Assembly: GCA_964512315.1 (NCBI GenBank)
Contig: CAZEIK010000003.1
Location: 22,548 to 86,547, forward strand
Reading direction: 5' to 3'
Source: an uncultured Candidatus Saccharibacteria bacterium
GTDB lineage: Bacteria > Patescibacteriota > Minisyncoccia > Phycocordibacterales > UBA5272
DNA: 64,000 nucleotides
The number at the start of each line of letters is the position of its first letter. The stretch's first letter is position 1. This document shows positions 1-64,000 of the stretch, one piece after another. Both the position numbers and the translations under genes were made by a program. Under the pieces are notes generated by a model that had not been told where the DNA came from, did no database searches, and saw only the letters and a program-made list of their open reading frames with translations.

Positions 1-177
1 CCCCACATAAGGTAATAACGTTAACGCCTTCTCACGCGAACCAACAATCTGAGCGATGAATCCAATAAGAAAGTCCACTAGCATCTCAGCTAAGCTTTGG
101 AAAAACCCAGGCAGAAGCTTAAATTTGTTAACTTTGAAGGCTAAGAAAATAAAAACAATCAAAGCAAAAAAGGCCAT
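1..177 (-). CDS. atpB: F0F1 ATP synthase subunit a. N-terminal fragment; the gene continues beyond the window start.
   Basis: Minus-strand translation from the ATG at 177 gives MAFFALIVFIFLAFKVNKFKLLPGFFQSLAEMLVDFLIGFIAQIVGSREKALTLLPYVG, the typical a-subunit N-terminus. The reading frame is open to position 1. Confidence 0.6.
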   Translation of the reverse strand, partial: MAFFALIVFIFLAFKVNKFKLLPGFFQSLAEMLVDFLIGFIAQIVGSREKALTLLPYVG

Positions 178-320
178 CATTGTAGAAGATGTTATTGTAA
201 AAGGACCAAAAGAAAAAAGTTCATGTGGGTGTATGCTAGGTATATCTTCTCTAACGTGTAATAATTCAGCAAATTTTTCCATAAATCGTCAAATATTATA
301 TCAAAAAGTAAGCGTTTTCG

Positions 321-887
321 CTAATCCATCTTAAATGTAGTCCTGTCTCTAAATTTGAAATAAAGAAATGTTCCATAAGCTACTGTAAATATAGCAATAG
401 CCGCCTTATATTCTACCCAGACAGATGGATGGAAATTTCTTCTAACTATTTCGTTGAATATGCCGAAGATTAAAAATATAAATCCCCAACTATATGAGAG
501 TTTAATCCATGTCTCATTATCTAATATAAATATATGAGAAAACATTTTTTTAATAATAGGCTTCTTAAAATAAGCTGACATTACTATGCTTCCGCCGAGT
601 ACAAAATCATACAATGTATCTCTTATTTGTAAAAAGTTTGGGTTGTGGAACTTGATAGTTAGCCAACCGAATAGCGTAGTCTCGAAGCATATTAATAATG
701 CTAAATATGGGATTCTTTTGTCTTTTAATACTACATAAATTGTAAAAATAATAGTTAGCCCTACTAATATGGCTGTAGATCGGTAAAAGTTGTGCCATAT
801 TTCAAAACTAATTAGAAAGGCCACTATTGGTATGAATTCGAAAAAAATTTTACCTAAAAGTCGTGCATAGCCAATTATTTTTTTCAT
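321..887 (-). CDS. yciB: Intracellular septation protein A family (YciB-like) inner membrane protein.
   Basis: 188 aa polytopic membrane protein. Motif layout (FxEFIPIVAF..., HNPNFLQIRDT, KKPIIKKM) resembles YciB/IspZ. Confidence 0.5.
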   Translation of the reverse strand: MKKIIGYARLLGKIFFEFIPIVAFLISFEIWHNFYRSTAILVGLTIIFTIYVVLKDKRIPYLALLICFETTLFGWLTIKFHNPNFLQIRDTLYDFVLGGSIVMSAYFKKPIIKKMFSHIFILDNETWIKLSYSWGFIFLIFGIFNEIVRRNFHPSVWVEYKAAIAIFTVAYGTFLYFKFRDRTTFKMD

Positions 888-911
888 TGAAATTCTAGTA
901 TACTAAAGAGC

Positions 912-1643
912 ATGGAAAAACACGAACACAATACACATATTAAAAATTCACCATACATAGGAATTGTTATTGCAGCCACAATAATCGGCATATTCATATT
1001 GGCTTCTGCATTCGTTTTAAGAGGTTCAGCTGGTAGCAACTCTGAATTTGTTGATCCGGATAAGATATTCATGGGTCGCGATTTTAAGAATGATGAATTC
1101 ACTTATGGATCTAATAAGAATAAAGTTATATTCTTACAATACTCTGATACTGAGTGTCCATTTTGTAAAAAGTTCCATGAAGAGGTTATCTCTAAGCTAG
1201 AGGGAGATGCTAAGTATTCAAGTATTGCTATGGCTTATCGTCACTATCCGTTACCATTCCATACAAAGGCCCCGAAAGAGTCAGAAGCTACACTTTGTGC
1301 TCGTGAATTAGGCGGTCAAGATGGATACAGGAAATACATAGACGCAATATTTACTAAGACACCAGCTAATAATGGTTTAGATGAAGCTGAGCTACCTAAA
1401 ATAGCAACTTCTGTTGGTTTAGATACAACAAAGTTCACAGAGTGTTTGTCTAGTGGTAAATATGCCCAAGCTGTACAAGATGACTTGTCTGACGGTAACT
1501 CAGTTGGTGTAACTGGTACACCACACAGTATGGTCTTGGTCAAAACTGACAACGGTTATCGTATTATCGCTCGTGTTGAAGGAGCTCGTGATTACAAATA
1601 CGTGACAGCAGTACTCGATCAAGTTCTTAAAATGGTTAAATAA
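912..1643 (+). CDS. DsbA-family thiol:disulfide oxidoreductase (thioredoxin fold), membrane anchored.
   Basis: N-terminal TM helix, CPFC active-site motif, overall DsbA-like architecture. Confidence 0.7.
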   Translation: MEKHEHNTHIKNSPYIGIVIAATIIGIFILASAFVLRGSAGSNSEFVDPDKIFMGRDFKNDEFTYGSNKNKVIFLQYSDTECPFCKKFHEEVISKLEGDAKYSSIAMAYRHYPLPFHTKAPKESEATLCARELGGQDGYRKYIDAIFTKTPANNGLDEAELPKIATSVGLDTTKFTECLSSGKYAQAVQDDLSDGNSVGVTGTPHSMVLVKTDNGYRIIARVEGARDYKYVTAVLDQVLKMVK

Positions 1644-1656
1644 GTTATTAGATAAA

Positions 1657-1700
1657 AGGTAGCAATAAAACAAGAGCCGCCCCGAAGGGGTGGCTCTTGT
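1657..1700. terminator. Bidirectional intrinsic terminator between the convergent dsbA-like gene and the suf cluster end.
   Basis: Hairpin caagagccgccccgaaggggtggctcttg flanked by A-tract and T-tract. Confidence 0.7.
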
Positions 1701-1728
1701 TTTATTTTTAAATTTTTATATCTAGAAA

Positions 1729-2037
1729 CTATAACCCCATTTCTAATTTTAAGTCCTCAGGCGCCTCCCATGGTGGATCAAATGTTAATTCAACTTGGCA
1801 TTCACCTTTACCTAGATTGTTCACATTGTTCTCAACATCTTCTATCAAAGTATCCACAAAAGGACACATCGGGCTTGTGAGAGTCATGGTCACTCTGATG
1901 TACTCATGCACACCTAACTCTTCGAAATATTCTCCTATTTCTATATTACGAATAAGGCCAAGCTTGACTATGTCATATCCAAGTTCTGGGTCTAATACTT
2001 TTTTTAATGCCCCTGTAATTATTTCTTTATTGAGCAT
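1729..2037 (-). CDS. DUF59 / SufT-like (MIP18 family) Fe-S cluster assembly protein.
   Basis: 102 aa. Conserved DP-x-Y-DIV-LGLI and MTLTSPMCP motifs. Last gene of the suf cluster; overlaps sufC. Confidence 0.75.
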   Translation of the reverse strand: MLNKEIITGALKKVLDPELGYDIVKLGLIRNIEIGEYFEELGVHEYIRVTMTLTSPMCPFVDTLIEDVENNVNNLGKGECQVELTFDPPWEAPEDLKLEMGL

Positions 2038-2693
2038 ACGCCGTTTTCTATTTTATATATTCTGTTTATGTTTAGCTTTTCGGCTTCTTTTGAGTGACTG
2101 ATTAGCGCAACAGCAGATCCTATTGATCTCATGTGCTCTATAACTTTATACACCTTTTCTATCGCAACCTTGTCCACACCGCTATCCGGCTCATCCAAGA
2201 ATATGTATTTTGGCTTCAGAGCTAATATATGTATCAGATCTGCTTGCTTTTTCTCTCCACCCGAGAAGCCGACATTTAGGTCTCTTGTTAGAAGATCTGT
2301 ATCTAATCCAAACATCTCACACTCTTTTATAAGTGAGTCTTTGAAGTCTTTGGCTGATAAGTTATTATTCTCATTTATGTTTTTATAAGCCTTATAAAGT
2401 AGTGACAGTGTGCTGATACCTTCTATTTCTGGAACATTTTGTAAACCCAAGTACATACCCATCTTAGCCATCGCCTCTACGCCTGCATTTGTTATGTCTT
2501 CGTTATCTAGGATTATTTGTCCTGATGATATTTTATAGCCTGGGTATTTGAATATGCCACGCATAAGAGATGATTTACCACTACCATTTTCTCCTTCTAT
2601 CAGAATCAGTTCACCAGAAGATATTTCTAAATTAGCCTCTTTTATCAGCTCCATCTCTTCCAGATTCACATTTAAATTATTTATTTTTAGCAT
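2019..2693 (-). CDS. sufC: Fe-S cluster assembly ATPase SufC.
   Basis: Walker A GENGSGKSSL, ABC signature FSGGEKK, Walker B ILDEPDSG. Confidence 0.9.
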   Translation of the reverse strand: MLKINNLNVNLEEMELIKEANLEISSGELILIEGENGSGKSSLMRGIFKYPGYKISSGQIILDNEDITNAGVEAMAKMGMYLGLQNVPEIEGISTLSLLYKAYKNINENNNLSAKDFKDSLIKECEMFGLDTDLLTRDLNVGFSGGEKKQADLIHILALKPKYIFLDEPDSGVDKVAIEKVYKVIEHMRSIGSAVALISHSKEAEKLNINRIYKIENGVCSIKK

Positions 2694-3054
2694 AATCTTT
2701 TAAGGCTTCTTCGAGGGCATTATAACATAGCAAGGCGCACGCTGCTCTACTTGGTGTTATCTGTACTCCTAACATTTTATAAATATCGCCCGGCATCATA
2801 TTCTTAGCAGTTTCAACCTTTTTGTTAAGTAACTCATCAGTTATCATGCTCATGCCAGCTTGAGATATAGCACAACCCTCACCTACGAATGTGGCTTTGT
2901 TTATGATCTCGCTCTCAATATTCAAATACAATGTCCCATTGTCACCACAAGAAGGATTCTTGCCATATCCAACACAAGAACAAGGGTTAAGTATTTCCTT
3001 GTTATGTGGATTCCTGGCGTGATCCAATATATTGTCCAAATAAAGCTCATCCAT
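2677..3054 (-). CDS. sufU: SufU/IscU-like Fe-S scaffold (NifU N-terminal type).
   Basis: 125 aa with conserved NPxCGD...GxGC...Ala-Cys scaffold cysteines. Confidence 0.8.
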   Translation of the reverse strand: MDELYLDNILDHARNPHNKEILNPCSCVGYGKNPSCGDNGTLYLNIESEIINKATFVGEGCAISQAGMSMITDELLNKKVETAKNMMPGDIYKMLGVQITPSRAACALLCYNALEEALKDYAKNK

Positions 3055-3055
3055 A

Positions 3056-4252
3056 TTATTTTAAAGTCTTAATAGCAACCTTTAGAGCCTCAATAAAACT
3101 ATCTATGTCTTGTTTGGTGTTATAAAAATAAAAACTGACCCTTGATAATGCATTAACTTTGAGGTGTTGCATTGCTAATTGCGCACAATGATGTCCAGCG
3201 CGCATAGCTATTTCGTGCCTGCCTAATATTTCAGCAATATCATGCGGATGTATACCACTTACTGAGAAGCTTACAATACCTACATTATTATTAATATTTG
3301 AATGCACTTGTACATCATCTAATTCTGATAATTTACTTATTGCATATTCTACTAAGTCTGCAATATGACTATTCTGACTTAGTATATTATTATCTTGAAT
3401 GTATTTGATAGCCGCTGCAAAGCCTATCACTTCTGCTATGCCGGCAGTACCAGCTTCATGGGCGCGCACGTCACTTCTGTAGCTACTTTCTGCCTCATTC
3501 ACCTCCCAGACCATACCGCCACCAAAAGTAACAGGTCTAAGGTTACGCAATAGATTACGCTTGATTATGAGCGCTCCCACGCCAGTTGGTCCACACATTT
3601 TGTGTGCAGACATATACACAGCATCCAGGTTAATATGTTTAAAATTAATATCGATATGTCCGGACGCTGCTGTAGCATCAGATATTATATATGCTCCAAA
3701 AGCTTTAGCTTTTTCAGCTAACTTTGCCACATCAAATATTTCTCCGGTCACATTACTAGCAATTGGGCAGCTAACGATAAAAGTGTCGCCATCTATCAGT
3801 TGCTCCATCTCTTCAAAAGTGTGAGCAGAAATAGTCAAGTTATTCCTTTTCGCTAGCTCTTGTAAAGGTACAAGATCTGAGTGATGTGCGAATTTTGAAA
3901 CTAATATTTTATTTTTGTTCGGAGTAACAAGTTGTTCTAGCATTCTGACTAGCTTATTACTTCCATCGGTTGACCCAGAAGTGAAAATAACTTCACCTAC
4001 TTCTGAGTTGAAAAACTTTGCTACAACTTCTCTCGCTTCATTGTATTTGCCTGTCGCAGTGGCAGCGCTTTTGTATAGGCCTCTATCTATATTAGACCTG
4101 TATTTAAAGTAATACTCATTCATTGTATTTACTACAATATCTGGAGTAAGTGATGATGCAGCTGTGTCCAAATACACGAGATCCTTCCCGTGTTCATCTT
4201 TATAATTAGCAAATATAGAAAAGTCTTCTCTATTCATCTTTAATATTGACAT
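3056..4252 (-). CDS. sufS: Cysteine desulfurase SufS (class V aminotransferase).
   Basis: 398 aa. PLP lysine region SAHKMCGPTGVGAL and C-terminal active Cys (HHCA). Confidence 0.9.
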   Translation of the reverse strand: MSILKMNREDFSIFANYKDEHGKDLVYLDTAASSLTPDIVVNTMNEYYFKYRSNIDRGLYKSAATATGKYNEAREVVAKFFNSEVGEVIFTSGSTDGSNKLVRMLEQLVTPNKNKILVSKFAHHSDLVPLQELAKRNNLTISAHTFEEMEQLIDGDTFIVSCPIASNVTGEIFDVAKLAEKAKAFGAYIISDATAASGHIDINFKHINLDAVYMSAHKMCGPTGVGALIIKRNLLRNLRPVTFGGGMVWEVNEAESSYRSDVRAHEAGTAGIAEVIGFAAAIKYIQDNNILSQNSHIADLVEYAISKLSELDDVQVHSNINNNVGIVSFSVSGIHPHDIAEILGRHEIAMRAGHHCAQLAMQHLKVNALSRVSFYFYNTKQDIDSFIEALKVAIKTLK

Positions 4253-4272
4253 TATATCACAACTGTTTTACT

Positions 4273-4866
4273 TTAACAATTAAGAAATCCAGCAACTAAT
4301 TCTGATTTTGCCTCTTCCTCGCTGAATCCATGTAACTTGGCATAAAAGACCTTTTCTTCATTTACACCACCTATTGATACCGCATGCGTAGTTGGGAATG
4401 TGTCGCTCTCAATATCAAGACTTGGCTCGGCATCTATTTCTGATGTGTTGTCTAATATAATAAATTTAGCTGATTGCTTGCCTTCACCTGTTGAGTCTTG
4501 TTTTGCTGCCAGTGAGCTGCGATATATTATTCTGCCTCCATTTTCTGCTACTCCACGAGATTCGATATGGCTACTAACATTTTTATTATTTGAAATGATT
4601 TGATGATATACATCACCCACTTCACCGCTTCCCATTTTTCCTGTAGCTTTGATTTTTATCTCTATGTCACTAGCTTCTGATTCGCAAACAATAGATACTA
4701 AGCCGTTAACAATATTGTGATGCACATATGTGTCATCGTTACAGAAAATACGATACCTGCCAGGGTCGGTTATTACTATGTCTCCATTGCCACGAATTAT
4801 CTTTTCTTCTTGTGTGGCATAAGGACTTTCAACTTTTAATCCATACTTTTGCATTATTATTGACAT
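4273..4866 (-). CDS. sufD: SufD-like protein, C-terminal half only (SufBD beta-helix and C-terminal helices).
   Basis: 197 aa. Ends with the SufB/D family C-terminus (FYAKLHGFSEEEAKSELVAGF). A stop codon lies immediately upstream in frame. Confidence 0.7.
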   Translation of the reverse strand: MSIIMQKYGLKVESPYATQEEKIIRGNGDIVITDPGRYRIFCNDDTYVHHNIVNGLVSIVCESEASDIEIKIKATGKMGSGEVGDVYHQIISNNKNVSSHIESRGVAENGGRIIYRSSLAAKQDSTGEGKQSAKFIILDNTSEIDAEPSLDIESDTFPTTHAVSIGGVNEEKVFYAKLHGFSEEEAKSELVAGFLNC

Positions 4867-4932
4867 TATAACATACTAGTTGTAGTATTAAAAGTAGGCA
4901 TAGCAACAATCAACCAAGATTGAGGAGTTCTC

Positions 4933-5160
4933 ATGGCTAAAATGTTTTACAGAATTCATCCGGGCACTGTTTTGACTCCCGGGTGTACGCTGTCGCGAAG
5001 CATGCGACCAGACCTTGATGAGACGCTTACATTTGTAGAGCGGTCATTTTTCGATGACGAAGAGCATTACGGCGACCCTTGTTACGTTTGTAAAGATCAC
5101 CTCGGACACACTGAGGCTGTGTCGCAAGAACAAATTCTGAAAATGTACTTCTCTGCTTAG
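4933..5160 (+). CDS. Orphan 75-aa protein in a compositionally foreign cassette (about 50% GC).
   Basis: Strong ribosome-binding site (GAGGAG-N6-ATG) and its own terminator. Opposite strand to the suf genes. No recognisable domain. Confidence 0.5.
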   Translation: MAKMFYRIHPGTVLTPGCTLSRSMRPDLDETLTFVERSFFDDEEHYGDPCYVCKDHLGHTEAVSQEQILKMYFSA

Positions 5161-5179
5161 TTCTGGCTACACATCCCCG

Positions 5180-5207
5180 AAAGCCACTGCGGTGGCTTTT
5201 TGTTTTG
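5180..5207 (+). terminator. Intrinsic terminator.
   Basis: Hairpin AGCCAC-tgcg-GTGGCT followed by TTTTTGTTTTGG. Confidence 0.7.
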
Positions 5208-5256
5208 GTTTGGTGTAGGATAAAATCTGGCTCAAACTACCAAAAAGGAGACTAAG

Positions 5257-5688
5257 ATGTCATTTGTTTTTGACCCTAGGATTAACCCCACTGCACCACT
5301 GGACCCAAATGACCCAGCACCAACTCACTGGGTCGATATCGAAACCTCAGACTATCGTGCCGCTCTGTTTGGTTTCGCTAGTGAAACCTTCGAAGGGTGT
5401 TCCAGGTGGGAGGTGCGTGAGTTGCGCCGTTGGCGTGCACTAAACCCTAAAACGCTCGAAGGCTTCACTACTAACACACTCTGGGAATCGATACCTGGAA
5501 TGGGTGGTAGCCTGAATAATCTAGAGTTGGTTGATGTCCAACAAGAACCTTTCTATGATGAAGACGGTGCATCTTTGCGCCTGATGCTGTATTTCGTGAC
5601 AAGCGAGTACGGTAAGCTGATCAAGATTCCTGCATTTGGCTTCAGGACGAAGTATCGCGAAAAAGAAAAACCGGATATTGTGTCTTAG
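5257..5688 (+). CDS. Orphan 143-aa protein in the same foreign cassette.
   Basis: Ribosome-binding site AAGGAG-N7-ATG, about 50% GC. Its stop overlaps the sufB stop in convergent orientation. Confidence 0.5.
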   Translation: MSFVFDPRINPTAPLDPNDPAPTHWVDIETSDYRAALFGFASETFEGCSRWEVRELRRWRALNPKTLEGFTTNTLWESIPGMGGSLNNLELVDVQQEPFYDEDGASLRLMLYFVTSEYGKLIKIPAFGFRTKYREKEKPDIVS

Positions 5689-7007
5689 CTCATCTCTAGC
5701 TCGACGAGTCTATTGAACTCGACGGCGTATTCTAGGGGAAGTGCACGGATGATGTCTCCGACGAATCCGCCCACTATGATGCGATAAGCGTTATCCTTGC
5801 TGAATCCGTGCCCCATGAGGTAGTGCAGCTCCTCATCACCTATCTTGCCGACAGTCGCCTCATGTGTGACGTCGGCATTTTTATTTTGTATTTTATTCAT
5901 CGGCCAAGTATTAGATACTGACTTATTATCAAGAATTAGTGCGTCACAACCAACAAATGACTTGGTATTCTCGGCTGACTTACCAACTTGAACAAAGCCG
6001 CGATAATTAGACACCCCACCATCCTTGGACACACTTTTGCTTCTTATTATTGATCTCGTATTTTTACCCAGATGTATTACTTTACTTCCTGTATCTTGAT
6101 CTTGATTCTCTCCTGCGAATACTATACCCATAGACTCACTACGACTGTAGTCGCCAAGTAGTACTGATGTTGGATATAACATAGTCACAGCAGACCCCAT
6201 GTTACCGTTCACCCAATTGATCTCACCATTTTTATAGACCAAAGCCTTCTTGGTGTTGAGGTTATAAGTGTTCTTGCTCCAATTCTCAACGCTGATGTAT
6301 TTTGCTTTTGCATTTTCCATTACTATAACTTCAACGCATCCAGCGTGTAGGCTACTAGCTGTGTATTTTGGTGCACTGCAACCTTCTATGTATTCAACAG
6401 TTGCGCCATTTTCTACAATTATCAAAGTGTGTTCAAATTGTCCTGCACTAGGAGCATTCATGCGAAAGTAGGCTTGTAACGGCATTGTAACTTTTACACC
6501 CTCTGGAACATATATAAAAGTCCCACCACTCCATACAGCGCCATGCAATGCTGTAAAAGTGTGATCCTTGGCTGGCACACAGTCAGTCATGAAATATTTC
6601 TTAACCAGGTCAGGATACTTTTGTACAGCCACATCCATGTTCTCAAATATAACTCCTTGCTTAGCTAATGTGTCTTTGATTCTGTGATATACAACACCTG
6701 AGTCATACTGCGCACCTACACCACCCAGGTACTCCCTTTCAGCTTTTGGTATACCAAGCTTTTCAAATGTATCAGTTATCTCTTGGGGCAGCTCTGCCCA
6801 ACTTTTCTTTTCGTCTACAGACGGGTCAATGTAATAGTTAATTTTGTCTAATTCTAATTTAGATAGATCCGGCCCCCAAGTGGGAATTTTGGAAGACTCA
6901 AAAATAGCAAGAGCCTCTAATCTCTTTTGTAGCATCCACTCAGGCTCATTTTTTGAAGTGCTGATTTTCCTTACTAGCTCCTCAGTGATAATTCCTTTTA
7001 AAGGCAT
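5685..7007 (-). CDS. sufB: Fe-S cluster assembly protein SufB.
   Basis: 440 aa with high similarity to SufB along its full length. The 3' about 200 nt are unusually GC-rich (about 55%). Confidence 0.9.
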   Translation of the reverse strand: MPLKGIITEELVRKISTSKNEPEWMLQKRLEALAIFESSKIPTWGPDLSKLELDKINYYIDPSVDEKKSWAELPQEITDTFEKLGIPKAEREYLGGVGAQYDSGVVYHRIKDTLAKQGVIFENMDVAVQKYPDLVKKYFMTDCVPAKDHTFTALHGAVWSGGTFIYVPEGVKVTMPLQAYFRMNAPSAGQFEHTLIIVENGATVEYIEGCSAPKYTASSLHAGCVEVIVMENAKAKYISVENWSKNTYNLNTKKALVYKNGEINWVNGNMGSAVTMLYPTSVLLGDYSRSESMGIVFAGENQDQDTGSKVIHLGKNTRSIIRSKSVSKDGGVSNYRGFVQVGKSAENTKSFVGCDALILDNKSVSNTWPMNKIQNKNADVTHEATVGKIGDEELHYLMGHGFSKDNAYRIIVGGFVGDIIRALPLEYAVEFNRLVELEMS

Positions 7008-7033
7008 AAATAGAATTATAATTTACCACAAAA

Positions 7034-7047
7034 GTACAGTATTGTAC
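7034..7047. promoter_or_regulatory. Perfect inverted repeat GTACA-gtat-TGTAC between the fur-family gene and sufB. Candidate operator.
   Basis: Seen directly: gtacagtattgtac, 27 nt upstream of the sufB ATG. Confidence 0.3.
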
Positions 7048-7050
7048 AGA

Positions 7051-7485
7051 TTAAGAACAATTCTTACAGATACTATAAATATACACAGCAGCACTGTTGC
7101 CACCTTTGAATTTTTTTGTTCTACGTATAATCTTTTTTACTTGATCTGAAATATATTTCTCTGGAAAGCTTTCTACACTACCACAAACCTGACATATAAT
7201 CTGACTTTTTGGTGTGTGAGTCGATATTTCATAAGTAAAAGAGTTGCCAGCATGTGTATATTTTCTTATTGCGCCAACCAGTTCTAAAGTTTTTAAATTC
7301 CTATATATTGTTGCCTGATCTATATCTTTTTGAACAGCAAGAGAAGCCGTTAGCTTTTGTGCTGAGACGGGAGTTTTTGACTTCGCAATATAAGTAAGAA
7401 TAAGAATCCTGTGATCAGTAACTTTCAAAGAGTGCTCTTTTATATAGTTTTTAATTTCTTCTTTTTTTAGCAAAGTAGTCATCAT
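7051..7485 (-). CDS. Fur-family metalloregulator (Fur/PerR/Zur type).
   Basis: 144 aa. N-terminal winged-helix region (TDHRILIL...IYRNLKTLELVG) and C-terminal CxxC...CxxC metal site (CQVCG, CKNC). Confidence 0.75.
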   Translation of the reverse strand: MMTTLLKKEEIKNYIKEHSLKVTDHRILILTYIAKSKTPVSAQKLTASLAVQKDIDQATIYRNLKTLELVGAIRKYTHAGNSFTYEISTHTPKSQIICQVCGSVESFPEKYISDQVKKIIRRTKKFKGGNSAAVYIYSICKNCS

Positions 7486-7589
7486 CTTTAATTATATCAA
7501 ATATTAAAACTTTTATTTTTCGTGTTTTTCTGTTAGAGTTTTAGAGGAAATGGGCAATCCCGCCCAAGATACATAAAGAGGTAGTGTAA

Positions 7590-7952
7590 ATGAGTGATAG
7601 TCCTATCGACTATGTAGGCACTGTATTGCGTGCCAAAAGAGATGAAAATTCCCCCTGGGGTGTGCTATCTGGTACAACCCGCTACGGGCAACGCACGTTG
7701 ATCGAACCACAACAAGGTGGCTCTTACCTAATCATCGAGTGGCAAAACCACAGCTGGGAGACAAACGTCCTCAGCTCAGAAGATGAAGAAGTCATGCGGC
7801 TGCCAGAAGTCAGAATGGCTTTGCACTTGATTGCTACCGGTTACCAACATGTTCCTGCGGTAAAAGCTGGCGTGCACGCGATGTACACGAAACTTTCATG
7901 GATGAGAAACCAGTTCATTCCAAACGAAAACTGGCAGACAGCGAACTCGTAA
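7590..7952 (+). CDS. Orphan 120-aa protein in a compositionally foreign cassette.
   Basis: About 50% GC in a 35% GC background. Ribosome-binding site AGAGG. Followed by an intrinsic terminator. Confidence 0.5.
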   Translation: MSDSPIDYVGTVLRAKRDENSPWGVLSGTTRYGQRTLIEPQQGGSYLIIEWQNHSWETNVLSSEDEEVMRLPEVRMALHLIATGYQHVPAVKAGVHAMYTKLSWMRNQFIPNENWQTANS

Positions 7953-7973
7953 AGCTTCGCTGCCCGAGAAGAA

Positions 7974-8001
7974 GGTGCTCATCTGGAGCACCTTTTGTTT
8001 T
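7974..8001 (+). terminator. Intrinsic terminator.
   Basis: Hairpin GGTGCTC-atctg-GAGCACC followed by TTTTGTTTTG. Confidence 0.75.
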
Positions 8002-8020
8002 GTCTCAATATTCAAATTAA

Positions 8021-9082
8021 TTATAAAATTATTCCGCCACCTACCACTTCCCCGTCATCTCTGTAGAACACTGCGCTCTGGCCTGATACAACACCTTCTG
8101 CATCTGAGACTAATTCACATCTATTCTCTTTTTGATAGAGTTTGGCGTCGAATAATTTGCCACGATATCTAAATCTAACTTTTAACTTGCTGCCAGATCG
8201 CATATCAGACAACCAATTGGTCTGATCTAACTGAATAAGAGAAGATTTCTGTACCTGAGGAGGAGTATTAGAGACAATTATTCTATTGTATTCTGGTTGT
8301 TTCCTAATTACATAGAAGGCTTTGTCATGGTCAGTCTTTTTGTCTATTCTAAAGCCATGCCTCTCACCTATGGTGTATAGTTGTGATCCAAAATGTGTCC
8401 CCATAACTTCACCTTGCTCATTTACAACATCACCGGGCTGAAGATTAAGCTCTCTTATCAAGAAGTCTTTTACTGATATATCTCCTAGCATACATATGCC
8501 CTGACTATCCTTTTTCTCTGCAACAAACAGCTTCTTGTTTTTAGCTATTTGACGAACTTTATTTTTGTTAAATGCTCCAATTGGGAAAAGTATTTTAGGT
8601 AAAATCTTTTTATCTATTTGATATAAAAAGTAAGATTGATCTTTGTTTTTGTCTTTAGACTCATACAAAAATCCATCTCTAATTTGCGCATAATGACCAG
8701 TCGCAATAAAGTCTGCACCTTTTTGCATTGCAAAGTTATAGAATCCCCCAAACTTTATATATTTATTACAAAAAATATCTGGATTAGGTATTCTATTGTT
8801 CTTGTATTCATTTAAAAAGTAATCGATCACGTATTTCTTATACTCACTTTCTAAATCAAAAGTCAGAAAAGGTATATCCAGTTGGGCACAAACACGAAGA
8901 GCGTCCAATCTATCTTGCTTCCAAGTGCACTCAATGTATTCCGGTTGCCAAGTCTTTATAAAGACACCTGTCACGTCATAACCTTGCTTCTTAAGAAGAT
9001 AAAGTGACACTGCACTGTCTACCCCTCCTGAGAGGCCTACAAAGACTTTTTTATTTTTCTTTTTAAAAATATTTTTAAGCAT
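8021..9082 (-). CDS. mnmA: tRNA-specific 2-thiouridylase MnmA.
   Basis: PP-loop motif GLSGGVDSAV, catalytic Cys residues, 353 aa. Confidence 0.9.
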   Translation of the reverse strand: MLKNIFKKKNKKVFVGLSGGVDSAVSLYLLKKQGYDVTGVFIKTWQPEYIECTWKQDRLDALRVCAQLDIPFLTFDLESEYKKYVIDYFLNEYKNNRIPNPDIFCNKYIKFGGFYNFAMQKGADFIATGHYAQIRDGFLYESKDKNKDQSYFLYQIDKKILPKILFPIGAFNKNKVRQIAKNKKLFVAEKKDSQGICMLGDISVKDFLIRELNLQPGDVVNEQGEVMGTHFGSQLYTIGERHGFRIDKKTDHDKAFYVIRKQPEYNRIIVSNTPPQVQKSSLIQLDQTNWLSDMRSGSKLKVRFRYRGKLFDAKLYQKENRCELVSDAEGVVSGQSAVFYRDDGEVVGGGIIL

Positions 9083-9626
9083 TCATTAATTTTTTATACA
9101 CCTCAACCAAGGCTCGCGTATCTGCGAGTGCTGTGTGGGCACGCTTGTTATCAACTTTAAAAAGTTCACACAACGCCCTTAAGCTAAAGCTTTGAGCTTG
9201 AGGCAAGTCGTAGAGTCTGGCGAAAGCAATAGAAATGGTATCCAGTTTACCGTAATGCATCTGATTCTCAACGCCGGTTTCTTCAAATGCTTTTTGTACG
9301 AATGAGTAGTCGAAAGTTAGATTATGAGATACAAAAGTTGAAGATTGAGTTAACTTTGCGAACTCCTCCATCGCTGCCTTGCGATCAACAGCAAACATCC
9401 AATCAACCTCATTATAACCATTAACACGCAGCGCTTCTTCTTCGGCTAAGTCTGGTCTTTGCATTTTAATTTTCCACTCTTTTTCAGCAATTATTTCTAA
9501 CTTAGGACCCTTGCCTTCACGCTCTGTTTGCTTAGCTAATATTACTGCTAACTCGATAATCTCATGCTTGTCTGGGTTGGTGCCCGTTGTTTCTGTATCT
9601 ATAAATGCTAAGTTATGTGCTTTCAT
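9075..9626 (-). CDS. DEDDh-family 3'-5' exonuclease (DnaQ/epsilon-like domain).
   Basis: Exo I motif FIDTETTG, Exo II HN, Exo III HTALADT. Confidence 0.7.
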   Translation of the reverse strand: MKAHNLAFIDTETTGTNPDKHEIIELAVILAKQTEREGKGPKLEIIAEKEWKIKMQRPDLAEEEALRVNGYNEVDWMFAVDRKAAMEEFAKLTQSSTFVSHNLTFDYSFVQKAFEETGVENQMHYGKLDTISIAFARLYDLPQAQSFSLRALCELFKVDNKRAHTALADTRALVEVYKKLMNA

Positions 9627-9664
9627 GTAGTTTAATCTTAAAGATTATAACATGAAAGAGGTCA

Positions 9665-10525
9665 CTATTTCATGTACTTTTCTATGTTCTTGCGATGCTC
9701 TTTGAATGTTTTTGCGTAATACATATTACCATCGTCTCCTGTTATATAGTAAAGGTAAGATGTTCTAGTTGGGTTACGAACGGCGTTGATTGCATCTAAT
9801 CCAGGGTTATTAATCGGTGTTGTCGGGGCTCCATATATCTCATATGTAGTTGTAGCCACATCAACTTGTAGTGGCATGTCTATAGCTAGCCTTTCAAGAA
9901 GAATACCAGCAACTATTTTCATGTCGTCCACATTGTTAGCTTCAGCTTGAACAATACTCGCAAGAGATAGAAGTTCTGGTTCCACATAACCAACTTTTTT
10001 GTTAAATTCTTTACGCATTGTGGCAATAACATCTGTAGTATCTGACTCTGGCAAGAAGAAATAAGTATCTGGGAATAAGTATCCTTCGTTTCTTTTTGCT
10101 TCAGCAATAAATTCTTCCTTTTTTATATTCTGTAACCTACCCACAACACGTTCAGCTATATCTTCAGCAGTAAATCCTTCTGGTATAGTTATTGAAATTG
10201 CCGGAACATCGAACTTGCCAGATGAGAACTTGTTTATGATACCCATTAAGTTAGCCGGCTTATCGAATATATATAGCCCGGCTACGATTTTCTTATCTTT
10301 CTTAACTAGTGACATATACGCACGCATTAGAACTGGCGACTTTAAATACCCTTCGTCTTTTAAATCTTGCGTAATCTCATAAATATTTGAACCACTCTTA
10401 ACTTCAAACACTTCGTTAACCGGGAAATTTGAAGTCGGGACAAAAACATAACTGTACACAATCGATAGGAATATCGCCCCGATTATATACTCCATTATTC
10501 TTATGATTCTAATATTTCTTTTCAT
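9665..10525 (-). CDS. mltG: Endolytic murein transglycosylase MltG (YceG-like).
   Basis: N-terminal TM helix. YceG motifs SIVQAEAN, GILLERL, PG...AI.NP. Confidence 0.75.
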   Translation of the reverse strand: MKRNIRIIRIMEYIIGAIFLSIVYSYVFVPTSNFPVNEVFEVKSGSNIYEITQDLKDEGYLKSPVLMRAYMSLVKKDKKIVAGLYIFDKPANLMGIINKFSSGKFDVPAISITIPEGFTAEDIAERVVGRLQNIKKEEFIAEAKRNEGYLFPDTYFFLPESDTTDVIATMRKEFNKKVGYVEPELLSLASIVQAEANNVDDMKIVAGILLERLAIDMPLQVDVATTTYEIYGAPTTPINNPGLDAINAVRNPTRTSYLYYITGDDGNMYYAKTFKEHRKNIEKYMK

Positions 10526-10530
10526 TAGAT

Positions 10531-12102
10531 TTAAATTGGTAAATTATTAGGCGCGTCACCTTTGACACTATCAACCCTACGCAACCCTGGTGTTGTTGCA
10601 ACAGCTCCAGGCAAGTGCCATAAAGTTGCAAGCTCTTCCAAGTTAAGTACGAATACATTATCTGGATGAGGATGATGTGTAGGGTAAAGGAATCCTTCCC
10701 ACATTATACGACCTATCTTACGAAAGCCCAATGACCTTTTGAACAGTGCCCAGTCCCACCAATCATCTATGTCAATAATATTTTTTGGTTTGCTATTTTT
10801 ATTTCTAACTTCTATGTGTGGGTAGAATGCTTCGCGCTCAACATAAGCTTCGAAGAATTCTTCTTTTCTCCATGGCTTGCGTTTTTTAAAAGTGTCTTGC
10901 CAATCATAATCATATGGGTCAGATGGACTAAGTCCAAATGTGTTATATCCTGGTTGAGACATATGTTTGAACACGCTTAATACAGATTGAATATTTTGGC
11001 CATTAAAGTTTTCTTTTTTAGCAAGATACATAACCCTAATAGCTGCACGCACTGTGGGTTTAGAAAGTTTTTTACCTATAGCTTCTATTTCCTTCTTTTC
11101 TTCTTCGTGCAAGTCCATCGGTTTCTTCTTTTCAAATCTTTCCTCGTCATCTTTGCCATAAGTAAGGTCGACTTCTATCTCTTTTTCAGAACCGTCTTCT
11201 TGTTTAACTTTTATTCTTTTCTTTTTAGCGTTACCATACTCGTCATAAATAGTGTCTCCTTTTTTATATTTACCCCCAACCTTAACTTCTCTTATCTGTT
11301 TAATTCTAAGGGCCGCCAATTCTTTTAGGGTTAGATGTTTGTGATCCAGAGGATTAACATATGTGGCATCAAATTTTTTATTGTTGAAGCTTCCATCTTC
11401 ATCTTGCACCATTATCTGATACCAGCCGAATTCATTTTTACCCAGAGAGCCCAACCACTCCAGCATTGGAGTAAGCGGATCATGTTTGAACTCCTCTTTG
11501 GGATCTTTATTCATCTCAAAGTCAACATATGTTTTGATTGGTATATAATCAGCTTTCATTTCTAGCTTTTCCAGCTTCTTACCCTTATCCTCTTCTTGAA
11601 CTGTAAATTTTCTGTTCGTAAAAAAATCGCACGCCCACAAGTTAGTCTGATCCGATCTGTGGTCGTAGAAAATTTTTGTAACATAGTCCTCAGCTTCATT
11701 TATTTCAATGTTAGGGTATTGAGAATAGAAGTTATTTTGTATAAGTTGTATAAACTTTTTCTGAGTTCGTATAAAAAATCTAACATTACCTTCTATTGAA
11801 GCGATTTCTAAAGAAAAGAAAATTGGTAAGTTACCTTTTATATTTCTCACATACCAATTACCTATTCCTCCTCCCTGAAGAAATGCCGCTGAGGCTATCT
11901 CAGTAGCAAGAGGTGATTTAAATACATCTCGAGGAATTTTTATTTCTAATAACTTCCAATCTAAACCATCCAAATGTTTCTGATTAACATACAACATCCA
12001 GAACTTCCAGGCCCAAGCACACATAATTAAGAAAAGGGATAGATATACAACAAATAAGAAAATATCTAAAACTATCTGCATTTGTTGTAAGTATAACAAC
12101 AA
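10531..12102 (-). CDS. Hypothetical membrane-anchored protein, 523 aa.
   Basis: N-terminal 2-TM region, then a large K/E-rich soluble domain. No family recognised. Confidence 0.5.
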   Translation of the reverse strand: MLLYLQQMQIVLDIFLFVVYLSLFLIMCAWAWKFWMLYVNQKHLDGLDWKLLEIKIPRDVFKSPLATEIASAAFLQGGGIGNWYVRNIKGNLPIFFSLEIASIEGNVRFFIRTQKKFIQLIQNNFYSQYPNIEINEAEDYVTKIFYDHRSDQTNLWACDFFTNRKFTVQEEDKGKKLEKLEMKADYIPIKTYVDFEMNKDPKEEFKHDPLTPMLEWLGSLGKNEFGWYQIMVQDEDGSFNNKKFDATYVNPLDHKHLTLKELAALRIKQIREVKVGGKYKKGDTIYDEYGNAKKKRIKVKQEDGSEKEIEVDLTYGKDDEERFEKKKPMDLHEEEKKEIEAIGKKLSKPTVRAAIRVMYLAKKENFNGQNIQSVLSVFKHMSQPGYNTFGLSPSDPYDYDWQDTFKKRKPWRKEEFFEAYVEREAFYPHIEVRNKNSKPKNIIDIDDWWDWALFKRSLGFRKIGRIMWEGFLYPTHHPHPDNVFVLNLEELATLWHLPGAVATTPGLRRVDSVKGDAPNNLPI

Positions 12103-12130
12103 AAATAACTTTTGTGTCTATCTGTAAAGC

Positions 12131-13168
12131 TTAAGCAAGTGAATAAAGTCCAGCTTGGTTCTTCTTGAAGAATTTAGAATTCTGAAGATTAACAACAATA
12201 GTGTTCGGTTTAACTTCACGCAAAGCTAGAACTTTGTCTATTATGTCTTGTTTAGACATCGGAGAACCCACCTCTTCCATTACAACTTTTATCAAATCAC
12301 GGACAACGCCACCGGTGTGACCCCAGTCTTTCAATCCGTACATACCGCGCCCAACTAGGACAAATCTCTTATCCTTGATAAGTTCATTATGGCAAGTTGC
12401 AACGTGCGCTTTTTTATTAAATGTTGAATTGATCTCTTTGGCAACGTCACGGAAATGCATAGGCTTACCTTCACGACGAAGTATTAAATATGCATAATCC
12501 TTAATACCACGAGCTTTAACAGCAGAACTAGTAACATGGCCCCATTCATTAAGAGGGTTCTTAGCTATAACTTTAGAGATAGATAGATATCTCTTGATAA
12601 CGTCGCGATTATCTTTGTACTCAGAAGCAAGAGCTGATAAGTCTGACACAAAACGAGATACGATTTCTTCTTCTTTTACTAATTCGTCTTTTGTAACATT
12701 CTTGTGCAGATTAGAAAGTGCGGAGTGAACATGCTTAGCCACCTCGTCGTCAACGCTCCATCTGTGGTCAAAATTATCATCTTCTTTGTGTTTCTTGAAC
12801 TTGCCAGAAAGAGTCATGAAGAAGTTAATGTGGTTATGTACAACCTCGTCATTAGAAATATGCTCCATTAATGTCTTCTCAGGAACTATTGATCCTAACA
12901 CTTTGACTATCTCCGCTAACTCCTCGAATACATTTTCTGCCTCTTTGTAGTCTTTTGATTTTTGTATTGATCCTAGTGCAAAATTCTCAATCTGGCGTAC
13001 ACGCTCACGAGTAATACCATACTCACGACCAATAGACTCTAGAGTATTCCTCTCTTTTGATTCTAGTCCGTATCTCTTTGTAATGACTTCTCTAGTGCGC
13101 GGATTAAGAGCATTTAGAAGCTTTTTAGAAACCGCTTTTGGTTTGAAAGTTAATTGTACTGTAGACAT
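12131..13168 (-). CDS. Sigma-70 region-4-like HTH domain protein.
   Basis: N-terminal region matches sigma70 region 4 (LESIGREYGITRERVRQIENFAL). No regions 2 or 3. Confidence 0.5.
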   Translation of the reverse strand: MSTVQLTFKPKAVSKKLLNALNPRTREVITKRYGLESKERNTLESIGREYGITRERVRQIENFALGSIQKSKDYKEAENVFEELAEIVKVLGSIVPEKTLMEHISNDEVVHNHINFFMTLSGKFKKHKEDDNFDHRWSVDDEVAKHVHSALSNLHKNVTKDELVKEEEIVSRFVSDLSALASEYKDNRDVIKRYLSISKVIAKNPLNEWGHVTSSAVKARGIKDYAYLILRREGKPMHFRDVAKEINSTFNKKAHVATCHNELIKDKRFVLVGRGMYGLKDWGHTGGVVRDLIKVVMEEVGSPMSKQDIIDKVLALREVKPNTIVVNLQNSKFFKKNQAGLYSLA

Positions 13169-13223
13169 ACTTTATAAAGGCATTTGTAAATTAATATTAT
13201 TTTACTACAAAAGACATTTTTCG

Positions 13224-15623
13224 TCAAATAACTATATTTATAAGCCTATTTTTGATGTTTATAACCTTTTTGGGTTCAGAAGTAACATATTTAGCCCACA
13301 AATCTTGCTCCTTAACAAGATCTAATAACTCACTTTCTTCTATGTCTTTACCTACTTTTACCTCACCTCTTAACTTACCGTTCACCTGAATAGCAATAAC
13401 TACTTCATTTGCGGTTAACTTGGTCTCATCATACTCAGGCCATATCTCCTCTATATAATCTTTACACATTTCTGGAGCAAATATAGACAATATAGACATG
13501 AATTTATCGTATTCACTCTGAGACAAGCCATTAGACTCTAACTCGTTGAGCAATACCATCATAGATGATATGGCTGTGTTAAATTTGAATCCCTCTACAT
13601 CCTCGGCAACCTTTTTAACTGTCTGATGTATTATGTTCTCATTCTTACAAGAATTTCCTATTTTAGCTTTCAATCTCTCGACTCTTTCTAGAAATCTTTT
13701 TACTCCAACTATAGACTTTGAATCCCATACACCAGTCTGGCCAAATGGCCCCATGAACATCACATACATACGCGCTACATCAGACCCATGTTCACGTATA
13801 ACATCGTCTGGGTTGATTACATTGCCAAGCCTCTTACTCATCTTAACTCCACCTTCTCCCAGAACTAGACCGACTGTCTCAAGTCTTACGAATGGCTCTA
13901 TACTTTTGACTAGTCCTAAGTCATACAAAAACTTATGCCAGAATCTTCCATATATCAAATGCCTTGTCGCATGCTCAACCCCACCAACATAAACATCCAC
14001 TTGTGGGAACTTTTCTTGAGACTCTTTAGAGAATATTTCTTTATCGTTATGAGCATCAGGGAATCTTAACCAATACCAACTACTCCCTGCCCATTGCGGC
14101 ATTGTATTAGTCTCTCGCTTGAAGAGTTTAGCTTTGGGATCAGATTTATCACAAGTCACAAACTCCCCTTCGTCGTTAATAATCCCATACACATCAGTGA
14201 ACTCGCTTATATTGGCAAGTGGTGACTCGCCTGTTCCAGTTGGCTCATAGCTTTCAACTTCTGGCAATAACACTGGCAGCTCTGAGTCCGCAACAAGGTA
14301 TGACTTACTATAATCTGCCTTGCCATTACTACCAGTAGCAAATACAACTGGGAATGGCTCACCCCAATAACGCTGCCTTGCGAACACCCAATCACGAAGC
14401 TTGTACTTCTTAACCAACCTACCACCAACCGCCTCTGTGATTTTTACACGAGCAACTTCACTTGTCATATCATTAAAATCACTAGAATTTATTAATCTGC
14501 CATCGTGTGTGAATAAATCTAGTTCTATTTTAGGGTATATAGGTTGATTATTTACAAAACCTGCGACGTTGCCGATATTTGGAGCAATCTCAAAAGTTTC
14601 AGGATTTATAACTTGTACTATATCTATACTATATTTCTTGGCAAACTCTCCATCACGCTCATCGTGGGCTGGCACTGCCATGATTGCACCTGTTCCATAT
14701 GATGCGAGTACATAGTCAGCAATATAAACTGGAACTTCTTTTTGATTAGCTGGATTAATAGCCATCACACCCTCGAGCTTTACGCCTGTTTTTTCTCTAC
14801 CTTCTGCGCTACGTTCGATGTCTGTTCTATTCTTAACTTCTGCTAAGTAATTCTTAACCTCTTCCGTGTTACTAATAATATTTTTATCTAATAGTTCTGA
14901 GACCAACTTATGCTCCGGTGCGAGTACTGTATAAGTGCAACCAAAAAGGGTGTCGGCACGAGTTGTGAACACTGTGAATTTACCTTCAAAATTATTGGAC
15001 TTCAAATTGAAATCTATCTCGGAACCTTCTGAGCGGCCGATCCAGTTACGCTGTAAGTCTTTGACCCAAGGCTGCCACTCTGTTAATGTATCCAGGTCAT
15101 CAACTAATCTGTCTGCATAGTCAGTAATCTTGAGAATCCATTGGCGTAAAGGCTTCTTTTCTACAACACTTCCGCAACGCTCACACTTGCCATCCTCCAG
15201 GTCTTCGTTAGCGAGCCCAGTCATACACGATGGACACCAATTGATCGGCTCATAACTTTCATAAGCTAGACCTTTTTTATACAACTGCTTCCATATCCAT
15301 TGTGTCCAACGATAGAACTCCGGATCAGTTGTAGAGAAAACTTTGTCATAATCATAAGAAAGATTTAACTCTTTCATTTGCCTTAGAAAGTTATTGCAAT
15401 TTTTCTCTGTGGAGATTTTAGGATTAACCTTGTTTTTGATTGCGAATTGCTCAGCTGGCAAGCCGAATGCATCGAATCCTGTTGGATGCAGAACATCTAA
15501 TCCAAGCTTTCTTTTGTATCTGCTGTATATGTCGCTAGCGGTGTAGACTTTGGCATGACCCATATGCAATCCTTCACCTGACGGGTATGGGAACATGTCT
15601 AATACATAAGAAGTCTTTTTCAT
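13224..15623 (-). CDS. leuS: Leucyl-tRNA synthetase.
   Basis: HIGH-type motif (HMGH), KMSKS (KMSKRLGN), 799 aa. Confidence 0.95.
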   Translation of the reverse strand: MKKTSYVLDMFPYPSGEGLHMGHAKVYTASDIYSRYKRKLGLDVLHPTGFDAFGLPAEQFAIKNKVNPKISTEKNCNNFLRQMKELNLSYDYDKVFSTTDPEFYRWTQWIWKQLYKKGLAYESYEPINWCPSCMTGLANEDLEDGKCERCGSVVEKKPLRQWILKITDYADRLVDDLDTLTEWQPWVKDLQRNWIGRSEGSEIDFNLKSNNFEGKFTVFTTRADTLFGCTYTVLAPEHKLVSELLDKNIISNTEEVKNYLAEVKNRTDIERSAEGREKTGVKLEGVMAINPANQKEVPVYIADYVLASYGTGAIMAVPAHDERDGEFAKKYSIDIVQVINPETFEIAPNIGNVAGFVNNQPIYPKIELDLFTHDGRLINSSDFNDMTSEVARVKITEAVGGRLVKKYKLRDWVFARQRYWGEPFPVVFATGSNGKADYSKSYLVADSELPVLLPEVESYEPTGTGESPLANISEFTDVYGIINDEGEFVTCDKSDPKAKLFKRETNTMPQWAGSSWYWLRFPDAHNDKEIFSKESQEKFPQVDVYVGGVEHATRHLIYGRFWHKFLYDLGLVKSIEPFVRLETVGLVLGEGGVKMSKRLGNVINPDDVIREHGSDVARMYVMFMGPFGQTGVWDSKSIVGVKRFLERVERLKAKIGNSCKNENIIHQTVKKVAEDVEGFKFNTAISSMMVLLNELESNGLSQSEYDKFMSILSIFAPEMCKDYIEEIWPEYDETKLTANEVVIAIQVNGKLRGEVKVGKDIEESELLDLVKEQDLWAKYVTSEPKKVINIKNRLINIVI

Positions 15624-15646
15624 AATCTTTATAATACTATAAACAC

Positions 15647-15676
15647 AAAAGAGCGTCCAATTAGACGCTCTTTTGT
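15647..15676 (-). terminator. Intrinsic terminator downstream of the 15686-16897 gene.
   Basis: Hairpin agagcgtc-caatta-gacgctct with T-tract on the minus strand. Confidence 0.6.
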
Positions 15677-15685
15677 TCTGTATAA

Positions 15686-16897
15686 CTAGTAACTTGGATA
15701 TTTTAATGGGTCAATCGTTCTCTCGAAACACTGATAGCCAGCTTTGTGATTCCAATTCGGGCTTTTCTCCATCATACCAGGATAATAGTAAGCTGAGGCA
15801 TCTGAGTTATAAGAAGCGTATTTAGGGCTAGTATAATCAAATGCACCATTGCCACGCTGATCCATACCGTTCTCGTCATACATTCTTTCTGTTTCAAAAT
15901 TTGCACAGATTTTAAATGTTGCCTTGGTTGGAATGTCACAAGTGATCTTAGATAGATCGTAGTTAGATGTCTGATTAAAATTATTAAACTTATTTGGGTA
16001 ATAAGTCACACAATCTTGACCGCGAGCTTTTACTGTCTGTGAGTTGGTTATAACTGCGTAAGAATAATCCTCTTTGGTGCTAGGATCTTTTGGAATAATC
16101 ATGCCAGAGCTAAGACCGTCACTGTATAAGGATTTGAGGTCTGCGGGCAAAGTCTTGGTCCTCTGCCAATTAGATAATATCTGTTGTTGTATGTTAGACA
16201 GGTTTTCTAATCTCTTCTCGTCGAATCTCATTTTTCTGATCTCAGCAGGAGAGCCAAGTATGTTGATCGAATAAATAACAGCGCCAATAACTAATACAGA
16301 AGATACGACAGTAAAGACAATAGGTATTAAAGTTTTCTTTGTATAGTCACGTTTAACAAGGAAGTAATGATAAGCCGCCAACCCGAACAAAACTACAAGA
16401 GTTGTTAGCATCTTTAACCCGAAACGAATAACTAATTCACCACCCAAGTAATAATATATAGTTGTAATTATTGAGGCCACTATTGCAAACAGAGATATAA
16501 ATATAGTCACATAGTGAGGCCACTTAAGTGAGCTTACATTTCTTCTGTCGGCGTTCTTCTCAAAATATTTAGCACGCATCCAAGCTAAAGCTAAATAAAG
16601 CGGGAATGCTACCAATAAAATAGCGACTGACATTCTAACGTCATCATTTACAACATTAGTGTCATACATACTAGATGTCAGAACATCTGGATACTTTTTA
16701 TCAATGGCCTCGAAGACTACAGATATAAGCGAACCAACGCTAGCTATGAGCGATACGAATATACCCAACTCTAAACCGAACTCCTTAGGAGTGATTATTG
16801 AGCTGCTGTCCTTATTGACTAGCTTAAATATTAAGTAAATTACCCCAACTAGAATTATAAAAGGAATAAGTAAAGAAACTAAAATTGCTGCTACCAT
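15686..16897 (-). CDS. Hypothetical polytopic membrane protein with a C-terminal Cys-containing extracytoplasmic domain.
   Basis: 403 aa, 6-7 predicted TM helices. Confidence 0.5.
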   Translation of the reverse strand: MVAAILVSLLIPFIILVGVIYLIFKLVNKDSSSIITPKEFGLELGIFVSLIASVGSLISVVFEAIDKKYPDVLTSSMYDTNVVNDDVRMSVAILLVAFPLYLALAWMRAKYFEKNADRRNVSSLKWPHYVTIFISLFAIVASIITTIYYYLGGELVIRFGLKMLTTLVVLFGLAAYHYFLVKRDYTKKTLIPIVFTVVSSVLVIGAVIYSINILGSPAEIRKMRFDEKRLENLSNIQQQILSNWQRTKTLPADLKSLYSDGLSSGMIIPKDPSTKEDYSYAVITNSQTVKARGQDCVTYYPNKFNNFNQTSNYDLSKITCDIPTKATFKICANFETERMYDENGMDQRGNGAFDYTSPKYASYNSDASAYYYPGMMEKSPNWNHKAGYQCFERTIDPLKYPSY

Positions 16898-16919
16898 TTT
16901 ATTTATATTTTAAATTTGA

Positions 16920-17309
16920 TTAATCTTCGTCTCCGTCTTTAAAAAGCGAAAGTCCCCAATTAACTACAGATAAGACAACGCCAAATATTATAGCTGTCCA
17001 AAATGAATTAATTGAGAACCCCACTAAAACATAGTCCACAATCTTTATCATCAAACCATTAATAACAATTGAGAAAAGTCCAAGAGTTAATATGTTAATT
17101 GGTAAAGATATAACCTGAACTAATGGCTTAATAAGTGCGTTAACTATAGCTAATAACAAAGTTACCAACCCAAGTGTGACAAAATAATTACCACTAATAT
17201 CGGCTCCTGGCAATAAATAAACAGTAATAGCAACGGCTATTGCTGACAAAATAAAGTTTCTTATCATACCCTTCCAGTATACTACTCCTACAAAAAAGTA
17301 AATAGACAC
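16920..17309 (-). CDS. Phage-holin-family-4-like (PF04020-like) small membrane protein.
   Basis: 129 aa. Motif LLPG...LV.ALI.PL....SLP.N.LTLGLFS.VIN.LM, typical of that family. Confidence 0.55.
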   Translation of the reverse strand: MSIYFFVGVVYWKGMIRNFILSAIAVAITVYLLPGADISGNYFVTLGLVTLLLAIVNALIKPLVQVISLPINILTLGLFSIVINGLMIKIVDYVLVGFSINSFWTAIIFGVVLSVVNWGLSLFKDGDED

Positions 17310-18706
17310 TATTTTAGACCTAACTCTCTCTTTTGTTTGTCTGATATCTCGCTAGGAGCATTCATCATTAGGTCTTTACCTTCGCCAGTTTTGGCAAAAG
17401 CAATAACTTCACGAATATTTGGCTCATTTTCCATTAACATCATGAGTCTATCGAATCCCCAGGCTATACCGCCATGTGGTGGAGCACCAAATTTCATAGC
17501 TTCTATCATATGGCCGAACATCTTTTCTATTTTCTCAGAATCATACCCCATGATCTCAAAAGTGGTCCTTAATGCATCCGGGTTATAATTACGCAAACTT
17601 CCTCCTCCTATTTCAAAACCATTTAAAGTTATATCGTATTGGGTTGTTAATATATCTCCTATATTTTTCTTAGACAGAAAGTCATTCATAGAGTCTTCGC
17701 GAGGTTTTGAAAAAGGATTGTGTGTAAAAGTCCACTCCCCTGTGCCGTCAACATTGTCTTCTCCAGTTTTCTCAAACATCGGGAAATCAACAACCCATAA
17801 AAAGGCTAATAAATTAGGATCATTTTTGTCTTCTCTTATGTCCGGTCTGTCGTTACCGTATTTTTCCATAGCCTCTTTATAAGACATTCTTGGGAAAGGT
17901 ATCTGTTGTATTCTCTTTTCTGGATAAAATTTCTTAACAACTTCAATAAGCAAATTCTCATTTAAATTAATAATATCCTCCTCTGAAGCAAAACTTAACT
18001 CCATGTCGAGTTGGGTAAATTCAGGCTGACGATCACCACGAGTGTCCTCATCACGCATACAACGAGCGAATTGAAAATATCTCTCTAAGCCAGCAACCAT
18101 AAGTAGCTGTTTGTATTGTTGAGGTGATTGAGGTAGTGAATAAAAATTACCTTTCCACACTCTACTTGGAACTACATAACTACGCGAACCTTCTGGTGTT
18201 GGTGCAGACATAAGAGGTGTCTCAACCTCGACAAAGTTATTGTCTATCAAATAATTTCTAATGTATTGCTGCACAAGAGAACGATTCTTCATCGTTTTGT
18301 TAAGTCTCTCTCTTCTTAAGTCTAAATATCTATACTTTAATCTTACTTCTTCATTAACTTCCTTACCATCCGTAGTTAAGTCAAATGGTGGAGTGTTAGA
18401 TTCATTCAAAACTTTTATGCCTAAAACTTCTAACTCTATGTCCCCATTTAAAACCCCCACTTTAATATTTTTTTCAGGCCTCTTGTTTACTTTTGCAACA
18501 ACCTCTATACACCATTCTGTTCTAAGAGTTCCACCTACAGCCAGGGCTTCTACGTGATTAGGAAGGATTACGGCTTGCACAACACCAGTAGTGTCACGCA
18601 AGTCCAAGAATATCATCTTACCTTGATCGCGACGAACTTTAACCCAAACATTCACAATGACTTCTTCATTAACTTTAGAAGACAGATCTTTTACAAGAGT
18701 ACGCAT
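17309..18706 (-). CDS. aspS: Aspartyl-tRNA synthetase, bacterial type, lacking the GAD insertion domain.
   Basis: Class II motifs, FARCMRDEDTRGDRQPEFTQLD (AspRS signature). The DRPD...WVVDFPMFE junction shows deletion of the GAD domain. 465 aa. Confidence 0.85.
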   Translation of the reverse strand: MRTLVKDLSSKVNEEVIVNVWVKVRRDQGKMIFLDLRDTTGVVQAVILPNHVEALAVGGTLRTEWCIEVVAKVNKRPEKNIKVGVLNGDIELEVLGIKVLNESNTPPFDLTTDGKEVNEEVRLKYRYLDLRRERLNKTMKNRSLVQQYIRNYLIDNNFVEVETPLMSAPTPEGSRSYVVPSRVWKGNFYSLPQSPQQYKQLLMVAGLERYFQFARCMRDEDTRGDRQPEFTQLDMELSFASEEDIINLNENLLIEVVKKFYPEKRIQQIPFPRMSYKEAMEKYGNDRPDIREDKNDPNLLAFLWVVDFPMFEKTGEDNVDGTGEWTFTHNPFSKPREDSMNDFLSKKNIGDILTTQYDITLNGFEIGGGSLRNYNPDALRTTFEIMGYDSEKIEKMFGHMIEAMKFGAPPHGGIAWGFDRLMMLMENEPNIREVIAFAKTGEGKDLMMNAPSEISDKQKRELGLK

Positions 18707-18744
18707 AGTTATTACACTATAACAAAAATATTCAATATATACAA

Positions 18745-18885
18745 AATAGGACGCCCCCAGGAAGACTAATGTCTAACTGGGGGCGAAGGTGTGTGCCTTA
18801 GGAGAATTTGTCGGGGCATTGCGCCTCGACCTACAAGACACTCGGTGCGATGAGCGAAACCGCAACGAGATCTAGATTTATTATC
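18745..18885 (-). ncRNA. Candidate structured RNA / leader (GC-rich, about 55%) ending in an intrinsic terminator just upstream of aspS.
   Basis: Isolated GC-rich non-coding block. Minus-strand hairpin cgcccccag-N16-ctgggggcg followed by a U-tract. No family identified. Confidence 0.3.
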
Positions 18886-18897
18886 TAAATTTTAAGT

Positions 18898-19893
18898 CTA
18901 GCTGTCAAGGCCAATGACTTTTCTAACTTCTTGCATTTTCTGCTGTGCAACAAGTCTCACTCTCTTACCGTTCTCCTCAAGTAGAGTATTTAATTTGTCA
19001 GGATTAGCTAGAAGCTCATTATACTTTTCAACCTTACCCTCTCTCCAAGTCAGTATTGTGTTATAGAGGTCGTCTTTTGCCTCTTTGTAACCATAACCAC
19101 CATTTTCAAATTTTGCACGAAGGGTTGCAACTTCATCCTGATTCAAGAAATGTTTATGTATATTAAAAATATTATTAGTGTCTGGATCTTTTTTATCTGC
19201 TGGTGCTGCTGAATCAGTAACAATACTCATGACAGCCTTCTTCACCTCTTCATCTGACCCAAAGAGTGGTATTACATTCCCTTTACTTTTGCTCATTTTC
19301 TGTCCATCAACGCCAGGTATAGTGCCAACATTTTCAACAGTATAATCTTTTGGTAATTTGAAAACTTCTTCATTCCAAGCTCTGTTGAAAAAACCAGCAA
19401 TGTCGCGAGCGTACTCAACATGTTGCTTTTGATCTGCTCCAACAGGAACAATGTCAGCATTATAAATTAAAATATCCGCAGCCATAAGTACCGGATAATC
19501 GAACAAGCCCACATTCACTTCTTTGTTCTTAGCTTCATGATCTTTAAATGCATGCGCGCGCATAAGATAAGGCATAGTAACTATATTGTTCAATATTACA
19601 CAAAGCTCAGCATGCTCAGGTATACTAGACTGTTTAAATATAAATTCAGGGTTAAGTCCACAAGCTATATAAGCTGCCGCTATTTCAAGTGTTGAAGCTT
19701 TGATTGCATTTTTATCTTTTACTGTAGTTAACGCATGATAGTCAGCTATAAAAATATAAGGCGAGTGCTCATCATTATTCGCTAAGTCTATATTTTGCTT
19801 TAATGCACCAAAATAATTACCAAAATGTAATTTGCCGCTCGCTTGCACTCCAGAGACCAAAACTTTTTTACTCATAGGAATATTATAACACAA
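18898..19893 (-). CDS. trpS: Tryptophanyl-tRNA synthetase.
   Basis: 331 aa, HIGH-like GKLHFGNY, KMSKS. Confidence 0.9.
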   Translation of the reverse strand: MCYNIPMSKKVLVSGVQASGKLHFGNYFGALKQNIDLANNDEHSPYIFIADYHALTTVKDKNAIKASTLEIAAAYIACGLNPEFIFKQSSIPEHAELCVILNNIVTMPYLMRAHAFKDHEAKNKEVNVGLFDYPVLMAADILIYNADIVPVGADQKQHVEYARDIAGFFNRAWNEEVFKLPKDYTVENVGTIPGVDGQKMSKSKGNVIPLFGSDEEVKKAVMSIVTDSAAPADKKDPDTNNIFNIHKHFLNQDEVATLRAKFENGGYGYKEAKDDLYNTILTWREGKVEKYNELLANPDKLNTLLEENGKRVRLVAQQKMQEVRKVIGLDS

Positions 19894-19896
19894 AAC

Positions 19897-19928
19897 AAAA
19901 TGACCCTTGTGGGGGTCATTTTGTTTTG
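19897..19928 (-). terminator. Intrinsic terminator.
   Basis: aaatgaccc-ttgtg-ggggtcattt with flanking T/A tracts. Confidence 0.65.
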
Positions 19929-19937
19929 TGTTAAGTC

Positions 19938-21083
19938 TTATTGAGCTTTGGTCTCAGTAGAACTCTTAGCTGACTCTATCGCTTTTAATGCAGCAGAAAT
20001 CTCTGCATTATTAGGAAGTCTTACATTAAGCTCCTTAAGAACTAACTCCTCTTGATCTTTTAATCCTATCATCTTGTAAATGTTGTACAGGTACATTAGA
20101 GGCAAATTGTTAGAAGAGTCATAATTGAATGCAGCTTGAGCATTTAATGTCATTCTAGAGACAACGTCAGCAACTTCTTCTGGAGAAGATGAAGCGGACA
20201 TGCTTTGTAACCTGGCTAAATCAATATCAACTAATCCTAAGTAATAAACATCAAATGGTGCAACTCCTATCGCTTTGTTAAGATTATCTTCTGCTACTTG
20301 TAGATCGCGATTACCTGCAGCTACATAAGCTTTTACATAATATGTACCAGCAACTACACGGAATCCGTTGTGAATAACCCAACCCAAAGCCAAACAGAAC
20401 AATACTACAAGAGTAACTCTGTTAACCAGCGAAACACTTTTTACAGTAAAATTCTTAGCTTCAAATATAAATCCTAGAGCAATACCTAGAAGCGCTGCTG
20501 CTGCGTACCAGAACGGATATTGATATATGCTGTTAAATGATACTATCGGCTTAACAAAATAAGCAACATACTCTGACAAAGCTGACACGCTCCTAGAAAG
20601 AGCTGCGAATAAATAAGGTACCCCTAATGCTACGAGAGAAGCAACTAACATTACCATTCTAGAGTTACCTCTCAGAACTGACGCCAGATAAACAACTGGT
20701 GCAAGGCTTAATATTGCAGCAATACTAACCGGAGCAACACCTTTACCAAATATAACAAAAGATAAAGGTAGATTAGTTTCTGCAACATACGCTACATATG
20801 CGACAACAGCCAGAACTAATGTGCTAACCAAAAGTAACATATTACCAGCTACTTCTTTGCCTCTAAAGCTGTTATACATTAGAGAAGTAACTACAATTAG
20901 AAATGTAATACTAGCGACACAAATTGTAATTGCCCAGTGAGGGAAAACATTTTGCGGCAAGAAGAAACTAGTAAACATCAATGGTGTTACTGCGAATAAA
21001 TAAATGAATAAATTTGATAAAGAAAAATTATTAGACTTAGTAACTTTAGCTTTCATGTTTATAAATTGTAACACGCTAAGCAA
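19938..21083 (-). CDS. Polytopic membrane protein with a C-terminal TPR-like region.
   Basis: 381 aa, about 9 TM helices, then a helical-repeat tail. Confidence 0.5.
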   Translation of the reverse strand: MLSVLQFINMKAKVTKSNNFSLSNLFIYLFAVTPLMFTSFFLPQNVFPHWAITICVASITFLIVVTSLMYNSFRGKEVAGNMLLLVSTLVLAVVAYVAYVAETNLPLSFVIFGKGVAPVSIAAILSLAPVVYLASVLRGNSRMVMLVASLVALGVPYLFAALSRSVSALSEYVAYFVKPIVSFNSIYQYPFWYAAAALLGIALGFIFEAKNFTVKSVSLVNRVTLVVLFCLALGWVIHNGFRVVAGTYYVKAYVAAGNRDLQVAEDNLNKAIGVAPFDVYYLGLVDIDLARLQSMSASSSPEEVADVVSRMTLNAQAAFNYDSSNNLPLMYLYNIYKMIGLKDQEELVLKELNVRLPNNAEISAALKAIESAKSSTETKAQ

Positions 21084-21104
21084 GGTTGCTGTTGTGGATA
21101 TGTA

Positions 21105-22214
21105 TTACACACCCTCCTCTCTCAATTCTTCTACTAATGTTTTTGCTTTGCGAGACAACTTTTTAGGTAACTCTATAGACAATCTAATTATCACATCACC
21201 ACGACCGCGCTTGTTAATATTAGGTACTCCACGACTTGATATTCTTATAGACTCCCCGATACTTGCTCCTGCTGGTATTTCAAAAGAGATATCACCATCT
21301 AGTCCGCCAATCGTTTCTTGCTTACCGAGTAATGCATCAGTTAACTTTATCTTATGAGTTATTACAAGGTCGAATCCCTCCCTGTGCCAATTCTTATCAT
21401 TAGAAACACGTATTTTAACAAAAAGATCTCCTGACTGAGCACCCTTCATAGCTTCACCCATGCCAGACATTTTAATCATTTCACCATTACTAATAGCAGC
21501 TGGAATAATTATATTTACCTCTTCTCTCACATTTTTAATACCAAGACCTTTACAATCAGAACAAGTCTCTTTTGGTATTGTGCCAACACCTTCACAATCA
21601 TCGCAAGTCTTCACAGTCTGAAATGCGCCCATGAATGTTTTTCTTGTTTCGTGTATTTTACCTTTACCATTGCATTTATCACATGTTTTTGTGCCGCTGC
21701 CAGGCTTACCACCTGTGGCGTTACAGGTCTTACATTTTGCGATTTTTGAAATCAAAACTTTTCTTTCTGTGCCGAACACACTCTCAACAAAAGGTATCTC
21801 TATTTCTATAGATATATCCCTGCCTCTTCTAACTCTACCTGATCCCTCGAATCCAAAACCAGAAAACATATCTCCAAATATGTCACCGAGATCACCAAAA
21901 TCAAATTGCATATCTGAGAACTGTGACGGATCGAATCCTCCACCGAACCCTCCAAAACCAGACCCAGCCCCTGGATTAGAATGAGAAAAGCTTTCGCCGT
22001 ACATGTCATACTCTTTTCTCTTTTTGTCGTCACTTAGAATCTGATAAGCTTCGTTGACCTCCTTGAACTTTGCTTCATCACCACCTTTGTCTGGGTGATA
22101 CTTAGCAGCAAGCTTATAAAAAGCCTTTTTTATTTCATCTTTACTAGCACTTTTTGTAACACCTAATGTTGAATAATGATCTTTTTTAGCCATACTTAAG
22201 AGGAAATATAACAC
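21105..22214 (-). CDS. dnaJ: Chaperone DnaJ.
   Basis: J-domain HPD motif, G/F region, four CxxCxGxG zinc-finger repeats. Confidence 0.95.
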   Translation of the reverse strand: MLYFLLSMAKKDHYSTLGVTKSASKDEIKKAFYKLAAKYHPDKGGDEAKFKEVNEAYQILSDDKKRKEYDMYGESFSHSNPGAGSGFGGFGGGFDPSQFSDMQFDFGDLGDIFGDMFSGFGFEGSGRVRRGRDISIEIEIPFVESVFGTERKVLISKIAKCKTCNATGGKPGSGTKTCDKCNGKGKIHETRKTFMGAFQTVKTCDDCEGVGTIPKETCSDCKGLGIKNVREEVNIIIPAAISNGEMIKMSGMGEAMKGAQSGDLFVKIRVSNDKNWHREGFDLVITHKIKLTDALLGKQETIGGLDGDISFEIPAGASIGESIRISSRGVPNINKRGRGDVIIRLSIELPKKLSRKAKTLVEELREEGV

Positions 22215-22246
22215 AAAGCCGGTTGCGTACGCAACCGGCTTTGTGT
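22211..22246. promoter_or_regulatory. 36-nt perfect palindrome in the dnaK-dnaJ intergenic region. Candidate attenuator or processing hairpin.
   Basis: acacaaagccggttgcgtacgcaaccggctttgtgt. Confidence 0.5.
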
Positions 22247-22258
22247 TATATAAAATTA

Positions 22259-24133
22259 CTAATTTTGCCCTTCGTTATTCTGATCTTTTTGTTCAACATT
22301 TGGATCAGCTTCTGAAGCTTGTGTAGCATCATTAGCCGTCTTCATAGCTTCACCAATCTTCATCATAGAAGTGTTAAGCGCCTCGCTAGCTGACTTGATC
22401 TTATCTACATCGTTACTGTCTTTAGCTTGTTTTATTTCTGATATTTTGTCCATTACTTCTTTTTTAATATCATCACCTATCTTGCCTTCAGCATCCTTAA
22501 GAGCCTTCTCAGCCGTATGTATTAATTGATCCGCCATATTCTTAGACTCAGCTACTTCTTTTTTCTTTTCATCCTCAGCAGCATGAGTCTCAGCATCAGC
22601 TTGCATCTTGGCTATCTCTTCTTTCGAAAGTCCTGATGAAGCCTCGATACGAATAGTAGACTCTTTACCACTTGTCTTGTCTTTAGCTTTTACATTTAAT
22701 ATTCCGTTAGCATCAACATCAAATGTAACCTCGACTTGTGGCACGCCACGTGGAGCTGGTGGAATACCATCAAGAATGAATCTACCCAGTGACTTATTAT
22801 CTGCTGCCATTGGGCGCTCACCTTGTACTATGTGTATCTCAACTGATGTCTGATTGTCAGCAGCTGTTGAGAAAGTCTGTGAACGTTGTGTAGGTATTGT
22901 TGTATTTTTCTCGACTAACTTAGTTGCAACGTTACCCATAGTCTCAATACCAAGTGATAGAGGTATCACATCTAGCAGTAACACATCCTTAACATCTCCT
23001 TGTAGAACTCCAGCTTGCACAGCAGCACCGAGAGCAACAACCTCATCAGGGTTAACACTTCTGTTGGGATCTTTACCAAAAAGATTCTTAACAGATTCAA
23101 CTATCATTGGCATACGAGTCTGACCTCCAACCATAATAATCTCGTTAATGTCAGATTTTGAGAATCCAGAGTCTTTAAGAGTCTGCTCAGTTATCTTTAT
23201 TGATCTTTCAACAAAAGGTCTAGCGATACTCTCAAGTTGTGCGCGAGTAAAAGTAACGTCAAGATTCTTAGGCCCTTCAGCTCCTACTGATATGTAAGGC
23301 AAGAATATCTTAGACTCAACTTGAGTTGATAATTCATGTTTTGCTTTCTCTGCTGCCTCATCCACTCTTTGCATTGCAAGAGTATCAGTTGATAAGTCTA
23401 TGCCAGACTCCTTTTTAAATTGATCAACAATATAAGCAACTATCTCTTGATCTATGTCACGACCTCCCAAGTGTGAGTCTCCACCTGTTGCCTTAACCTC
23501 AACTACACCATCCCCAACCTCCAGAATAGAGATATCAAAAGTACCTCCTCCAAAGTCATACACCGCCAACTTCTCATTTGCCTTCTTGTCGAATCCGTAC
23601 GCGAGCGCTGCTGCAGTAGGCTCATTAATAATGCGCTTAACATCTAGTCCAGCTATTTGGCCAGCGTCCTTAGTAGCTTGGCGTTGTGAGTCGTTGAAGT
23701 ATGCAGGAACTGTAATAACAGCCTCAGTAACTTTCTCACCAATCTTAGCTTCTACATCAGCTTTAATCTTTTGCAATATCATTGCTGATATTTCCTCTGG
23801 GCGCATGTCTTTGCCACCAAGGTTAACCAAAACACCATTAGTATCCCCCGCCTTAACACTGTATGTTACTCGGCCAAGATCATCTTGCACCTCTTTATCG
23901 CTAAAGCTATGCCCCATATAACGCTTTACACCGTATATAGTATCCTTAGGATTCATAACTGCTTGACGCTTAGCTATAACACCCACTGTGCGCTCACCAG
24001 CCTTAGACACACTCACCACTGACGGTGTTGTGCGCATACCTTCTATATTTTCTATAATTTTAGGTACACCACCTTCCATTATCGCTACAGCTGAGTTAGT
24101 TGTTCCTAAGTCAATTCCAATTATTTTTGCCAT
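22259..24133 (-). CDS. dnaK: Chaperone DnaK (Hsp70).
   Basis: [18 protein letters not shown] and other Hsp70 signatures. 624 aa. Confidence 0.97.
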
Positions 24134-24443
24134 AATATTTTAAGTTTATTTAATTTTAGTTAATTTAATAATAAAAACTAAAGATATACAGGTGGTGCAA
24201 GCAAATTAGAATATATTATAAAATCACTCTTAACTAATTTGTTATTTTTAACAACAAAATAACTTTTATTTTGAGGTGCGCACTTGTTTAAAAAAGAACA
24301 AAAGAATTTTGAAATATTCTCTACGACCTCTTTTACTTTTTTAACTAGAGTGAAAACAAAATTAACCACTACCAAAAATACAGCAAATATATCTTCTGCT
24401 ATTTCATACAAAACTATATATTTTTTCTGTATTATTATTTGCA

Positions 24444-24980
24444 TTAGTTTTTGTAAACTTTTACTTTTGCTGGCCTAATTATAACACCATTTAACTTGTA
24501 ACCACGCATAATCACCTGTGCGATTTTCTCATTAAGATTAGCGTCTTGTGTGGCTACACTTTCCAGAGCTTCGTGAATATTAGCATCATAGGTATCACCT
24601 TCAACTCCAAATGCTTCCAATCCTTCAGCTTGTAGCTTATCTTTAAAAGTCTTAAATATATATTCTATACCACTGCGCCAATTAGTATCAACAGACTCCC
24701 AGGCTGCCTTATTGCTCCTTGCTGCATCATAAGTGTCCAATACTGGCAAAAGGTCCATGACGAATCTTTTGATGGCGTATTTGGCTGTTTCAGACTTTTC
24801 TTTTGCGATTTCTTTTTCTCTGTTAGCATAGTCTGCTTGCGCGCGTTGCCACCCAGAAAGATACTCTGACTTTTCTCCTTCTAATTTCTTTATTTTCTCT
24901 TTTAACTTAGCCACAGCTACTTTGACACTTTCTTCTCCGTTCTCATCTAATTGTTCAAAAATAACATCATCTTCATTCAT
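24444..24980 (-). CDS. grpE: Nucleotide exchange factor GrpE.
   Basis: 178 aa with GrpE coiled-coil and C-terminal beta domain motifs. Confidence 0.85.
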   Translation of the reverse strand: MNEDDVIFEQLDENGEESVKVAVAKLKEKIKKLEGEKSEYLSGWQRAQADYANREKEIAKEKSETAKYAIKRFVMDLLPVLDTYDAARSNKAAWESVDTNWRSGIEYIFKTFKDKLQAEGLEAFGVEGDTYDANIHEALESVATQDANLNEKIAQVIMRGYKLNGVIIRPAKVKVYKN

Positions 24981-25023
24981 ACTAATACTTTATATACAAA
25001 AATATTTTTCCTGTCAAGAAAAC

Positions 25024-25054
25024 AAAAACCTCGCCGATGCGAGGTTTTTGTTTG
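25024..25054 (-). terminator. Intrinsic terminator downstream of rpsI.
   Basis: aaaaacctcgc-cgat-gcgaggttttt. Confidence 0.7.
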
Positions 25055-25072
25055 ATTTGTTTTTGAAATAGA

Positions 25073-25471
25073 TTAACGTTTTGACCAAGTTGGTGACTTG
25101 CGAGCTTTTTTCAATCCTGGCTTCTTTCTTTCTTTTGCACGAGGGTCACGCTTAAGGAATCCAATCTTCTTAAGATTAGAACGTAACTCAAGATCATGAG
25201 TAACGATAGCGCGAGCAAGACCGTGACGTACCGCCTCAGCTTGAGCATGTATACCTCCTCCTGTTACATGAGCAGAAACAGAGAATTGAGTTGAAACACC
25301 AGACTTTGGAAGAGCCTCTGTTGCAACTAATTGCATTTCTTTGGTTGGGAAATAATCCTTAACCTCTTTGTCGTTAATAGTAAAAGTAACTTTTGTAGAT
25401 GGAGTAATACGAACACGAGCAATTGATGTTTTGCGGCGACCTATTCCTTCGATGTATTTAGCGTTTGACAT
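25073..25471 (-). CDS. rpsI: 30S ribosomal protein S9.
   Basis: GRRKTSIARV... C-terminal KRKPGLKKARKSPTWSKR. Confidence 0.95.
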   Translation of the reverse strand: MSNAKYIEGIGRRKTSIARVRITPSTKVTFTINDKEVKDYFPTKEMQLVATEALPKSGVSTQFSVSAHVTGGGIHAQAEAVRHGLARAIVTHDLELRSNLKKIGFLKRDPRAKERKKPGLKKARKSPTWSKR

Positions 25472-25488
25472 ATATTAAATAATTTAAA

Positions 25489-25833
25489 TTACTCGGTAAT
25501 CTCCAAGTTTTTCATACGAGTATCTGCTAATCTGTTCTTAGGAAGCATTCCGTATACTGCGTGCTTGATAAGCTCTCCATATCCCTTCTTAGCTGCTACG
25601 ATACCAATAGTTAGCTCTTTCAATCCTCCTGGGTATCCTGAGTATCTCTTGTGTAGTAACTCATTCATCTTGTCTCCAGTTACACGTAATTTAGAAGCAT
25701 TCTCTATTTTAACCTTAACGTCAAGAACTTTATTTTTTACGAAATCTACAGAATTTTTACCATTAAGAAGAGCCGCTACTTCGCTAGCTAGTCTTCCAAG
25801 TGATTTTCCTGTTGCGTCAATTGTATATTTCAT
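25489..25833 (-). CDS. rplM: 50S ribosomal protein L13 (short form).
   Basis: 114 aa, GRLASEVA motif, L13 family. Confidence 0.85.
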   Translation of the reverse strand: MKYTIDATGKSLGRLASEVAALLNGKNSVDFVKNKVLDVKVKIENASKLRVTGDKMNELLHKRYSGYPGGLKELTIGIVAAKKGYGELIKHAVYGMLPKNRLADTRMKNLEITE

Positions 25834-25838
25834 AATTT

Positions 25839-26192
25839 TTAAATAAATTCAATAATAGCCATCTCGCTAGCATCAGAAAGGCGAGGGTTCTTGCGGATGA
25901 TGCGAGTATAACCACCTTTTACATCTTTATACTTAGGAGCATACTCTGTCCAAAGTTTCTCAATCTCTATATCGTGATTGTATAGCTTAGATGCAGCTAG
26001 GCGTCTAGCGGCAATTGATCCGTTCTTAGCATAAGTAACCATTCTCTCAACAAAAGGACGAATCTCCTTAGCGCGAGCAATAGTTGTCTCGATACGACCG
26101 TGAATAATAAGAGAACTGACAAGACCTTTGACAAATGCCTTTCTTGCGTTTTTCTTTCTTCCAAATTTTCTGATGGCTTTATGATGCTTCAT
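25839..26192 (-). CDS. rplQ: 50S ribosomal protein L17.
   Basis: 117 aa L17 family. Confidence 0.9.
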   Translation of the reverse strand: MKHHKAIRKFGRKKNARKAFVKGLVSSLIIHGRIETTIARAKEIRPFVERMVTYAKNGSIAARRLAASKLYNHDIEIEKLWTEYAPKYKDVKGGYTRIIRKNPRLSDASEMAIIEFI

Positions 26193-26230
26193 AGCGGCAA
26201 AATTATAACACTAATTTTAATAAATTTCAA

Positions 26231-27202
26231 TTACTCCTCTTTTAGAGTAAGACCATAGTTAGCGACCAACTCTTTAATCTCATTGATACCCTTGTCTCCC
26301 ATACCTTCTATCTCTTTTACGTCAGTTAAAGATTTACGAACCAGACCTCCTAAAGTCTTAACTCCAGCTGCAATCAAAGTGTTAACGGTTCTTGTTGATA
26401 GAGCAAGATCTTCGATCTTGATTTTTGTAATATCCTCAGAAGATTCTGGTTCTTCTGTTACTGAACTAGTAACACTATCAGATGAAGAGTTGACCTCTTC
26501 TCTCGCAGAAAACTCTCTGTAGCCAACAATAGACTGTAATTGATGGATCATTGTTTGTATAGATGATTCAAAAGCTTCCTTTGCTGTAATAGACCCATCT
26601 GTCTCAATAGAGATACGAAGTCTGTTGTGATCTGTTCTATCTCCAACACGCATATTCTCAACCTCGTAAGACACGCGACGAATAGGAGTAAAAGCGGCAT
26701 CAAGAATAATGGCACCGATGTCAGCTTTTTCTTTAGAAATAAGCTCACGTGGCACGTATCCCAATCCTTTTTCAACTGTTAAGTTAATAGAGACCTCTTT
26801 ATTCTCTGTTATTTCGAAAAGATATTGATCTTTGTTTACAACTTCAACTTGAGTTGGAGTTTGTATGTCTTTAGAAGTAACCTTTTTTGGTCCTTTCACA
26901 GAAAGATTTATTTGTGTCTCCTCATCAGAGTGCAACTGAAAACGCACTTTCTTAAGGTTAAGAATAATAGCAATGACATCCTCCTTAACACCTTCTATTG
27001 TCGAGAACTCATGCTTCACACCATCGATATTGATAGAAGTAATAGCAGCTCCAGGTATAGAAGATAAGATCACACGGCGAAGAGAATTGCCTAATGTGTG
27101 GCCATATCCTGGGTATAGACCATCGATTTCAAAAATACCTATAGTATTTTCGTCTTTTATAATTTTAGGTTTTGTTGGGAGAAGAATTGAGTGTGATGAC
27201 AT
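26231..27202 (-). CDS. rpoA: DNA-directed RNA polymerase subunit alpha.
   Basis: 323 aa with N-terminal dimerisation domain and C-terminal helix-hairpin-helix domain. Confidence 0.93.
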   Translation of the reverse strand: MSSHSILLPTKPKIIKDENTIGIFEIDGLYPGYGHTLGNSLRRVILSSIPGAAITSINIDGVKHEFSTIEGVKEDVIAIILNLKKVRFQLHSDEETQINLSVKGPKKVTSKDIQTPTQVEVVNKDQYLFEITENKEVSINLTVEKGLGYVPRELISKEKADIGAIILDAAFTPIRRVSYEVENMRVGDRTDHNRLRISIETDGSITAKEAFESSIQTMIHQLQSIVGYREFSAREEVNSSSDSVTSSVTEEPESSEDITKIKIEDLALSTRTVNTLIAAGVKTLGGLVRKSLTDVKEIEGMGDKGINEIKELVANYGLTLKEE

Positions 27203-27270
27203 GTTTTTGAGGTTAAAACTTTTCTAATAATACTACACTTTTTGCTTTTTGGCAAAAGGCTTTGTGGATA

Positions 27271-27903
27271 CTAGCGAGAATAGAACTCTAGAACCTTACC
27301 GATGTCCAGAGCGTGATCTGTTTCGATTGGGTGAGCTGTAATCTTAGCTGACATTTTGCTAGGATCAACTGTCATCCAAGAAACAGTTTTGTGATCTTTT
27401 AGTTTGTCTGTAATAGAAGTGAAGATCTTAATTGCCTTACTTCCTTCTCTTACTGCGATCTCGTCGTCTACGTCTACTCTAAGAGATGGCACGTCTACTT
27501 TCTTACCGTTAACAACTATATGACCATGAGAAACTAATTGGCGAGCCAAAGAGCGAGATGTAGCTAGCCCCATACGGAACACTACATTATCAAGTCTTTC
27601 CTCAAGCTGCATAATAAGAGCCTGACCTTCATTTGTTTTGTGCTTAGCTGCAGCAGATTTCATGTTTGCAACATAATTAGCAAACTGCTTCTCTGAAAGA
27701 CCGTATATATTACGTATCTTTTGCTTTTCTCTTAGCTGCTCAGAGTACTCAGACTTGTTAGATCTGTGCTTTCTTTCGCTGTCACGTATTCCTGGTGGAT
27801 AAGGACGCTCAACAAAAGGACATTTTGGAGTAAAACACTTTTCTCCTTTTAGATAGAGCTTTTCTCCAGCTCTACGACACTTTTTACATTTTGCATCTGT
27901 CAT
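27271..27903 (-). CDS. rpsD: 30S ribosomal protein S4.
   Basis: N-terminal Cys4 zinc finger, S4 domain. Confidence 0.95.
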   Translation of the reverse strand: MTDAKCKKCRRAGEKLYLKGEKCFTPKCPFVERPYPPGIRDSERKHRSNKSEYSEQLREKQKIRNIYGLSEKQFANYVANMKSAAAKHKTNEGQALIMQLEERLDNVVFRMGLATSRSLARQLVSHGHIVVNGKKVDVPSLRVDVDDEIAVREGSKAIKIFTSITDKLKDHKTVSWMTVDPSKMSAKITAHPIETDHALDIGKVLEFYSR

Positions 27904-27948
27904 AAATTTATAATTAGTTAAAGTTAAATGAAAGTAAGGCTAATAATA

Positions 27949-28383
27949 CTAGACATGTCTAGGTTTCTTTGGTTTAGGGCCATTGTGTGGCACTGGTGTA
28001 CGGTCTTCAATGCTTGTAACATCTATATTAAAAGCAGAAAAGCTTCTGATTGCTGACTCGCGACCAGAACCAACACCCTTAACAACAACAGATACCTCTT
28101 TAATACCAGCTTGAGAAGCTTTTTCTCCTAGTAATTCTCCTATTTTAGAAGCAGCGAATGGTGTACCCTTCTTGGCACCTTTGAATCCTAAAGATCCAGA
28201 AGAAGACCAAGCAAGAGAGTTACCACTCTTATCTGTAAGAGTTACTCTTGTGTTGTTATAAGTAGATTCAACAAAAAGTATACCTTCTGTTACTTTTTTC
28301 TTTAGACCCTTTGCAAGAGATCTTGCCTTTAGAGATCCATCTACTCCTGAACTATTCTTTTTTACAATTCTCTTTTTTCCCAT
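27949..28383 (-). CDS. rpsK: 30S ribosomal protein S11.
   Basis: 144 aa S11 family. Confidence 0.95.
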   Translation of the reverse strand: MGKKRIVKKNSSGVDGSLKARSLAKGLKKKVTEGILFVESTYNNTRVTLTDKSGNSLAWSSSGSLGFKGAKKGTPFAASKIGELLGEKASQAGIKEVSVVVKGVGSGRESAIRSFSAFNIDVTSIEDRTPVPHNGPKPKKPRHV

Positions 28384-28415
28384 AATTTAAGTTAGTTTTC
28401 AATCAGAAGTTAATT

Positions 28416-28796
28416 TTATGTCTTCTCTGTCTTGCGGCGACCGCTACCCATAGTCTTACGTACATTTCCACGTACTGTACGACTGTTGGTTTTGGTGCGT
28501 TGACCTCTTGCTGGTAAATGTTTGATATGTCTTGTCCCACGATAACACTTGATATCTTTCAAGCGTTTGATTTCTTGCTGAATATCACGAGAAAGATCTC
28601 CTTCAATACGGTAGCCTTCTATTTCTTTACGAATAGCTGCCTCCGCATCTGCTGTTAGATCAGGAGTTTTAGTTCCATAATCTACTTTTGCAGCATCAAG
28701 AATCTTTCTTGCGCGAGATCTACCAATACCGTAAACGGCAGTTAAGGCGATCTCCATTCTTTTGTTTTCTGGTAAATTGATACCTGCGATACGCAT
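28416..28796 (-). CDS. rpsM: 30S ribosomal protein S13.
   Basis: MRIAGINLP... S13 family. Confidence 0.95.
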   Translation of the reverse strand: MRIAGINLPENKRMEIALTAVYGIGRSRARKILDAAKVDYGTKTPDLTADAEAAIRKEIEGYRIEGDLSRDIQQEIKRLKDIKCYRGTRHIKHLPARGQRTKTNSRTVRGNVRKTMGSGRRKTEKT

Positions 28797-28815
28797 AAAT
28801 TATATTAATAATAAA

Positions 28816-28929
28816 TTACCCTTGTACTTGTTTGCACTTAGGATTTTTACAAATGACACGAAGCGCACCTCTGCGGCGCACCATCTGACAATTTGAACAG
28901 ATTTTTTTAATAGATGACCTTACTTTCAT
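28816..28929 (-). CDS. rpmJ: 50S ribosomal protein L36. Not in the supplied ORF track because it is shorter than 60 aa.
   Basis: Manual translation: [37 protein letters not shown], with the conserved C-x2-C-x12-C-x4-H/C ribbon. Confidence 0.9.
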
Positions 28930-28989
28930 GCAAGTCCTCGCAGTATACTATATTTTATTATTTTCCGCAAGAACTATATACCTTTTTAG

Positions 28990-29196
28990 CTAGAAACGTC
29001 TAACTATTCTACCTTTACCACCGTATTCGTCTAATTGAATAGATACTTTATCTCCAACTAGTATACGAATCTTATGTATACGCATCTTGCCACCCAAATA
29101 AACAATCATTTCTCCTCTGCTTGTTTCTACTCTAAAATGAGTGTTCGGCAATGCCGCAATAACTCTTCCCTCAATTACTTCTAATTCATCTTCCAT
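28990..29196 (-). CDS. infA: Translation initiation factor IF-1.
   Basis: 68 aa S1-like OB fold. Confidence 0.93.
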   Translation of the reverse strand: MEDELEVIEGRVIAALPNTHFRVETSRGEMIVYLGGKMRIHKIRILVGDKVSIQLDEYGGKGRIVRRF

Positions 29197-29230
29197 ATAA
29201 TAGACTGTTGATTTTACATTAATACATTGC

Positions 29231-30547
29231 TTATGGCAATATTTCTTTAACTTTTAACTTTTCTACGTTTTTAGGAAAAATGTGAACCCAAAAAGGAGAT
29301 ATAGATATGTCAGCTTTTTCTATTGAAGAAAACTTAGACAGTATACTTGAATATTCTGTTTCATCTTTGGACAAAAGTTCCCGTTTAACTTTTTCATAAT
29401 CTACTGCATATATTAAATTACCTTTTCCTTTTACTGTTATTGTTTTGTCTTTTTGTATGTCTGACTTTGGAGAAATAATAATGTCATTATAAGTTTGTAT
29501 TCTATACTCATCTTTCTTGTCATAAGACTTGTTTACAACTTTGGCCACTCTGTCAGAAAAAGATTTGGAGTCTACCGCCAATACATAAACCGTACCGTAG
29601 ACTTGATATTCTGAGGCTTTACCTGACTCATAATCATTAAGATTGTTGGTGTACACAAAATACATAGTATTAGTAGCATAAAAATAACCCTCTAAGCTCT
29701 TAGCTAGTAAACTCTTAGTCAGTGAGTCTCTTAGGGAATTTTGCATCGAGGTGTCAGCTAAAGCTATTGCATCATCTGAAACTACATATCTCTCGCCAGC
29801 TGCCCCTCCTGTCATATTTTTATATGATTCCGCATAAAAGCCATCGTATCTAGAACTATTCTTGAATCCTGGTATAGTGAAGCGACTAGGCTTAATATTG
29901 TAATTATCACCGAAAGAGTCAGCTGTAACTTTTGCAGCAACAGACCCTGGGGTATTGCCTACTTTACCCGGCACCACAACTGAGTCAGTAATTCTAAAAA
30001 TTATTCCATTAGACTCAAATCTAGTATTCTTAACCAGTTTCTGAGTAGATTCACTATAATTATTATATATAGTAATCTCGCCGACAGCTTTTGATTGCAT
30101 TAACTTTTTCTCAGATCTTTCTAAAGACTTTTTGACCATATCTGAGCTACTAGCGAAATATCCAACTGTAGTAGACGCCAAATTAATCTCTGTGTCCACT
30201 GTAAAAGCGTAAACTCTTGGAGTTATGTTGATGGTGGCGCTATTCCAAACAAAAGTAAACATCATTATCGCAGCAAACAAGAATAACAATGACCCAGCGG
30301 AAAATAATGTAAACTTGCTAATCTTAAAACCTTCACTTTCTTCAGAACTTTGTCTTGCGTAATAACTTTTAATATCTCCTCTTACATCAAAATTATCATC
30401 TTCTGCATCAGTAGCGTACTCATCTGTCTCAAATTCTTCAACTTTTTTATATATCTCTCTTTGATGCGCACGCAAGCCTGGCTGCCTACTCTGGCTAACC
30501 GGTTTTCTAGACGGAGAACTTCGATAAGGTCTTTTGATATCGTCCAT
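29231..30547 (-). CDS. Hypothetical membrane-anchored protein with a disordered N-terminus.
   Basis: 438 aa, single TM helix, large extracytoplasmic domain. Confidence 0.5.
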   Translation of the reverse strand: MDDIKRPYRSSPSRKPVSQSRQPGLRAHQREIYKKVEEFETDEYATDAEDDNFDVRGDIKSYYARQSSEESEGFKISKFTLFSAGSLLFLFAAIMMFTFVWNSATINITPRVYAFTVDTEINLASTTVGYFASSSDMVKKSLERSEKKLMQSKAVGEITIYNNYSESTQKLVKNTRFESNGIIFRITDSVVVPGKVGNTPGSVAAKVTADSFGDNYNIKPSRFTIPGFKNSSRYDGFYAESYKNMTGGAAGERYVVSDDAIALADTSMQNSLRDSLTKSLLAKSLEGYFYATNTMYFVYTNNLNDYESGKASEYQVYGTVYVLAVDSKSFSDRVAKVVNKSYDKKDEYRIQTYNDIIISPKSDIQKDKTITVKGKGNLIYAVDYEKVKRELLSKDETEYSSILSKFSSIEKADISISPFWVHIFPKNVEKLKVKEILP

Positions 30548-30884
30548 AATTAGGTGTATTATCCAAAATTATAGCACGCACCTTATTTTTATTAGTAAAA
30601 AACTGTGCATAACCATACCTCTCTATAATACTTTGGAACCAAATCTGATTCTCTGCGACACGAACATAAACAGTAGTCGGTATTCTCTCGATATAAGATA
30701 TGCTATGCAGTGACCACAAAACATAAGAGAACCAATCATTAGCTGCAGACTCAGACAAATTTCTTTTATTTATTTCATCCAAACCAATAGGTGAAGTATA
30801 TTCAAACATTTTAATACCATTATCAATATACTCTATGTGAGTTCTGTCTTTTTCTATTGATAAAGTTAAAACGTTCTGATTCAT
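30507..30884 (-). CDS. Hypothetical protein.
   Basis: 125 aa ORF, host-like composition. Overlaps the neighbouring gene by 41 nt. Confidence 0.4.
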   Translation of the reverse strand: MNQNVLTLSIEKDRTHIEYIDNGIKMFEYTSPIGLDEINKRNLSESAANDWFSYVLWSLHSISYIERIPTTVYVRVAENQIWFQSIIERYGYAQFFTNKNKVRAIILDNTPNYGRYQKTLSKFSV

Positions 30885-30887
30885 TTA

Positions 30888-31169
30888 CTATTTAGAATTA
30901 TAAACAAAGAGTGCGGCTAGGACTGCTGGTATAAGAACGAAATATATATCTTCTACTCTAAAAAATACACCACTGTGTAAGAAATAAACTCTTATCGCTC
31001 TATATATATAAAATATTAGTACTGGCAAAAATGTTAACGCAGTGGCAACTTTCATAACATTATCCAAATTAGCGCTAGGAGACCCGCTCATAAGAGCAGC
31101 CGAAACAATAACAAAAAATGAATAACAGATCCAAAATACACCTGCGCCTAAAATTTTTACGAGCATCAT
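30888..31169 (-). CDS. Small hypothetical membrane protein (3 TM).
   Basis: 93 aa hydrophobic ORF. Confidence 0.4.
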   Translation of the reverse strand: MMLVKILGAGVFWICYSFFVIVSAALMSGSPSANLDNVMKVATALTFLPVLIFYIYRAIRVYFLHSGVFFRVEDIYFVLIPAVLAALFVYNSK

Positions 31170-31330
31170 AATAAATTAAGTGTATCAAAGTGTATGACTC
31201 AACGCCAGAAACTTTTCCTTAATAAAAAAGAGACCGCATTGCTGCAGTCTCAAGAGGTTGTGTGTACTGCGGTGGATAAGTCCGCATAATCCAAGTTAAT
31301 TATAAATTTAATAAAATTCAAAAGCAAGTC

Positions 31331-33226
31331 CTACTCCAACACTGCCTTGATACGGCGTACACCTTGGGAGACGGCTTCTTCTTTTGTGATTTTGAATGTT
31401 CCCATGTTGCCAGTTGACTCCACATGTGGACCACCACAGAACTCAAGAGAAAAGTCGCCCACATGATACACGCTAACTGTCTCGCCATATTTGTTATCGA
31501 ACACTCCTATCGCACCCATTTCGCGAGCCTTCTCATATGGAACCTCTTCGCGAGTAACAATTAAATTCTTCTTAATGTTTTCATTTACAATATCTTCAAC
31601 TTTCTTAATCTCATCAGGCGTCATTTTGCCATCATGTGAGAAGTCGAATCGCAATCTCTCGCTAGTGATATTACTGCCCTTTTGATATACATGATCACCC
31701 AGGACCTGACGCAACGCCTCATGCAACATATGTGTTGCTGTGTGGTATTTTGTCTCCATCTCTCCGTCACCACCTAGTCCACCTTTGAATTTACCCACAC
31801 TTGCAGTGCGAGAGGCTTCAGAGTGTTGTTGTTTTAATACTTTAAACCCCTCTGTATCAACTTTTAATCCTTTCTCTTTAGCTAACTCTTCTGTTAACTC
31901 TATTGGGAATCCAAAACTTTGTAAAAGATTGAATGCATCATTAGCATTTATGTTTGCGCTCGATATTTTCTCAAACTCTTTTAAGCCATTCTCTATAGTT
32001 TTTCTGAACTTTGTCTCTTCTTGATCTATGGCGGATTTGATCTCATCTTTCTTTTCAGAAAGGTCTTTGTACTCAGCAGAATAAACATCTATAAAAGTCT
32101 GGGCAACGCGAGCTGTAAAGTTCTCATTAATATTTAACTTCTTTGCAAATCTAACTGCGCGACGAATCAGACGGCGCACGAAATACTGCTGATCTTTGTT
32201 ACCTGGCATCACATCATCACCAATCAAAAATGTTGCTGCACGCAAGTGGTCTAGTATTACTCTGTAGGCATAGACATTGTCACCTTCGTATTTTTGTTTT
32301 GAAATCTCTTCTATAATATTCTTAGCCTCTCCGAATACATCTATATTAAATACATCCGGGTCATCGTTAAGTGCAGCTACAATACGCTCAAGACCTCCTC
32401 CAAAGTCAACATTCTTTTGTTTCAACTCCTCCACACCATCTTCTGTGCGCATATATTGCATGAATACATTGTTGCCAATCTCAACGAATCTACCACAATC
32501 ACAATTAACATGACATGGCTCACTAGCCCACTGACTATTCTTGTGCAAGACTTTTTCTTTATCATGTTCAAAATCATAGAACATCTCAGTATCTGGTCCT
32601 CCTGGCTCACCAACTGGCATATTCTCCGGCACTCCAGCGCGACTCCACCAATTCTTCTTATCAGGGAAGCAGAATATCCTCTCACCATCACGCATACCGT
32701 CCACTTCTGATGTAACGCCAACATTTGCAGTTATTCCTAATGCTGCAAATTTCTCTTGCCATTTAGTGATAGCCACCTCATCGCGACCTATGCCGAGCGA
32801 CTCATTGCCACGATAAACAGTAAAATATAATCTGTTCGGATCTAATTTGATCTTATTAACCAAAAAGTCCCACATTATATCAATCTGTCCCTCTTTAAAG
32901 AAGTCACCGAGTGACCAATTACCGAGCATTTCAAAAAATGTTGTGTGGCGATTGTCTCCTACCTCTTCTATATCTTGTGAACGAAAGCATTTCTGACTGT
33001 CTGCAATACGAGACCCTAACGGATGAGGTTGACCCAGGAGATAAGGCAACATTGGCTGCATACCTGAACCGGTAAATAGTGTTGTCGGGTCATTGTCTGG
33101 AACTAGCTTAGACGAAGCGATTATGGCATGACCATTTTCTTTCATGTGTGTCAGGAATTGCTCGCGCACCAGATTGGTTGTAACTTTATTCATATTTAAA
33201 ATATAACACAAAAGACTATTCCACAA
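31331..33226 (-). CDS. alaS: Alanyl-tRNA synthetase, short form lacking the C-terminal C-Ala domain.
   Basis: Class II catalytic core (FTGSGMQP), editing domain HxxxH/CxxxH (HTATHMLH...CGGPHV). 631 aa. Confidence 0.9.
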   Translation of the reverse strand: MWNSLLCYILNMNKVTTNLVREQFLTHMKENGHAIIASSKLVPDNDPTTLFTGSGMQPMLPYLLGQPHPLGSRIADSQKCFRSQDIEEVGDNRHTTFFEMLGNWSLGDFFKEGQIDIMWDFLVNKIKLDPNRLYFTVYRGNESLGIGRDEVAITKWQEKFAALGITANVGVTSEVDGMRDGERIFCFPDKKNWWSRAGVPENMPVGEPGGPDTEMFYDFEHDKEKVLHKNSQWASEPCHVNCDCGRFVEIGNNVFMQYMRTEDGVEELKQKNVDFGGGLERIVAALNDDPDVFNIDVFGEAKNIIEEISKQKYEGDNVYAYRVILDHLRAATFLIGDDVMPGNKDQQYFVRRLIRRAVRFAKKLNINENFTARVAQTFIDVYSAEYKDLSEKKDEIKSAIDQEETKFRKTIENGLKEFEKISSANINANDAFNLLQSFGFPIELTEELAKEKGLKVDTEGFKVLKQQHSEASRTASVGKFKGGLGGDGEMETKYHTATHMLHEALRQVLGDHVYQKGSNITSERLRFDFSHDGKMTPDEIKKVEDIVNENIKKNLIVTREEVPYEKAREMGAIGVFDNKYGETVSVYHVGDFSLEFCGGPHVESTGNMGTFKITKEEAVSQGVRRIKAVLE

Positions 33227-34175
33227 AAGACGGCCTCCCGCGCAAGCTTCTTGTCTCTACAGTCTTGTATATTACATGTCCCGAGTTATCTATATCCATA
33301 ATTACTCCTAAGCCCTGTTGAGTAGATGTAGAAAAGTACTGGTCGAAAACGAAATTGCCAAGCGAATAATAAATAGGCACCCCATGATAATACCCAACAT
33401 CTTGAACAACATGTGGGTGGGCACCAATAACGAGATCAACTCCAGCGTCTATCATCTTGTGAGCCAAATCTTCTTGGAATTTGTTGTGAACCTTGTCATA
33501 TTCATTACCCCAATGTATATAAATCACAATGCCAGCATCCACGAATTTCTTGTCTAACTCTTTTATATTTTCAATTATTACATTCTCATCAAAATCGTAA
33601 TTAATAACGTTAACACCATAGATAATAACGTCATGACCACCAAGCTTCGCCACTATAACGTCTTTGTTTGTATTATCAAAATTCCCAGTGTAGGCAATAC
33701 CAACTTCATTCAAAACTTTCTTGCTATTCTCATAACCAGCCACACCGTGATCGTAACCGTGATTATTAGCAAGAGATACGGCGTCGAGCCCTAATGTTCC
33801 AAGCTTTTGTATTATGTCAGAACGAAAAGAAAATTGAAATCCAAGATTGCTAGTATGCACGTGTTTTTCTGGTATTGGACCTTCGAGATTAGCAACAGTG
33901 AATGTGTCACTGAACATTCTAGTGGCCGAAGAGAACATATAGTCGAATCCCTTTTTATCTATGCTGGTCTCGACATCACGACCAACCATTATGTCTCCTA
34001 AGAAAAGTATTGGCTTGTTCTCAATTTTGTTCTCATTTTCCACTATTTGTTCCTGTTTTGTACTTGTATATACAAGGTCCTGTTTTTGGGTTTGTTTTCT
34101 AAATATAAAAACCACCAAAACACCTACCAGTGCAAGAAAAAGTATAGCTAATAATATTTTCTTAGTTCTCATCTT
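33216..34175 (-). CDS. CapA-family metallophosphoesterase (poly-gamma-glutamate biosynthesis CapA-like), membrane anchored.
   Basis: CapA motifs GDIMVGRDV, ANLEGP, SLANNH, IHWGNEY, GAHPHV. Start moved to ATG 34175 because the upstream part of the tracked ORF is the tRNA-Thr gene. Confidence 0.7.
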   Translation of the reverse strand, partial: KMRTKKILLAILFLALVGVLVVFIFRKQTQKQDLVYTSTKQEQIVENENKIENKPILFLGDIMVGRDVETSIDKKGFDYMFSSATRMFSDTFTVANLEGPIPEKHVHTSNLGFQFSFRSDIIQKLGTLGLDAVSLANNHGYDHGVAGYENSKKVLNEVGIAYTGNFDNTNKDVIVAKLGGHDVIIYGVNVINYDFDENVIIENIKELDKKFVDAGIVIYIHWGNEYDKVHNKFQEDLAHKMIDAGVDLVIGAHPHVVQDVGYYHGVPIYYSLGNFVFDQYFSTSTQQGLGVIMDIDNSGHVIYKTVETRSLRGRPSFVE

Positions 34176-34189
34176 AAAAGTATAGCAAA

Positions 34190-34265
34190 TGGAGCCGACG
34201 ACCGGGATTGAACCGGTGACCTCGTCATTACCAATGACGTGCTCTACCAACTGAGCTACGACGGC
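34190..34265 (-). tRNA. tRNA-Thr(GGU).
   Basis: Cloverleaf read by eye: GCCGTCGTAGCTCAGTTGGTAGAGCACGTCATTGGTAATGACGAGGTCACCGGTTCAATCCCGGTCGTCGGCTCCA, anticodon loop TTGGTAA. Confidence 0.85.
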
Positions 34266-34290
34266 GAATAGCAAAGATTATAACACAAAT

Positions 34291-34998
34291 CTATTTCTTT
34301 TTGCTTTGGATTTTGGCTAAGGATTCCATTTTCCATTCATCTATCAATTTGTGATTGCCGGATAACAAGACTTTAGGCACAGCGTACCTCTTGCCATTGT
34401 GCTCATACACCTCAGGGCGGGCATATATCTCATGCGTGCTAACCCTAGTCTCCTCTAGACTGTTCTCATCATGCAATACACCTTTTACTTGTCTTGAGAT
34501 GGAGTCAATACAAACCATAGCGGCTAACTCGCCACCAGTTAACACATAGTTGCCTATACTCCACTCGCTAGCCTTTAAAATCTTTTTTACTCTACTGTCC
34601 ACTCCTTCGTATCTGCCACATATAAAAATAATATCTGTGTAATTCTTGGCAGATTTCTTGGCTGTCTCTGTTCTGAACTCTTCACCCCCTGGACTAAATA
34701 GTACTATTTTAACTTTTGACTTATTCTCAGACTTTTTATCTTTCTTGTCTATATCTTTTTTTATCTTTTCTACAAGGTTAACAATAGGGTCAACCCACAT
34801 GACCATACCAGGACCTCCTCCATAAGGTCTGCCATCCACACGCTTGTGTTTGTCCTTGGTATACTCACGCAAAGCATAAGTCTTCACATTGATTAGCTTA
34901 TTGTCTATAGCACGAGAAATAATGCTCTCAGCGAAATACGACTGGAACATTTCTGGGAATATTGTAACTATATGATATGTTAAAGCCCGCTTCTTCAC
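34291..34998 (-). CDS. trmD: tRNA (guanine37-N1)-methyltransferase TrmD.
   Basis: SPOUT knot motifs. 235 aa. Confidence 0.93.
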   Translation of the reverse strand: MKKRALTYHIVTIFPEMFQSYFAESIISRAIDNKLINVKTYALREYTKDKHKRVDGRPYGGGPGMVMWVDPIVNLVEKIKKDIDKKDKKSENKSKVKIVLFSPGGEEFRTETAKKSAKNYTDIIFICGRYEGVDSRVKKILKASEWSIGNYVLTGGELAAMVCIDSISRQVKGVLHDENSLEETRVSTHEIYARPEVYEHNGKRYAVPKVLLSGNHKLIDEWKMESLAKIQSKKK

Positions 34999-35036
34999 GG
35001 GCTTAACATTACATTATTTTTGACTTTTTGTCGAAA

Positions 35037-35333
35037 TTACTCGTGTATAAAGCTGTCCTCTACGTGCTGAGTTGGGGTATGTGTGCTGCCAGCTGGCTCG
35101 TTAATTTTAAGATTAACGCGAGCGTTATTCTTCATACCAACAACACGGAGTATCGTTCTGATTGCTTTTGCAGTATTACCCATCTTACCAATAACCTTTG
35201 GCATGTCGTGAGAATCAACATCGAGAGTAATCAGCACCCCCATCTCATCCACCTTGCGAGTAACTACTACCTTATCCGGATTATCTACAATAGACTTAAC
35301 AACGTATTCTACGAATTCTTGATCTTTGTGCAT
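35037..35333 (-). CDS. KH-domain RNA-binding protein (KhpA/YlqC-like).
   Basis: VIGKMGNTAKAIRTIL, i.e. the GxxG KH motif. Conserved position between rpsP and trmD. Confidence 0.75.
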   Translation of the reverse strand: MHKDQEFVEYVVKSIVDNPDKVVVTRKVDEMGVLITLDVDSHDMPKVIGKMGNTAKAIRTILRVVGMKNNARVNLKINEPAGSTHTPTQHVEDSFIHE

Positions 35334-35372
35334 ATATTTAATTGTTATGTTACTAGTGTAACAAAAGGTCAA

Positions 35373-35669
35373 CTATTTTGCTGCCTCTTTTTTAACAGGT
35401 GACTTCTTAGGAAGAACGTTTATCTTTCTACCCTCTAGAACTCCTTTTGAAATAAGAAGGTTGTAAACAGTAGGACTAGCTTGAGCTCCAACTCCCATCC
35501 AATATTTAACACGATCAGCCTTACACTCGAACTCTCCAGCTTTAACATTGTAAGTTCCTAATATCTCGTTGTATTGAGTAGTTTTAGGTTTTAGATAGTG
35601 AGGAGTAACCACAAGGCGAAAATGTGGATCATTCTTGCGACCTATTCTTTGTAGACGAATTTTTAGCAT
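35373..35669 (-). CDS. rpsP: 30S ribosomal protein S16.
   Basis: MLKIRLQRIGRKNDPHFRLVV. Confidence 0.95.
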   Translation of the reverse strand: MLKIRLQRIGRKNDPHFRLVVTPHYLKPKTTQYNEILGTYNVKAGEFECKADRVKYWMGVGAQASPTVYNLLISKGVLEGRKINVLPKKSPVKKEAAK

Positions 35670-35710
35670 ATAAATTTAAGTGAAAGTATTATAACACATA
35701 TTTTAAAAAA

Positions 35711-35739
35711 GAAAAAGCCCGCTCGGGAGAAGGCTTTTT
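35711..35739. terminator. Intrinsic terminator (reads on both strands).
   Basis: aaaaagcc-cgctcgggagaa-ggcttttt. Confidence 0.6.
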
Positions 35740-35756
35740 ACTGGACCCAGAGATGG

Positions 35757-36302
35757 TTAACGTTTTACGAGATTGTCCTTCAGTGGTGGATGATCGTCAG
35801 CAAGGCGTCCGTTAAGTTCCTTATGACAACTAAGACATGTGTACATGAGTCGAGCATTTCCCCAGCAATTAGTTAATGTTTTCTTCTCTTGCAGACCATC
35901 GACACATGGCTTGTGATGACAGGGCTTAGTTTTGTCGAGTTCAAAACTTGGTCCATGACATGTCCACCAAGCAATATGACCATTCTTTGGCCAAAGTTGC
36001 TCGAGCAGTTGCTCAATTGTTGGTTCTGGCATGCCACCTTCCAACTTTTCTAACTGACTCAAGTCCAAACCCTCAACTACAAGGTATTCATCTTTTTGTT
36101 TTGTCCACCCATGAAATACAAAATCTGAAACGGTGTGGGCATTGCACAAAACTCTTGGGAAGTTTACAGTTGCCAAACCTTTCCGAGTAATAGCAACGAT
36201 AACCCCTGGCGTACCGTCATCACCCATATACGTATCTGGAGTAACAACTTTTACGACATCACCAACCTTAAGGTCAGCGCGAACAGTGACTTGATTGCTC
36301 AT
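35757..36302 (-). CDS. Orphan 181-aa Cys/His-rich protein in a compositionally foreign cassette (about 52% GC).
   Basis: Ribosome-binding site ACGGAG. C-terminus contains CxxCH (CLSCH), CHGP and CHHKPC motifs. Followed by its own terminator. Confidence 0.5.
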   Translation of the reverse strand: MSNQVTVRADLKVGDVVKVVTPDTYMGDDGTPGVIVAITRKGLATVNFPRVLCNAHTVSDFVFHGWTKQKDEYLVVEGLDLSQLEKLEGGMPEPTIEQLLEQLWPKNGHIAWWTCHGPSFELDKTKPCHHKPCVDGLQEKKTLTNCWGNARLMYTCLSCHKELNGRLADDHPPLKDNLVKR

Positions 36303-36366
36303 AGCAACACTCCGTTTGTTGATCTAAACAAAAACTACTCTTTATGTAAGAAATTGTCAACAAAAG

Positions 36367-38271
36367 TTAATCTATAAGTTTGTAGTCGAGCTGGCGCATC
36401 TCAAGGTCAGCCTGCTTAACCTCAATCCTTACAATATCACCAATTCTCCACTCTTTACCCTCACGCTCACCGAATACACGCTGCCTCTTCTCATCATAAA
36501 CATAAAAGTCATTACCCAGGTCACGAAGTCTTATCATACCTTCACATTTAGACTTCTTCTCTTCTACAAAGATACCCCATTTTGCAACACCTGAGACCAC
36601 TCCTTCGAATACTTGACCAACTCTCTCAGACATATACTCTACTTGCTTATACTTGATACTACCACGCTCAGCATCTGCCGCCTCCTTCTCACGAAGGCTA
36701 GCATGTAGACACAGCTTCTCAAGTGCAGATCTCTCTTCCTCTTGTGGCATATCACTATGCAGCACCCTGTCTAACAATCTGTGAGTTAGAACGTCTGGGT
36801 AACGACGAATTGGTGAAGTAAAGTGTGAATAATATTCAAAAGCTAATCCATAATGCCCAACATTATCAGTGCTGTACACCGCCTTCTGCATGCTGCGAGT
36901 TATGTTTGTTTGGAGCAAGTCCTTCTCAGGTCTACCTTCTACTTTTTTAAGAAGATCGTTAAGATCTTGTGAAGGTATAACCCCGTCAGTGAATCTAACT
37001 GTATAACCCAGAGCTTTGATGAATAAATTAAGATCATGCATCTTCTCAGCATCAGGCTTATCATGAATACGATAAATACAAATTGGCTTTTTCAACTTCT
37101 GACTCTTGGTTATAAACTCTGAGACTTTGCGATTAGCTAATAGCATCAGCTCCTCTATCATCTTATGAGTGTCACCACGGACTTTGATATATACATCAAC
37201 TGGCTTACCATTCTCATCTAACTTGAACTTAACCTCTTCACTGTCTAATGACAATGCACCATTCTCGAATCGGGCTTTGGTCATTTTCTTAGCTATATTA
37301 TTCAAAATATGCAGCTCCTCGCTGTGTAGCCCATTACTATCCATTGACTCCTGAGCGTTCTCATAAGTGAACCTTTTGGCACTATTAATAACCGAGCGAC
37401 CATACCACTCTTCATAAATATTACAATCATCATCAATTGTAAAAACAGCACTCATAACTAGTCTATCTTTTCCTTCCACAAGACTACATAGATCATTAGA
37501 AAGCTCCTCAGGTAACATCGGTATACATCTGTCCACCAAGTAGACACTAGTCTCGCGCTCAATAGCCTCTTCGTCTAAGTGAGTACCAGGCTTAACATAA
37601 TAACTAACGTCTGCAATGTGTATACCGACTTCGTATTTGCCATCACCTAGATTCTTAAATGATATAGCATCATCAAAATCCTTAGCGTCAGCCGGGTCAA
37701 TTGTAAATGTTAATGTATTTCTAAAGTCTCTTCTGCCTACTATGTCAGTCTCAGTTATCCCTCTCTCTTGCAGAGCATGCGCCTCTTTTGCAACTTCTAC
37801 TTTATGTTCATCGCTGAATCCGCGCTCAAGAGCATAAGCCAGCATCTCTGCATTATTCTCACCAGGACGACCCAACACCTTGACTACGCGACCCCATGGC
37901 ATCTCACGAGCATTCTGCCACTCTATTATCTCAACTGCCACTTTCATACCAGGCTCAGCATCCATAGCCGCATCCTTTTTAACTAGAATGTTAGTGTATG
38001 TCTTTTTATCATGAGGAACTAAGACATATACACCTTTCTCCTCTTTGAGTATACCGGCGTGAGCATGCTTGCCTCTGGACTCGATACTAAGTATCTTGCC
38101 GAACATTTGACCATCATCTTGCTTGCCGAGCACCTCAACAGTAACCCTGTCCCCCTGAAGAGCGGTAGCGAGATGTATGCTGCTAACGAAAATACTTTGA
38201 TAATCTAGCTCCGGAACACGAACATATGCGTCATTGTCCTTGGTTATCGATACTGTACCTTGATAAGTCAT
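36367..38271 (-). CDS. rnr: Ribonuclease R / RNase II family 3'-5' exoribonuclease.
   Basis: RNB catalytic domain (DxxDxDDA...), C-terminal S1 domain. 634 aa. Confidence 0.9.
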   Translation of the reverse strand: MTYQGTVSITKDNDAYVRVPELDYQSIFVSSIHLATALQGDRVTVEVLGKQDDGQMFGKILSIESRGKHAHAGILKEEKGVYVLVPHDKKTYTNILVKKDAAMDAEPGMKVAVEIIEWQNAREMPWGRVVKVLGRPGENNAEMLAYALERGFSDEHKVEVAKEAHALQERGITETDIVGRRDFRNTLTFTIDPADAKDFDDAISFKNLGDGKYEVGIHIADVSYYVKPGTHLDEEAIERETSVYLVDRCIPMLPEELSNDLCSLVEGKDRLVMSAVFTIDDDCNIYEEWYGRSVINSAKRFTYENAQESMDSNGLHSEELHILNNIAKKMTKARFENGALSLDSEEVKFKLDENGKPVDVYIKVRGDTHKMIEELMLLANRKVSEFITKSQKLKKPICIYRIHDKPDAEKMHDLNLFIKALGYTVRFTDGVIPSQDLNDLLKKVEGRPEKDLLQTNITRSMQKAVYSTDNVGHYGLAFEYYSHFTSPIRRYPDVLTHRLLDRVLHSDMPQEEERSALEKLCLHASLREKEAADAERGSIKYKQVEYMSERVGQVFEGVVSGVAKWGIFVEEKKSKCEGMIRLRDLGNDFYVYDEKRQRVFGEREGKEWRIGDIVRIEVKQADLEMRQLDYKLID

Positions 38272-38288
38272 TGCTATCGATTATAACA

Positions 38289-38579
38289 CTACTTAACCTC
38301 GTCTCCTACACGCTTACCTTCTATATATGTCTCTAAGAATCTAAGCTCAGCCGCAACTGACTCATCCCAAGTCTCTCCAGTTTCAAGTGCACGACGTTTC
38401 GCCATATAGTTAATATATGTTGGATATATTAGCTCAGGGTAAGCATTAAAAAGTCTATATATTTCAATCTGATTATCAATAGGAAGTGTTGCAATACCAG
38501 CCTCAAAAGCCCTAACCTCTGGATAAGACATATTGCTCGCACGTATAAGATCTCTTAATTGCTTGATAATTTGCTTCAT
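38289..38579 (-). CDS. Hypothetical protein (96 aa).
   Basis: ORF only. Confidence 0.35.
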   Translation of the reverse strand: MKQIIKQLRDLIRASNMSYPEVRAFEAGIATLPIDNQIEIYRLFNAYPELIYPTYINYMAKRRALETGETWDESVAAELRFLETYIEGKRVGDEVK

Positions 38580-38623
38580 TTATATGATTAAACTAACACT
38601 AATGTTTTTTTAAGTCAAACAAC

Positions 38624-38923
38624 TTATACAGACTTATTTATTTGCTCACCAGCAATTATAAGTGTTGCAATAGCGTCAGCTTGCCTTAACAAACTAGCAG
38701 CATCTTCACCTCCATCCTCTAAAACACCCTTAGCAGAAGCAATGTCTGCAACCCTAAACATATCTTTCAACCTCGTTGCCAATTCTTCATCTCTAACAAT
38801 TTTGCCTTCATTGTCTTCAACTTTGTCTGTAAGGACTGGTACTGAGTCTAGGTCAACAACTTCAGTATCTTCCACACCACTCTCGTTACCATTTGCACCC
38901 AAGCCTCTTAATTCCAATGACAT
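38624..38923 (-). CDS. Hypothetical acidic protein (about 100 aa from ATG 38923).
   Basis: ORF only. The track's start at 38968 is GTG. Confidence 0.3.
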   Translation of the reverse strand: MSLELRGLGANGNESGVEDTEVVDLDSVPVLTDKVEDNEGKIVRDEELATRLKDMFRVADIASAKGVLEDGGEDAASLLRQADAIATLIIAGEQINKSV

Positions 38924-39050
38924 AAAGTTATAGATAAATGTTTTTAATACTTTCGAGTGTACACCCACATGACGGACTTAATCAAGTCGAAAATGTGTGT
39001 TATAATAATCAAACTTGAATTTTAGATACAAATTCTAAATTTTAAGAGTT

Positions 39051-39122
39051 TGGCGGATCGTCTAATGGTAGGACAGCAGCCTTTGAAGCTGTGAATATAA
39101 GTTCGATTCTTATTCCGCCAGC
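39051..39122 (+). tRNA. tRNA-Gln(UUG).
   Basis: U1:A72 acceptor pair, TGGCGGA...TCCGCCA, anticodon loop CTTTGAA, T-loop TTCGATT. Confidence 0.8.
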
Positions 39123-39221
39123 AACTGTTTTAAATATAACTTAATCTATTGTCAAAATAGACGTGACTTATGTTGTCACAGATTTTTTATAATAAACACT
39201 AATAAATGTTATGCTACAAAT

Positions 39222-39785
39222 ATGAATAAAAAATTTCTATACATTATTTTAGTAATTACAATAATGGCTATTGGGGTTGCGGTTTTCAATCAAAAGCCTG
39301 ATGCTCTAAAATCTAATGGGGTAACGGTATCTGATTATAAGAATGCGACCTATAACATCGACGGTAAAAATATAAAATTAGCTAACGGATACGCAGAAGA
39401 AGCAATACCACAGTCTAGTTTAAAAGTTGTTACACAATATTTTGGAAATGATCTGATAACAGATCTTAATGGTGATGAACGAGATGACATTGTCTTTTTT
39501 GTCACTCAGCAAACTGGAGGTAGCGGGACTTTCTACTATGTTGCAGCTGCTATCAATACAAATAATGGATATATTGGTTCTGATGGATACTTTGTTGGTG
39601 ACAGAATAGCCCCACAAACAATCAATAATAGCCAGAAGCCGGAACACAAAAATGTAGTAGTGGTAAATTATGCCGAAAGAAAAACCGAAGAACCGATGAT
39701 TGCACAGCCTTCAATTAGTAAGAGCGTATATCTAAAGATAGACGAAAACAATAGATGGGGCGTTGTTATACCTGATTTCAAATAA
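39222..39785 (+). CDS. Hypothetical secreted or membrane-anchored protein.
   Basis: Signal-anchor helix. 187 aa. Confidence 0.45.
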   Translation: MNKKFLYIILVITIMAIGVAVFNQKPDALKSNGVTVSDYKNATYNIDGKNIKLANGYAEEAIPQSSLKVVTQYFGNDLITDLNGDERDDIVFFVTQQTGGSGTFYYVAAAINTNNGYIGSDGYFVGDRIAPQTINNSQKPEHKNVVVVNYAERKTEEPMIAQPSISKSVYLKIDENNRWGVVIPDFK

Positions 39786-39790
39786 TAAAA

Positions 39791-40210
39791 ATGAACGCTA
39801 CTCCTCAAGAAAGATTACAATCAGCAATGATGTATGCGATGGACAATCGTCCAAAAGTTGGAGGATTCCCATTTTTAGCTGAATGTTTGAAAAAAGCTGG
39901 TGTACAAAATAATATCTGGTCCCTGCCTAGCACACAAAGTATATACATAATGGATGACGCTGTTCTAGTGCAACAAGGCACACCGCTTGTAACAGGTATG
40001 AATACAGTTTCTAATTTTAATGAGGCAGCACTGGTTGCAGCCATTCGTGCTGACCAAGCTGGAGAAACAACTTTCCCAGAATTTTTAAACGCAGCTTGGA
40101 ATGCCGGCGTTATTAGATATGATGTAGATTTTATTAATCGTAAGGTATTTTATTATGGAGCGCGCGGCGAATGCTACACAGAATCCTACCCCGCTGTAAA
40201 TATCGAATAA
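39791..40210 (+). CDS. DUF1398-like (YbcV prophage-associated family) protein.
   Basis: 139 aa. N-terminal motif MYAMDNRPKVGGFPFLAE resembles DUF1398. Confidence 0.4.
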   Translation: MNATPQERLQSAMMYAMDNRPKVGGFPFLAECLKKAGVQNNIWSLPSTQSIYIMDDAVLVQQGTPLVTGMNTVSNFNEAALVAAIRADQAGETTFPEFLNAAWNAGVIRYDVDFINRKVFYYGARGECYTESYPAVNIE

Positions 40211-40214
40211 TAAG

Positions 40215-40499
40215 CTAAGCGGTTGCCTCGGCGATTACTTGCTTAGCTTTATCTTCTAATCGTGCCCCTAGGTCAATATTGAGCGATTCACAGATACTAC
40301 TAACAGTCTCCTGATTGCCAGCATTCAGCGCCTCTACTAATTCCTTTCTCTTTGCTTCATCGGTAACCGCCTCGATCAACTCAACCAGGAACTCGGACAT
40401 TATCAACTCTCCCAAGTTAGCAATAACTTCATCCCTCTGTGCATCATCTGGAAAATTAGCTTTTAATAAGTCGCTTAGTTGTGTGTAAATTTCTTGCAT
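40215..40499 (-). CDS. Hypothetical acidic helical protein.
   Basis: 94 aa ORF. Confidence 0.35.
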   Translation of the reverse strand: MQEIYTQLSDLLKANFPDDAQRDEVIANLGELIMSEFLVELIEAVTDEAKRKELVEALNAGNQETVSSICESLNIDLGARLEDKAKQVIAEATA

Positions 40500-40504
40500 A
40501 GTTT

Positions 40505-41887
40505 TTATTTAAGTAATTCTTTAAGTTTTAATACGTCTATATTTTGTCCTATTGCTATTTTATTAACATTATCAATTCCTAATTCCGCTAACGCCTTCTT
40601 GCCGTCCACAGAAGAAAGTAAATTATAAATCTTTGTTAGCTTCTGTTTATCATCTAGGCCAGACTCACCCAGAACTCTTTCTTTTAAAATTTTCTCAAGA
40701 TTATCTCCCGCTTCTACTGTATAACTTTCTAATCGTGGAACAACTTCAGGTGTCGCAACTTGTGACATATCTATATCCTTAACATCCATTACAGACTTTG
40801 GACCAGAGAACTCTTCCAGTAAAGGGCTTGGTGTTGGCTCACTAGTACCAAGTGAATCTTTTACCAGGTCAGATACTGGGCTAGAAATCAAATTGTCAGT
40901 CATGATATTGATCAGCTCGCCTATTAAATTAGGACCAGCAACACCAATCAGCCCTCCAATAGAAAGAGATTTGATCATAAGTTTAACTTTTTCTTCTTTG
41001 GTAAGCTCGCGACCAATGTCTTTTGCCACCTTCTCACCTTTTTCATATATACCCCTTGCAACACTACCGACAGCCAAAGATTTAGTTATCAAAGATGTGG
41101 CGCCAGCTGTGGCTATACCCGCAGCAGAAAATGCAACACCTAGCGCAATCTTTTGTTTAACTGATAAGGCGTTGTATCTGTCCGCAGCCTTACATCCTAG
41201 TGAAGTCAACTTTTTAGCCGCCTCTGTCGAACGTTGTTTTATCGCTTCTAAAGTTAACTTCGGCTTTTTAACTTCTGGTATTACTACTGACTCACGTACT
41301 GAATCATTTATAACAGGTATCTCTGTCTGTACCGAACTTGTAGAAATTGGCTCAGCTAACTTAATAGCCTGTCTTGCGGTAGCGATAGACGCAGCTCGCT
41401 CTTGTAACACTTGTTGCAGAACTTCTATCCTTATGTCATTCTCAATATGAATTGTATTAGGGTCAAAATAAGTCCCTGGCAACTTGTTGTAAGCTGCTTG
41501 CAAAGTTAATTTTTGAATACTTTCTATAGCTTCTCTTATTTGATCATCTGTCATGTTAACAGTCATATTCCTAGCATTCGCTTTTATGGTATTAATGTCT
41601 AGCTCTTTAGGTAACCCTTCTGGTCGAGAGTTAGCTTTAAATAGATTTGAAAGGTCTTCTTCTCGTGGAGGGTTTTTTCTTTGTAAGCTAAAGTCTACAC
41701 CAGCATAACGTTCTGGATTACTAGTCACTATCCCAGCTTGTGCCAACTTTTCATCAGCTTTTCTTCTTCTAAAAACACCAGTGAACTTAGACCAAAGACT
41801 AGCCTGCTTAGTAGGAGTTGGAGTTTCGGTAACTGGAACTTGAGGTTGCTGATTAGCGTCTTGATATTGATTAGGCTGATTATCCAT
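40505..41887 (-). CDS. LysM-domain protein with Q/P-rich N-terminus and glycine-zipper membrane segments.
   Basis: C-terminal LysM (YTVEAGDNLEKI...). 460 aa. Confidence 0.6.
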   Translation of the reverse strand: MDNQPNQYQDANQQPQVPVTETPTPTKQASLWSKFTGVFRRRKADEKLAQAGIVTSNPERYAGVDFSLQRKNPPREEDLSNLFKANSRPEGLPKELDINTIKANARNMTVNMTDDQIREAIESIQKLTLQAAYNKLPGTYFDPNTIHIENDIRIEVLQQVLQERAASIATARQAIKLAEPISTSSVQTEIPVINDSVRESVVIPEVKKPKLTLEAIKQRSTEAAKKLTSLGCKAADRYNALSVKQKIALGVAFSAAGIATAGATSLITKSLAVGSVARGIYEKGEKVAKDIGRELTKEEKVKLMIKSLSIGGLIGVAGPNLIGELINIMTDNLISSPVSDLVKDSLGTSEPTPSPLLEEFSGPKSVMDVKDIDMSQVATPEVVPRLESYTVEAGDNLEKILKERVLGESGLDDKQKLTKIYNLLSSVDGKKALAELGIDNVNKIAIGQNIDVLKLKELLK

Positions 41888-41931
41888 ATAAAAATAGTAT
41901 ATTACACCCTTAAGTATTTTTAAAATGATAA

Positions 41932-43578
41932 CTATTTACGTCTGTCTATTTTAGACTTTGAATACTCCCAACTAATCCCCACTTTTTTGTTAGGATTAAA
42001 TACTCCTTTTGAATCAAAAATATTCTTAACCTCTTTGAATATATTAATCATCTTGTCGCTGAACATATAATTCAGAAATGGTGCACGTATAAGTCCATCA
42101 TTATGCTCGCCCGAGAGAGACCCATGATATTCCCTAACCAACTCATACACCTGGTCTGAAATCGTCTTAATCTCTTCTATACTTTTATCCTCACTCAACT
42201 TCATAAGAGGTATAACGTGTATGTTACCATCACCAACATGACCAGCAATGGTGTATACGAGATTATTATCATCGAGTATTTTCTCAAATCTTGGTAAAAA
42301 TAAAGGCAAATCAGACGACTTAACAACAACGTCTTCTATAAATGGCACAGTGCGTACGTCTTTCAACTTGGAACGCAACAAGTTAAACGATTCTCTTCTG
42401 AACACCCAATACTTTTTAGCTTCGGCTTCGGATGAGACTATATGTGTCTGTATATCCTCGTCGCTAGACAAGAGTGAGAAAACTTTTTTGAGATCTTTTT
42501 CTTTTTTGTTAAGAGTGACTCTATCTTTTTCTACGAACTCAATCAACATTACTATCTTTGGAATATTGCCAGTCAACACCATCTTGAACTCGGGCCAGAA
42601 AAGTTTAGCTAAAGAAAAAAGACTACCACCTAGTCTTTTTAAAATTTGTGGTAGGAACTTCATAGCAATCTTGAATGTGTGATCATCAAAAACTTCAAAA
42701 CTCTCTGGCGCAAGAGGGCTGATCATATTCACAACCTTTGGCATGTCAGTAACGTTGCGGAGAAATACAACTGCCATTTTTGACTTCTTCTCATAATCAA
42801 CCAAGCTAAGAGTGATCTCAGTCATCACACCAAGTGTGCCCTGTGAGCCACAGATTAGCTTTGCCAAATTCATAGCATGCCTATCTTTTTGATACACATC
42901 CCAAAGATAATAGCCCGAGGAATTCTTGGTTACTGCTGGGGTGTTCGCCTTGATCTCATCTTCATTATGCTGAATCAGTCTATACACAGCACGGTGTAAA
43001 TCTCCGAACAATGTCTTGTCATTATCTAGAATGTTCTGTAATTCATCACCTGCGAACTCTTTGAATCTATAAATATTTCCATCTGCACATACCATCTCTA
43101 TTTCTTTTACATAATTCAAAGTCTTGCCGTATTTGAAAGTCTTCTCACCTGCTGCATTGTTACCCACCATCCCACCAATGGCACAAAGCTCACGTGAAGC
43201 AGGATAAGATGGCAAAATTAACCCTTTTTTAATAGTCTCCTTCTCCATGTCACGATAAAATACTCCCGGCTCTAGAGTGACAGTCTTATTATCTTTGTCT
43301 ATTTTTATAATTTTATTAAGATGCTCGGTAAAAGAAATAATATATTGATCAGTGAGCGACCCCCCACTCATACATGTACCAGCCGCTCTCGAGGAGACGC
43401 TAACATTGGAGTCCGGGTTAGCATTCTTAGCAAGAACAGCCTCTCTTACGAATTCTAGTAATTCTGTTTTTGTTTTTGGTGCAAAAACACCACTTGGTCG
43501 TATTCTAAAAATAGAAGCGTCTATGGAAAATGATTCTAAAGTTTTCTCGCTCTTATCCAAATCAAACTTTTCAAACAT
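41932..43578 (-). CDS. FAD-linked oxidase (GlcD / D-lactate dehydrogenase family).
   Basis: PCMH-type FAD-binding domain (RAAGTCMSGGS). 548 aa. Confidence 0.75.
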   Translation of the reverse strand: MFEKFDLDKSEKTLESFSIDASIFRIRPSGVFAPKTKTELLEFVREAVLAKNANPDSNVSVSSRAAGTCMSGGSLTDQYIISFTEHLNKIIKIDKDNKTVTLEPGVFYRDMEKETIKKGLILPSYPASRELCAIGGMVGNNAAGEKTFKYGKTLNYVKEIEMVCADGNIYRFKEFAGDELQNILDNDKTLFGDLHRAVYRLIQHNEDEIKANTPAVTKNSSGYYLWDVYQKDRHAMNLAKLICGSQGTLGVMTEITLSLVDYEKKSKMAVVFLRNVTDMPKVVNMISPLAPESFEVFDDHTFKIAMKFLPQILKRLGGSLFSLAKLFWPEFKMVLTGNIPKIVMLIEFVEKDRVTLNKKEKDLKKVFSLLSSDEDIQTHIVSSEAEAKKYWVFRRESFNLLRSKLKDVRTVPFIEDVVVKSSDLPLFLPRFEKILDDNNLVYTIAGHVGDGNIHVIPLMKLSEDKSIEEIKTISDQVYELVREYHGSLSGEHNDGLIRAPFLNYMFSDKMINIFKEVKNIFDSKGVFNPNKKVGISWEYSKSKIDRRK

Positions 43579-43620
43579 AAAGAGAGTGTAGCATAAGAAT
43601 ATTTCTGCTAGAATAAGAAT

Positions 43621-44880
43621 ATGCTAGCAAGGTCTAATAAAACACAGAACATATACGACGTGATTGTGATTGGTGGAGGTGCCTCTGGCATGATGGCAGC
43701 AGGTGTAGCTGGAGAGAATGACAAAAAAGTATTGATACTAGAAAAGAATGGTGAGCTTGGTAAAAAGCTAAAAATCACAGGTGGTGGCAGATGTAACATA
43801 ACCAATAATAAAAATGTGTCTGATATATTGAGCATGTACGGTAAAGCGAGTGGCGCTCTGCAATCACCCTTCTCACAATTCGGAATCTCGGACACTTTTA
43901 AATTCTTCGAGTCTAAAGGTCTCCAGCTTGTAACAGAAGCGAATGACCGCGTATTTCCAGTGACACAAAAAGCATACGATGTATATAAAGTTTTGGAAGA
44001 CTTTATAAAAGAAAATAATGTAGAAGTTTCGCTTAATACTTCTGTTACGAGCGTTGTTAAAAATGAGAACGAAATATTTAAAATCAAAACTAGCAATGGC
44101 GAATTTGAGGCTAAAAATATAATAATTTCAACTGGTGGCCAGAGTCACCCTGAGACGGGATCAACTGGAGATGGATTTAAAATACTTCAAAGTCTGGGGC
44201 ACAAAATAAAAGACCCGACACCAGGACTTGTACCTATTGCAATCGAGGAGTCTTGGATAAAAGAGTTAAGCGGTACAGCGTTAGACGATGTGAAGTTTGT
44301 GGTCTTAGTTGATGGCGTAAAGAAAATACAAAAGAGAGGCAGAGTACTCATAACTCATTTTGGACTTTCTGGACCGCTCATAATTAACACAAGCAAAAAG
44401 ATTGGTGAATTACTTTGTGAAGGCGAGACAAAAATACAATTAGACATGTTCCCCACTCTAGACTACCCAGACTTGGAACGACTAATGCTAGAACATTTTG
44501 ACAATAGTAAAAATAAAGACTTGAAAAATGTTATCAAAGACTTTGCACCAAATGGAACTTATAACTTATTAATAAGTCTATTAGAAAAAAATATATTGGA
44601 TAAAAAAGTGCACAGCATAACCAAAGACGAGAGAAAAAGCATAGCTAGAGCTTTCAAGAATATAAGCTTAACCGTAACCGGACTTATGGGCTTCGATAAA
44701 GCAATTATTGCTGATGGAGGGATAATGTTAAGCGAAATAGACACAAAAAGTATGCAATCCAAAATAATCCGAAGGCTATTCGTAACTGGTGACTTACTTG
44801 ATATATATCGCCCTTCTGGTGGCTACTCGCTACAACTGTGCTGGACCACAGGTTTTGTGGCTGGATCTAATATTAACTAA
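43621..44880 (+). CDS. HI0933-family (BaiN-like) NAD(P)/FAD-dependent flavoprotein.
   Basis: DVIVIGGGASGMMAA Rossmann motif, GGGRCN signature. Confidence 0.8.
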   Translation: MLARSNKTQNIYDVIVIGGGASGMMAAGVAGENDKKVLILEKNGELGKKLKITGGGRCNITNNKNVSDILSMYGKASGALQSPFSQFGISDTFKFFESKGLQLVTEANDRVFPVTQKAYDVYKVLEDFIKENNVEVSLNTSVTSVVKNENEIFKIKTSNGEFEAKNIIISTGGQSHPETGSTGDGFKILQSLGHKIKDPTPGLVPIAIEESWIKELSGTALDDVKFVVLVDGVKKIQKRGRVLITHFGLSGPLIINTSKKIGELLCEGETKIQLDMFPTLDYPDLERLMLEHFDNSKNKDLKNVIKDFAPNGTYNLLISLLEKNILDKKVHSITKDERKSIARAFKNISLTVTGLMGFDKAIIADGGIMLSEIDTKSMQSKIIRRLFVTGDLLDIYRPSGGYSLQLCWTTGFVAGSNIN

Positions 44881-45227
44881 TCAAGTGGCGCAGGTGCAGG
44901 AGATGAGACAGAGCCAGCTCCATAGAAGAATCTAAGATAATCTATAGGTTGAGCTGGTGTAGAAGTTGGAGTTACTGTTGCTGTAATTGTGGCGTTATTA
45001 GACTTCTTCTTAATTGTAACTTTGTAAGTTGGAGCTGACTTTGTGGAGCTAGCAACTGCTGGAGTTGTTGTAGCTTTGACCTCCTCAATAACAATGTCCT
45101 CTTTTTTAAGAGAGTCTATATTCTCATTACCCCAAGCAAAGCCAATAATAAGGGCCACAATAAACAAAAGAGCAGAAGATATACCTTTAAAATTTTCCTT
45201 CAGGAAAGACAATACTTTTTCTTGCAT
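44877..45227 (-). CDS. Hypothetical membrane-anchored S/T-rich protein.
   Basis: 116 aa, one TM helix. Confidence 0.4.
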   Translation of the reverse strand: MQEKVLSFLKENFKGISSALLFIVALIIGFAWGNENIDSLKKEDIVIEEVKATTTPAVASSTKSAPTYKVTIKKKSNNATITATVTPTSTPAQPIDYLRFFYGAGSVSSPAPAPLD

Positions 45228-45252
45228 AATCGGTAATGCTATACTAATTCTT

Positions 45253-45894
45253 ATGATAAATCAAATACCCATAGAAAGGGTCCAAGAAGATGTTAAGCCA
45301 GAGGTGCGAGACTATATAGAGATAGAGGAGGATCATGTCTATCGACTAGGAAGAAGGACTTTCTGGACTCATTTCTATTTTAAATACGCAAAATATTTTG
45401 TACTGTTCGCAATTTTACTTATAGCAATAGTTATTGAAATAAATTTCGGAAGATTGTCCTCATCAGTAGACAATTACTTAACTACCGAATGGTATGGGGC
45501 ATTATCCAAGTTATTGCTTTCAAGTTGGATAATAATGATAGCCTTCTCTATTGCACTTGTAGGCCACTTGCGTACATATGTAATGTATCGCCAACACAAA
45601 TTCCACTTAACCGCTAATGCCTTCCATGTGCGTCGAGGTATATTCTCGATAAAAGAGATAGTTATCGCTTATCATCAGATACAAAATGTAGATATCAGAC
45701 GTCCACTACATTACAGAATGCTAGGACTTTCTAAAATAGATATATCCCTATCCAACAACATGCCAGTTGAGACACATCTAAAAGGCAGCAATCAGACTTC
45801 ACTACTCCCAGTTCTAGAAAAGAAATTAGCCCGAGGCCTCGCTCATGAGCTGGTACGTCGCGGATCGGAATTTGGTGGCAAGAATAATCAGTAG
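45253..45894 (+). CDS. Bacterial PH-domain (YdbS/DUF304-like) membrane protein.
   Basis: Two TM helices followed by a bPH-like region. Start set at the internal ATG 45253. Confidence 0.5.
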   Translation: MINQIPIERVQEDVKPEVRDYIEIEEDHVYRLGRRTFWTHFYFKYAKYFVLFAILLIAIVIEINFGRLSSSVDNYLTTEWYGALSKLLLSSWIIMIAFSIALVGHLRTYVMYRQHKFHLTANAFHVRRGIFSIKEIVIAYHQIQNVDIRRPLHYRMLGLSKIDISLSNNMPVETHLKGSNQTSLLPVLEKKLARGLAHELVRRGSEFGGKNNQ

Positions 45895-45948
45895 TTGACA
45901 ATATTCAAATAAAAAAGTATTATTAGAGTCAGAAAGGAGGGCCTAACT

Positions 45949-46191
45949 ATGCCCCGTACTACCGTAACAAACGAACAGGTTCGAGGTTTTGTAAGCGCAA
46001 TCAACCGGGTTAATCCGAATGTACCGCAAGAAAAAGCGGTCCACCGGATCACCCTTATTGTCAGGAGGGTCCCAAGTTACCTGCTCAAGAGTTTCTTGCA
46101 TGCAGGTATCCCGGCCATCAAAGTTCAAGCGTACGCAACAACGGCCGAAATCATGGCCCAAATGCGAACAGACGCAGTAACGCTCCACTAA
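45949..46191 (+). CDS. Orphan 80-aa protein in a compositionally foreign cassette.
   Basis: Upstream TTGACA-17nt-TATTAT promoter-like element, ribosome-binding site AAAGGAGGG. About 50% GC. The terminator hairpin is embedded in the 3' end of dnaX. Confidence 0.5.
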   Translation: MPRTTVTNEQVRGFVSAINRVNPNVPQEKAVHRITLIVRRVPSYLLKSFLHAGIPAIKVQAYATTAEIMAQMRTDAVTLH

Positions 46192-47165
46192 CCCTCGATC
46201 ACCGCTCCTAACGCCGCCATCAGTGCGGCGTTCTTGTTTTTAGAATATTCAAAAACTGGCTTCTTCTCTAAAAGGAATAACAAATTCTTAGAAGTAAATA
46301 CCGCCTCATGCGCCATAACAAAATCTGAGAATTCAATATCTTCTTCCCCGCTTACCTTTTGCCTTATTAACATACCCTTACGTATAGCTTCTAGCATCTC
46401 ATCATAGAAGCCCGCTCCAACTTCGGCTTTGTCTATATCAGAAAAAAGCTTCTTAATATCTTTGTTATGGACATCTGCCAGGAGATTGTTAATCACTTCT
46501 CTGTCGCCCAAGCGGAACAAACTCTTAATGTCTTCGTATTTAATATTATTACCCAAAGTGTGAAAGACTGTCTCTAGGTTAGACAATGCATCGCGATATG
46601 AGTTGTTACTTTTGCTTGCTAACAAGTCAGCTGACTCATCATCAATTTTAATACCTTCACCTTTTGCTACTTTTAATATTTGTTCAACAAGTGTGTCGCG
46701 GGTGGCTTTTTTGAATTCTATTATCTGAGAGCGCGAGCGAATAGTTGGCAGCAACTTGTCAGCATCAGTAGTACAAAGTATAAAAATAATATGCTTAGGC
46801 GGCTCCTCCAAAGTCTTAAGCAATGCATTGCTGGCCTCCTTGGTTAACATGTGTGCCTCGTCTAATATGTAGACTTTGTATTTTGAATACACCGGCAGCG
46901 TGTGTATTGCTTCACGCAAATCACGAGCCTCATCTATGCCACGATTACTCGCAGCGTCCAATTCAAAAACATCAGCCGGATCAGTACCTAACTCACGAGC
47001 GAACAATCTAGCTAATGTGGTCTTACCTATACCATGCCCACCGCAAAATATATAAGAGTGAGGGATATTTTCTGTTTTACTTATTGAAAGTAGTGTTGCA
47101 ACCGCTGCTTTTTGCCCTATGACTTCGTCAAAGCTATTCGGTCTCCATTTTCGATAAAAACTCAT
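46188..47165 (-). CDS. dnaX: DNA polymerase III subunit gamma/tau, short form.
   Basis: RPNSFDEVIGQ, Walker A GGHGIGKTT, DEAH box. The C-terminal 14 aa are encoded by the GC-rich hairpin sequence. Confidence 0.8.
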   Translation of the reverse strand: MSFYRKWRPNSFDEVIGQKAAVATLLSISKTENIPHSYIFCGGHGIGKTTLARLFARELGTDPADVFELDAASNRGIDEARDLREAIHTLPVYSKYKVYILDEAHMLTKEASNALLKTLEEPPKHIIFILCTTDADKLLPTIRSRSQIIEFKKATRDTLVEQILKVAKGEGIKIDDESADLLASKSNNSYRDALSNLETVFHTLGNNIKYEDIKSLFRLGDREVINNLLADVHNKDIKKLFSDIDKAEVGAGFYDEMLEAIRKGMLIRQKVSGEEDIEFSDFVMAHEAVFTSKNLLFLLEKKPVFEYSKNKNAALMAALGAVIEG

Positions 47166-48180
47166 TAGTACATTGTAACACTTCTTGATAATCTTTACAC
47201 TCGAATAATTTTTCTCTTAATTCTTTAGCGCCAGAGAATCCGTTAACATAAGCCTTATAATGCTTTTTCATAATAGCAAAGCTTTTAATGTCACCCAGCT
47301 TCTCCTCGTAAAGCTTGGTGTGCTCGAGCATTATGTTTAGCTTTTCCTTTAAAGTGTAGTCTTTTTTATTCCAATCAAATCTCCACGGCGAACCAAATGC
47401 TCCACGACCTATCATCACCCCTTCGGCGGCTATGTCTTGATTAGAATATTTATCTTTTGCGTCGTCTAAGTCTCTTGCATCACCATTACCTATAATAAAA
47501 GTATTAGGAGCGAGACTCTTACAGAAACCCTTTATCTCTTTGTACAGCTCCCAATGAGCAGGGACGTCACTCATCTCTTTTCTTGTTCTTAGATGTATTG
47601 TAAGAGCTGGTACATTACAAGCTAATATATGCGGTAGCCACTCTTTGTATTCAATTTTGTTGTACCCTATACGAGTCTTAACAGACACAGGCATGTCTCC
47701 GGCGGCTTCTTGGGCAGCCTTAATAACCGCAACCGCCAGCTCAGGCGTTCTTATAAGACTAGCCCCTGCGCCTTGCTTATTAATAATATCAACCGGGCAA
47801 CCCATGTTAATATCAACACCGTCGAAGCCTAACTCTTTGCAAATCTTAACTGCCTCGCGCATATTCTCTGGATTAGATGTAAAAAGCTGCGCTACAACCG
47901 GTCTCTCGCTAACACCAAACTCTAAGTCCCTCTTCAGAACTTCGCGACCAGGGCTATTGAGTCCGTCAGCCGCAACAAATTCTGTCCACATAACATCGGG
48001 GCCACCGTCTTCTTGTCCTGTACGACTATACTTAGATATCATTGTTCTAAACACAACATCAGTCACATCAGCCATTGGAGCTAGGACGACAACAGGGCGA
48101 CCTTTAATTATCGCTTTCTCTTGTACTTGTTGCCAGAACTTGTAATTCGGTTGCATATTTATAGAAAACTTTATTCCCAA
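47134..48180 (-). CDS. tRNA-dihydrouridine synthase.
   Basis: TIM-barrel Dus motifs (LAPMADVTD, KTRIG). Confidence 0.85.
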   Translation of the reverse strand: MGIKFSINMQPNYKFWQQVQEKAIIKGRPVVVLAPMADVTDVVFRTMISKYSRTGQEDGGPDVMWTEFVAADGLNSPGREVLKRDLEFGVSERPVVAQLFTSNPENMREAVKICKELGFDGVDINMGCPVDIINKQGAGASLIRTPELAVAVIKAAQEAAGDMPVSVKTRIGYNKIEYKEWLPHILACNVPALTIHLRTRKEMSDVPAHWELYKEIKGFCKSLAPNTFIIGNGDARDLDDAKDKYSNQDIAAEGVMIGRGAFGSPWRFDWNKKDYTLKEKLNIMLEHTKLYEEKLGDIKSFAIMKKHYKAYVNGFSGAKELREKLFECKDYQEVLQCTNEFLSKMETE

Positions 48181-48619
48181 AACGAATATCTATATACTCT
48201 AACATATTTTCACTTCCCGATGGCGAAGTCTTAAAAATCTTATTATCGAGGACGCTGAGCAGTGTATTAACCAACTTTTTATTGTCAGTTTTTAGGCTAA
48301 AAATAAATTTAGAAAAATCAGTATCTAAATAAACATCGCGATATTCGTCAACAAAAACTTTGTTAGTATTAATATTCTTATTCTCCAGGAGGTTGATCAC
48401 ATTAGCCAAGGCTTGTATATCTTGCTCTCCAACAGTGCTGCTAGATGTTAAGTTCTTAACAATTTGGATTTTCTCTTTGGGCTTAGCTATCTCTGGGTGT
48501 AGTATTACGTCCCATTTTAATCCTAACAAAATAGCAACAACAAAAGCACCAAAAGAAAAAGAATAAATCAAAACCTTTTTAAGCCACTTTGGATTGACCG
48601 AGAATTGTTTTGCCCACAT
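48104..48619 (-). CDS. Hypothetical membrane-anchored protein.
   Basis: 171 aa ORF. Overlaps both neighbours. Confidence 0.35.
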   Translation of the reverse strand: MWAKQFSVNPKWLKKVLIYSFSFGAFVVAILLGLKWDVILHPEIAKPKEKIQIVKNLTSSSTVGEQDIQALANVINLLENKNINTNKVFVDEYRDVYLDTDFSKFIFSLKTDNKKLVNTLLSVLDNKIFKTSPSGSENMLEYIDIRFGNKVFYKYATELQVLATSTRESDN

Positions 48620-49850
48620 ATGGTAATAAGACTTCTGGTACTGTTATTGTACCATCTGCATTTTGATAATTTTCAATTATTGCAGTTACTAGTCTTGGTG
48701 TTGCAGCTGCTGTGTTGTTGAGCGAGTGAGTGAATTTAACTTTACCCTCAACATCTTTGTATCTAATATTAAGGCGCCTAGTCTGAAAGTCGTGGAAGTA
48801 GCTACAGCTATGAGTCTCACGATATTTATTTTGACTAGGCATCCAAGCTTCTATGTCATACTTCTTCACTTGTCCTAATCCTAAGTCAGCACCACAGTTA
48901 ACTACTGTGTGATAAGGTATACCGAGCTCCTCCATCATCTCCTCTGCGTTACGAAGCAACTCTTCATGATGCATAACAGATGTCTCATGCGAAGCCTCAC
49001 ACAATACAACTTGCTCTAATTTGTAGAACTCATGCACACGAACCAAACCCTTAACATCTTTGCCATGACTGCCAGCCTCCTTGCGGAAACATGTTGAGAA
49101 AGCCAGATACTTCTTAGGCAAGTCAGATTGATTCATAACTTCTCCAGAGTGATAGAACATAGTAGCAACTTCACCAGTACCAGATAGGTAGTCCTCGCCA
49201 TCTTTGTACAAATCATCCTCACCTTGTGGCAAATACCCTGATCCAAGCAATGTCTCTCGCTTAACCATAGATGGCACTATCATTGGTGTGAAGCCTTTCT
49301 TTGACCATTTAGTCATAACATATTGCCATATAGCCATCTCAAGCAGGGCTCCGTCATTTTTTAAGAAATAACCTCTAAAGCCAGATGTCTTAGTTCCTCT
49401 CTCGAAGTCAACCATGTCATTTTGTTCCATGATTTCTATGTGATCTCTGACTTGGAAGTCATACTGCTTCGGCTCGCCCCACTTCTTGACCTCAACGTTA
49501 TCATTATCACTGTCTCCATCTGGAACCGTCATGTCAGGGACATTGGGAACTTGTAACATCAGCTCACGCCAACGCTTCATAACTGGCTCTAACTCTTCTT
49601 CAACTTTTTTCAAATCATCTTTTACAACCTTTAAAGTATTCAAAAGTGTATCTCTTTCCGCGCCAACCACTCTCTGCATCTCTTCTCCTGCCGCATTCTG
49701 CTTAGCTCGCAAATCTTCCGCTCTTTTTAGAATCTCAACTCTCTTGGTGTCAATATTCACAAGTTCATCCACGTCGAACTTCAGCTTCTTTTTTAGAGCG
49801 GCAGCCTTGATTACTTCTTTATTCTCACGGACAAACTTAATATCTAGCAT
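48579..49850 (-). CDS. serS: Seryl-tRNA synthetase.
   Basis: N-terminal coiled coil, class II motifs. 423 aa. Confidence 0.93.
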   Translation of the reverse strand: MLDIKFVRENKEVIKAAALKKKLKFDVDELVNIDTKRVEILKRAEDLRAKQNAAGEEMQRVVGAERDTLLNTLKVVKDDLKKVEEELEPVMKRWRELMLQVPNVPDMTVPDGDSDNDNVEVKKWGEPKQYDFQVRDHIEIMEQNDMVDFERGTKTSGFRGYFLKNDGALLEMAIWQYVMTKWSKKGFTPMIVPSMVKRETLLGSGYLPQGEDDLYKDGEDYLSGTGEVATMFYHSGEVMNQSDLPKKYLAFSTCFRKEAGSHGKDVKGLVRVHEFYKLEQVVLCEASHETSVMHHEELLRNAEEMMEELGIPYHTVVNCGADLGLGQVKKYDIEAWMPSQNKYRETHSCSYFHDFQTRRLNIRYKDVEGKVKFTHSLNNTAAATPRLVTAIIENYQNADGTITVPEVLLPYVGKTILGQSKVA

Positions 49851-49865
49851 AGTTTCTATAGTTTA

Positions 49866-50276
49866 TTAACGATTGTACTTTTTAGCAAGCTTGAAACGAT
49901 TCAACTCGCGCAACAGATCGCTGTTAGTATCGAGGCCAGTGTCATCCATTTTTATATTCTTTAACTCTAGCGCACGGTCTAGCGCAGCCTTTGCGGTGTG
50001 TAAGTCTATGCTTTTTATATTCTCATTATGCTCAAGCAAGACCGAGACACGTGTCTGGCCTTTGTTATTTTCAATATTAATCACACCATTATAAGCGGCA
50101 AATATTTCTTCTTCTCCGTCATGGTTGAAACGTATCTCACCGCTGTCTATTGTAGACATTATTGGCTCATGACCAGAAAGAATACTAATAACACCATTCG
50201 AACTAGGCAATGTAACCTTTTCTACACTGCCTTCAAATATTTTCTTTTCTGGTGTTGCTATATAAAGATGTATCAT
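49866..50276 (-). CDS. atpC: ATP synthase F1 epsilon subunit.
   Basis: 136 aa epsilon family. Confidence 0.9.
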   Translation of the reverse strand: MIHLYIATPEKKIFEGSVEKVTLPSSNGVISILSGHEPIMSTIDSGEIRFNHDGEEEIFAAYNGVINIENNKGQTRVSVLLEHNENIKSIDLHTAKAALDRALELKNIKMDDTGLDTNSDLLRELNRFKLAKKYNR

Positions 50277-50280
50277 TATT

Positions 50281-51657
<1,377 letters not shown>

Positions 51658-51683
51658 TTATTTTGACCGATGTATTATAACAT

Positions 51684-51714
51684 AAAAGGCGCTCGCTAGC
51701 GAGCGCCTTTTATG
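51684..51714 (-). terminator. Intrinsic terminator between the inserted gene and atpD.
   Basis: aaaaggcgctcgc-tagc-gagcgcctttt. Confidence 0.7.
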
Positions 51715-51718
51715 TTAT

Positions 51719-52588
51719 TTAGTAACCGTACCAACCTGTATATCTACAAGTTCCAGGTCTTGTTCCATCATAAGCAAATGTCTGATAGTACTGAGCTGTG
51801 TAACCTGTTGGACATGTACAGCGAGAAAGGTCTACCTGAACTCCATCACCAACCGCACAAACATTATTCCAAGTATTGTTATAGTTGTTATTATAGTTAC
51901 AATTACCATAATAATAACAAGTATCATAATAATTATTATTGTAGTTATTATTATAATTACCGTTACTTTGGCACATAAAAGTACCAATGCCATAAGACGT
52001 AACAACGTATCCAGATGGACAAGAACATGTATTTGTACTGTAAATAGTATTTAGATTACAAATAGAAGAGTTGTTCCAGTTGTTATTGTTATTATAGTAA
52101 CCATTAATTTGGCAAGAGAATGCACCACTTCCAGAAACTGGATAATATGCATAATATCCAGATGGACATATACAAGTATTAGAAAGATAAGTTGTATTCA
52201 GTGCACAAGTTGTATTGCTGTTATTGTTGTTATAGTTAACAGGAGTGTTACATGACTTTGCGCGTAACGCTTCACGAGTCATTGTTCCTACATATCCAGT
52301 AGCTGACAAGTTGTTAGCTGATTGAAAATTCTTCACAGCCTGAACTGTAGCATTACCAAAGAATCCAGTAGGATCCTGATACATATATCCCATTTGACCC
52401 AAAAGCTCTTGAAGCTTTGATACTTCTGAGCCAGTATTGCTGTCTCTGTCACCTTTTCTCATATTATAAGAAAAAGTTGTACAAGTGATTGTGTTATTTG
52501 AATTTGAATCAAAATCACCAGAAACTTGTGCCGAAATAGGCAAAATAGTTATAAAAAATAAGGAAATAATGGTTGCTAGCTTTTTCAT
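51719..52588 (-). CDS. Secreted protein: peptidoglycan-binding (PG_binding_1-like) domain followed by Asn/Tyr-rich Cys-motif repeats.
   Basis: Signal peptide. PGB motif (VxxLQxxLxxxGY...DGxFGxxTxxAVxxFQ). Three C-x-LNT-x-Y-x-x-NTC-x-CPSGY repeats separated by poly-N/Y. Confidence 0.6.
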   Translation of the reverse strand: MKKLATIISLFFITILPISAQVSGDFDSNSNNTITCTTFSYNMRKGDRDSNTGSEVSKLQELLGQMGYMYQDPTGFFGNATVQAVKNFQSANNLSATGYVGTMTREALRAKSCNTPVNYNNNNSNTTCALNTTYLSNTCICPSGYYAYYPVSGSGAFSCQINGYYNNNNNWNNSSICNLNTIYSTNTCSCPSGYVVTSYGIGTFMCQSNGNYNNNYNNNYYDTCYYYGNCNYNNNYNNTWNNVCAVGDGVQVDLSRCTCPTGYTAQYYQTFAYDGTRPGTCRYTGWYGY

Positions 52589-52632
52589 GCCTTCATACTA
52601 CAGCTAAACACAAAACTCGTCAAGTGCTAGCT

Positions 52633-53490
52633 TTATTTTGCAATCGCTAATGCTCCGCTAGATATTTCAGCTATTTCTTGAGTAATACCAGCCTGACGCA
52701 CTTTGTTGTACCACAACTTTAACTCACCCAACATCTCGCCTGCGTTATCTGTTGCAGTCTTCATCGCCATCATGCGAGCAGCATGCTCAGCTGCAGATGA
52801 CCTGGCAACAAAAGCTGACAAAATATTCTGCAAGATAATCTTTATCGCTCTATCGTACACAACTGTAACGTTTGGCTCGAAAGTATACTCGAGTCCATCA
52901 ATGCTATCTTTGTTATCAATATTTTTATTACTAAATGGAAGCAACTGAACAGTGTCCACTCTCTGAGAATTAATATTTTCAAAATCTGTATATATAACAT
53001 CCACCCCAGAATAAGCCCCTTCGAGAAAAGCTGACACTATTGTCTTTGTTAACACCCTCGCCGAAGACATAGAGAAAACTTTCTCATTAAATGAAGCGAT
53101 AACACTAGAAGTATCTCCATCGAACTTCTTAGCTATCTTCTCGCCATATTTGCCAATACATATAAAGTCCACATGCCCAGCATTATCTTTTACATATTTG
53201 TATACTTTTCTATATATATTTGTATTGAAGCCACCACACAGCCCCTTCTGACCACCTATTACAATCAAAAGTTTTTTGTGACTATCATTAGGCACTTGTA
53301 GAGGGTGCTTCTCTCTTTGTTCACCAAGTATCGCTAATATTCTCTTTGCTTCTAGAGTAAAAGCCTTATACCCTTCTGCAGTCAAAAGTGACTTTTTCAT
53401 TTTGGCTACTGACACCATCTCCATAGTACGAGTAATCTTACGTATACTTTGAGTTGATTTTATTTTGCTTTTAATTGCTCTAGTTTGCAT
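52633..53490 (-). CDS. atpG: ATP synthase F1 gamma subunit.
   Basis: 285 aa gamma family. Confidence 0.92.
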   Translation of the reverse strand: MQTRAIKSKIKSTQSIRKITRTMEMVSVAKMKKSLLTAEGYKAFTLEAKRILAILGEQREKHPLQVPNDSHKKLLIVIGGQKGLCGGFNTNIYRKVYKYVKDNAGHVDFICIGKYGEKIAKKFDGDTSSVIASFNEKVFSMSSARVLTKTIVSAFLEGAYSGVDVIYTDFENINSQRVDTVQLLPFSNKNIDNKDSIDGLEYTFEPNVTVVYDRAIKIILQNILSAFVARSSAAEHAARMMAMKTATDNAGEMLGELKLWYNKVRQAGITQEIAEISSGALAIAK

Positions 53491-53522
53491 GAGTTAGAAA
53501 CTTATATAAAGAAAAAAGAAGA

Positions 53523-55028
53523 TTATTTTGTCTTAGACATGTAGTCTGACTTTACTGTTGCGAGGAAATCTTTTAACTCACCTTCTATCTCCTCATTCCA
53601 ATCTTTAGAAAGCTTGGCTTCTAATTCTTTGTGGTAAGTAGCAAGTGAATTCTGCATAAAGCTTTCAAAGTCTGAAATATTCTTAACATCTATGTCATCA
53701 GTCACTCCAGAGTTAACAGCATAGATAGACGCAGTCTGAGCACCAACACTCATAGGCTCACCATTCTTTTGTTTTAACATCTCTACTGTACGCTTGCCAC
53801 GCTCAATAGTTGACTTGGTTGTCGCATCTAGGTCTGAGTCGAATTGAGCAAAGCTTTCTAGTTCACGATATTGAGCTAGATTAAGCTTCATCATACCAGC
53901 ATTCTTCTTCATTGGTTTCAACTGTGCAGCCGAACCCACACGAGATACAGACAATCCTACATCAATAGCAGGACGTATACCACGATAGAAGAGTCCTGAG
54001 TCCAAGAATATCTGTCCGTCAGTAATAGAGATAACATTAGTAGCAACATAAGCCGATATATCTCCAGCTTGAGTCTCAATAATAGGTAAAGCAGTAATAG
54101 ACCCTCCACCATTCTCAGCGTTCAGCCTACATGCACGCTCGAGCAATCTTGAGTGTAAATAGAAAACATCTCCAGGATAAGCCTCACGTCCTGGTGGTCT
54201 GCGAAGAAGTAGTGACATCTCACGATAAGCAATAGCATGCTTAGACAAGTCATCATAAATAACTAATACGTCTTTGCCTTGCTCCATAAAATACTCCGCA
54301 ACAGCAACACCTGAATAAGGCGCAAGGAAGGATTTGGCTGCACCACCTGATACACCAGCTAATACAACAACTGTATAATCCATCGCCCCCGCTTGAGTTA
54401 GCTTCTCAGTAATCTGCGCAACTTTACTTTCCTTTTGACCAATAGCAACATAAACACAAATAACATCTTTACCTTTTTGATTGATGATTGTGTCTATTGC
54501 TATTGTGGTCTTACCTGTCTGACGGTCACCGATAATAAGCTCACGCTGACCACGACCAACTGGGATCATAGCGTCTATGGATTTTATACCTGTCTGCATT
54601 GGTTGATTGACTGGCTCGCGAGTCATCACACCAGGGGCTACACGCTCAACAACTTGCAACTTAGAAGCAGATATCTTCTTACCTCCATCTAGTGGGTTCA
54701 TAAGAGGGTCCACAACTCTACCCAATATCTCATCCGAAACAGGCACAGAAAGAATTGAATTAGTTCTAGTCACCCTCTCTCCTTCTGATATTTTGTCAGC
54801 ACCATCAATTACCACCACTCCAACATTGTCAGTCTCTAGATTAAGAGCTAGACCTTTTGCGCCAGATGCGAACTCGAGCATTTCCATGCTTTGCGCATTC
54901 TCAAGACCATATACAGAAGCGATACCATCGTATACCTTGGCAACTGTACCTGACTCTTTTACCTCAATACTAGTATTACTATTATTGATTGCTGACTCTA
55001 ACTCTTTTACTATATTTTGTACTGACAT
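53523..55028 (-). CDS. atpA: ATP synthase F1 alpha subunit.
   Basis: Walker A GDRQTGKT. Confidence 0.97.
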
Positions 55029-55039
55029 AATGTTTTTGT

Positions 55040-55378
55040 TTATTTGATAATTTGTTTTAATAATCCATCTAGCGAGGCGTCCAAGATTTTATTTTTAGTA
55101 TAAACTCTGAATCCGGCTATCATGTCTTTATTAACTTTTTGCTTTTGTATTTTGAGGCCGAATTTACTTTCTATAGAAGCGCGAGCCTCATCACTGGTCT
55201 CGAACGGCGTCTCGAGCAATACTTCATCTTGCGTTTCTGTAAAAATTCTTTTCTTGTTTAGGAACTCTAAAGCTTTGGGCAGCAAAAAATTTAGCTTCTT
55301 CTTTTTAACAATATCCAAAAGCTGTTTTGTATTATTTGGATATTTTATAAATACTTCTGCTAATTCTGCCGCCTTCAT
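55040..55378 (-). CDS. atpH: ATP synthase delta (OSCP) subunit, short.
   Basis: 112 aa. Position between atpF and atpA. C-terminal delta-like motif. Confidence 0.6.
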
Positions 55379-55383
55379 TGTTT

Positions 55384-55884
55384 TTACTTTTTAGCGAGTT
55401 GCATGACTATTTTGTCATGTTGCTCTTTTGTTAAGGTCTCAGAAAGTGTTTTCTTCAAAAGGTCTGCAACAAGATTCGGAGCGTAAGTGGCGAACTCTTT
55501 TGCAACACTTTCTTCTGCTCCAGCAATTTTAGATCGCAAGTCTTTGTGTAACTTGTCAGCCTCTAATCTTGCGTCATTGGTAATCTCATCAACAGTCTGC
55601 TTACCAGCATCTACCGCTTTGTGTAAAATGGTTTCTGCTTCAGCCTTTGCAGAACGGACCCTTTCTTCAGCTTCGTCTTTTGCATTGCGAAGTAACTGCT
55701 CAGCGTTAGAAGCATTATCCAGACCTTTTTTAATTACAGATTCACGCTCACGTACAAGATTAACAACTTTTCCAAATACAAATTTGTTCAATACAAAAAG
55801 TATTATTAAAAAGTTAATAAAGTTAGCAAGCGCAACATGCCAATTAAAACCTATTGATTCTAAAATTGAATGGATGAACTCCAT
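55384..55884 (-). CDS. atpF: ATP synthase F0 b subunit.
   Basis: N-terminal TM helix, long charged helix. Confidence 0.8.
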   Translation of the reverse strand: MEFIHSILESIGFNWHVALANFINFLIILFVLNKFVFGKVVNLVRERESVIKKGLDNASNAEQLLRNAKDEAEERVRSAKAEAETILHKAVDAGKQTVDEITNDARLEADKLHKDLRSKIAGAEESVAKEFATYAPNLVADLLKKTLSETLTKEQHDKIVMQLAKK

Positions 55885-55888
55885 TTAT

Positions 55889-56149
55889 TTAGTTGCCTAA
55901 TAAGAAGAATGCAACGAATGCGAAGATCGCTGTTGTCTCGGTCATCGCCACACCCACGATCATTTTAGAGAAAATACTACCTTCGATCTCAGGATTGCGC
56001 CCAATTGCTTCGAAAGCTTTACCGATAAGATAACCCTGTCCTAGGGCTGTTGTTAGCATGCCTAATATTGCCATGCCTTTTGCTATATAAATTGCTGCTT
56101 CTGGTGTCATACAGTTGGAAATTATATCACATTTTGTAACCTTAACCAA
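55889..56149 (-). CDS. atpE: ATP synthase F0 c subunit.
   Basis: Helical hairpin with the conserved carboxylate (GVAMTETTAIF). Confidence 0.9.
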   Translation of the reverse strand: MVKVTKCDIISNCMTPEAAIYIAKGMAILGMLTTALGQGYLIGKAFEAIGRNPEIEGSIFSKMIVGVAMTETTAIFAFVAFFLLGN

Positions 56150-56156
56150 GGAATAA

Positions 56157-56579
56157 CTATTTAATCGCTACCAGTAATGTTCCAGCTACGACAAGGATAA
56201 GGCCAAACACGGCGCGCATTGTGATGCCATCACCTAATACAACAACAGCAAGGGCTGCGGTTAAGACTATGCTTAACTTGTCTATGACAGTAACAGATAC
56301 AGTCGGACCATTAGCAAGAGCGTAATAAAAGAAAAGCCAAGACAATGCACCACCTGCACCCGAGAGTATAATATACATCCACTGCTTTGCAGTTAGAGCT
56401 GACATGGCGGCTTGGTCCAGTTTACCCAAAAGTAATGCTGCTAACGTCACAATCACCGCCATCACCACACCACGAAGACTGGTTAACAAGTTAGAATCAA
56501 CGCCCTTGAGTCCGAATTTGGCAAAAATAGTTCCAAGTGATGCAGCAACAGCACCAGCTAAAGCATAAAATATGTACAT
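56157..56579 (-). CDS. EamA/DMT-family small transporter.
   Basis: 4-TM EamA-like repeat. Start set at ATG 56579. Confidence 0.5.
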   Translation of the reverse strand: MYIFYALAGAVAASLGTIFAKFGLKGVDSNLLTSLRGVVMAVIVTLAALLLGKLDQAAMSALTAKQWMYIILSGAGGALSWLFFYYALANGPTVSVTVIDKLSIVLTAALAVVVLGDGITMRAVFGLILVVAGTLLVAIK

Positions 56580-56621
56580 AAGTAGAAGTATATAACAATA
56601 AGCATCTGTTACAATAGGAAA

Positions 56622-57098
56622 ATGGTAAAGAGAAATAGGAAACAAAAATCTCTCAAACAAAAACTCGAGCGCACTGCCCTATCCGCTACACATTGGATAG
56701 GCTCTATCGAGTCACTGATAATACATACTGCAGTATTTGTGTCTGCCTTTGCTCTCGTATTGTTCGGTGTGTCATTCGACCGTGTGTTGCTAGCACTCAC
56801 CACTGTACTCTCACTTGAAGCCATATACCTAGCCATTTTTATTCAAATGTCAGTAAATCAGAACACTATACAACTAGCTCAAGTTGAGAAGGATGTGGAG
56901 GAAATTCAGGAAGATATAGATGAGATACAAGAGGATGTGGAGGAAATTGCAGAGGATGTAGACGAGATCCAGGCTGACGTTGAACATATTGAGAAAGACA
57001 TCGATGAGATTCAGGAGGACGTACAAGAAATAGAAAAAGATGTCGACGAAATACAAGAAGACGTAGAGGACCTAACCGAAGAGGAGAAGAATGTTTAG
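56622..57098 (+). CDS. DUF1003-like membrane protein with an acidic heptad-repeat tail.
   Basis: 2 TM helices plus an MSVNQN motif, then 9 x DV(E/D)EIQE heptads. Confidence 0.5.
   Translation: MVKRNRKQKSLKQKLERTALSATHWIGSIESLIIHTAVFVSAFALVLFGVSFDRVLLALTTVLSLEAIYLAIFIQMSVNQNTIQLAQVEKDVEEIQEDIDEIQEDVEEIAEDVDEIQADVEHIEKDIDEIQEDVQEIEKDVDEIQEDVEDLTEEEKNV
56892..57080 (+). repeat. 21-nt tandem repeat x9, in frame and coding for DVxEIQE heptads.
   Basis: Seen directly in the sequence. Confidence 0.8.
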
Positions 57099-57144
57099 AG
57101 TTTAAATAAATATTTTGTCTTTATAATTATGATAGACTATATTT

Positions 57145-58074
57145 ATGTTCAACAAACTTTTAGATAAATTAAGTAACGAAAAAACTCTATTTATAAATCT
57201 ATTTACAATTAATTTTGTTATATCTGTTTTGATTTTTTGTTTCTTTTTATTTTCTTATATGTTTGCTTCTGAAACCATACTAAAAGGTCTTAGTATTGGT
57301 AATTCAATTAGTATTTGGGACAGGTTTTTAGCGATACCTCTTATATCTGAAACAATAATAGGGACAATTTCCACTGTATTACATTTTGGTTTTAGTGCAT
57401 CAACTGTCAATTTAATATTAGTAGTGATTTGTTTTGTTTTTATAGTTTCCAGAAGCTTAATAATGACACTTTTTAATATTTTTGTATTCAAAGCAACAAA
57501 AAGCAAAAAGGTTCTACTTGCCGTGCTCCTAATTCCATACTTAATACAAATTACAAGTATGGCTTTTATATACAGAACACCGGAATATAAAAATTTTACA
57601 AATAAAGATTACAATGAAAAAGAAACAGCCAAACTAAATATAGAATATTCAGAAAATTATTCTAATAATAAATTTGAAAAATATATTAACTCTAATGGTT
57701 GTGACGAAGAGTATAATGACCCAAACAATACGTGGAGAGTTAATATCGACGAATGTGAAAGGCGTTCGATAAAAGAATACCTTGCCCAAAAGTATTATGT
57801 TAATAGTTTAAATCAACAAGAAACTGAGGAAAGTATTTTTAGTAAGTTTTTTGATAAATGTACTCAAATAGAAAATACAGTTAAACAAAATAAGTGTTTT
57901 GATGGATTCTTTTTATGGAAAAAGTACAACGACAAGGAATATTACCAATACTTACCGAACGAAAATAGTTCAGAATTCATTAAAAACCTACTAGAATCAA
58001 AAGAAAGTTACTGCTCTTTTGCTTACAAAAATGTAAAAGAAAAGGTTAATGCTTGTATAAAAAGACTACCTTAA
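57145..58074 (+). CDS. Hypothetical membrane protein with a Cys-containing C-terminal domain. Very AT-rich (about 25% GC).
   Basis: 309 aa ORF, 4-5 TM helices. Confidence 0.45.
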   Translation: MFNKLLDKLSNEKTLFINLFTINFVISVLIFCFFLFSYMFASETILKGLSIGNSISIWDRFLAIPLISETIIGTISTVLHFGFSASTVNLILVVICFVFIVSRSLIMTLFNIFVFKATKSKKVLLAVLLIPYLIQITSMAFIYRTPEYKNFTNKDYNEKETAKLNIEYSENYSNNKFEKYINSNGCDEEYNDPNNTWRVNIDECERRSIKEYLAQKYYVNSLNQQETEESIFSKFFDKCTQIENTVKQNKCFDGFFLWKKYNDKEYYQYLPNENSSEFIKNLLESKESYCSFAYKNVKEKVNACIKRLP

Positions 58075-58079
58075 CTCCA

Positions 58080-58122
58080 CTACACCTTAAACTCAATAAC
58101 GTCACCGTCTTTTATTATACAC
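58080..58122 (-). repeat. Imperfect copy of the ychF 3' end (encodes IIKDGDVIEFKV*). Direct repeat of 58597-58640 flanking the GNAT gene.
   Basis: About 30/33 identical nt, then a looser match. Confidence 0.75.
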
Positions 58123-58140
58123 ATGTCAACACAATTGTAT

Positions 58141-58593
58141 TTACAACTTTTTCAAATCTAAAATGTGTGTAGCTTTGTATTCATTAGACTTTTTAAATCC
58201 CATAGACTCGTAAGCAAGTGCTGCGATTGGATTAGATGTAAACAAACGTAGAGTAGTAAAATTCTTTCTAGCTTCCTGAATAATCATATTCACTAAGAGT
58301 TTTGCTAAACCTTGTCTGCGATATTTTTGTGAGACATATATATGACGCACTCTACCTATATTTTTATCGTCCACATATTGATCTATGTTTAGGCCTCCTA
58401 TTGCAACACATTCACCTAAAACAAATATTCCCCAAAACTTTTCACCTTGTTTTGAAAAATCATTAACCCCACTTACCCATTCATCAATAGTTTTTCTAAC
58501 TGAATAATAACCTTCTGCTGTAGCCTCAAGGTCTAATTTATCTAACGAAGAAATATTTTCATCTGTGATCTGAATAGCTTTATAGTCAGTCAT
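58141..58593 (-). CDS. GNAT-family N-acetyltransferase.
   Basis: Acetyl-CoA binding motif RRQGLAKLLV. Confidence 0.8.
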   Translation of the reverse strand: MTDYKAIQITDENISSLDKLDLEATAEGYYSVRKTIDEWVSGVNDFSKQGEKFWGIFVLGECVAIGGLNIDQYVDDKNIGRVRHIYVSQKYRRQGLAKLLVNMIIQEARKNFTTLRLFTSNPIAALAYESMGFKKSNEYKATHILDLKKL

Positions 58594-58597
58594 AAAT

Positions 58598-59695
58598 TTA
58601 CACCTTAAACTCGATTACGTCGCCGTCTTTTACAATATACTCTTTGCCTTCGGTGCGAAGTAGACCTTTGGATTTACAATTTGCAAATGACCCTTCACGT
58701 AGGAGGTCATCACAATGTACAACCTCGGCACGTATGAATTTGTCTTTGAAGTCGGTGTGTATTGCTTGGCCTGCAACTGGTGCTGTACTGCCTGCTTTAA
58801 TGGTCCATCCACGAGTCTCCTCAACTCCAGTTGTGAAGTATGTCTCTAGGCCAAGAGTCTTATAAGCTGCCTTGATTAGTGTCTGTATACCGTCATCCTT
58901 ACCTCCCAGCTCGCTACGCATCATACTCTTCTCCTCGCCTTCAAAATCTTTCAAGTCATCTTCTATCTTGGCGTCGATAGTACAATATTCAAAATTATTT
59001 TTATTCAAAAAGTCTATCAATGCTACAAATCTTGGGTCATTGCTTTCATCTAGATTATTACCTCCCGCCTTTTTATTAAGACCGTATAAGAACTTCTTAG
59101 CAGTTATAAGATTGAGCTGCTTGATTTGTTTCAACTCTTCTTCTGTATAACTCTCTTGCGAGACGAGTTTGCCACCTTCTAGTGTTCCGATTAATTTATC
59201 CAATAGTGCGTCGAGTGCTACGAACTCCTTATCGCCTTTTTTAACATCTTTTTGTATATTAGACTTTCTATTCTTACAAGTCTCTAGGTCGGCTTGAGAT
59301 AATTCAAAATTAATAACTTCAATGTCGAACAGTGGGTCAACTTTGTTATTAACATGCAGCACCTTGTCATCTTCAAATATTCTAACTATTTCAAGTATCG
59401 CGTCAGTCTCGCGTATATGAGAGAGGAATTTGTTACCAAGACCTTCACCTTCACTTGCCCCCTTCACAAGTCCTGCGATGTCTACGAACTCTATGACTGC
59501 TGGTATTGTGCGCTTGGTTTGTGATAATGTTGCTAACTTCCACAGTCTCTCATCAGGCACCTCAACAATACCGACAGATGGGTCGATAGTACAGAATGGA
59601 TAATTCTCAGCTGGTACCGAGTTCTTAGTGAGTGCGTTAAAGAGTGTACTCTTGCCAACATTCGGCAGCCCCACAATTCCAATAGATAGTGACAT
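58598..59695 (-). CDS. ychF: Ribosome-binding ATPase YchF (Obg family).
   Basis: GLPNVGKST, TGS domain. 365 aa. Confidence 0.95.
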   Translation of the reverse strand: MSLSIGIVGLPNVGKSTLFNALTKNSVPAENYPFCTIDPSVGIVEVPDERLWKLATLSQTKRTIPAVIEFVDIAGLVKGASEGEGLGNKFLSHIRETDAILEIVRIFEDDKVLHVNNKVDPLFDIEVINFELSQADLETCKNRKSNIQKDVKKGDKEFVALDALLDKLIGTLEGGKLVSQESYTEEELKQIKQLNLITAKKFLYGLNKKAGGNNLDESNDPRFVALIDFLNKNNFEYCTIDAKIEDDLKDFEGEEKSMMRSELGGKDDGIQTLIKAAYKTLGLETYFTTGVEETRGWTIKAGSTAPVAGQAIHTDFKDKFIRAEVVHCDDLLREGSFANCKSKGLLRTEGKEYIVKDGDVIEFKV

Positions 59696-59714
59696 AGTTA
59701 GAATATACTAACAT

Positions 59715-59750
59715 AAAACAAGACCAGCCCGAAGAGCTGGTCTTGTTTTA
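59715..59750 (-). terminator. Intrinsic terminator.
   Basis: aaaacaagaccagc-ccgaa-gagctggtcttgtttt. Confidence 0.7.
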
Positions 59751-59761
59751 TGTATTTAAGA

Positions 59762-60055
59762 TTACTTCCCCTCCATTGCGGCTTGGGCCATTTGCTTTAG
59801 CTTGTTTGGGTCTTCATCTTTAAGCAGTTCAGCTAACTTAGATTGATACTTTTGCATTACTTCAAATGAAGCATACATCTCTGGCTTACCAGCGTCAGTC
59901 AAAGCTTTGATCTCTTTTGCTATATTCTCAAATAGCGCTGGATCTTTTTCCATTAATGTCATTATCATCTCTTGCTGATCTTTAGGAAGATTGCGTGTAC
60001 CAACTTTTGCAGCTTGTTTTAAAAAGAATTGTCTTATGCTCATGTTATTTGGCAA
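59762..60055 (-). CDS. Hypothetical small helical protein.
   Basis: 97 aa ORF. Confidence 0.4.
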   Translation of the reverse strand: MPNNMSIRQFFLKQAAKVGTRNLPKDQQEMIMTLMEKDPALFENIAKEIKALTDAGKPEMYASFEVMQKYQSKLAELLKDEDPNKLKQMAQAAMEGK

Positions 60056-60698
60056 GCTCGGCGTCTAGGTACTTAGAGAAGTTCTCAACCGAAGCGATAT
60101 CCGCTAGATTAGTAATTCTTGTGCCATTAATAATGAATGACGGTGTTCCTTGTAGACCAATAGAAGCAGCCTCTTTCATGTCGCGCTCAACTCTAGCCTT
60201 CACACTAGCGTCAGCCATGTCGGTCTTCATTTTATTAGTATCTATTCCAAGAGCTGCAGCATAGCCAAGTATTTTGACTTCTGCATCTAATGCATTAGCC
60301 CATTCTTCTTGTTTCTCAAACATAACTTTTTTAAGCTCCCAGAATTTATTCTGACGCCCAGCCGCCTCAGCAGCAATAGCTGAAAGCATAGCATTTTGAT
60401 GTATTTGAGTTAATGGGAAATATCTATAGATAAATTTAACTCTGTCAGAATACTTAGCCTCAACAGCAGTTACTATTGGCTCAAATGCTTTACAAGAAGG
60501 ACATTGAAAATCAGCATACTCAACAACTGTAACCTTAGCATCACTTGGACCAACATAATGGTCATCAGCCTGAGTCACAACGTTAACTGGTGCTTCTAAT
60601 TTTTTAACTTGAGAGTATTTGTTATAAGCAAAGAAAGCTATCAAAGCGAGTACTACTGCGATGATAATATTTCTAGTTGAGAATATTTTAGTTTGCAT
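60045..60698 (-). CDS. DsbA-family thiol:disulfide oxidoreductase.
   Basis: TM anchor, CPSC active site. Confidence 0.75.
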   Translation of the reverse strand: MQTKIFSTRNIIIAVVLALIAFFAYNKYSQVKKLEAPVNVVTQADDHYVGPSDAKVTVVEYADFQCPSCKAFEPIVTAVEAKYSDRVKFIYRYFPLTQIHQNAMLSAIAAEAAGRQNKFWELKKVMFEKQEEWANALDAEVKILGYAAALGIDTNKMKTDMADASVKARVERDMKEAASIGLQGTPSFIINGTRITNLADIASVENFSKYLDAELAK

Positions 60699-60711
60699 GC
60701 TACTAATTATA

Positions 60712-62097
60712 TCACAATAATTTGGGGCACAAATTCTTATTTATATAAGCTTTTACATCGAACTTCTTCTCGCAACCACTGCGAGCCATATATCTAATAT
60801 TCCCAAATACAGGCCTCGGGAACCAGGCTCTGTCATGCAGTCCTCCTATACTCCACAGTACTCCAACATACGCATTGGGGCATCTTCCGTCCAACTCATA
60901 TACATTGTTAAGATATATTGCTATCTTTATCGCCTCTTCTGGACTCTCACTCCACTCCAAGATTTTCTTTGCCCAATACATTCTCATGTAACCATGCATC
61001 TTGCCTGTCGTGACCATTTCTAATTGCGCAGCATTCCACAAGTCATCATGGGTCTTAGCCTCTTCGAACTCTTTTAATGTGTAAATATATTCGCGCTTAT
61101 CTGTCCTTGCTTTATTGAGTGTCTCTTGTGCCCATTTGGCCAAGCCCTCGAACTTATCATAATTAGAATTGTAATAACAATAATTCTCTGACAATTCAGC
61201 ACGCACAATCAACTCTTCTAGGTAAGCATCATTTATCGCGTCTGCAATTTTCCTTTTTCTCTTTTTCAAATACTCCAAGACTATTCTCTGTCTGCTGATC
61301 TGGCCGAACATTATGTATGGCGACATATTGCTCTGCCCATCGATCGCCGCATCATTGCGTGCTTCGTCATAATTTACAACTTTGTTATCTAAAAAACTTT
61401 CAAGTTGCTTTGTAGCTGCATCTTCGCCAGATTTCCACTCAACAGAAAAAGTGTTTATTTTCTTAATACCTTTAACGTCACGCTTAATAATGTCCCAATT
61501 AGTATTCTTAATGCACTCCTCAACAAAATGCTTATTATTACTTTTATTTGTTTCGATTTCTGGAAAATCGGTCAGGAACTCTCCTATTTGCTTATGTATT
61601 TTAGGACGTATTGTTCTGGCTGCGAATTCTTGCTTATCGGATGTGATCCAGACCGGGATAATATTATACGCATCCACCTTGTGCGCAGCGATATTATTTT
61701 CTTTAAAGAATTGAGCCTCCCACAAGTTAGAGTCACGTATCGGCGTCATATCTAGGACCAATATCCTAGCCTTCACTTCTTTGCACAAGTCAGCCAGTGA
61801 CTTCGCAGTATCCTTGGTGTGCAGCACTATCATCGGTATATTTAACTTCACCAAGTCACGCTGAACCTGTTTCAATCCATCGAACATAAAGTCATAACTT
61901 CTCTGCGCCCCATCACAATACTCATCATATACACTAAAAACTACATACAACTCTGAGTTACTTTTTTCTGCTAATTGTGAAGCGTATATAAGAGCCCAAT
62001 TATCTCGTACCCTCTGGTCGCGCGACATGTGATACAACACTGCTCCACCTTTATAACCAGCATCGTTCAAAGCCCTAACCCTCCTCATATCAAACAT
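60712..62097 (-). CDS. phr: Class II CPD photolyase.
   Basis: YHMSRDQRVRDNWAL ... YMRMYWAKKILEWSESPEEA ... GVLWSIGGLHDRAW, a close match to archaeal/eukaryotic-type class II photolyases. Confidence 0.85.
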   Translation of the reverse strand: MFDMRRVRALNDAGYKGGAVLYHMSRDQRVRDNWALIYASQLAEKSNSELYVVFSVYDEYCDGAQRSYDFMFDGLKQVQRDLVKLNIPMIVLHTKDTAKSLADLCKEVKARILVLDMTPIRDSNLWEAQFFKENNIAAHKVDAYNIIPVWITSDKQEFAARTIRPKIHKQIGEFLTDFPEIETNKSNNKHFVEECIKNTNWDIIKRDVKGIKKINTFSVEWKSGEDAATKQLESFLDNKVVNYDEARNDAAIDGQSNMSPYIMFGQISRQRIVLEYLKKRKRKIADAINDAYLEELIVRAELSENYCYYNSNYDKFEGLAKWAQETLNKARTDKREYIYTLKEFEEAKTHDDLWNAAQLEMVTTGKMHGYMRMYWAKKILEWSESPEEAIKIAIYLNNVYELDGRCPNAYVGVLWSIGGLHDRAWFPRPVFGNIRYMARSGCEKKFDVKAYINKNLCPKLL

Positions 62098-62233
62098 ATT
62101 TAGATTGTAGCATTAAAAATTGCTAATATAACTAGTTTAAATATTTGACACCTATAAAAGTAAGTTGTATAGTGATATTTAAATTTTGAGTTCGCTCAAA
62201 ACAGATCTTTCAACCACCCGAGGAGATACGTTA

Positions 62234-62956
62234 ATGTCACAAGTATTTCAAGCTACGAGTCCGACGCACAACACCAACCCAAAAGACCTGCTAAATGCAG
62301 AGATCGGGGAAACTTTCAAGATTGCCTTAAGGAAAAAAGAAGGTAATCGCAACTATTCGGGTTACATCATGCTCGAAGTCATACTCGTGGACGGTAGTCC
62401 TGCCGTAAAGGTTACCGACTCCACTTTCGAGCCAATTCAACTTCAAGACTACCATCGGCTACATTTATGGATAAGCCACCTGAAATTTAAAAAGTTCCAT
62501 CACGCAAGAGGCCAAAAAGGTCAGCTACTCTCTGAACTTTTCAATGCCCTACTTTGGGCCACATCGAGCGACTACATACCTCCACAAACTCCCAAAAACA
62601 GGGAACCACATCTCAGGCTCGTGGTTCCTCAACCGAGACCAGCTGCTATACAGCTGGGAGAAGAGAAGGTTGTACCAATTACTGAAGACTTCGTCTTTGG
62701 GAAACTCAAGCCCAATCAATTCATCCTTGGTAGTGGCAAAGTCGCAGGCCGCAACTACGTTCTCTTGCGGAAGCATAATGATGGCTACGGGGTCATGATG
62801 ACACTCGTCAGAACAGACATCGAATGTCTTGCCGGACTTATCAACACAAAAGACGGCGAGGTCAGCATGTCCGACATACGCAACAACAAAGGCCAATTTG
62901 GTGGCTGGCTTTATGACATGCTCCCGCTTATTGGCAAATTCAAATGGAGAACATAA
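62234..62956 (+). CDS. Orphan about 240-aa protein in a compositionally foreign cassette.
   Basis: Ribosome-binding site GAGGAG before the internal ATG 62234. About 50% GC. Strong terminator. Abuts the tRNA-Leu 3' end. Confidence 0.5.
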   Translation: MSQVFQATSPTHNTNPKDLLNAEIGETFKIALRKKEGNRNYSGYIMLEVILVDGSPAVKVTDSTFEPIQLQDYHRLHLWISHLKFKKFHHARGQKGQLLSELFNALLWATSSDYIPPQTPKNREPHLRLVVPQPRPAAIQLGEEKVVPITEDFVFGKLKPNQFILGSGKVAGRNYVLLRKHNDGYGVMMTLVRTDIECLAGLINTKDGEVSMSDIRNNKGQFGGWLYDMLPLIGKFKWRT

Positions 62957-62975
62957 GGAAAGGAGGATCCCAAAC

Positions 62976-63007
62976 CAAAAAGCCGCTCTCGCGGCTTTTT
63001 TTATTTT
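62976..63007 (+). terminator. Intrinsic terminator.
   Basis: aaaaagccgc-tctc-gcggcttttttt. Confidence 0.8.
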
Positions 63008-63008
63008 G

Positions 63009-63090
63009 TGCCCAGGAAAGGACTTGAACCTTCATGCCTCGCGGCACTTGCTCCTAAGGCAAGCGTGTCTACCAATTTCACCACCTGGGC
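63009..63090 (-). tRNA. tRNA-Leu(UAG).
   Basis: Long variable arm. Anticodon loop CTTAGGA. GCCCAGGTGGTGAAATTGGTAGACAC... Confidence 0.8.
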
Positions 63091-63128
63091 AGGTGTGTAA
63101 TGTAAACATTCTAACATAAAAACAAAAA

Positions 63129-63147
63129 ACTTCTAGTGCCCCCAGTA
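63129..63147 (-). repeat. 19-nt copy of the tRNA-Lys 3' end (T-loop / acceptor 3' strand). att-site-like direct repeat.
   Basis: gtgcccccagtaggattcg is identical to 63264-63282. Confidence 0.7.
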
Positions 63148-63265
63148 GGATTCGGTCACAAAACATATTCCGCTAACGCTTCATTGTTTCGCGACCCCGT
63201 ATTCGGATCCTAACAAAAAGATATTTCGATATCTTTTTTCTGTGTTCACAATTTTTACAAAATTG

Positions 63266-63338
63266 TGCCCCCAGTAGGATTCGAACCTACGACCGTCTCC
63301 TTAAGAGGGAGCTGCTCTACCAACTGAGCTATGAAGGC
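63266..63338 (-). tRNA. tRNA-Lys(CUU).
   Basis: GCCTTCATAGCTCAGTTGGTAGAGC..., anticodon loop CTCTTAA, T-loop TTCGAATCC. Confidence 0.8.
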
Positions 63339-63414
63339 AATTAAAAAATATATTAACACACAAAATACTTTTTGAAAATACGCAAAACAAAAGGCCGGAT
63401 TTTTAGTCCGGCCC

Positions 63415-63861
63415 TCACGTCGACATCTCACTCTCTTTGCACAACTCCAGTAACTTAATTGCCGGGCGAATACTGATGTAAAGCACACCCTCTTTTGGTT
63501 GATGGCAAAGACAATGGTGGGTTAACTCGAGGAACTTCTCTGCCACGAGTCCCAGAACCGCTTGAGTGAAGAATTTGCGAAAGTTAGGATCCGATGACCC
63601 CTCGTAATGCTGCGAGAAAACTTCGAACAGATTCTGGGAGCAAATGTACCTACCATGAAAGTCGACTTCTACAAATAAGCGAATCAAGCAAGCCTGTATC
63701 TCTTGTACCTCACTAGCTCGATGATCGTCATAAGCCCGGACCTCTTCCTTTAGCTTGTCATGTAGATCAGTAACCGCCCAATTCAAGAAAAGCAGAAAGA
63801 GGAGACAGGGTGTAGTAGTCTCTAGATCAAAAAACTCTAGCACCTCTAAGACCTCCAGCAT
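63415..63861 (-). CDS. Orphan about 149-aa protein in a GC-rich region that extends past the window end.
   Basis: Ribosome-binding site AAGGGAGG-N6-ATG (63861). Terminator hairpin ggccggatttttagtccggcc at 63393-63413. Confidence 0.45.
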   Translation of the reverse strand: MLEVLEVLEFFDLETTTPCLLFLLFLNWAVTDLHDKLKEEVRAYDDHRASEVQEIQACLIRLFVEVDFHGRYICSQNLFEVFSQHYEGSSDPNFRKFFTQAVLGLVAEKFLELTHHCLCHQPKEGVLYISIRPAIKLLELCKESEMST

Positions 63862-64000
63862 AATCTGGCCTCCCTTCAAGAAAAAATAGTTGAACTAATG
63901 GCGCTCAACAACGAGCCCACCGCTTTCTCAAGCTCGAGAATGAGGCCGATAATTGGATATGCGGCCTCGATACGCAGACACACCAGAACCGTGGCGCACA

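Follow-up and report, generated by a model that had tools for sequence, protein, structure and literature searches.

A displaced copy of the ychF 3' end behind an acetyltransferase gene: a probable recombination scar in a strain-variable islet of an uncultured patescibacterium

In the genome studied here, the conserved gene ychF is followed by a small gene for a GNAT N-acetyltransferase and then by a second copy of the last 42 bases of ychF itself. Sequence comparison with relatives indicates that this copy is a real recombination scar, located at a hotspot of strain-level variation, and that ordinary homology-driven recombination, not a novel type of mobile element, is its most likely origin. 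All positions given below are those of the window, i.e. the whole 64-kb stretch of DNA analyzed.

The ychF-end repeat and its setting

The features of the locus, in order from ychF to the far border of the variable region, are as follows.

58598..59695, minus strand: ychF, encoding a ribosome-binding ATPase of 365 aa (Pfam MMR_HSR1 and YchF-GTPase_C), with the stop codon TAA at 58600-58598
58599..58640, minus strand: proximal repeat copy, the functional ychF 3' end (from the alignment and the comparison with relative L194)
58599..58612, minus strand: proximal instance of a 14-nt core, GAGTTTAAGGTGTA, which is the same in both copies; putative crossover zone
58141..58593, minus strand: GNAT N-acetyltransferase gene, 453 bp, 150 aa (Pfam Acetyltransf_1/7/10)
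58123..58140, minus strand: junction of 18 nt linking the GNAT stop codon to the relic, with no likeness to the post-GNAT sequence in relative L092
58080..58122, minus strand: distal copy, the displaced ychF 3'-end relic, with the stop codon TAG at 58082-58080 and its instance of the core at 58081-58094
57145..58074, plus strand: ORF309, AT-rich (26% GC) and convergent with ychF and GNAT; no Pfam or NCBIfam family
57099..58597, no strand: strain-variable islet between the DUF948 and ychF stop codons, delimited by the break in homology with L194 and by the contents of relatives
56622-57098, plus strand: DUF948 gene, conserved and convergent with ychF, forming the islet border

Alignment of positions 58081-58122 with the ychF 3' end (58599-58640) gave 36 identical nucleotides out of 42 (86%), the start-to-start spacing of the two copies being 518 nt. 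Within a 32-nt core (AAAGACGGCGACGTAATCGAGTTTAAGGTGTA) the identity rises to 91%. When up to 3 mismatches were allowed, this core was found at only two sites in the window and in none of 100 dinucleotide-preserving shuffles, while the local alignment score of the repeat was 30, compared to a shuffled maximum of 12–14. The shuffles rule out a chance match or low-complexity sequence as the source of the repeat. The duplication of the ychF end reported in the preliminary description is thus confirmed as far above chance and much longer than 15 nt, although the identity of about 90% quoted there is slightly generous.

As that description also claimed, the distal copy still encodes the C-terminal peptide of YchF followed by a stop. 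Read in frame on the minus strand (ATG TGT ATA ATA AAA GAC GGT GAC GTT ATT GAG TTT AAG GTG TAG), it translates to MCIIKDGDVIEFKV and a stop codon, compared to EYIVKDGDVIEFKV and a stop codon for the ychF end, and the conserved peptide KDGDVIEFKV is encoded by both. All four differences between the copies within a 33-nt core, TAA/TAG included, are at third codon positions (P ~0.012 if randomly placed). The left 12 nt of the relic are far more diverged (5 of 12 differ), so that the duplicated homology may have been anywhere from 33 to 45 nt long.

The same arrangement, with 100% identity over 901 nt, was detected in 10 independently assembled contigs from different samples, and an eleventh contig contains the repeat-GNAT structure with 2 mismatches; ERZ4216102, ERZ4208449, SRR28480390 and SRR36343562 are among the samples in which the species occurs. 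Since 11 independent contigs share the structure, an assembly chimera or artefact was ruled out.

The GNAT ORF indeed lies between the two copies, as described earlier. It starts 4 nt past the ychF stop codon, with no spacer able to hold a promoter of its own, and a Shine-Dalgarno-like AAGGTG (58606-58601) is present inside the proximal copy, 7 nt upstream of the GNAT ATG. At the other side, 5 nt separate the end of the distal copy from the ORF309 stop codon. The “native composition” previously attributed to the GNAT gene proved inaccurate, the GC content being 32.5% (GC3 22.5%) for GNAT, 41% for ychF, 38% for the window and 26% for ORF309. The best sequence match of the GNAT protein in the PDB is a diamine acetyltransferase (E = 5e-9). 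RimI-like matches were weak and sub-threshold (28.5 bits against the equivalog TIGR01575, cut-off 86.4; NCBIfam/TIGRFAM), and do not support identification of the protein as RimI (ribosomal protein S18-alanine N-acetyltransferase).

Counterparts of the locus in related genomes

YchF scans of genome and metagenome contig collections retrieved nothing closer than 66–68% identity, and the informative close relatives were obtained only by protein search and contig look-ups. These relatives provided the GNAT-less ychF loci that the preliminary description had proposed to look for. In two of them (L188/L180), an intact ychF is arranged tail-to-tail with a homolog of ORF309, with a stop-to-stop distance of 6 nt (5 nt for the relic in the window), and the alignment runs on from the relic into the 3' end of ORF309. 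Because the distal copy occupies the same position relative to ORF309 as the real ychF end does in L188/L180, it can be interpreted as a displaced ychF end. The ORF309 homolog of these strains (P0012/ORF294; 49% aa identity), which adjoins the intact ychF, is the only non-conspecific one; at the nucleotide level the two ORFs are 71% identical, compared to a genome-wide level of 76–81% versus lineage D.

The nearest GNAT-less relative is L194 (93% nt identity). The window ychF is 98.6% identical (aa) to those of L193/L194 and 93–94% identical at the nucleotide level. This divergence is uniform up to the stop codon, and identity to lineages B, C and D is ~78% throughout, so the gene bears no trace of a foreign tract at its 3' end. 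Over its 47 nt, the ychF end of L194 departs from the distal copy at positions 1, 2, 5, 9, 10, 27 and 30 and nowhere else, and from the proximal copy at positions 21, 45, 46 and 47 alone; before the third base of the stop codon is reached, it agrees with the latter copy at 43 of 44 positions, the one exception being synonymous. The relic has TAG followed by TG in common with L194, whereas the proximal copy has TAA followed by AT. On these comparisons, the L194 ychF end appears as the left part of the proximal copy joined to the right part of the distal copy around the 14-nt core, which is the empty-site pattern expected of a target. Since no more than 2 of the 33 nt in the relic core are different in L194, the event seems recent relative to the 20–25% nucleotide divergence between lineages.

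Homology between L194 and the window ends at the ychF stop codon (58599) and resumes at the DUF948 stop codon (57097). Among close relatives (~88–99% YchF identity), at least seven alternative gene sets occupy the stretch between ychF and DUF948/atp, including the following.

Window: GNAT, relic and ORF309
L194: ORFs of 121 aa and 170 aa
L092: FTHFS, GNAT and ORF77
L189-192: none
L185/186: none
L187: ORF of 184 aa
L188: ORF294
L181-184: ORFs of 84 aa and 145 aa

In the close relatives, these modules begin at -11 to +6 nt relative to the ychF stop codon. The ychF genes of L181-L184 are hybrids, the first ~330 nt being window-like (91–98%) and the rest D-lineage-like, which reveals crossovers inside ychF that swapped the downstream module; contigs of two of these lineages come from the same sample (ERZ4216102). 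Judging from these gene sets, the ychF-to-atp interval is a strain-level hotspot, and the best explanation of the event described here is that it was one of many gene-content swaps in the islet, with the conserved flanking genes acting as recombination anchors. The L194 module is GC-richer (43.5%), and the link to GC-rich cassettes drawn in the preliminary description holds only indirectly, through the presence of this module at the same site; no homologs of its proteins were found in the window or at the other loci. Borderline inverted matches between ychF ends and the DUF948-like heptad-repeat region of D-lineage loci (score 15–16; EYIVKDGDVIE versus EHIEKDIDEIQ) were dismissed as chance or compositional.

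GNAT homologs are located directly after ychF, 1–20 nt behind it, in four distant lineages (L096, L098, L131 and L195), none of which was found to have the repeat. In L092 (lineage B), a homolog with 75% nucleotide identity to the window GNAT follows ychF-FTHFS; this value equals that of core genes between the two lineages (74–79%). No repeat of the upstream gene end was found after GNAT in any of these five lineages, nor after map-GNAT in L093. The subfamily is patchy, each GNAT-bearing lineage having closer GNAT-less relatives, and the searched collection contained no homolog closer than 76% (aa). A recent foreign cassette unique to the window genome was rejected, since homologs follow ychF or ychF-FTHFS elsewhere. 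Donors with a ychF-GNAT pair evidently exist, given the close spacing in the four lineages, and because homologs sit behind ychF without a repeat, the inserted DNA looks like a piece of a relative's ychF-GNAT operon.

Mobile-element hallmarks and comparison with known systems

The 518-bp insert encodes only the 150-aa GNAT, with no ORF for a tyrosine or serine recombinase or a transposase. Precomputed Pfam matches of ~12 neighboring genes (~6 kb on each side) include no recombinase, integrase or transposase family, but photolyase, DsbA, YchF, GNAT, DUF948, EamA and ATP synthase subunits; the orphan ORFs scanned had no match to a recombinase family. No terminal inverted repeats were found at 58123-58140 or 58594-58597. 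A transposon or IS with target-site duplication was rejected, since transposase and TIRs are lacking and the duplication is 42 nt long and imperfect, compared to a short TSD of 2–14 bp. A second ychF-end copy or a recurring core was not detected at the other modules (14 relatives, both strands), and the search for further gene-end duplications, suggested in the preliminary description for the whole genome, yielded none within the 64-kb window. The 111-nt relic region folds no better than shuffles (z -0.88 and -0.84 on the two strands); no inverted repeat was reported around the relic, and the relic has no Rfam match and no terminator-like site, so that a terminator, hairpin or known RNA family was rejected by these three checks. 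A “tRNA-Pyl” called by ARAGORN at 6823-6900 was checked and is probably spurious.

The locus resembles the products of Campbell-type single crossover and of homology-facilitated illegitimate recombination (HFIR), in which the insert is flanked by direct repeats of the homologous stretch without any element-encoded enzyme. The ychF scar agrees with this: what is duplicated is homologous to the anchor gene, and joining the left part of one copy to the right part of the other gives the empty site. The differences are that the homology is only ~33–45 nt long, that the donor and the circular intermediate are postulated, and that classical HFIR usually produces a deletion whereas the ychF scar is a duplication. 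In the C-terminal displacement of Rhs, CDI and T6SS genes, for which anchoring in a conserved region plus a non-homologous end has been proposed as the route (PMC5361080), a new gene end likewise arrives with a downstream gene and the old end is orphaned downstream. However, ychF does not have a polymorphic end, the encoded peptide is the same at both ends, there is a single stub instead of an array, and the partner is a GNAT gene with no evident toxin/immunity logic in place of a polymorphic toxic C-terminus with its immunity gene.

Elements integrating into the 3' ends of tRNA or protein genes also leave direct repeats of the gene end and regenerate the target, as is the case for ychF, and their empty site corresponds to the left of attL plus the right of attR. 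In contrast to such elements, the insert is a single promoterless gene between repeats that are 86% identical and not identical, with no integrase or excisionase in it or among the neighboring Pfam matches. Integron cassettes resemble it in being single promoterless ORFs, here apparently with upstream expression signals, at a site whose content varies between strains; they differ in their attC-like structured repeats, of which there is none here, as there is no recurring recombination site at the other modules and no IntI or attI among the neighboring genes (~6 kb on each side). The different gene sets between the same conserved genes, the stop-codon boundaries and the recombinant flanks agree with replacement flexible islets, as the concept is outlined for flexible genomic islands (PMC4033161), although the ychF islet is very small (0–2.2 kb) and one imprecise swap left a visible scar.

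Origin of the scar

The history that we favor, at a probability just short of even, is a one-off, homology-driven insertion of a fragment with a ychF end and GNAT from a related strain. The ancestral state would have been ychF tail-to-tail with ORF309, as still observed in L188/L180. A segment of ~518 bp, copied from the ychF-GNAT operon of a related strain and consisting of the last 30–45 nt of the donor ychF, the 4-nt spacer, GNAT and ~16–18 nt beyond it, would then have recombined into the highly conserved last codons of ychF, with the crossover within the identical core GAGTTTAAGGTGTA. The simplest route would be a single homologous (Campbell-type) crossover of a circularized fragment, which fits because the insert then ends up flanked on either side by exactly the homologous stretch. 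For circular molecules in E. coli, single crossover, with a duplicated homologous segment as its product, was far commoner than true HFIR (PMC3240628), and comEC/pilus competence genes as well as homologous-recombination genes have been reported in Patescibacteria (PMC12455944). The outcome would be (i) an unchanged YchF protein end with the new stop codon TAA, (ii) GNAT 4 nt behind ychF, presumably co-transcribed and using the AAGGTG in the last ychF codons as its ribosome-binding site, and (iii) the old ychF end (stop codon TAG) left behind 518 nt further downstream, with 5 nt between it and the stop codon of ORF309. The GNAT-less junction in this model reads ...GTAATC, then GAGTTTAAGGTGTAG, then TGGAGTTAAGG, i.e. 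the ychF body joined to the right part of the relic. The circular intermediate, the involvement of RecA, the donor and the direction of the event are what we infer; neither a donor sequence nor a same-species GNAT-less allele was found, all 11 conspecific contigs carrying the full structure including GNAT, and the searched collection yielding none. For RecA-type recombination, 33–45 nt of homology is short, and only 3 nt common with L194 (TAG TG), besides collinearity with ORF309, tie the relic's right part to the recipient; both points were counted against the insertion model, as were the missing donor, the diverged left edge of the relic and the uniform divergence of ychF from L194, with its lack of a foreign tract.

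The polarity of the event, i.e. whether GNAT was inserted or the ORF309 module was imported together with a ychF stub, is uncertain. Of the earlier claim of an insertion into the ychF 3' end, the insertion-type scar stands, with L188/L180 and L194 supplying the empty site, while its direction stays uncertain. With reverse polarity, which is rather unlikely yet carries real weight, ychF-GNAT would be ancestral and a linear fragment containing the last ~35–45 nt of ychF, ORF309, DUF948 and sequence beyond would have been taken up by HFIR, anchored by homology in DUF948/EamA/atp on the right and joined illegitimately 16–18 nt downstream of GNAT. The relic would then be the ragged end of the donor fragment and GNAT would never have been mobile here. 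The identity of the L092 homolog, at 75% no different from that of core genes, agrees with a long residence of GNAT, as does the recurrence of GNAT beside ychF in four distant lineages. At its proximal end ychF is no further from L194 than elsewhere in the gene, ORF309 is compositionally the most deviant gene here, and the left edge of the relic is sharply decayed, as would suit the arbitrary end of a fragment; HFIR is known from bacteria with natural competence and has been invoked for displaced 3' ends (PMC5361080). Against this, the TAG and TG shared by relic and L194, compared to TAA and AT in the proximal copy, are more easily understood if the relic is the native end; ORF309, whose 71% identity to ORF294 is near the lineage-D level, is no more foreign than GNAT, and true HFIR has been reported as rare (PMC3240628, PMC5361080). 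A purely local rearrangement, in which the 518-bp unit was tandemly duplicated by slippage or unequal crossing-over and the second GNAT was then deleted to leave the ychF-end stub, would require no foreign DNA and agrees with the copies resembling one another and L194 more closely than they do the remoter lineages. It is nevertheless improbable: the deletion must have ended exactly at the relic stop codon and restored the 5–6-nt ORF309 spacing of L188/L180, the exact collinearity with L188 argues against it, and the stop codon pattern shared by relic and L194 is left unexplained.

The preliminary description had proposed duplicative or site-specific insertion, and of this the idea of a dedicated, site-specific cassette was not supported. 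Such a system would place promoterless cassettes into an att site at the ychF 3' end by means of a recombinase encoded elsewhere, with the repeats as attL/attR. Direct repeats around a single promoterless gene, the attB-like relation of the empty site, the narrow range in which every module of the close relatives starts, and the patchy GNAT subfamily, always tightly behind a housekeeping gene, are compatible with it; it is rendered very improbable by the failure to find the ychF end or core again at the modules of 14 relatives, another gene-end duplication in 64 kb, a recombinase family among the neighbors and scanned orphan ORFs, or attC-like or other significant structure or an Rfam match in the relic region, and homologous replacement alone explains a variable islet flanked by convergent conserved genes. 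Correspondingly slight is the chance that the last codons of ychF, and possibly of map and other housekeeping genes, are a true attachment site in Paceibacteria; if they were, GNAT, FTHFS, orphan membrane proteins and GC-rich modules would be inserted and excised as small promoterless cassettes, amounting to integron-like gene capture without attC sites in bacteria with tiny genomes. Least credible of all is a function of the distal copy itself, as a 14-codon mini-ORF (MCIIKDGDVIEFKV), as a terminator or a regulatory RNA serving the convergent transcripts of GNAT and ORF309, or as a repeat for reversible excision. The copy does start with ATG and has kept its frame and stop codon, with only synonymous differences in the core, and in principle GNAT could be lost precisely by way of the direct repeats, giving an L188-like state. 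However, no Shine-Dalgarno sequence is visible upstream of the mini-ORF, the region has no terminator-like site or Rfam match and folds no better than shuffles (z about -0.9 for either strand), no other lineage has the relic, GNAT is kept in all conspecific contigs, and synonymous differences would be expected just as well had they accumulated when both ends still belonged to functional ychF alleles.

Since both the replacement of flexible islets by homologous recombination and the displacement of gene ends were known before, current views are not overturned. The recurrent ychF-GNAT pair may point to a translation-linked acetyltransferase, and links of the GNAT to map and to Sua5/TsaC likewise hint that its substrate is related to translation. 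For this uncultured, small-genome lineage of Patescibacteria, the locus provides an example of gene-content turnover at base-pair resolution, in which a conserved housekeeping gene would have offered its end as a landing site, and the scar left by a single imprecise event can be dated.

The duplicated ychF 3′ end

As the preliminary description had proposed, the 3′ end of ychF (domains MMR_HSR1 and YchF-GTPase_C) is present twice in direct orientation, and a GNAT acetyltransferase gene is located between the two copies. The features of the locus are as follows:

57145–58074, plus strand: ORF309, convergent gene, whose stop codon lies 5 nt from the distal copy
58081–58122, minus strand: distal copy (relic) of the ychF end
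58141–58593, minus strand: GNAT gene (150 aa), between the repeat copies
58599–58640, minus strand: proximal copy, the functional ychF 3′ end

The two copies are identical at 36 of 42 nt, with a start-to-start spacing of 518 nt, and their local alignment score was 30, compared with a maximum of 12–14 for shuffled sequences. A 32-nt core of the ychF end, searched with up to three mismatches allowed, was found at only two sites in the window, namely the two repeat copies, and had no match in 100 dinucleotide-preserving shuffles. Read in frame on the minus strand from an ATG to a TAG codon (ATG TGT ATA ATA AAA GAC GGT GAC GTT ATT GAG TTT AAG GTG TAG), the distal copy encodes MCIIKDGDVIEFKV followed by a stop, while the ychF end encodes EYIVKDGDVIEFKV, also followed by a stop. 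All four differences within the 33-nt core of the copies (TAA versus TAG included) fall at third codon positions. Across different samples, 10 contigs of independent assembly show the same structure without any change, and an eleventh has it with two mismatches, both outside the repeat; therefore, the repeat is real and an assembly artefact was ruled out.

The GNAT gene starts 4 nt past the ychF stop codon, and the AAGGTG of the last ychF codons is placed 7 nt upstream of its ATG. By domain, its product is a generic GNAT, with only sub-threshold matches to RimI-like and diamine-acetyltransferase-like proteins. No family was assigned to ORF309 in family searches. The GC content of ORF309 (very AT-rich, 26%), GNAT (32.5%) and ychF (41%) may be set beside that of the window (38%). 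Judged by its YchF relatives, the window belongs to Patescibacteria and groups with MAGs of the Paceibacteria/Parcubacteria type.

Between orf93 and ychF (59711–59753) lies an inverted repeat of two perfectly matched 18-nt arms around a 7-nt loop, followed by a T-rich stretch on the minus strand. It gives only sub-threshold Rfam matches and probably terminates the upstream unit, in which case ychF-GNAT would form its own short transcription unit. Within the DUF948-like gene, a 21-nt (7-aa) unit of the type D-[VI]-[DE]-E-I-Q-E is repeated eight times in tandem (56890–57078). In loci of the related D lineage, a borderline inverted match at the nucleotide level links these repeats to the end of ychF (EHIEKDIDEIQ versus EYIVKDGDVIE); it was judged coincidental.

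Comparison with relatives lacking GNAT

The closest relative without GNAT is represented by loci L193 and L194 (YchF 98.6% aa identity; 93.3% nt identity over 3.5 kb). Their match to the window runs to the ychF stop codon (58599) and restarts at the DUF948 stop (57097); between these points, a terminator hairpin and two orphan ORFs replace GNAT and ORF309. When the final 45 nt of ychF and the 2 nt past the stop are compared, the only differences between L194 and the distal copy are at positions 1, 2, 5, 9, 10, 27 and 30, and the only ones between L194 and the proximal copy are at 21, 45, 46 and 47. Its ychF end thus combines the left part of the proximal copy with the right part of the distal one (including TAG and the next TG), joined around a 14-nt core, GAGTTTAAGGTGTA, that the copies share exactly. 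Such a relation would be expected between an unoccupied target and two insertion junctions, the evidence for the right side being just 3 nt and the collinearity with ORF309. The empty-site comparisons support the earlier proposal that the ychF 3′ end received an insertion which regenerated the gene end.

Compared with L194, the relic core shows 2 differences in 33 nt, which is of the order of the window–L194 split and far below the between-lineage divergence (20–25% nt); the event is therefore recent, and a close lineage probably served as the donor.

The islet of L194 (3503–4663) is itself a GC-richer module (43.5% GC), made up of a strong terminator hairpin (GGCCGCGCGTAGCGCGGCC) and two ORFs, one of 121 aa (membrane-like) and one of 170 aa, with no homologue of either ORF in the window or the other loci.

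The origin of the distal copy was clarified by ORF309. Among 5.8 billion proteins, its only homologue from outside the species is P0012 (49% aa identity). In L180 and L188 this homologue (ORF294) is convergent to an intact ychF, with stop codons 6 nt apart and no GNAT. At the nucleotide level, the window (from the relic into the ORF309 3′ end) and L188 (from its ychF end into ORF294) align without a break; judged from this continuity, the distal copy is the positional equivalent of a real ychF 3′ end, i.e. a displaced gene end.

Variability of the ychF–DUF948 interval and neighbours of GNAT

Among relatives with 88–99% YchF identity, the gene content of the stretch from the ychF stop to the DUF948/EamA/atp genes takes at least seven different forms.

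Content of the islet in the window and related loci
Window (57099–58597): GNAT, relic and ORF309
L194: 121-aa and 170-aa ORFs
L092 (lineage B): FTHFS, GNAT and ORF77
L189–192: nothing (3 nt)
L185/186: nothing (11-nt overlap)
L187: one 184-aa ORF
L188: ORF294
L181–184: 84-aa and 145-aa ORFs

L185, L187 and L188 carry three arrangements behind genes for an identical YchF protein, and the islet boundaries are at stop codons or a few nt away. The interval between the convergent conserved ychF and DUF948 genes, beside the atp operon, is a strain-level hotspot. In L181–184, ychF is a mosaic (L181: 4674–5771): nt 1 to ~330 and the upstream dsbA/orf93 are window-like (91–98% nt), and the remainder and the downstream module are D-lineage-like. 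On their sequences, these loci are recombinants that provide direct evidence of crossover inside ychF and show that such crossovers swap the downstream module. Sample ERZ4216102 holds contigs of both the window lineage and the D lineage.

Only ~10 related GNAT clusters were found, and every GNAT-bearing lineage has closer relatives without the gene. GNAT directly follows ychF in five of the seven contexts examined (window, L096, L098, L131 and L195; gaps of 1–20 nt); in the other two it is placed behind ychF-FTHFS (L092) or map (L093). GNAT pairwise identities (54–77%) are roughly in step with those of YchF (61–89%). Since no second copy of the upstream gene's end was detected in the other GNAT-bearing lineages searched, the window insert resembles a fragment taken from the ychF-GNAT operon of a relative and not a self-contained mobile cassette.

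Members of this subfamily are fused to a Sua5/YciO/YrdC (TsaC-like) domain (L131, 2547 onward), located two genes from Sua5 (L098: 5001–6884), or placed directly after methionine aminopeptidase (L093: 4230–5456) or ychF (L195: 2894–4456). This hints at a translation-linked (RimI-like?) acetyltransferase, with a score far below RimI cut-offs.

Origin of the duplication

The cassette-like or site-specific nature suggested in the preliminary description was not supported. An integron-like system targeting ychF is very improbable: no second ychF end or shared core accompanies any other module at the site, no other gene-end duplication was found in the 64-kb window, and no recombinase family was present in the precomputed Pfam hits of neighbouring genes or matched by the scanned orphan ORFs. 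The relic region contains no terminator, significant fold or Rfam family.

Elsewhere in the window, a GC-richer segment (62117–62998; ~0.9 kb, 46% GC) lies between a photolyase gene and tRNA-Leu and contains a 256-aa orphan ORF (62186–62956, plus strand) with no Pfam family; L193 (93% identical) has ~170 nt in its place. It may be one of the “GC-rich cassettes” mentioned previously. Nearby, 63263–63367 matches L193 in inverted orientation. Upstream of the atp operon, several imperfect direct repeats at 51878–52238 (an 84-nt pair with 70% identity and 147-nt spacing; 28-nt AT-rich units) point to a segment, coding or intergenic, of repetitive and low-complexity sequence. A “tRNA-Pyl” (anticodon CTA) called by ARAGORN at 6823–6900 lies inside a 440-aa ORF (5685–7007, minus strand) and matches no Rfam family, tRNA included, at gathering score; it is probably a false positive.

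The scar could have arisen by a single homologous crossover between the chromosomal ychF end and a circularised ~518-bp fragment (ychF end, 4-nt spacer, GNAT and a further ~16–18 nt). Afterwards ychF would be intact but end in a new stop codon, GNAT would be coupled to it and the old end would be displaced by 518 nt, which is exactly the product observed. The polarity may also have been the reverse: homology-facilitated illegitimate recombination (HFIR) would have brought a ychF-stub-ORF309-DUF948 fragment into an ancestor with ychF-GNAT; in favour of this, the GNAT identity to L092 (75% nt) equals the genome-wide divergence, and the window–L194 divergence is uniform up to the ychF end.

There are precedents for the processes considered here. 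In E. coli, single crossover of circular molecules gave duplications of the homologous segment, outnumbering true HFIR events (PMC3240628). In T6SS, Rhs and CDI loci, displaced 3′ ends, put down to an anchor plus an illegitimate end, are kept downstream of the newly arrived end and its partner gene (PMC5361080). Replacement of flexible islands through recombination in conserved flanks is established (PMC4033161), and comEC/pilus competence genes and homologous-recombination genes have been reported in Patescibacteria (PMC12455944). To these known processes the window locus adds a new case that is small and clean.

Follow-up and report, generated by a model that had tools for sequence, protein, structure and literature searches.

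A conserved non-coding module ending in a copy of the adjoining tRNA 3' end recurs behind different tRNA genes in Patescibacteria

The 64,000-nt stretch of DNA analyzed here (the window) carries, immediately 3' of its tRNA-Lys(CUU) gene, a 129-nt insert belonging to a conserved family of non-coding modules located behind different tRNA genes (Table 1). In it, 110 nt are joined to a further copy of tRNA-Lys positions 56-74, and this 19-nt repeat bounds an insertion/deletion polymorphism. Our best reading, held tentatively at a probability of about 0.45, is that the insert is a tRNA-linked structured RNA module that mimics a tRNA 3' end. The family, found in ultra-small Patescibacteria, is apparently undescribed; a search of the literature on tRNA-linked elements in Patescibacteria found no relevant description, and to our knowledge very few RNA families are known in these bacteria.

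Table 1. Features of the tRNA-Lys/tRNA-Leu(UAG) locus and its surroundings, in window coordinates
Feature	Position	Strand	Basis or remark
ORF240 cassette	62145-63000	+	Strain-specific, outside the module
ORF240 promoter-like site	62145-62173	+	
ORF240 (240 aa)	62234-62956	+	Orphan
ORF240 terminator	62977-63000	+	Ends 8 nt from the tRNA-Leu 3' end
tRNA-Leu(UAG) gene	63008-63090	-	ARAGORN/Rfam; module absent in this genome, present in relatives L101/L102
Native tRNA-Lys/tRNA-Leu spacer	63091-63135	-	Conserved with L110 and L102
Extended -10-like TGTTAGAAT for tRNA-Leu(UAG)	-10 at 63108-63113	-	Putative promoter
Distal exact copy of tRNA-Lys C56-C74, end of insert	63136-63154	-	Repeat search, L110 alignment
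P1 3' strand, inside the distal copy	63146-63151	-	
P2 hairpin, GGUCGCGAAACA / UGUUUUGUGAC+C56	63154-63196	-	12 bp, two invariant G.U pairs
P2 variable loop (19 nt)	63166-63184	-	
J1 junction CCGAAUACGG, contains GAAUACGG	63197-63206	-	Family alignments, orthologue comparison
P1 5' strand UAGGAU (tRNA sense)	63207-63212	-	Reverse complement of tRNA-Lys 59-64 in the distal copy
AU-rich hairpin H (10-bp stem, 4-nt loop)	63215-63238	-	A-run before, U-run after
Trailer AAUUUUGUAAAAAUUGUGAACACAGA, start of the 129-nt insert	63239-63264	-	Gap in L110 alignment
GUGAACACAG (tRNA sense) in trailer	63240-63249		Partly complementary to acceptor 3' strand of the distal copy; inverted repeat, MFE folds
Proximal repeat copy, last 19 nt of tRNA-Lys (C56-C74)	63265-63283	-	Repeat search
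tRNA-Lys(CUU) gene	63265-63338	-	ARAGORN; Rfam tRNA, 67.8 bits
Promoter-like site upstream of tRNA-Lys, TTCAAA-18-TATATT	63347-63376	-	Consensus match only
ORF148 terminator	63390-63416	-	
ORF148	63415-63861	-	ATG start, GGGAGG ribosome-binding site
ORF61	63876-64061		Runs off the window; with ORF148, the "GC-rich region"

The repeat is a direct and exact copy (19/19 nt) of the tRNA-Lys 3' end, GTGCCCCCAGTAGGATTCG, with 110 nt between the copies and 129 nt from start to start. The 64 kb hold two occurrences, also when up to 3 mismatches are tolerated, and a chance origin was rejected, any match being found in 0/100 shuffles. The tRNA genes here have no encoded CCA. An earlier reading of this DNA, made without database searches (the sequence-only reading), had recognized the exact direct repeat but placed its distal copy at 63129-63147, 7 nt from where it lies (63136-63154), and gave 118 bp for the gap of 110 nt. 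The perfect palindrome that it saw between the repeats is there, at 63215-63238: this is hairpin H, AAAAAGATAT-TTCG-ATATCTTTTT, whose 10-bp stem has just one G-C pair and is followed by a U-run. Hairpin H was not called by the terminator scan because it has fewer than three G-C pairs. The distal copy takes part in a T-arm-like helix.

Comparison of the tRNA locus in related genomes, which the sequence-only reading had suggested, yielded an empty site. The L110 locus, from a sister genome, has the same tRNA-Lys/tRNA-Leu(UAG) pair and aligns to the window with one clean 129-nt gap, its tRNA-Lys being directly joined to the sequence that lies past the second repeat copy in the window. Since L110 is without exactly these 129 nt, the difference is a clean insertion/deletion polymorphism. 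Two other tRNA genes show the same kind of variation. At tRNA-Leu(UAA), where the window genome was compared with L102, alignment of the L102 flank begins at the base that immediately follows the second copy; at tRNA-Leu(UAG), the site is filled in L102 and empty in both the window genome and L110. In L109 and L110 the unit lies 8-9 nt 3' of the tRNA, and L102 resembles an exact removal of that unit. Presence or absence of the module differs between genomes of approximately 90% YchF identity, and these differences look like mobility. The region upstream of tRNA-Lys is conserved with L110 and L102, and a TGTTAGAAT-type motif is also found upstream of tRNA-Leu(UAG) in both. Among 80 loci from YchF relatives in GTDB genomes, none has this tRNA pair, so that they inform on taxonomy only.

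The surroundings are variable as well. The cassette said to abut the 3' end of tRNA-Leu(UAG) is confirmed, with its ORF at 62234-62956 and its end 8 nt from the tRNA. ORF240 is missing from the equivalent site in L101/L102 and L110, has no Pfam, PHROG or PADLOC match, and has a single close cluster among 1.8 billion representatives; its AlphaFold model (pLDDT 39) is unusable. The window contains the tRNA-Leu(UAG) 3' end just once, which leaves the ORF240 cassette without an att-like repeat. The GC-rich region reported beyond tRNA-Lys is likewise real, with a G+C content of 0.459 for ORF148 and 0.511 for 63862-64000 versus 0.383 for the window, and the ORF148/ORF61 region is syntenic but hypervariable between sister genomes. 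With the ORF240 cassette and ORF148 both varying between strains, and tRNA-Lys inverted in L101/L102, the locus is indeed a hotspot.

Covariance-model searches recovered nine distinct copies of the module (51-96 bits), behind tRNA-Lys, tRNA-Leu(UAA) (three copies), tRNA-Leu(UAG), tRNA-Val, tRNA-Asp and tRNA-Trp (two copies). The two models, R1 and R2, score 88-93 bits on the P2 region of the window copy. One of the tRNA-Leu(UAA) copies belongs to the same genome as the tRNA-Lys copy, approximately 0.9 kb past the window end. All 9/9 copies are on the tRNA strand, directly 3' of the tRNA gene; the modules are 90-155 nt long, non-coding, and come from one clade of Patescibacteria, and neither R1 nor R2 found a module in 40 other Patescibacteria loci (~620 kb). 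A pattern search of metagenomes gave 12 matches, 10 of which are unrelated hairpins, including 3 that follow tRNA-Glu genes and match partly via the acceptor stem.

The order of parts, read in the tRNA sense, is common to the family. A short trailer and one or two AU-rich hairpins come first. Next is a strand of 6-9 nt that can pair with positions 59-64, the T-stem 3' strand, of the module's own tRNA; it is followed by GAAUACGG, a 12-bp hairpin of fixed sequence with two G.U pairs, and the copy of tRNA C56-C74. Exact tail copies in six modules measure 19, 20, 20, 19, 20 and 18 nt; they always begin at tRNA position 56 or 57 and end at 74 or 75. GAAUACGG is invariant in 7/9 copies, the exceptions being L109, which is missing the C, and the decayed L110 copy, which has diverged. 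Every copy has an AU-rich hairpin at the position of H, with a different sequence each time. Units are single and never tandemly repeated, although L100 (Trp) repeats hairpin H after the unit.

The structure is specific to the tRNA-sense strand. In the family alignment 96% of cells are paired, versus 36-47% in slid controls; five pairs have changed on both sides, and the observed covariation score was reached in 0/500 shuffles. The minimum free energy is -38.9 (z -4.0) in the tRNA sense and -26.5 (z -2.9) in the antisense, and on the opposite strand the two invariant G.U pairs of P2 become A.C mismatches. Covariation with the tRNA is seen in the helix that tRNA-derived sequence forms. In P1, 91% of cells are paired and 4/6 pairs show changes on both sides, and the last base of the 5' strand tracks tRNA position 59 (UA 4, CG 4, AU 1). 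In the old Asp and Trp copies of L100 the acceptor part has decayed and P1 has been kept by changes on both strands.

The core is under strong purifying selection. Between orthologous copies the P2 stems are identical at 23/23 positions and J1 at 7-8/8, whereas in the same comparison the trailers and flanks are 50-66% identical, the P2 loop 52-74%, and tRNA-Trp itself 85%. P2 is conserved by sequence rather than by covariation, a pattern that suits a DNA or protein recognition site no less than an RNA; in the decayed L110 copy, P2 carries a compensatory change from A-U to G-C. The acceptor-like closing stem is weak across copies (equaled by 34-275/1000 shuffles per copy), and in the window its pairing of trailer with distal copy was equaled by 179/1000. 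A tRNA-like three-way junction was suggested by the MFE folds and is not relied on here, the duplex test being weak. Hammerhead, K-turn and group II domain V motifs were checked by eye, and none fitted. Rfam gave no match on the locus at E<=10 and none on 107 kb at the gathering threshold.

We propose that the module works as an RNA, read through from the tRNA promoter and folding so as to mimic the T-arm with the acceptor 3' strand. The tRNA 3'-processing machinery would then free it as a discrete small RNA, since the module ends with exactly the sequence of tRNA 3'-end maturation. The invariant GAAUACGG and the hairpin would be its functional and probably protein-bound part. New copies would arise rarely, when the core is combined with another tRNA's tail, and copies would be lost through deletion. 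The AU-rich hairpin and U-run directly upstream of the conserved core could stop transcription before the core is reached, and an RNA function leaves the direct (56-74) and inverted (59-64) tRNA copies unaccounted for. If the module is a functional RNA, it would represent a conserved ncRNA family of Patescibacteria in which each member mimics the 3' end of one tRNA; it would give a handle on tRNA 3'-end maturation where the genes have no encoded CCA, and would point to a protein partner recognizing the absolutely conserved hairpin.

An origin by mobility must be weighed against this reading. We consider it rather doubtful that the module is a non-autonomous mobile DNA element, a "mini integrative element" that inserts at the T-loop/3' end of a tRNA gene and regenerates the tail, with its recombinase encoded elsewhere and the P1/P2 hairpin as the recombination site, possibly as folded single-stranded DNA like integron attC or the attP of CTX phage. 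Such an element would explain why sites at three tRNAs are cleanly filled in some sister genomes and empty in others, the at least two copies with near-identical cores in 74 kb of one genome, and the L109/L110 unit that lies 8-9 nt past the tRNA and that L102 looks to have lost by exact removal. The direct repeat spans the T-loop to the tRNA end, as in T-loop-class att sites, the inverted T-stem repeat adjoins it, and tolerance of G.T mismatches on one strand of the hairpins is typical of single-stranded-DNA recombination sites. However, terminal inverted repeats are absent, and the 50-nt core between the inverted T-stem copy and the presumed crossover is unlike a tyrosine-recombinase core site. 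Orthologous stems that stay 100% identical despite diverged flanks would also be unusual for inert selfish copies, and each copy fits a different tRNA, a tailoring that simple site-specific recombination does not yield. Nor were mobility genes found: integrase, transposase and reverse transcriptase are absent from the 74 kb made up of the window and a 10-kb extension (L086), and Pfam searches of the extension and of window ORFs of at least 150 aa returned housekeeping domains only, with no Phage_integrase, recombinase or transposase domain. Against viral and plasmid collections, BLASTN with phages and plasmids gave no match and an exact 18-mer search of IMG/VR gave 0. If the module is mobile, it would be an element that targets tRNAs, restores the tRNA tail and is tailored to each target; we know of no described bacterial transposition or integration mechanism that accounts for such tailoring. 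Retro-insertion would supply it naturally: a reverse transcriptase would copy the core RNA and switch to, or be primed on, a tRNA-precursor 3' fragment (56-74), and the cDNA would recombine beside the tRNA gene. Neurospora mitochondrial retroplasmids integrate at tRNA genes by such template switching or priming. Consistent with this, in five different tRNAs the copied segment is delimited by tRNA coordinates (T-loop 55/56, position 74) rather than by DNA sequence, and the copy has no CCA, like a precursor. The idea is speculative and we think it improbable, given that no reverse transcriptase was found in the 74 kb, that poly-A and other hallmarks of retro-insertion are absent, and that the inverted 59-64 copy needs an extra snap-back step.

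The sequence-only reading had favored a "classic att scar" left by repeated integration and excision. What holds of this is that the repeat bounds an inserted segment, as L110 shows, at a locus that is a hotspot; the integrase-borne island is not supported. An attL/attR scar of an island or prophage at tRNA-Lys, decayed to 110 nt, is now largely refuted and very improbable, even though the 19-nt direct repeat of the tRNA 3' end and the empty site in a relative fit it, strain-specific cassettes occupy neighboring tRNA 3' ends, and a related genome has a prophage-like island at its tRNA-Trp site (L104). Random decay does not account for one 50-nt core with the same boundaries behind several tRNAs in several genomes, nor for a core under purifying selection, and no integrase remnant is present. 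Instead, the 110 nt form a distinct module, conserved and structured, which is found again behind other tRNAs with their own tail copies. In L104 the prophage-like island separates the module from the tRNA position; the module is therefore older than the island and is not its att arm. An integrase beyond position 64000, which the reading had proposed to look for, was not found in the 10-kb extension, and with the module conserved and mobility genes absent from the window plus 10 kb, repeated integration and excision is not supported. The same reading had named a degenerate second tRNA as the alternative. A degenerate tRNA-Lys gene, or a decaying tandem duplication of the tRNA 3' part, has barely any probability left: the distal copy and the P1 5' strand do resemble a T-arm with an acceptor 3' strand, and the P1'/J1 stretch of the Lys and Trp copies (UAGGAUCCGAAU, GAGGAUUCGAAU) is also like a T-stem 5' strand plus T-loop, but 63091-63264 gives no RF00005 match at E<=10 and no ARAGORN call, and the D-arm, anticodon arm and acceptor 5' strand are absent. 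Moreover, a non-tRNA core is common to copies behind unrelated tRNAs, and P1' fits the complement of 59-64 better than a direct copy of 50-55, tracking N59.

A further possibility, which we hold to be unlikely, is a self-retargeting tRNA-linked element of a new class, in which the ~50-nt core is joined to direct 56-74 and inverted 59-64 copies of the adjoining tRNA by a templated mechanism new to bacteria. Candidate mechanisms would be a switch of template to tRNA precursors, or recombination at the T-arm through folded single strands. If so, each copy would be a bespoke mimic of its tRNA's T-arm and acceptor end, and the rtT repeats of Escherichia coli would have arisen by the same process. 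The mimics might serve as decoys or as processing or regulatory partners of individual tRNAs in the reduced-genome Patescibacteria. Whether functional RNA or mobile element, the module offers a link to the unexplained E. coli tyrT/rtT repeats, whose origin it makes testable by comparative genomics. In practice, modules of this kind break assemblies and present false "att sites" that island-finding software would take for integration scars.

Several known systems share part of this design. Plant mitochondrial t-elements and mascRNA-type 3' ends are tRNA-like processing signals, generic mimics of the cloverleaf. Like them, the module would be a partial tRNA mimic within a longer transcript, recognizable by tRNA-processing enzymes; unlike them, it copies the actual 3' tail of the neighboring tRNA and has a large conserved insertion at the place of the T-loop. 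Williams is said to have defined, in 2002, a T-loop class of tyrosine-integrase tRNA att sites. The module resembles attL/attR at tRNA genes in its direct repeat identical from T-loop to 3' end, its intact tRNA and its empty sites in relatives, and differs in having just 110 non-coding nt and no integrase between the repeats, in the recurrence of one core at different tRNAs with differing "cores" of identity, and in that the unit may lie 8-9 nt past the tRNA (L109). MITEs, REP/BIME, Correia and RPE elements are likewise small, non-coding, hairpin-forming, intergenic, multi-copy and strain-polymorphic. In contrast to MITEs, the insert ends (AAUUUUGU... / ...UGUGAC) are not inverted repeats, and there is no short fixed target duplication, the duplication being 19 nt with ends fixed in tRNA coordinates; unlike MITEs and REP, the module is strictly tRNA-linked and strand-specific, and parts of each copy come from the adjoining tRNA. 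The Dada DNA transposons of fish have tRNA or small-RNA genes as their specific targets of insertion (PMC8869645); being eukaryotic and transposase-encoding, they are a conceptual parallel only.

The closest analogue is the 178-bp tyrT-distal repeat of E. coli (rtT RNA; rttR, RF00391), which has the same design with no sequence homology. We checked the tyrT-distal units on NC_000913.3, where one unit is annotated as the sRNA RttR. As in the module, the repeats lie immediately 3' of a tRNA gene on the same strand, and each 178-bp unit ends with a 19-nt exact copy of the tRNA-Tyr 3' end that starts in the T-loop. The E. coli unit also holds an internal inverted complement of the tail copy (GGGGAAGGAU / AUCCUUCCCC), so that the RNA would close on a T-arm/acceptor-like helix around a structured interior. 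In 1991, Bosl and Kersten reportedly found that the tyrT unit is freed as a stable RNA by tRNA-processing enzymes. The two are nevertheless distinct: the module has no RF00391 match at E<=10, and R2 scores below 11 bits on the E. coli locus. The E. coli copy covers positions 58-76 with CCA, whereas the module copy covers 56-74 without it. Finally, in E. coli 3.14 tandem units follow a single tRNA species, together with a small ORF (tpr), whereas the modules are single units with one common core behind at least six tRNAs, tailored to each and polymorphic between sister genomes.

The 19-mer GTGCCCCCAGTAGGATTCG, which occurs exactly twice in the window (63136-63154 and 63265-63283), bounds a 129-nt insertion behind tRNA-Lys. 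No further copy was found in the 64 kb at up to three mismatches, and none in 100 shuffles. The sequence-only reading had recognized this exact repeat of the tRNA-Lys tail, although it placed the distal copy 7 nt too low and the two copies 118 bp apart, where the actual separation is 110 nt. The palindrome that it described between them was confirmed, at 63215-63238, and has a 10-bp stem. Numbered as in the tRNA, the repeat starts at T-loop position C56 and extends to C74, one base beyond the discriminator; the gene does not encode CCA. The sister genome L110, syntenic from ATP synthase to ParB (YchF 89% identical), has tRNA-Lys and tRNA-Leu(UAG) in the same orientation with 49 nt between them. 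Pairwise alignment with the window shows tRNA-Lys aligned through U55, a single clean 129-nt gap, and resumption at the boundary between CGAATCCTACTGGGGGCAC and TAGAA(G/T)TTTTT...ATGTTAGAATG. Thus, the flank beyond the distal copy is the native tRNA-Lys flank.

The setting is ordinary chromosome of a Patescibacteria (Paceibacteria/Parcubacteria-like) bacterium, with a G+C content of 38%, nearly every gene on the minus strand, and a housekeeping gene content (SufB/D, aminoacyl-tRNA synthetases, DnaK/DnaJ/GrpE, RpoA, ATP synthase, YchF, a DsbA-like protein and photolyase). The closest YchF proteins in GTDB genomes, from Parcubacteria/Paceibacterota MAGs, are at most 66% identical. Sequence identical to the window is present in several independent metagenome assemblies, one of which (L086) overlaps 63288-64000 with no mismatches and adds about 9.9 kb beyond the window. 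An ARAGORN call of tRNA-Pyl(CUA) at 6823-6900 falls within sufB (5685-7007, minus strand), has no Rfam match at the gathering threshold, and is probably a false positive.

The insert is one copy of a structured, non-coding module made up of six parts in tRNA sense, the window minus strand (see table). Exact tail copies measure 19 nt at tRNA-Lys, 20 nt at tRNA-Leu(UAA) in both the window genome and L109, 19 nt at tRNA-Leu(UAG) in L102, 20 nt at tRNA-Val and 18 nt at tRNA-Trp in L108; in L100, the T-arm part alone survives. In an alignment of nine copies, 96% of cells are paired, with changes on both sides at five pairs. Its covariation score was matched by 0 of 500 shuffles, and slid registers were only 36-47% paired. 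The innermost P1 pair tracks tRNA position 59 (A59-U, G59-C, U59-A). Only the tRNA-sense strand has this structure. On the opposite strand the G.U pairs turn into A.C, and MFE values are -38.9 (z -4.0) in tRNA sense versus -26.5. In the MFE folds of some copies, the acceptor 3' strand pairs with a segment upstream of the hairpin, which would form a tRNA-like three-way junction; a duplex/shuffle test weakly favors this modeled junction. A 12-nt perfect inverted match between P1'/J1 (TCGGATCCTAAC, 63203-63214) and a site within ORF148 (63583-63594) is probably due to chance, about 0.1 such matches being expected per 2 kb by a rough estimate.

Features of the tRNA-Lys/tRNA-Leu(UAG) locus (window positions unless a genome is named) and parts of the module in tRNA sense
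Feature	Position	Description
tRNA-Leu(UAG)	63008-63090	minus strand
tRNA-Lys(CUU)	63265-63338	minus strand
ORF240 cassette	promoter-like site 62145-62173; ORF 62234-62956; terminator 62977-63000	own ribosome-binding site
Syntenic hypervariable gene, tRNA-Leu(UAA)-tRNA-Lys interval	window 63415-64000 (ORF148, ORF61); L102 873-1310; L109 289-735; L110 9226-9645	
Module part 1, trailer		short
Module part 2, AU-rich hairpins		1 or 2; in every copy, sequence variable between copies
Module part 3, P1'		6-9 nt; reverse complement of cognate tRNA positions 59-64
Module part 4, J1		(NN)GAAUACGG
Module part 5, P2		GGUCGCGAAACA / UGUUUUGUGAC+C56; 2 invariant G.U pairs; variable loop ~17-19 nt
Module part 6, distal tRNA-tail copy		copy of tRNA positions 56-74

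The same arrangement is found at tRNA-Leu(UAA), just past the window end (window-equivalent ~64133-64257), with a 19/20-nt copy of that tRNA's own 3' end (CGAGTCCCGCCCCGAGCAC) and a block of ~50 nt in common with the tRNA-Lys insert. A stem-pattern scan of metagenomes located the module after tRNA-Val in L098 and, in L100, after both tRNA-Asp and tRNA-Trp. Retrieval of relatives via their proteins gave copies at tRNA-Leu(UAG) (L101/L102), tRNA-Trp (L104-L108) and tRNA-Leu(UAA) (L109), as well as a decayed variant in L110. Two covariance models built from module copies, R1 and R2, score these at 51-96 bits and detected no additional copies across ~775 kb from Patescibacteria. Each of the nine distinct copies is located downstream of a tRNA, on the tRNA's own strand, and no module accompanies tRNA-Cys, Leu(CAA), Thr or Gln. 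The decayed variant (L110 9726-9789, behind tRNA-Leu(UAA)) has a shortened P2 with a compensatory A-U to G-C change, and a tail copy down to '...GAGCAC'. Behind tRNA-Asp, L100 (3100-3386) carries the module and L104 (10818-11345; ZIP transporter 99% identical) an AT-rich 121-aa ORF; the discriminator base of this tRNA is C in L104 versus A in L100. Independent metagenome assemblies break in or beside such loci (L086 end, window 63288; L001 end, window 63866; starts of L106 and L107), consistent with strain heterogeneity or cross-species tRNA identity there.

Among three about equally related genomes (the window, L101/L102 and L110; YchF 89-90%), the tRNA-Lys module is present only in the window and the tRNA-Leu(UAG) module only in L101/L102. 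The tRNA-Leu(UAA) module is present in the window genome, L109 and L110 and absent from L102, whose flank aligns with the window genome starting at the first base past the distal copy. The tRNA is still joined to its native trailer 'aaaaacgt(t)' in L109 and L110, so that trailer-hairpin-P1'-J1-P2-copy acts as one block 8-9 nt past the tRNA; L102 looks like the exact absence of that offset block. Orthologous copies are identical at 23/23 positions of the P2 stems and 7-8/8 of J1, while trailers and downstream flanks are 51-66% and the P2 loop 52-74% identical. Between L100 and L108, even the tRNA-Trp gene is only 85% identical; the L100 copies are decayed in their acceptor part, yet maintain P1 via changes on both strands. 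Since stems and J1 are kept while flanks diverge, and P1 is kept despite acceptor decay, the core and the P1 pairing are under purifying selection, a pattern unlike that of a dead remnant.

The neighboring genes are variable as well. The cassette reported at tRNA-Leu(UAG) is indeed a self-contained unit, ORF240; the tRNA-Leu(UAG) tail occurs only once in the window, and no repeat flanks 62145-63000. In composition ORF240 stands out, its G+C of 0.466 lying in the top 1.6% of windows, and it is an orphan, with no Pfam, PHROG or PADLOC match and just one close cluster; it is missing from the equivalent interval between tRNA-Leu(UAG) and photolyase in L101/L102 and L110. The 'GC-rich region' past tRNA-Lys corresponds to ORF148 and ORF61, of raised G+C, a syntenic but hypervariable pair whose identity is 19-31% across genomes that share ~90% YchF identity. 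A neighboring OMP-like protein (L086 8805-9503) varies too (41-80% identity). Moreover, tRNA-Lys and its promoter region are inverted in L102 (1432-1505) and L101 (1816-1889) relative to the window and L110, with one breakpoint falling exactly at the tRNA 3' end, past C74, where the module's tRNA copy also has its boundary. ORF240 absence, ORF148/ORF61 variability and this inversion together bear out the proposal that the tRNA cluster is a rearrangement hotspot. Upstream of folB, a leader-like stretch (...ggatactcc...gttgaaa...) conserved in two diverged genomes (L100 ~3040-3130, L108 ~1300-1400) may be a cis-regulatory RNA.

The sequence-only reading took the repeat for a classic att scar and the tRNA pair for a site of repeated integration and excision. 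Comparison of the tRNA locus in relatives, as it had suggested, confirmed that the repeat bounds an insertion; the mechanism proposed for the repeat is wrong, since the same core recurs behind other tRNAs and there is no integrase in the window or in the 10-kb extension past 64000, where one was to be sought. A classical att scar is therefore very improbable. In L104, a prophage-like island separates the module from the tRNA-Trp position; since L100 and L108 carry the module but lack the island, the module is no att arm of that island. This island (L104 1-9860, also L105) occupies at least 10 kb where L100 has tRNA-Trp, and encodes a terminase large-subunit fragment, ParB-N6/N4 methyltransferases and a metallophosphoesterase. 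Its junction follows '...ccgca', directly before the hairpin and module, and tRNA-Trp was not found within the 10 kb of island retrieved. That the distal copy is a degenerate second tRNA is hardly credible; no tRNA model hits it.

We tentatively favor, at a probability of roughly 0.45, a tRNA-promoter read-through RNA excised by virtue of its tRNA-tail copy. Transcription from the tRNA promoter would read through the module, whose RNA would fold on the tRNA-sense strand. Because the module ends in the very sequence where the tRNA 3' end matures, it would be excised as a small RNA, with the invariant GAAUACGG/P2 element as its presumed functional part. A less likely explanation is a mobile DNA element that is non-autonomous and has a folded recombination site, and origin via reverse transcriptase is improbable; the window and the 10-kb extension encode neither transposase nor reverse transcriptase, and the module matches no phage record, plasmid record, IMG/VR entry or Rfam family. 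These models are not mutually exclusive, as origin and present function are separate matters. The central point is that no model accounts for how each copy comes to carry the tail of its own tRNA in direct as well as inverted form.

The closest known arrangement is in the tyrT/tyrV distal region of E. coli K-12, where 178-bp units each end with the 3'-terminal 19 nt of tRNA-Tyr (AATCCTTCCCCCACCACCA) and each hold the inverted complement GGGGAAGGAT, which closes a helix enclosing a structured interior. One of the units carries the annotation sRNA RttR, and rtT RNA is reportedly freed from the tyrT transcript by tRNA-processing activities. Directly after the inverted complement, the rtT unit (L111, NC_000913.3 1286200-1288000) has GGAUGAGAAG and the Patescibacteria modules have GGACGAGAAU, a resemblance that may be coincidence. 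Although the E. coli units have no sequence homology to the Patescibacteria module and stand in tandem behind one tRNA species, both share the same design, a tRNA-tail copy together with its inverted complement.
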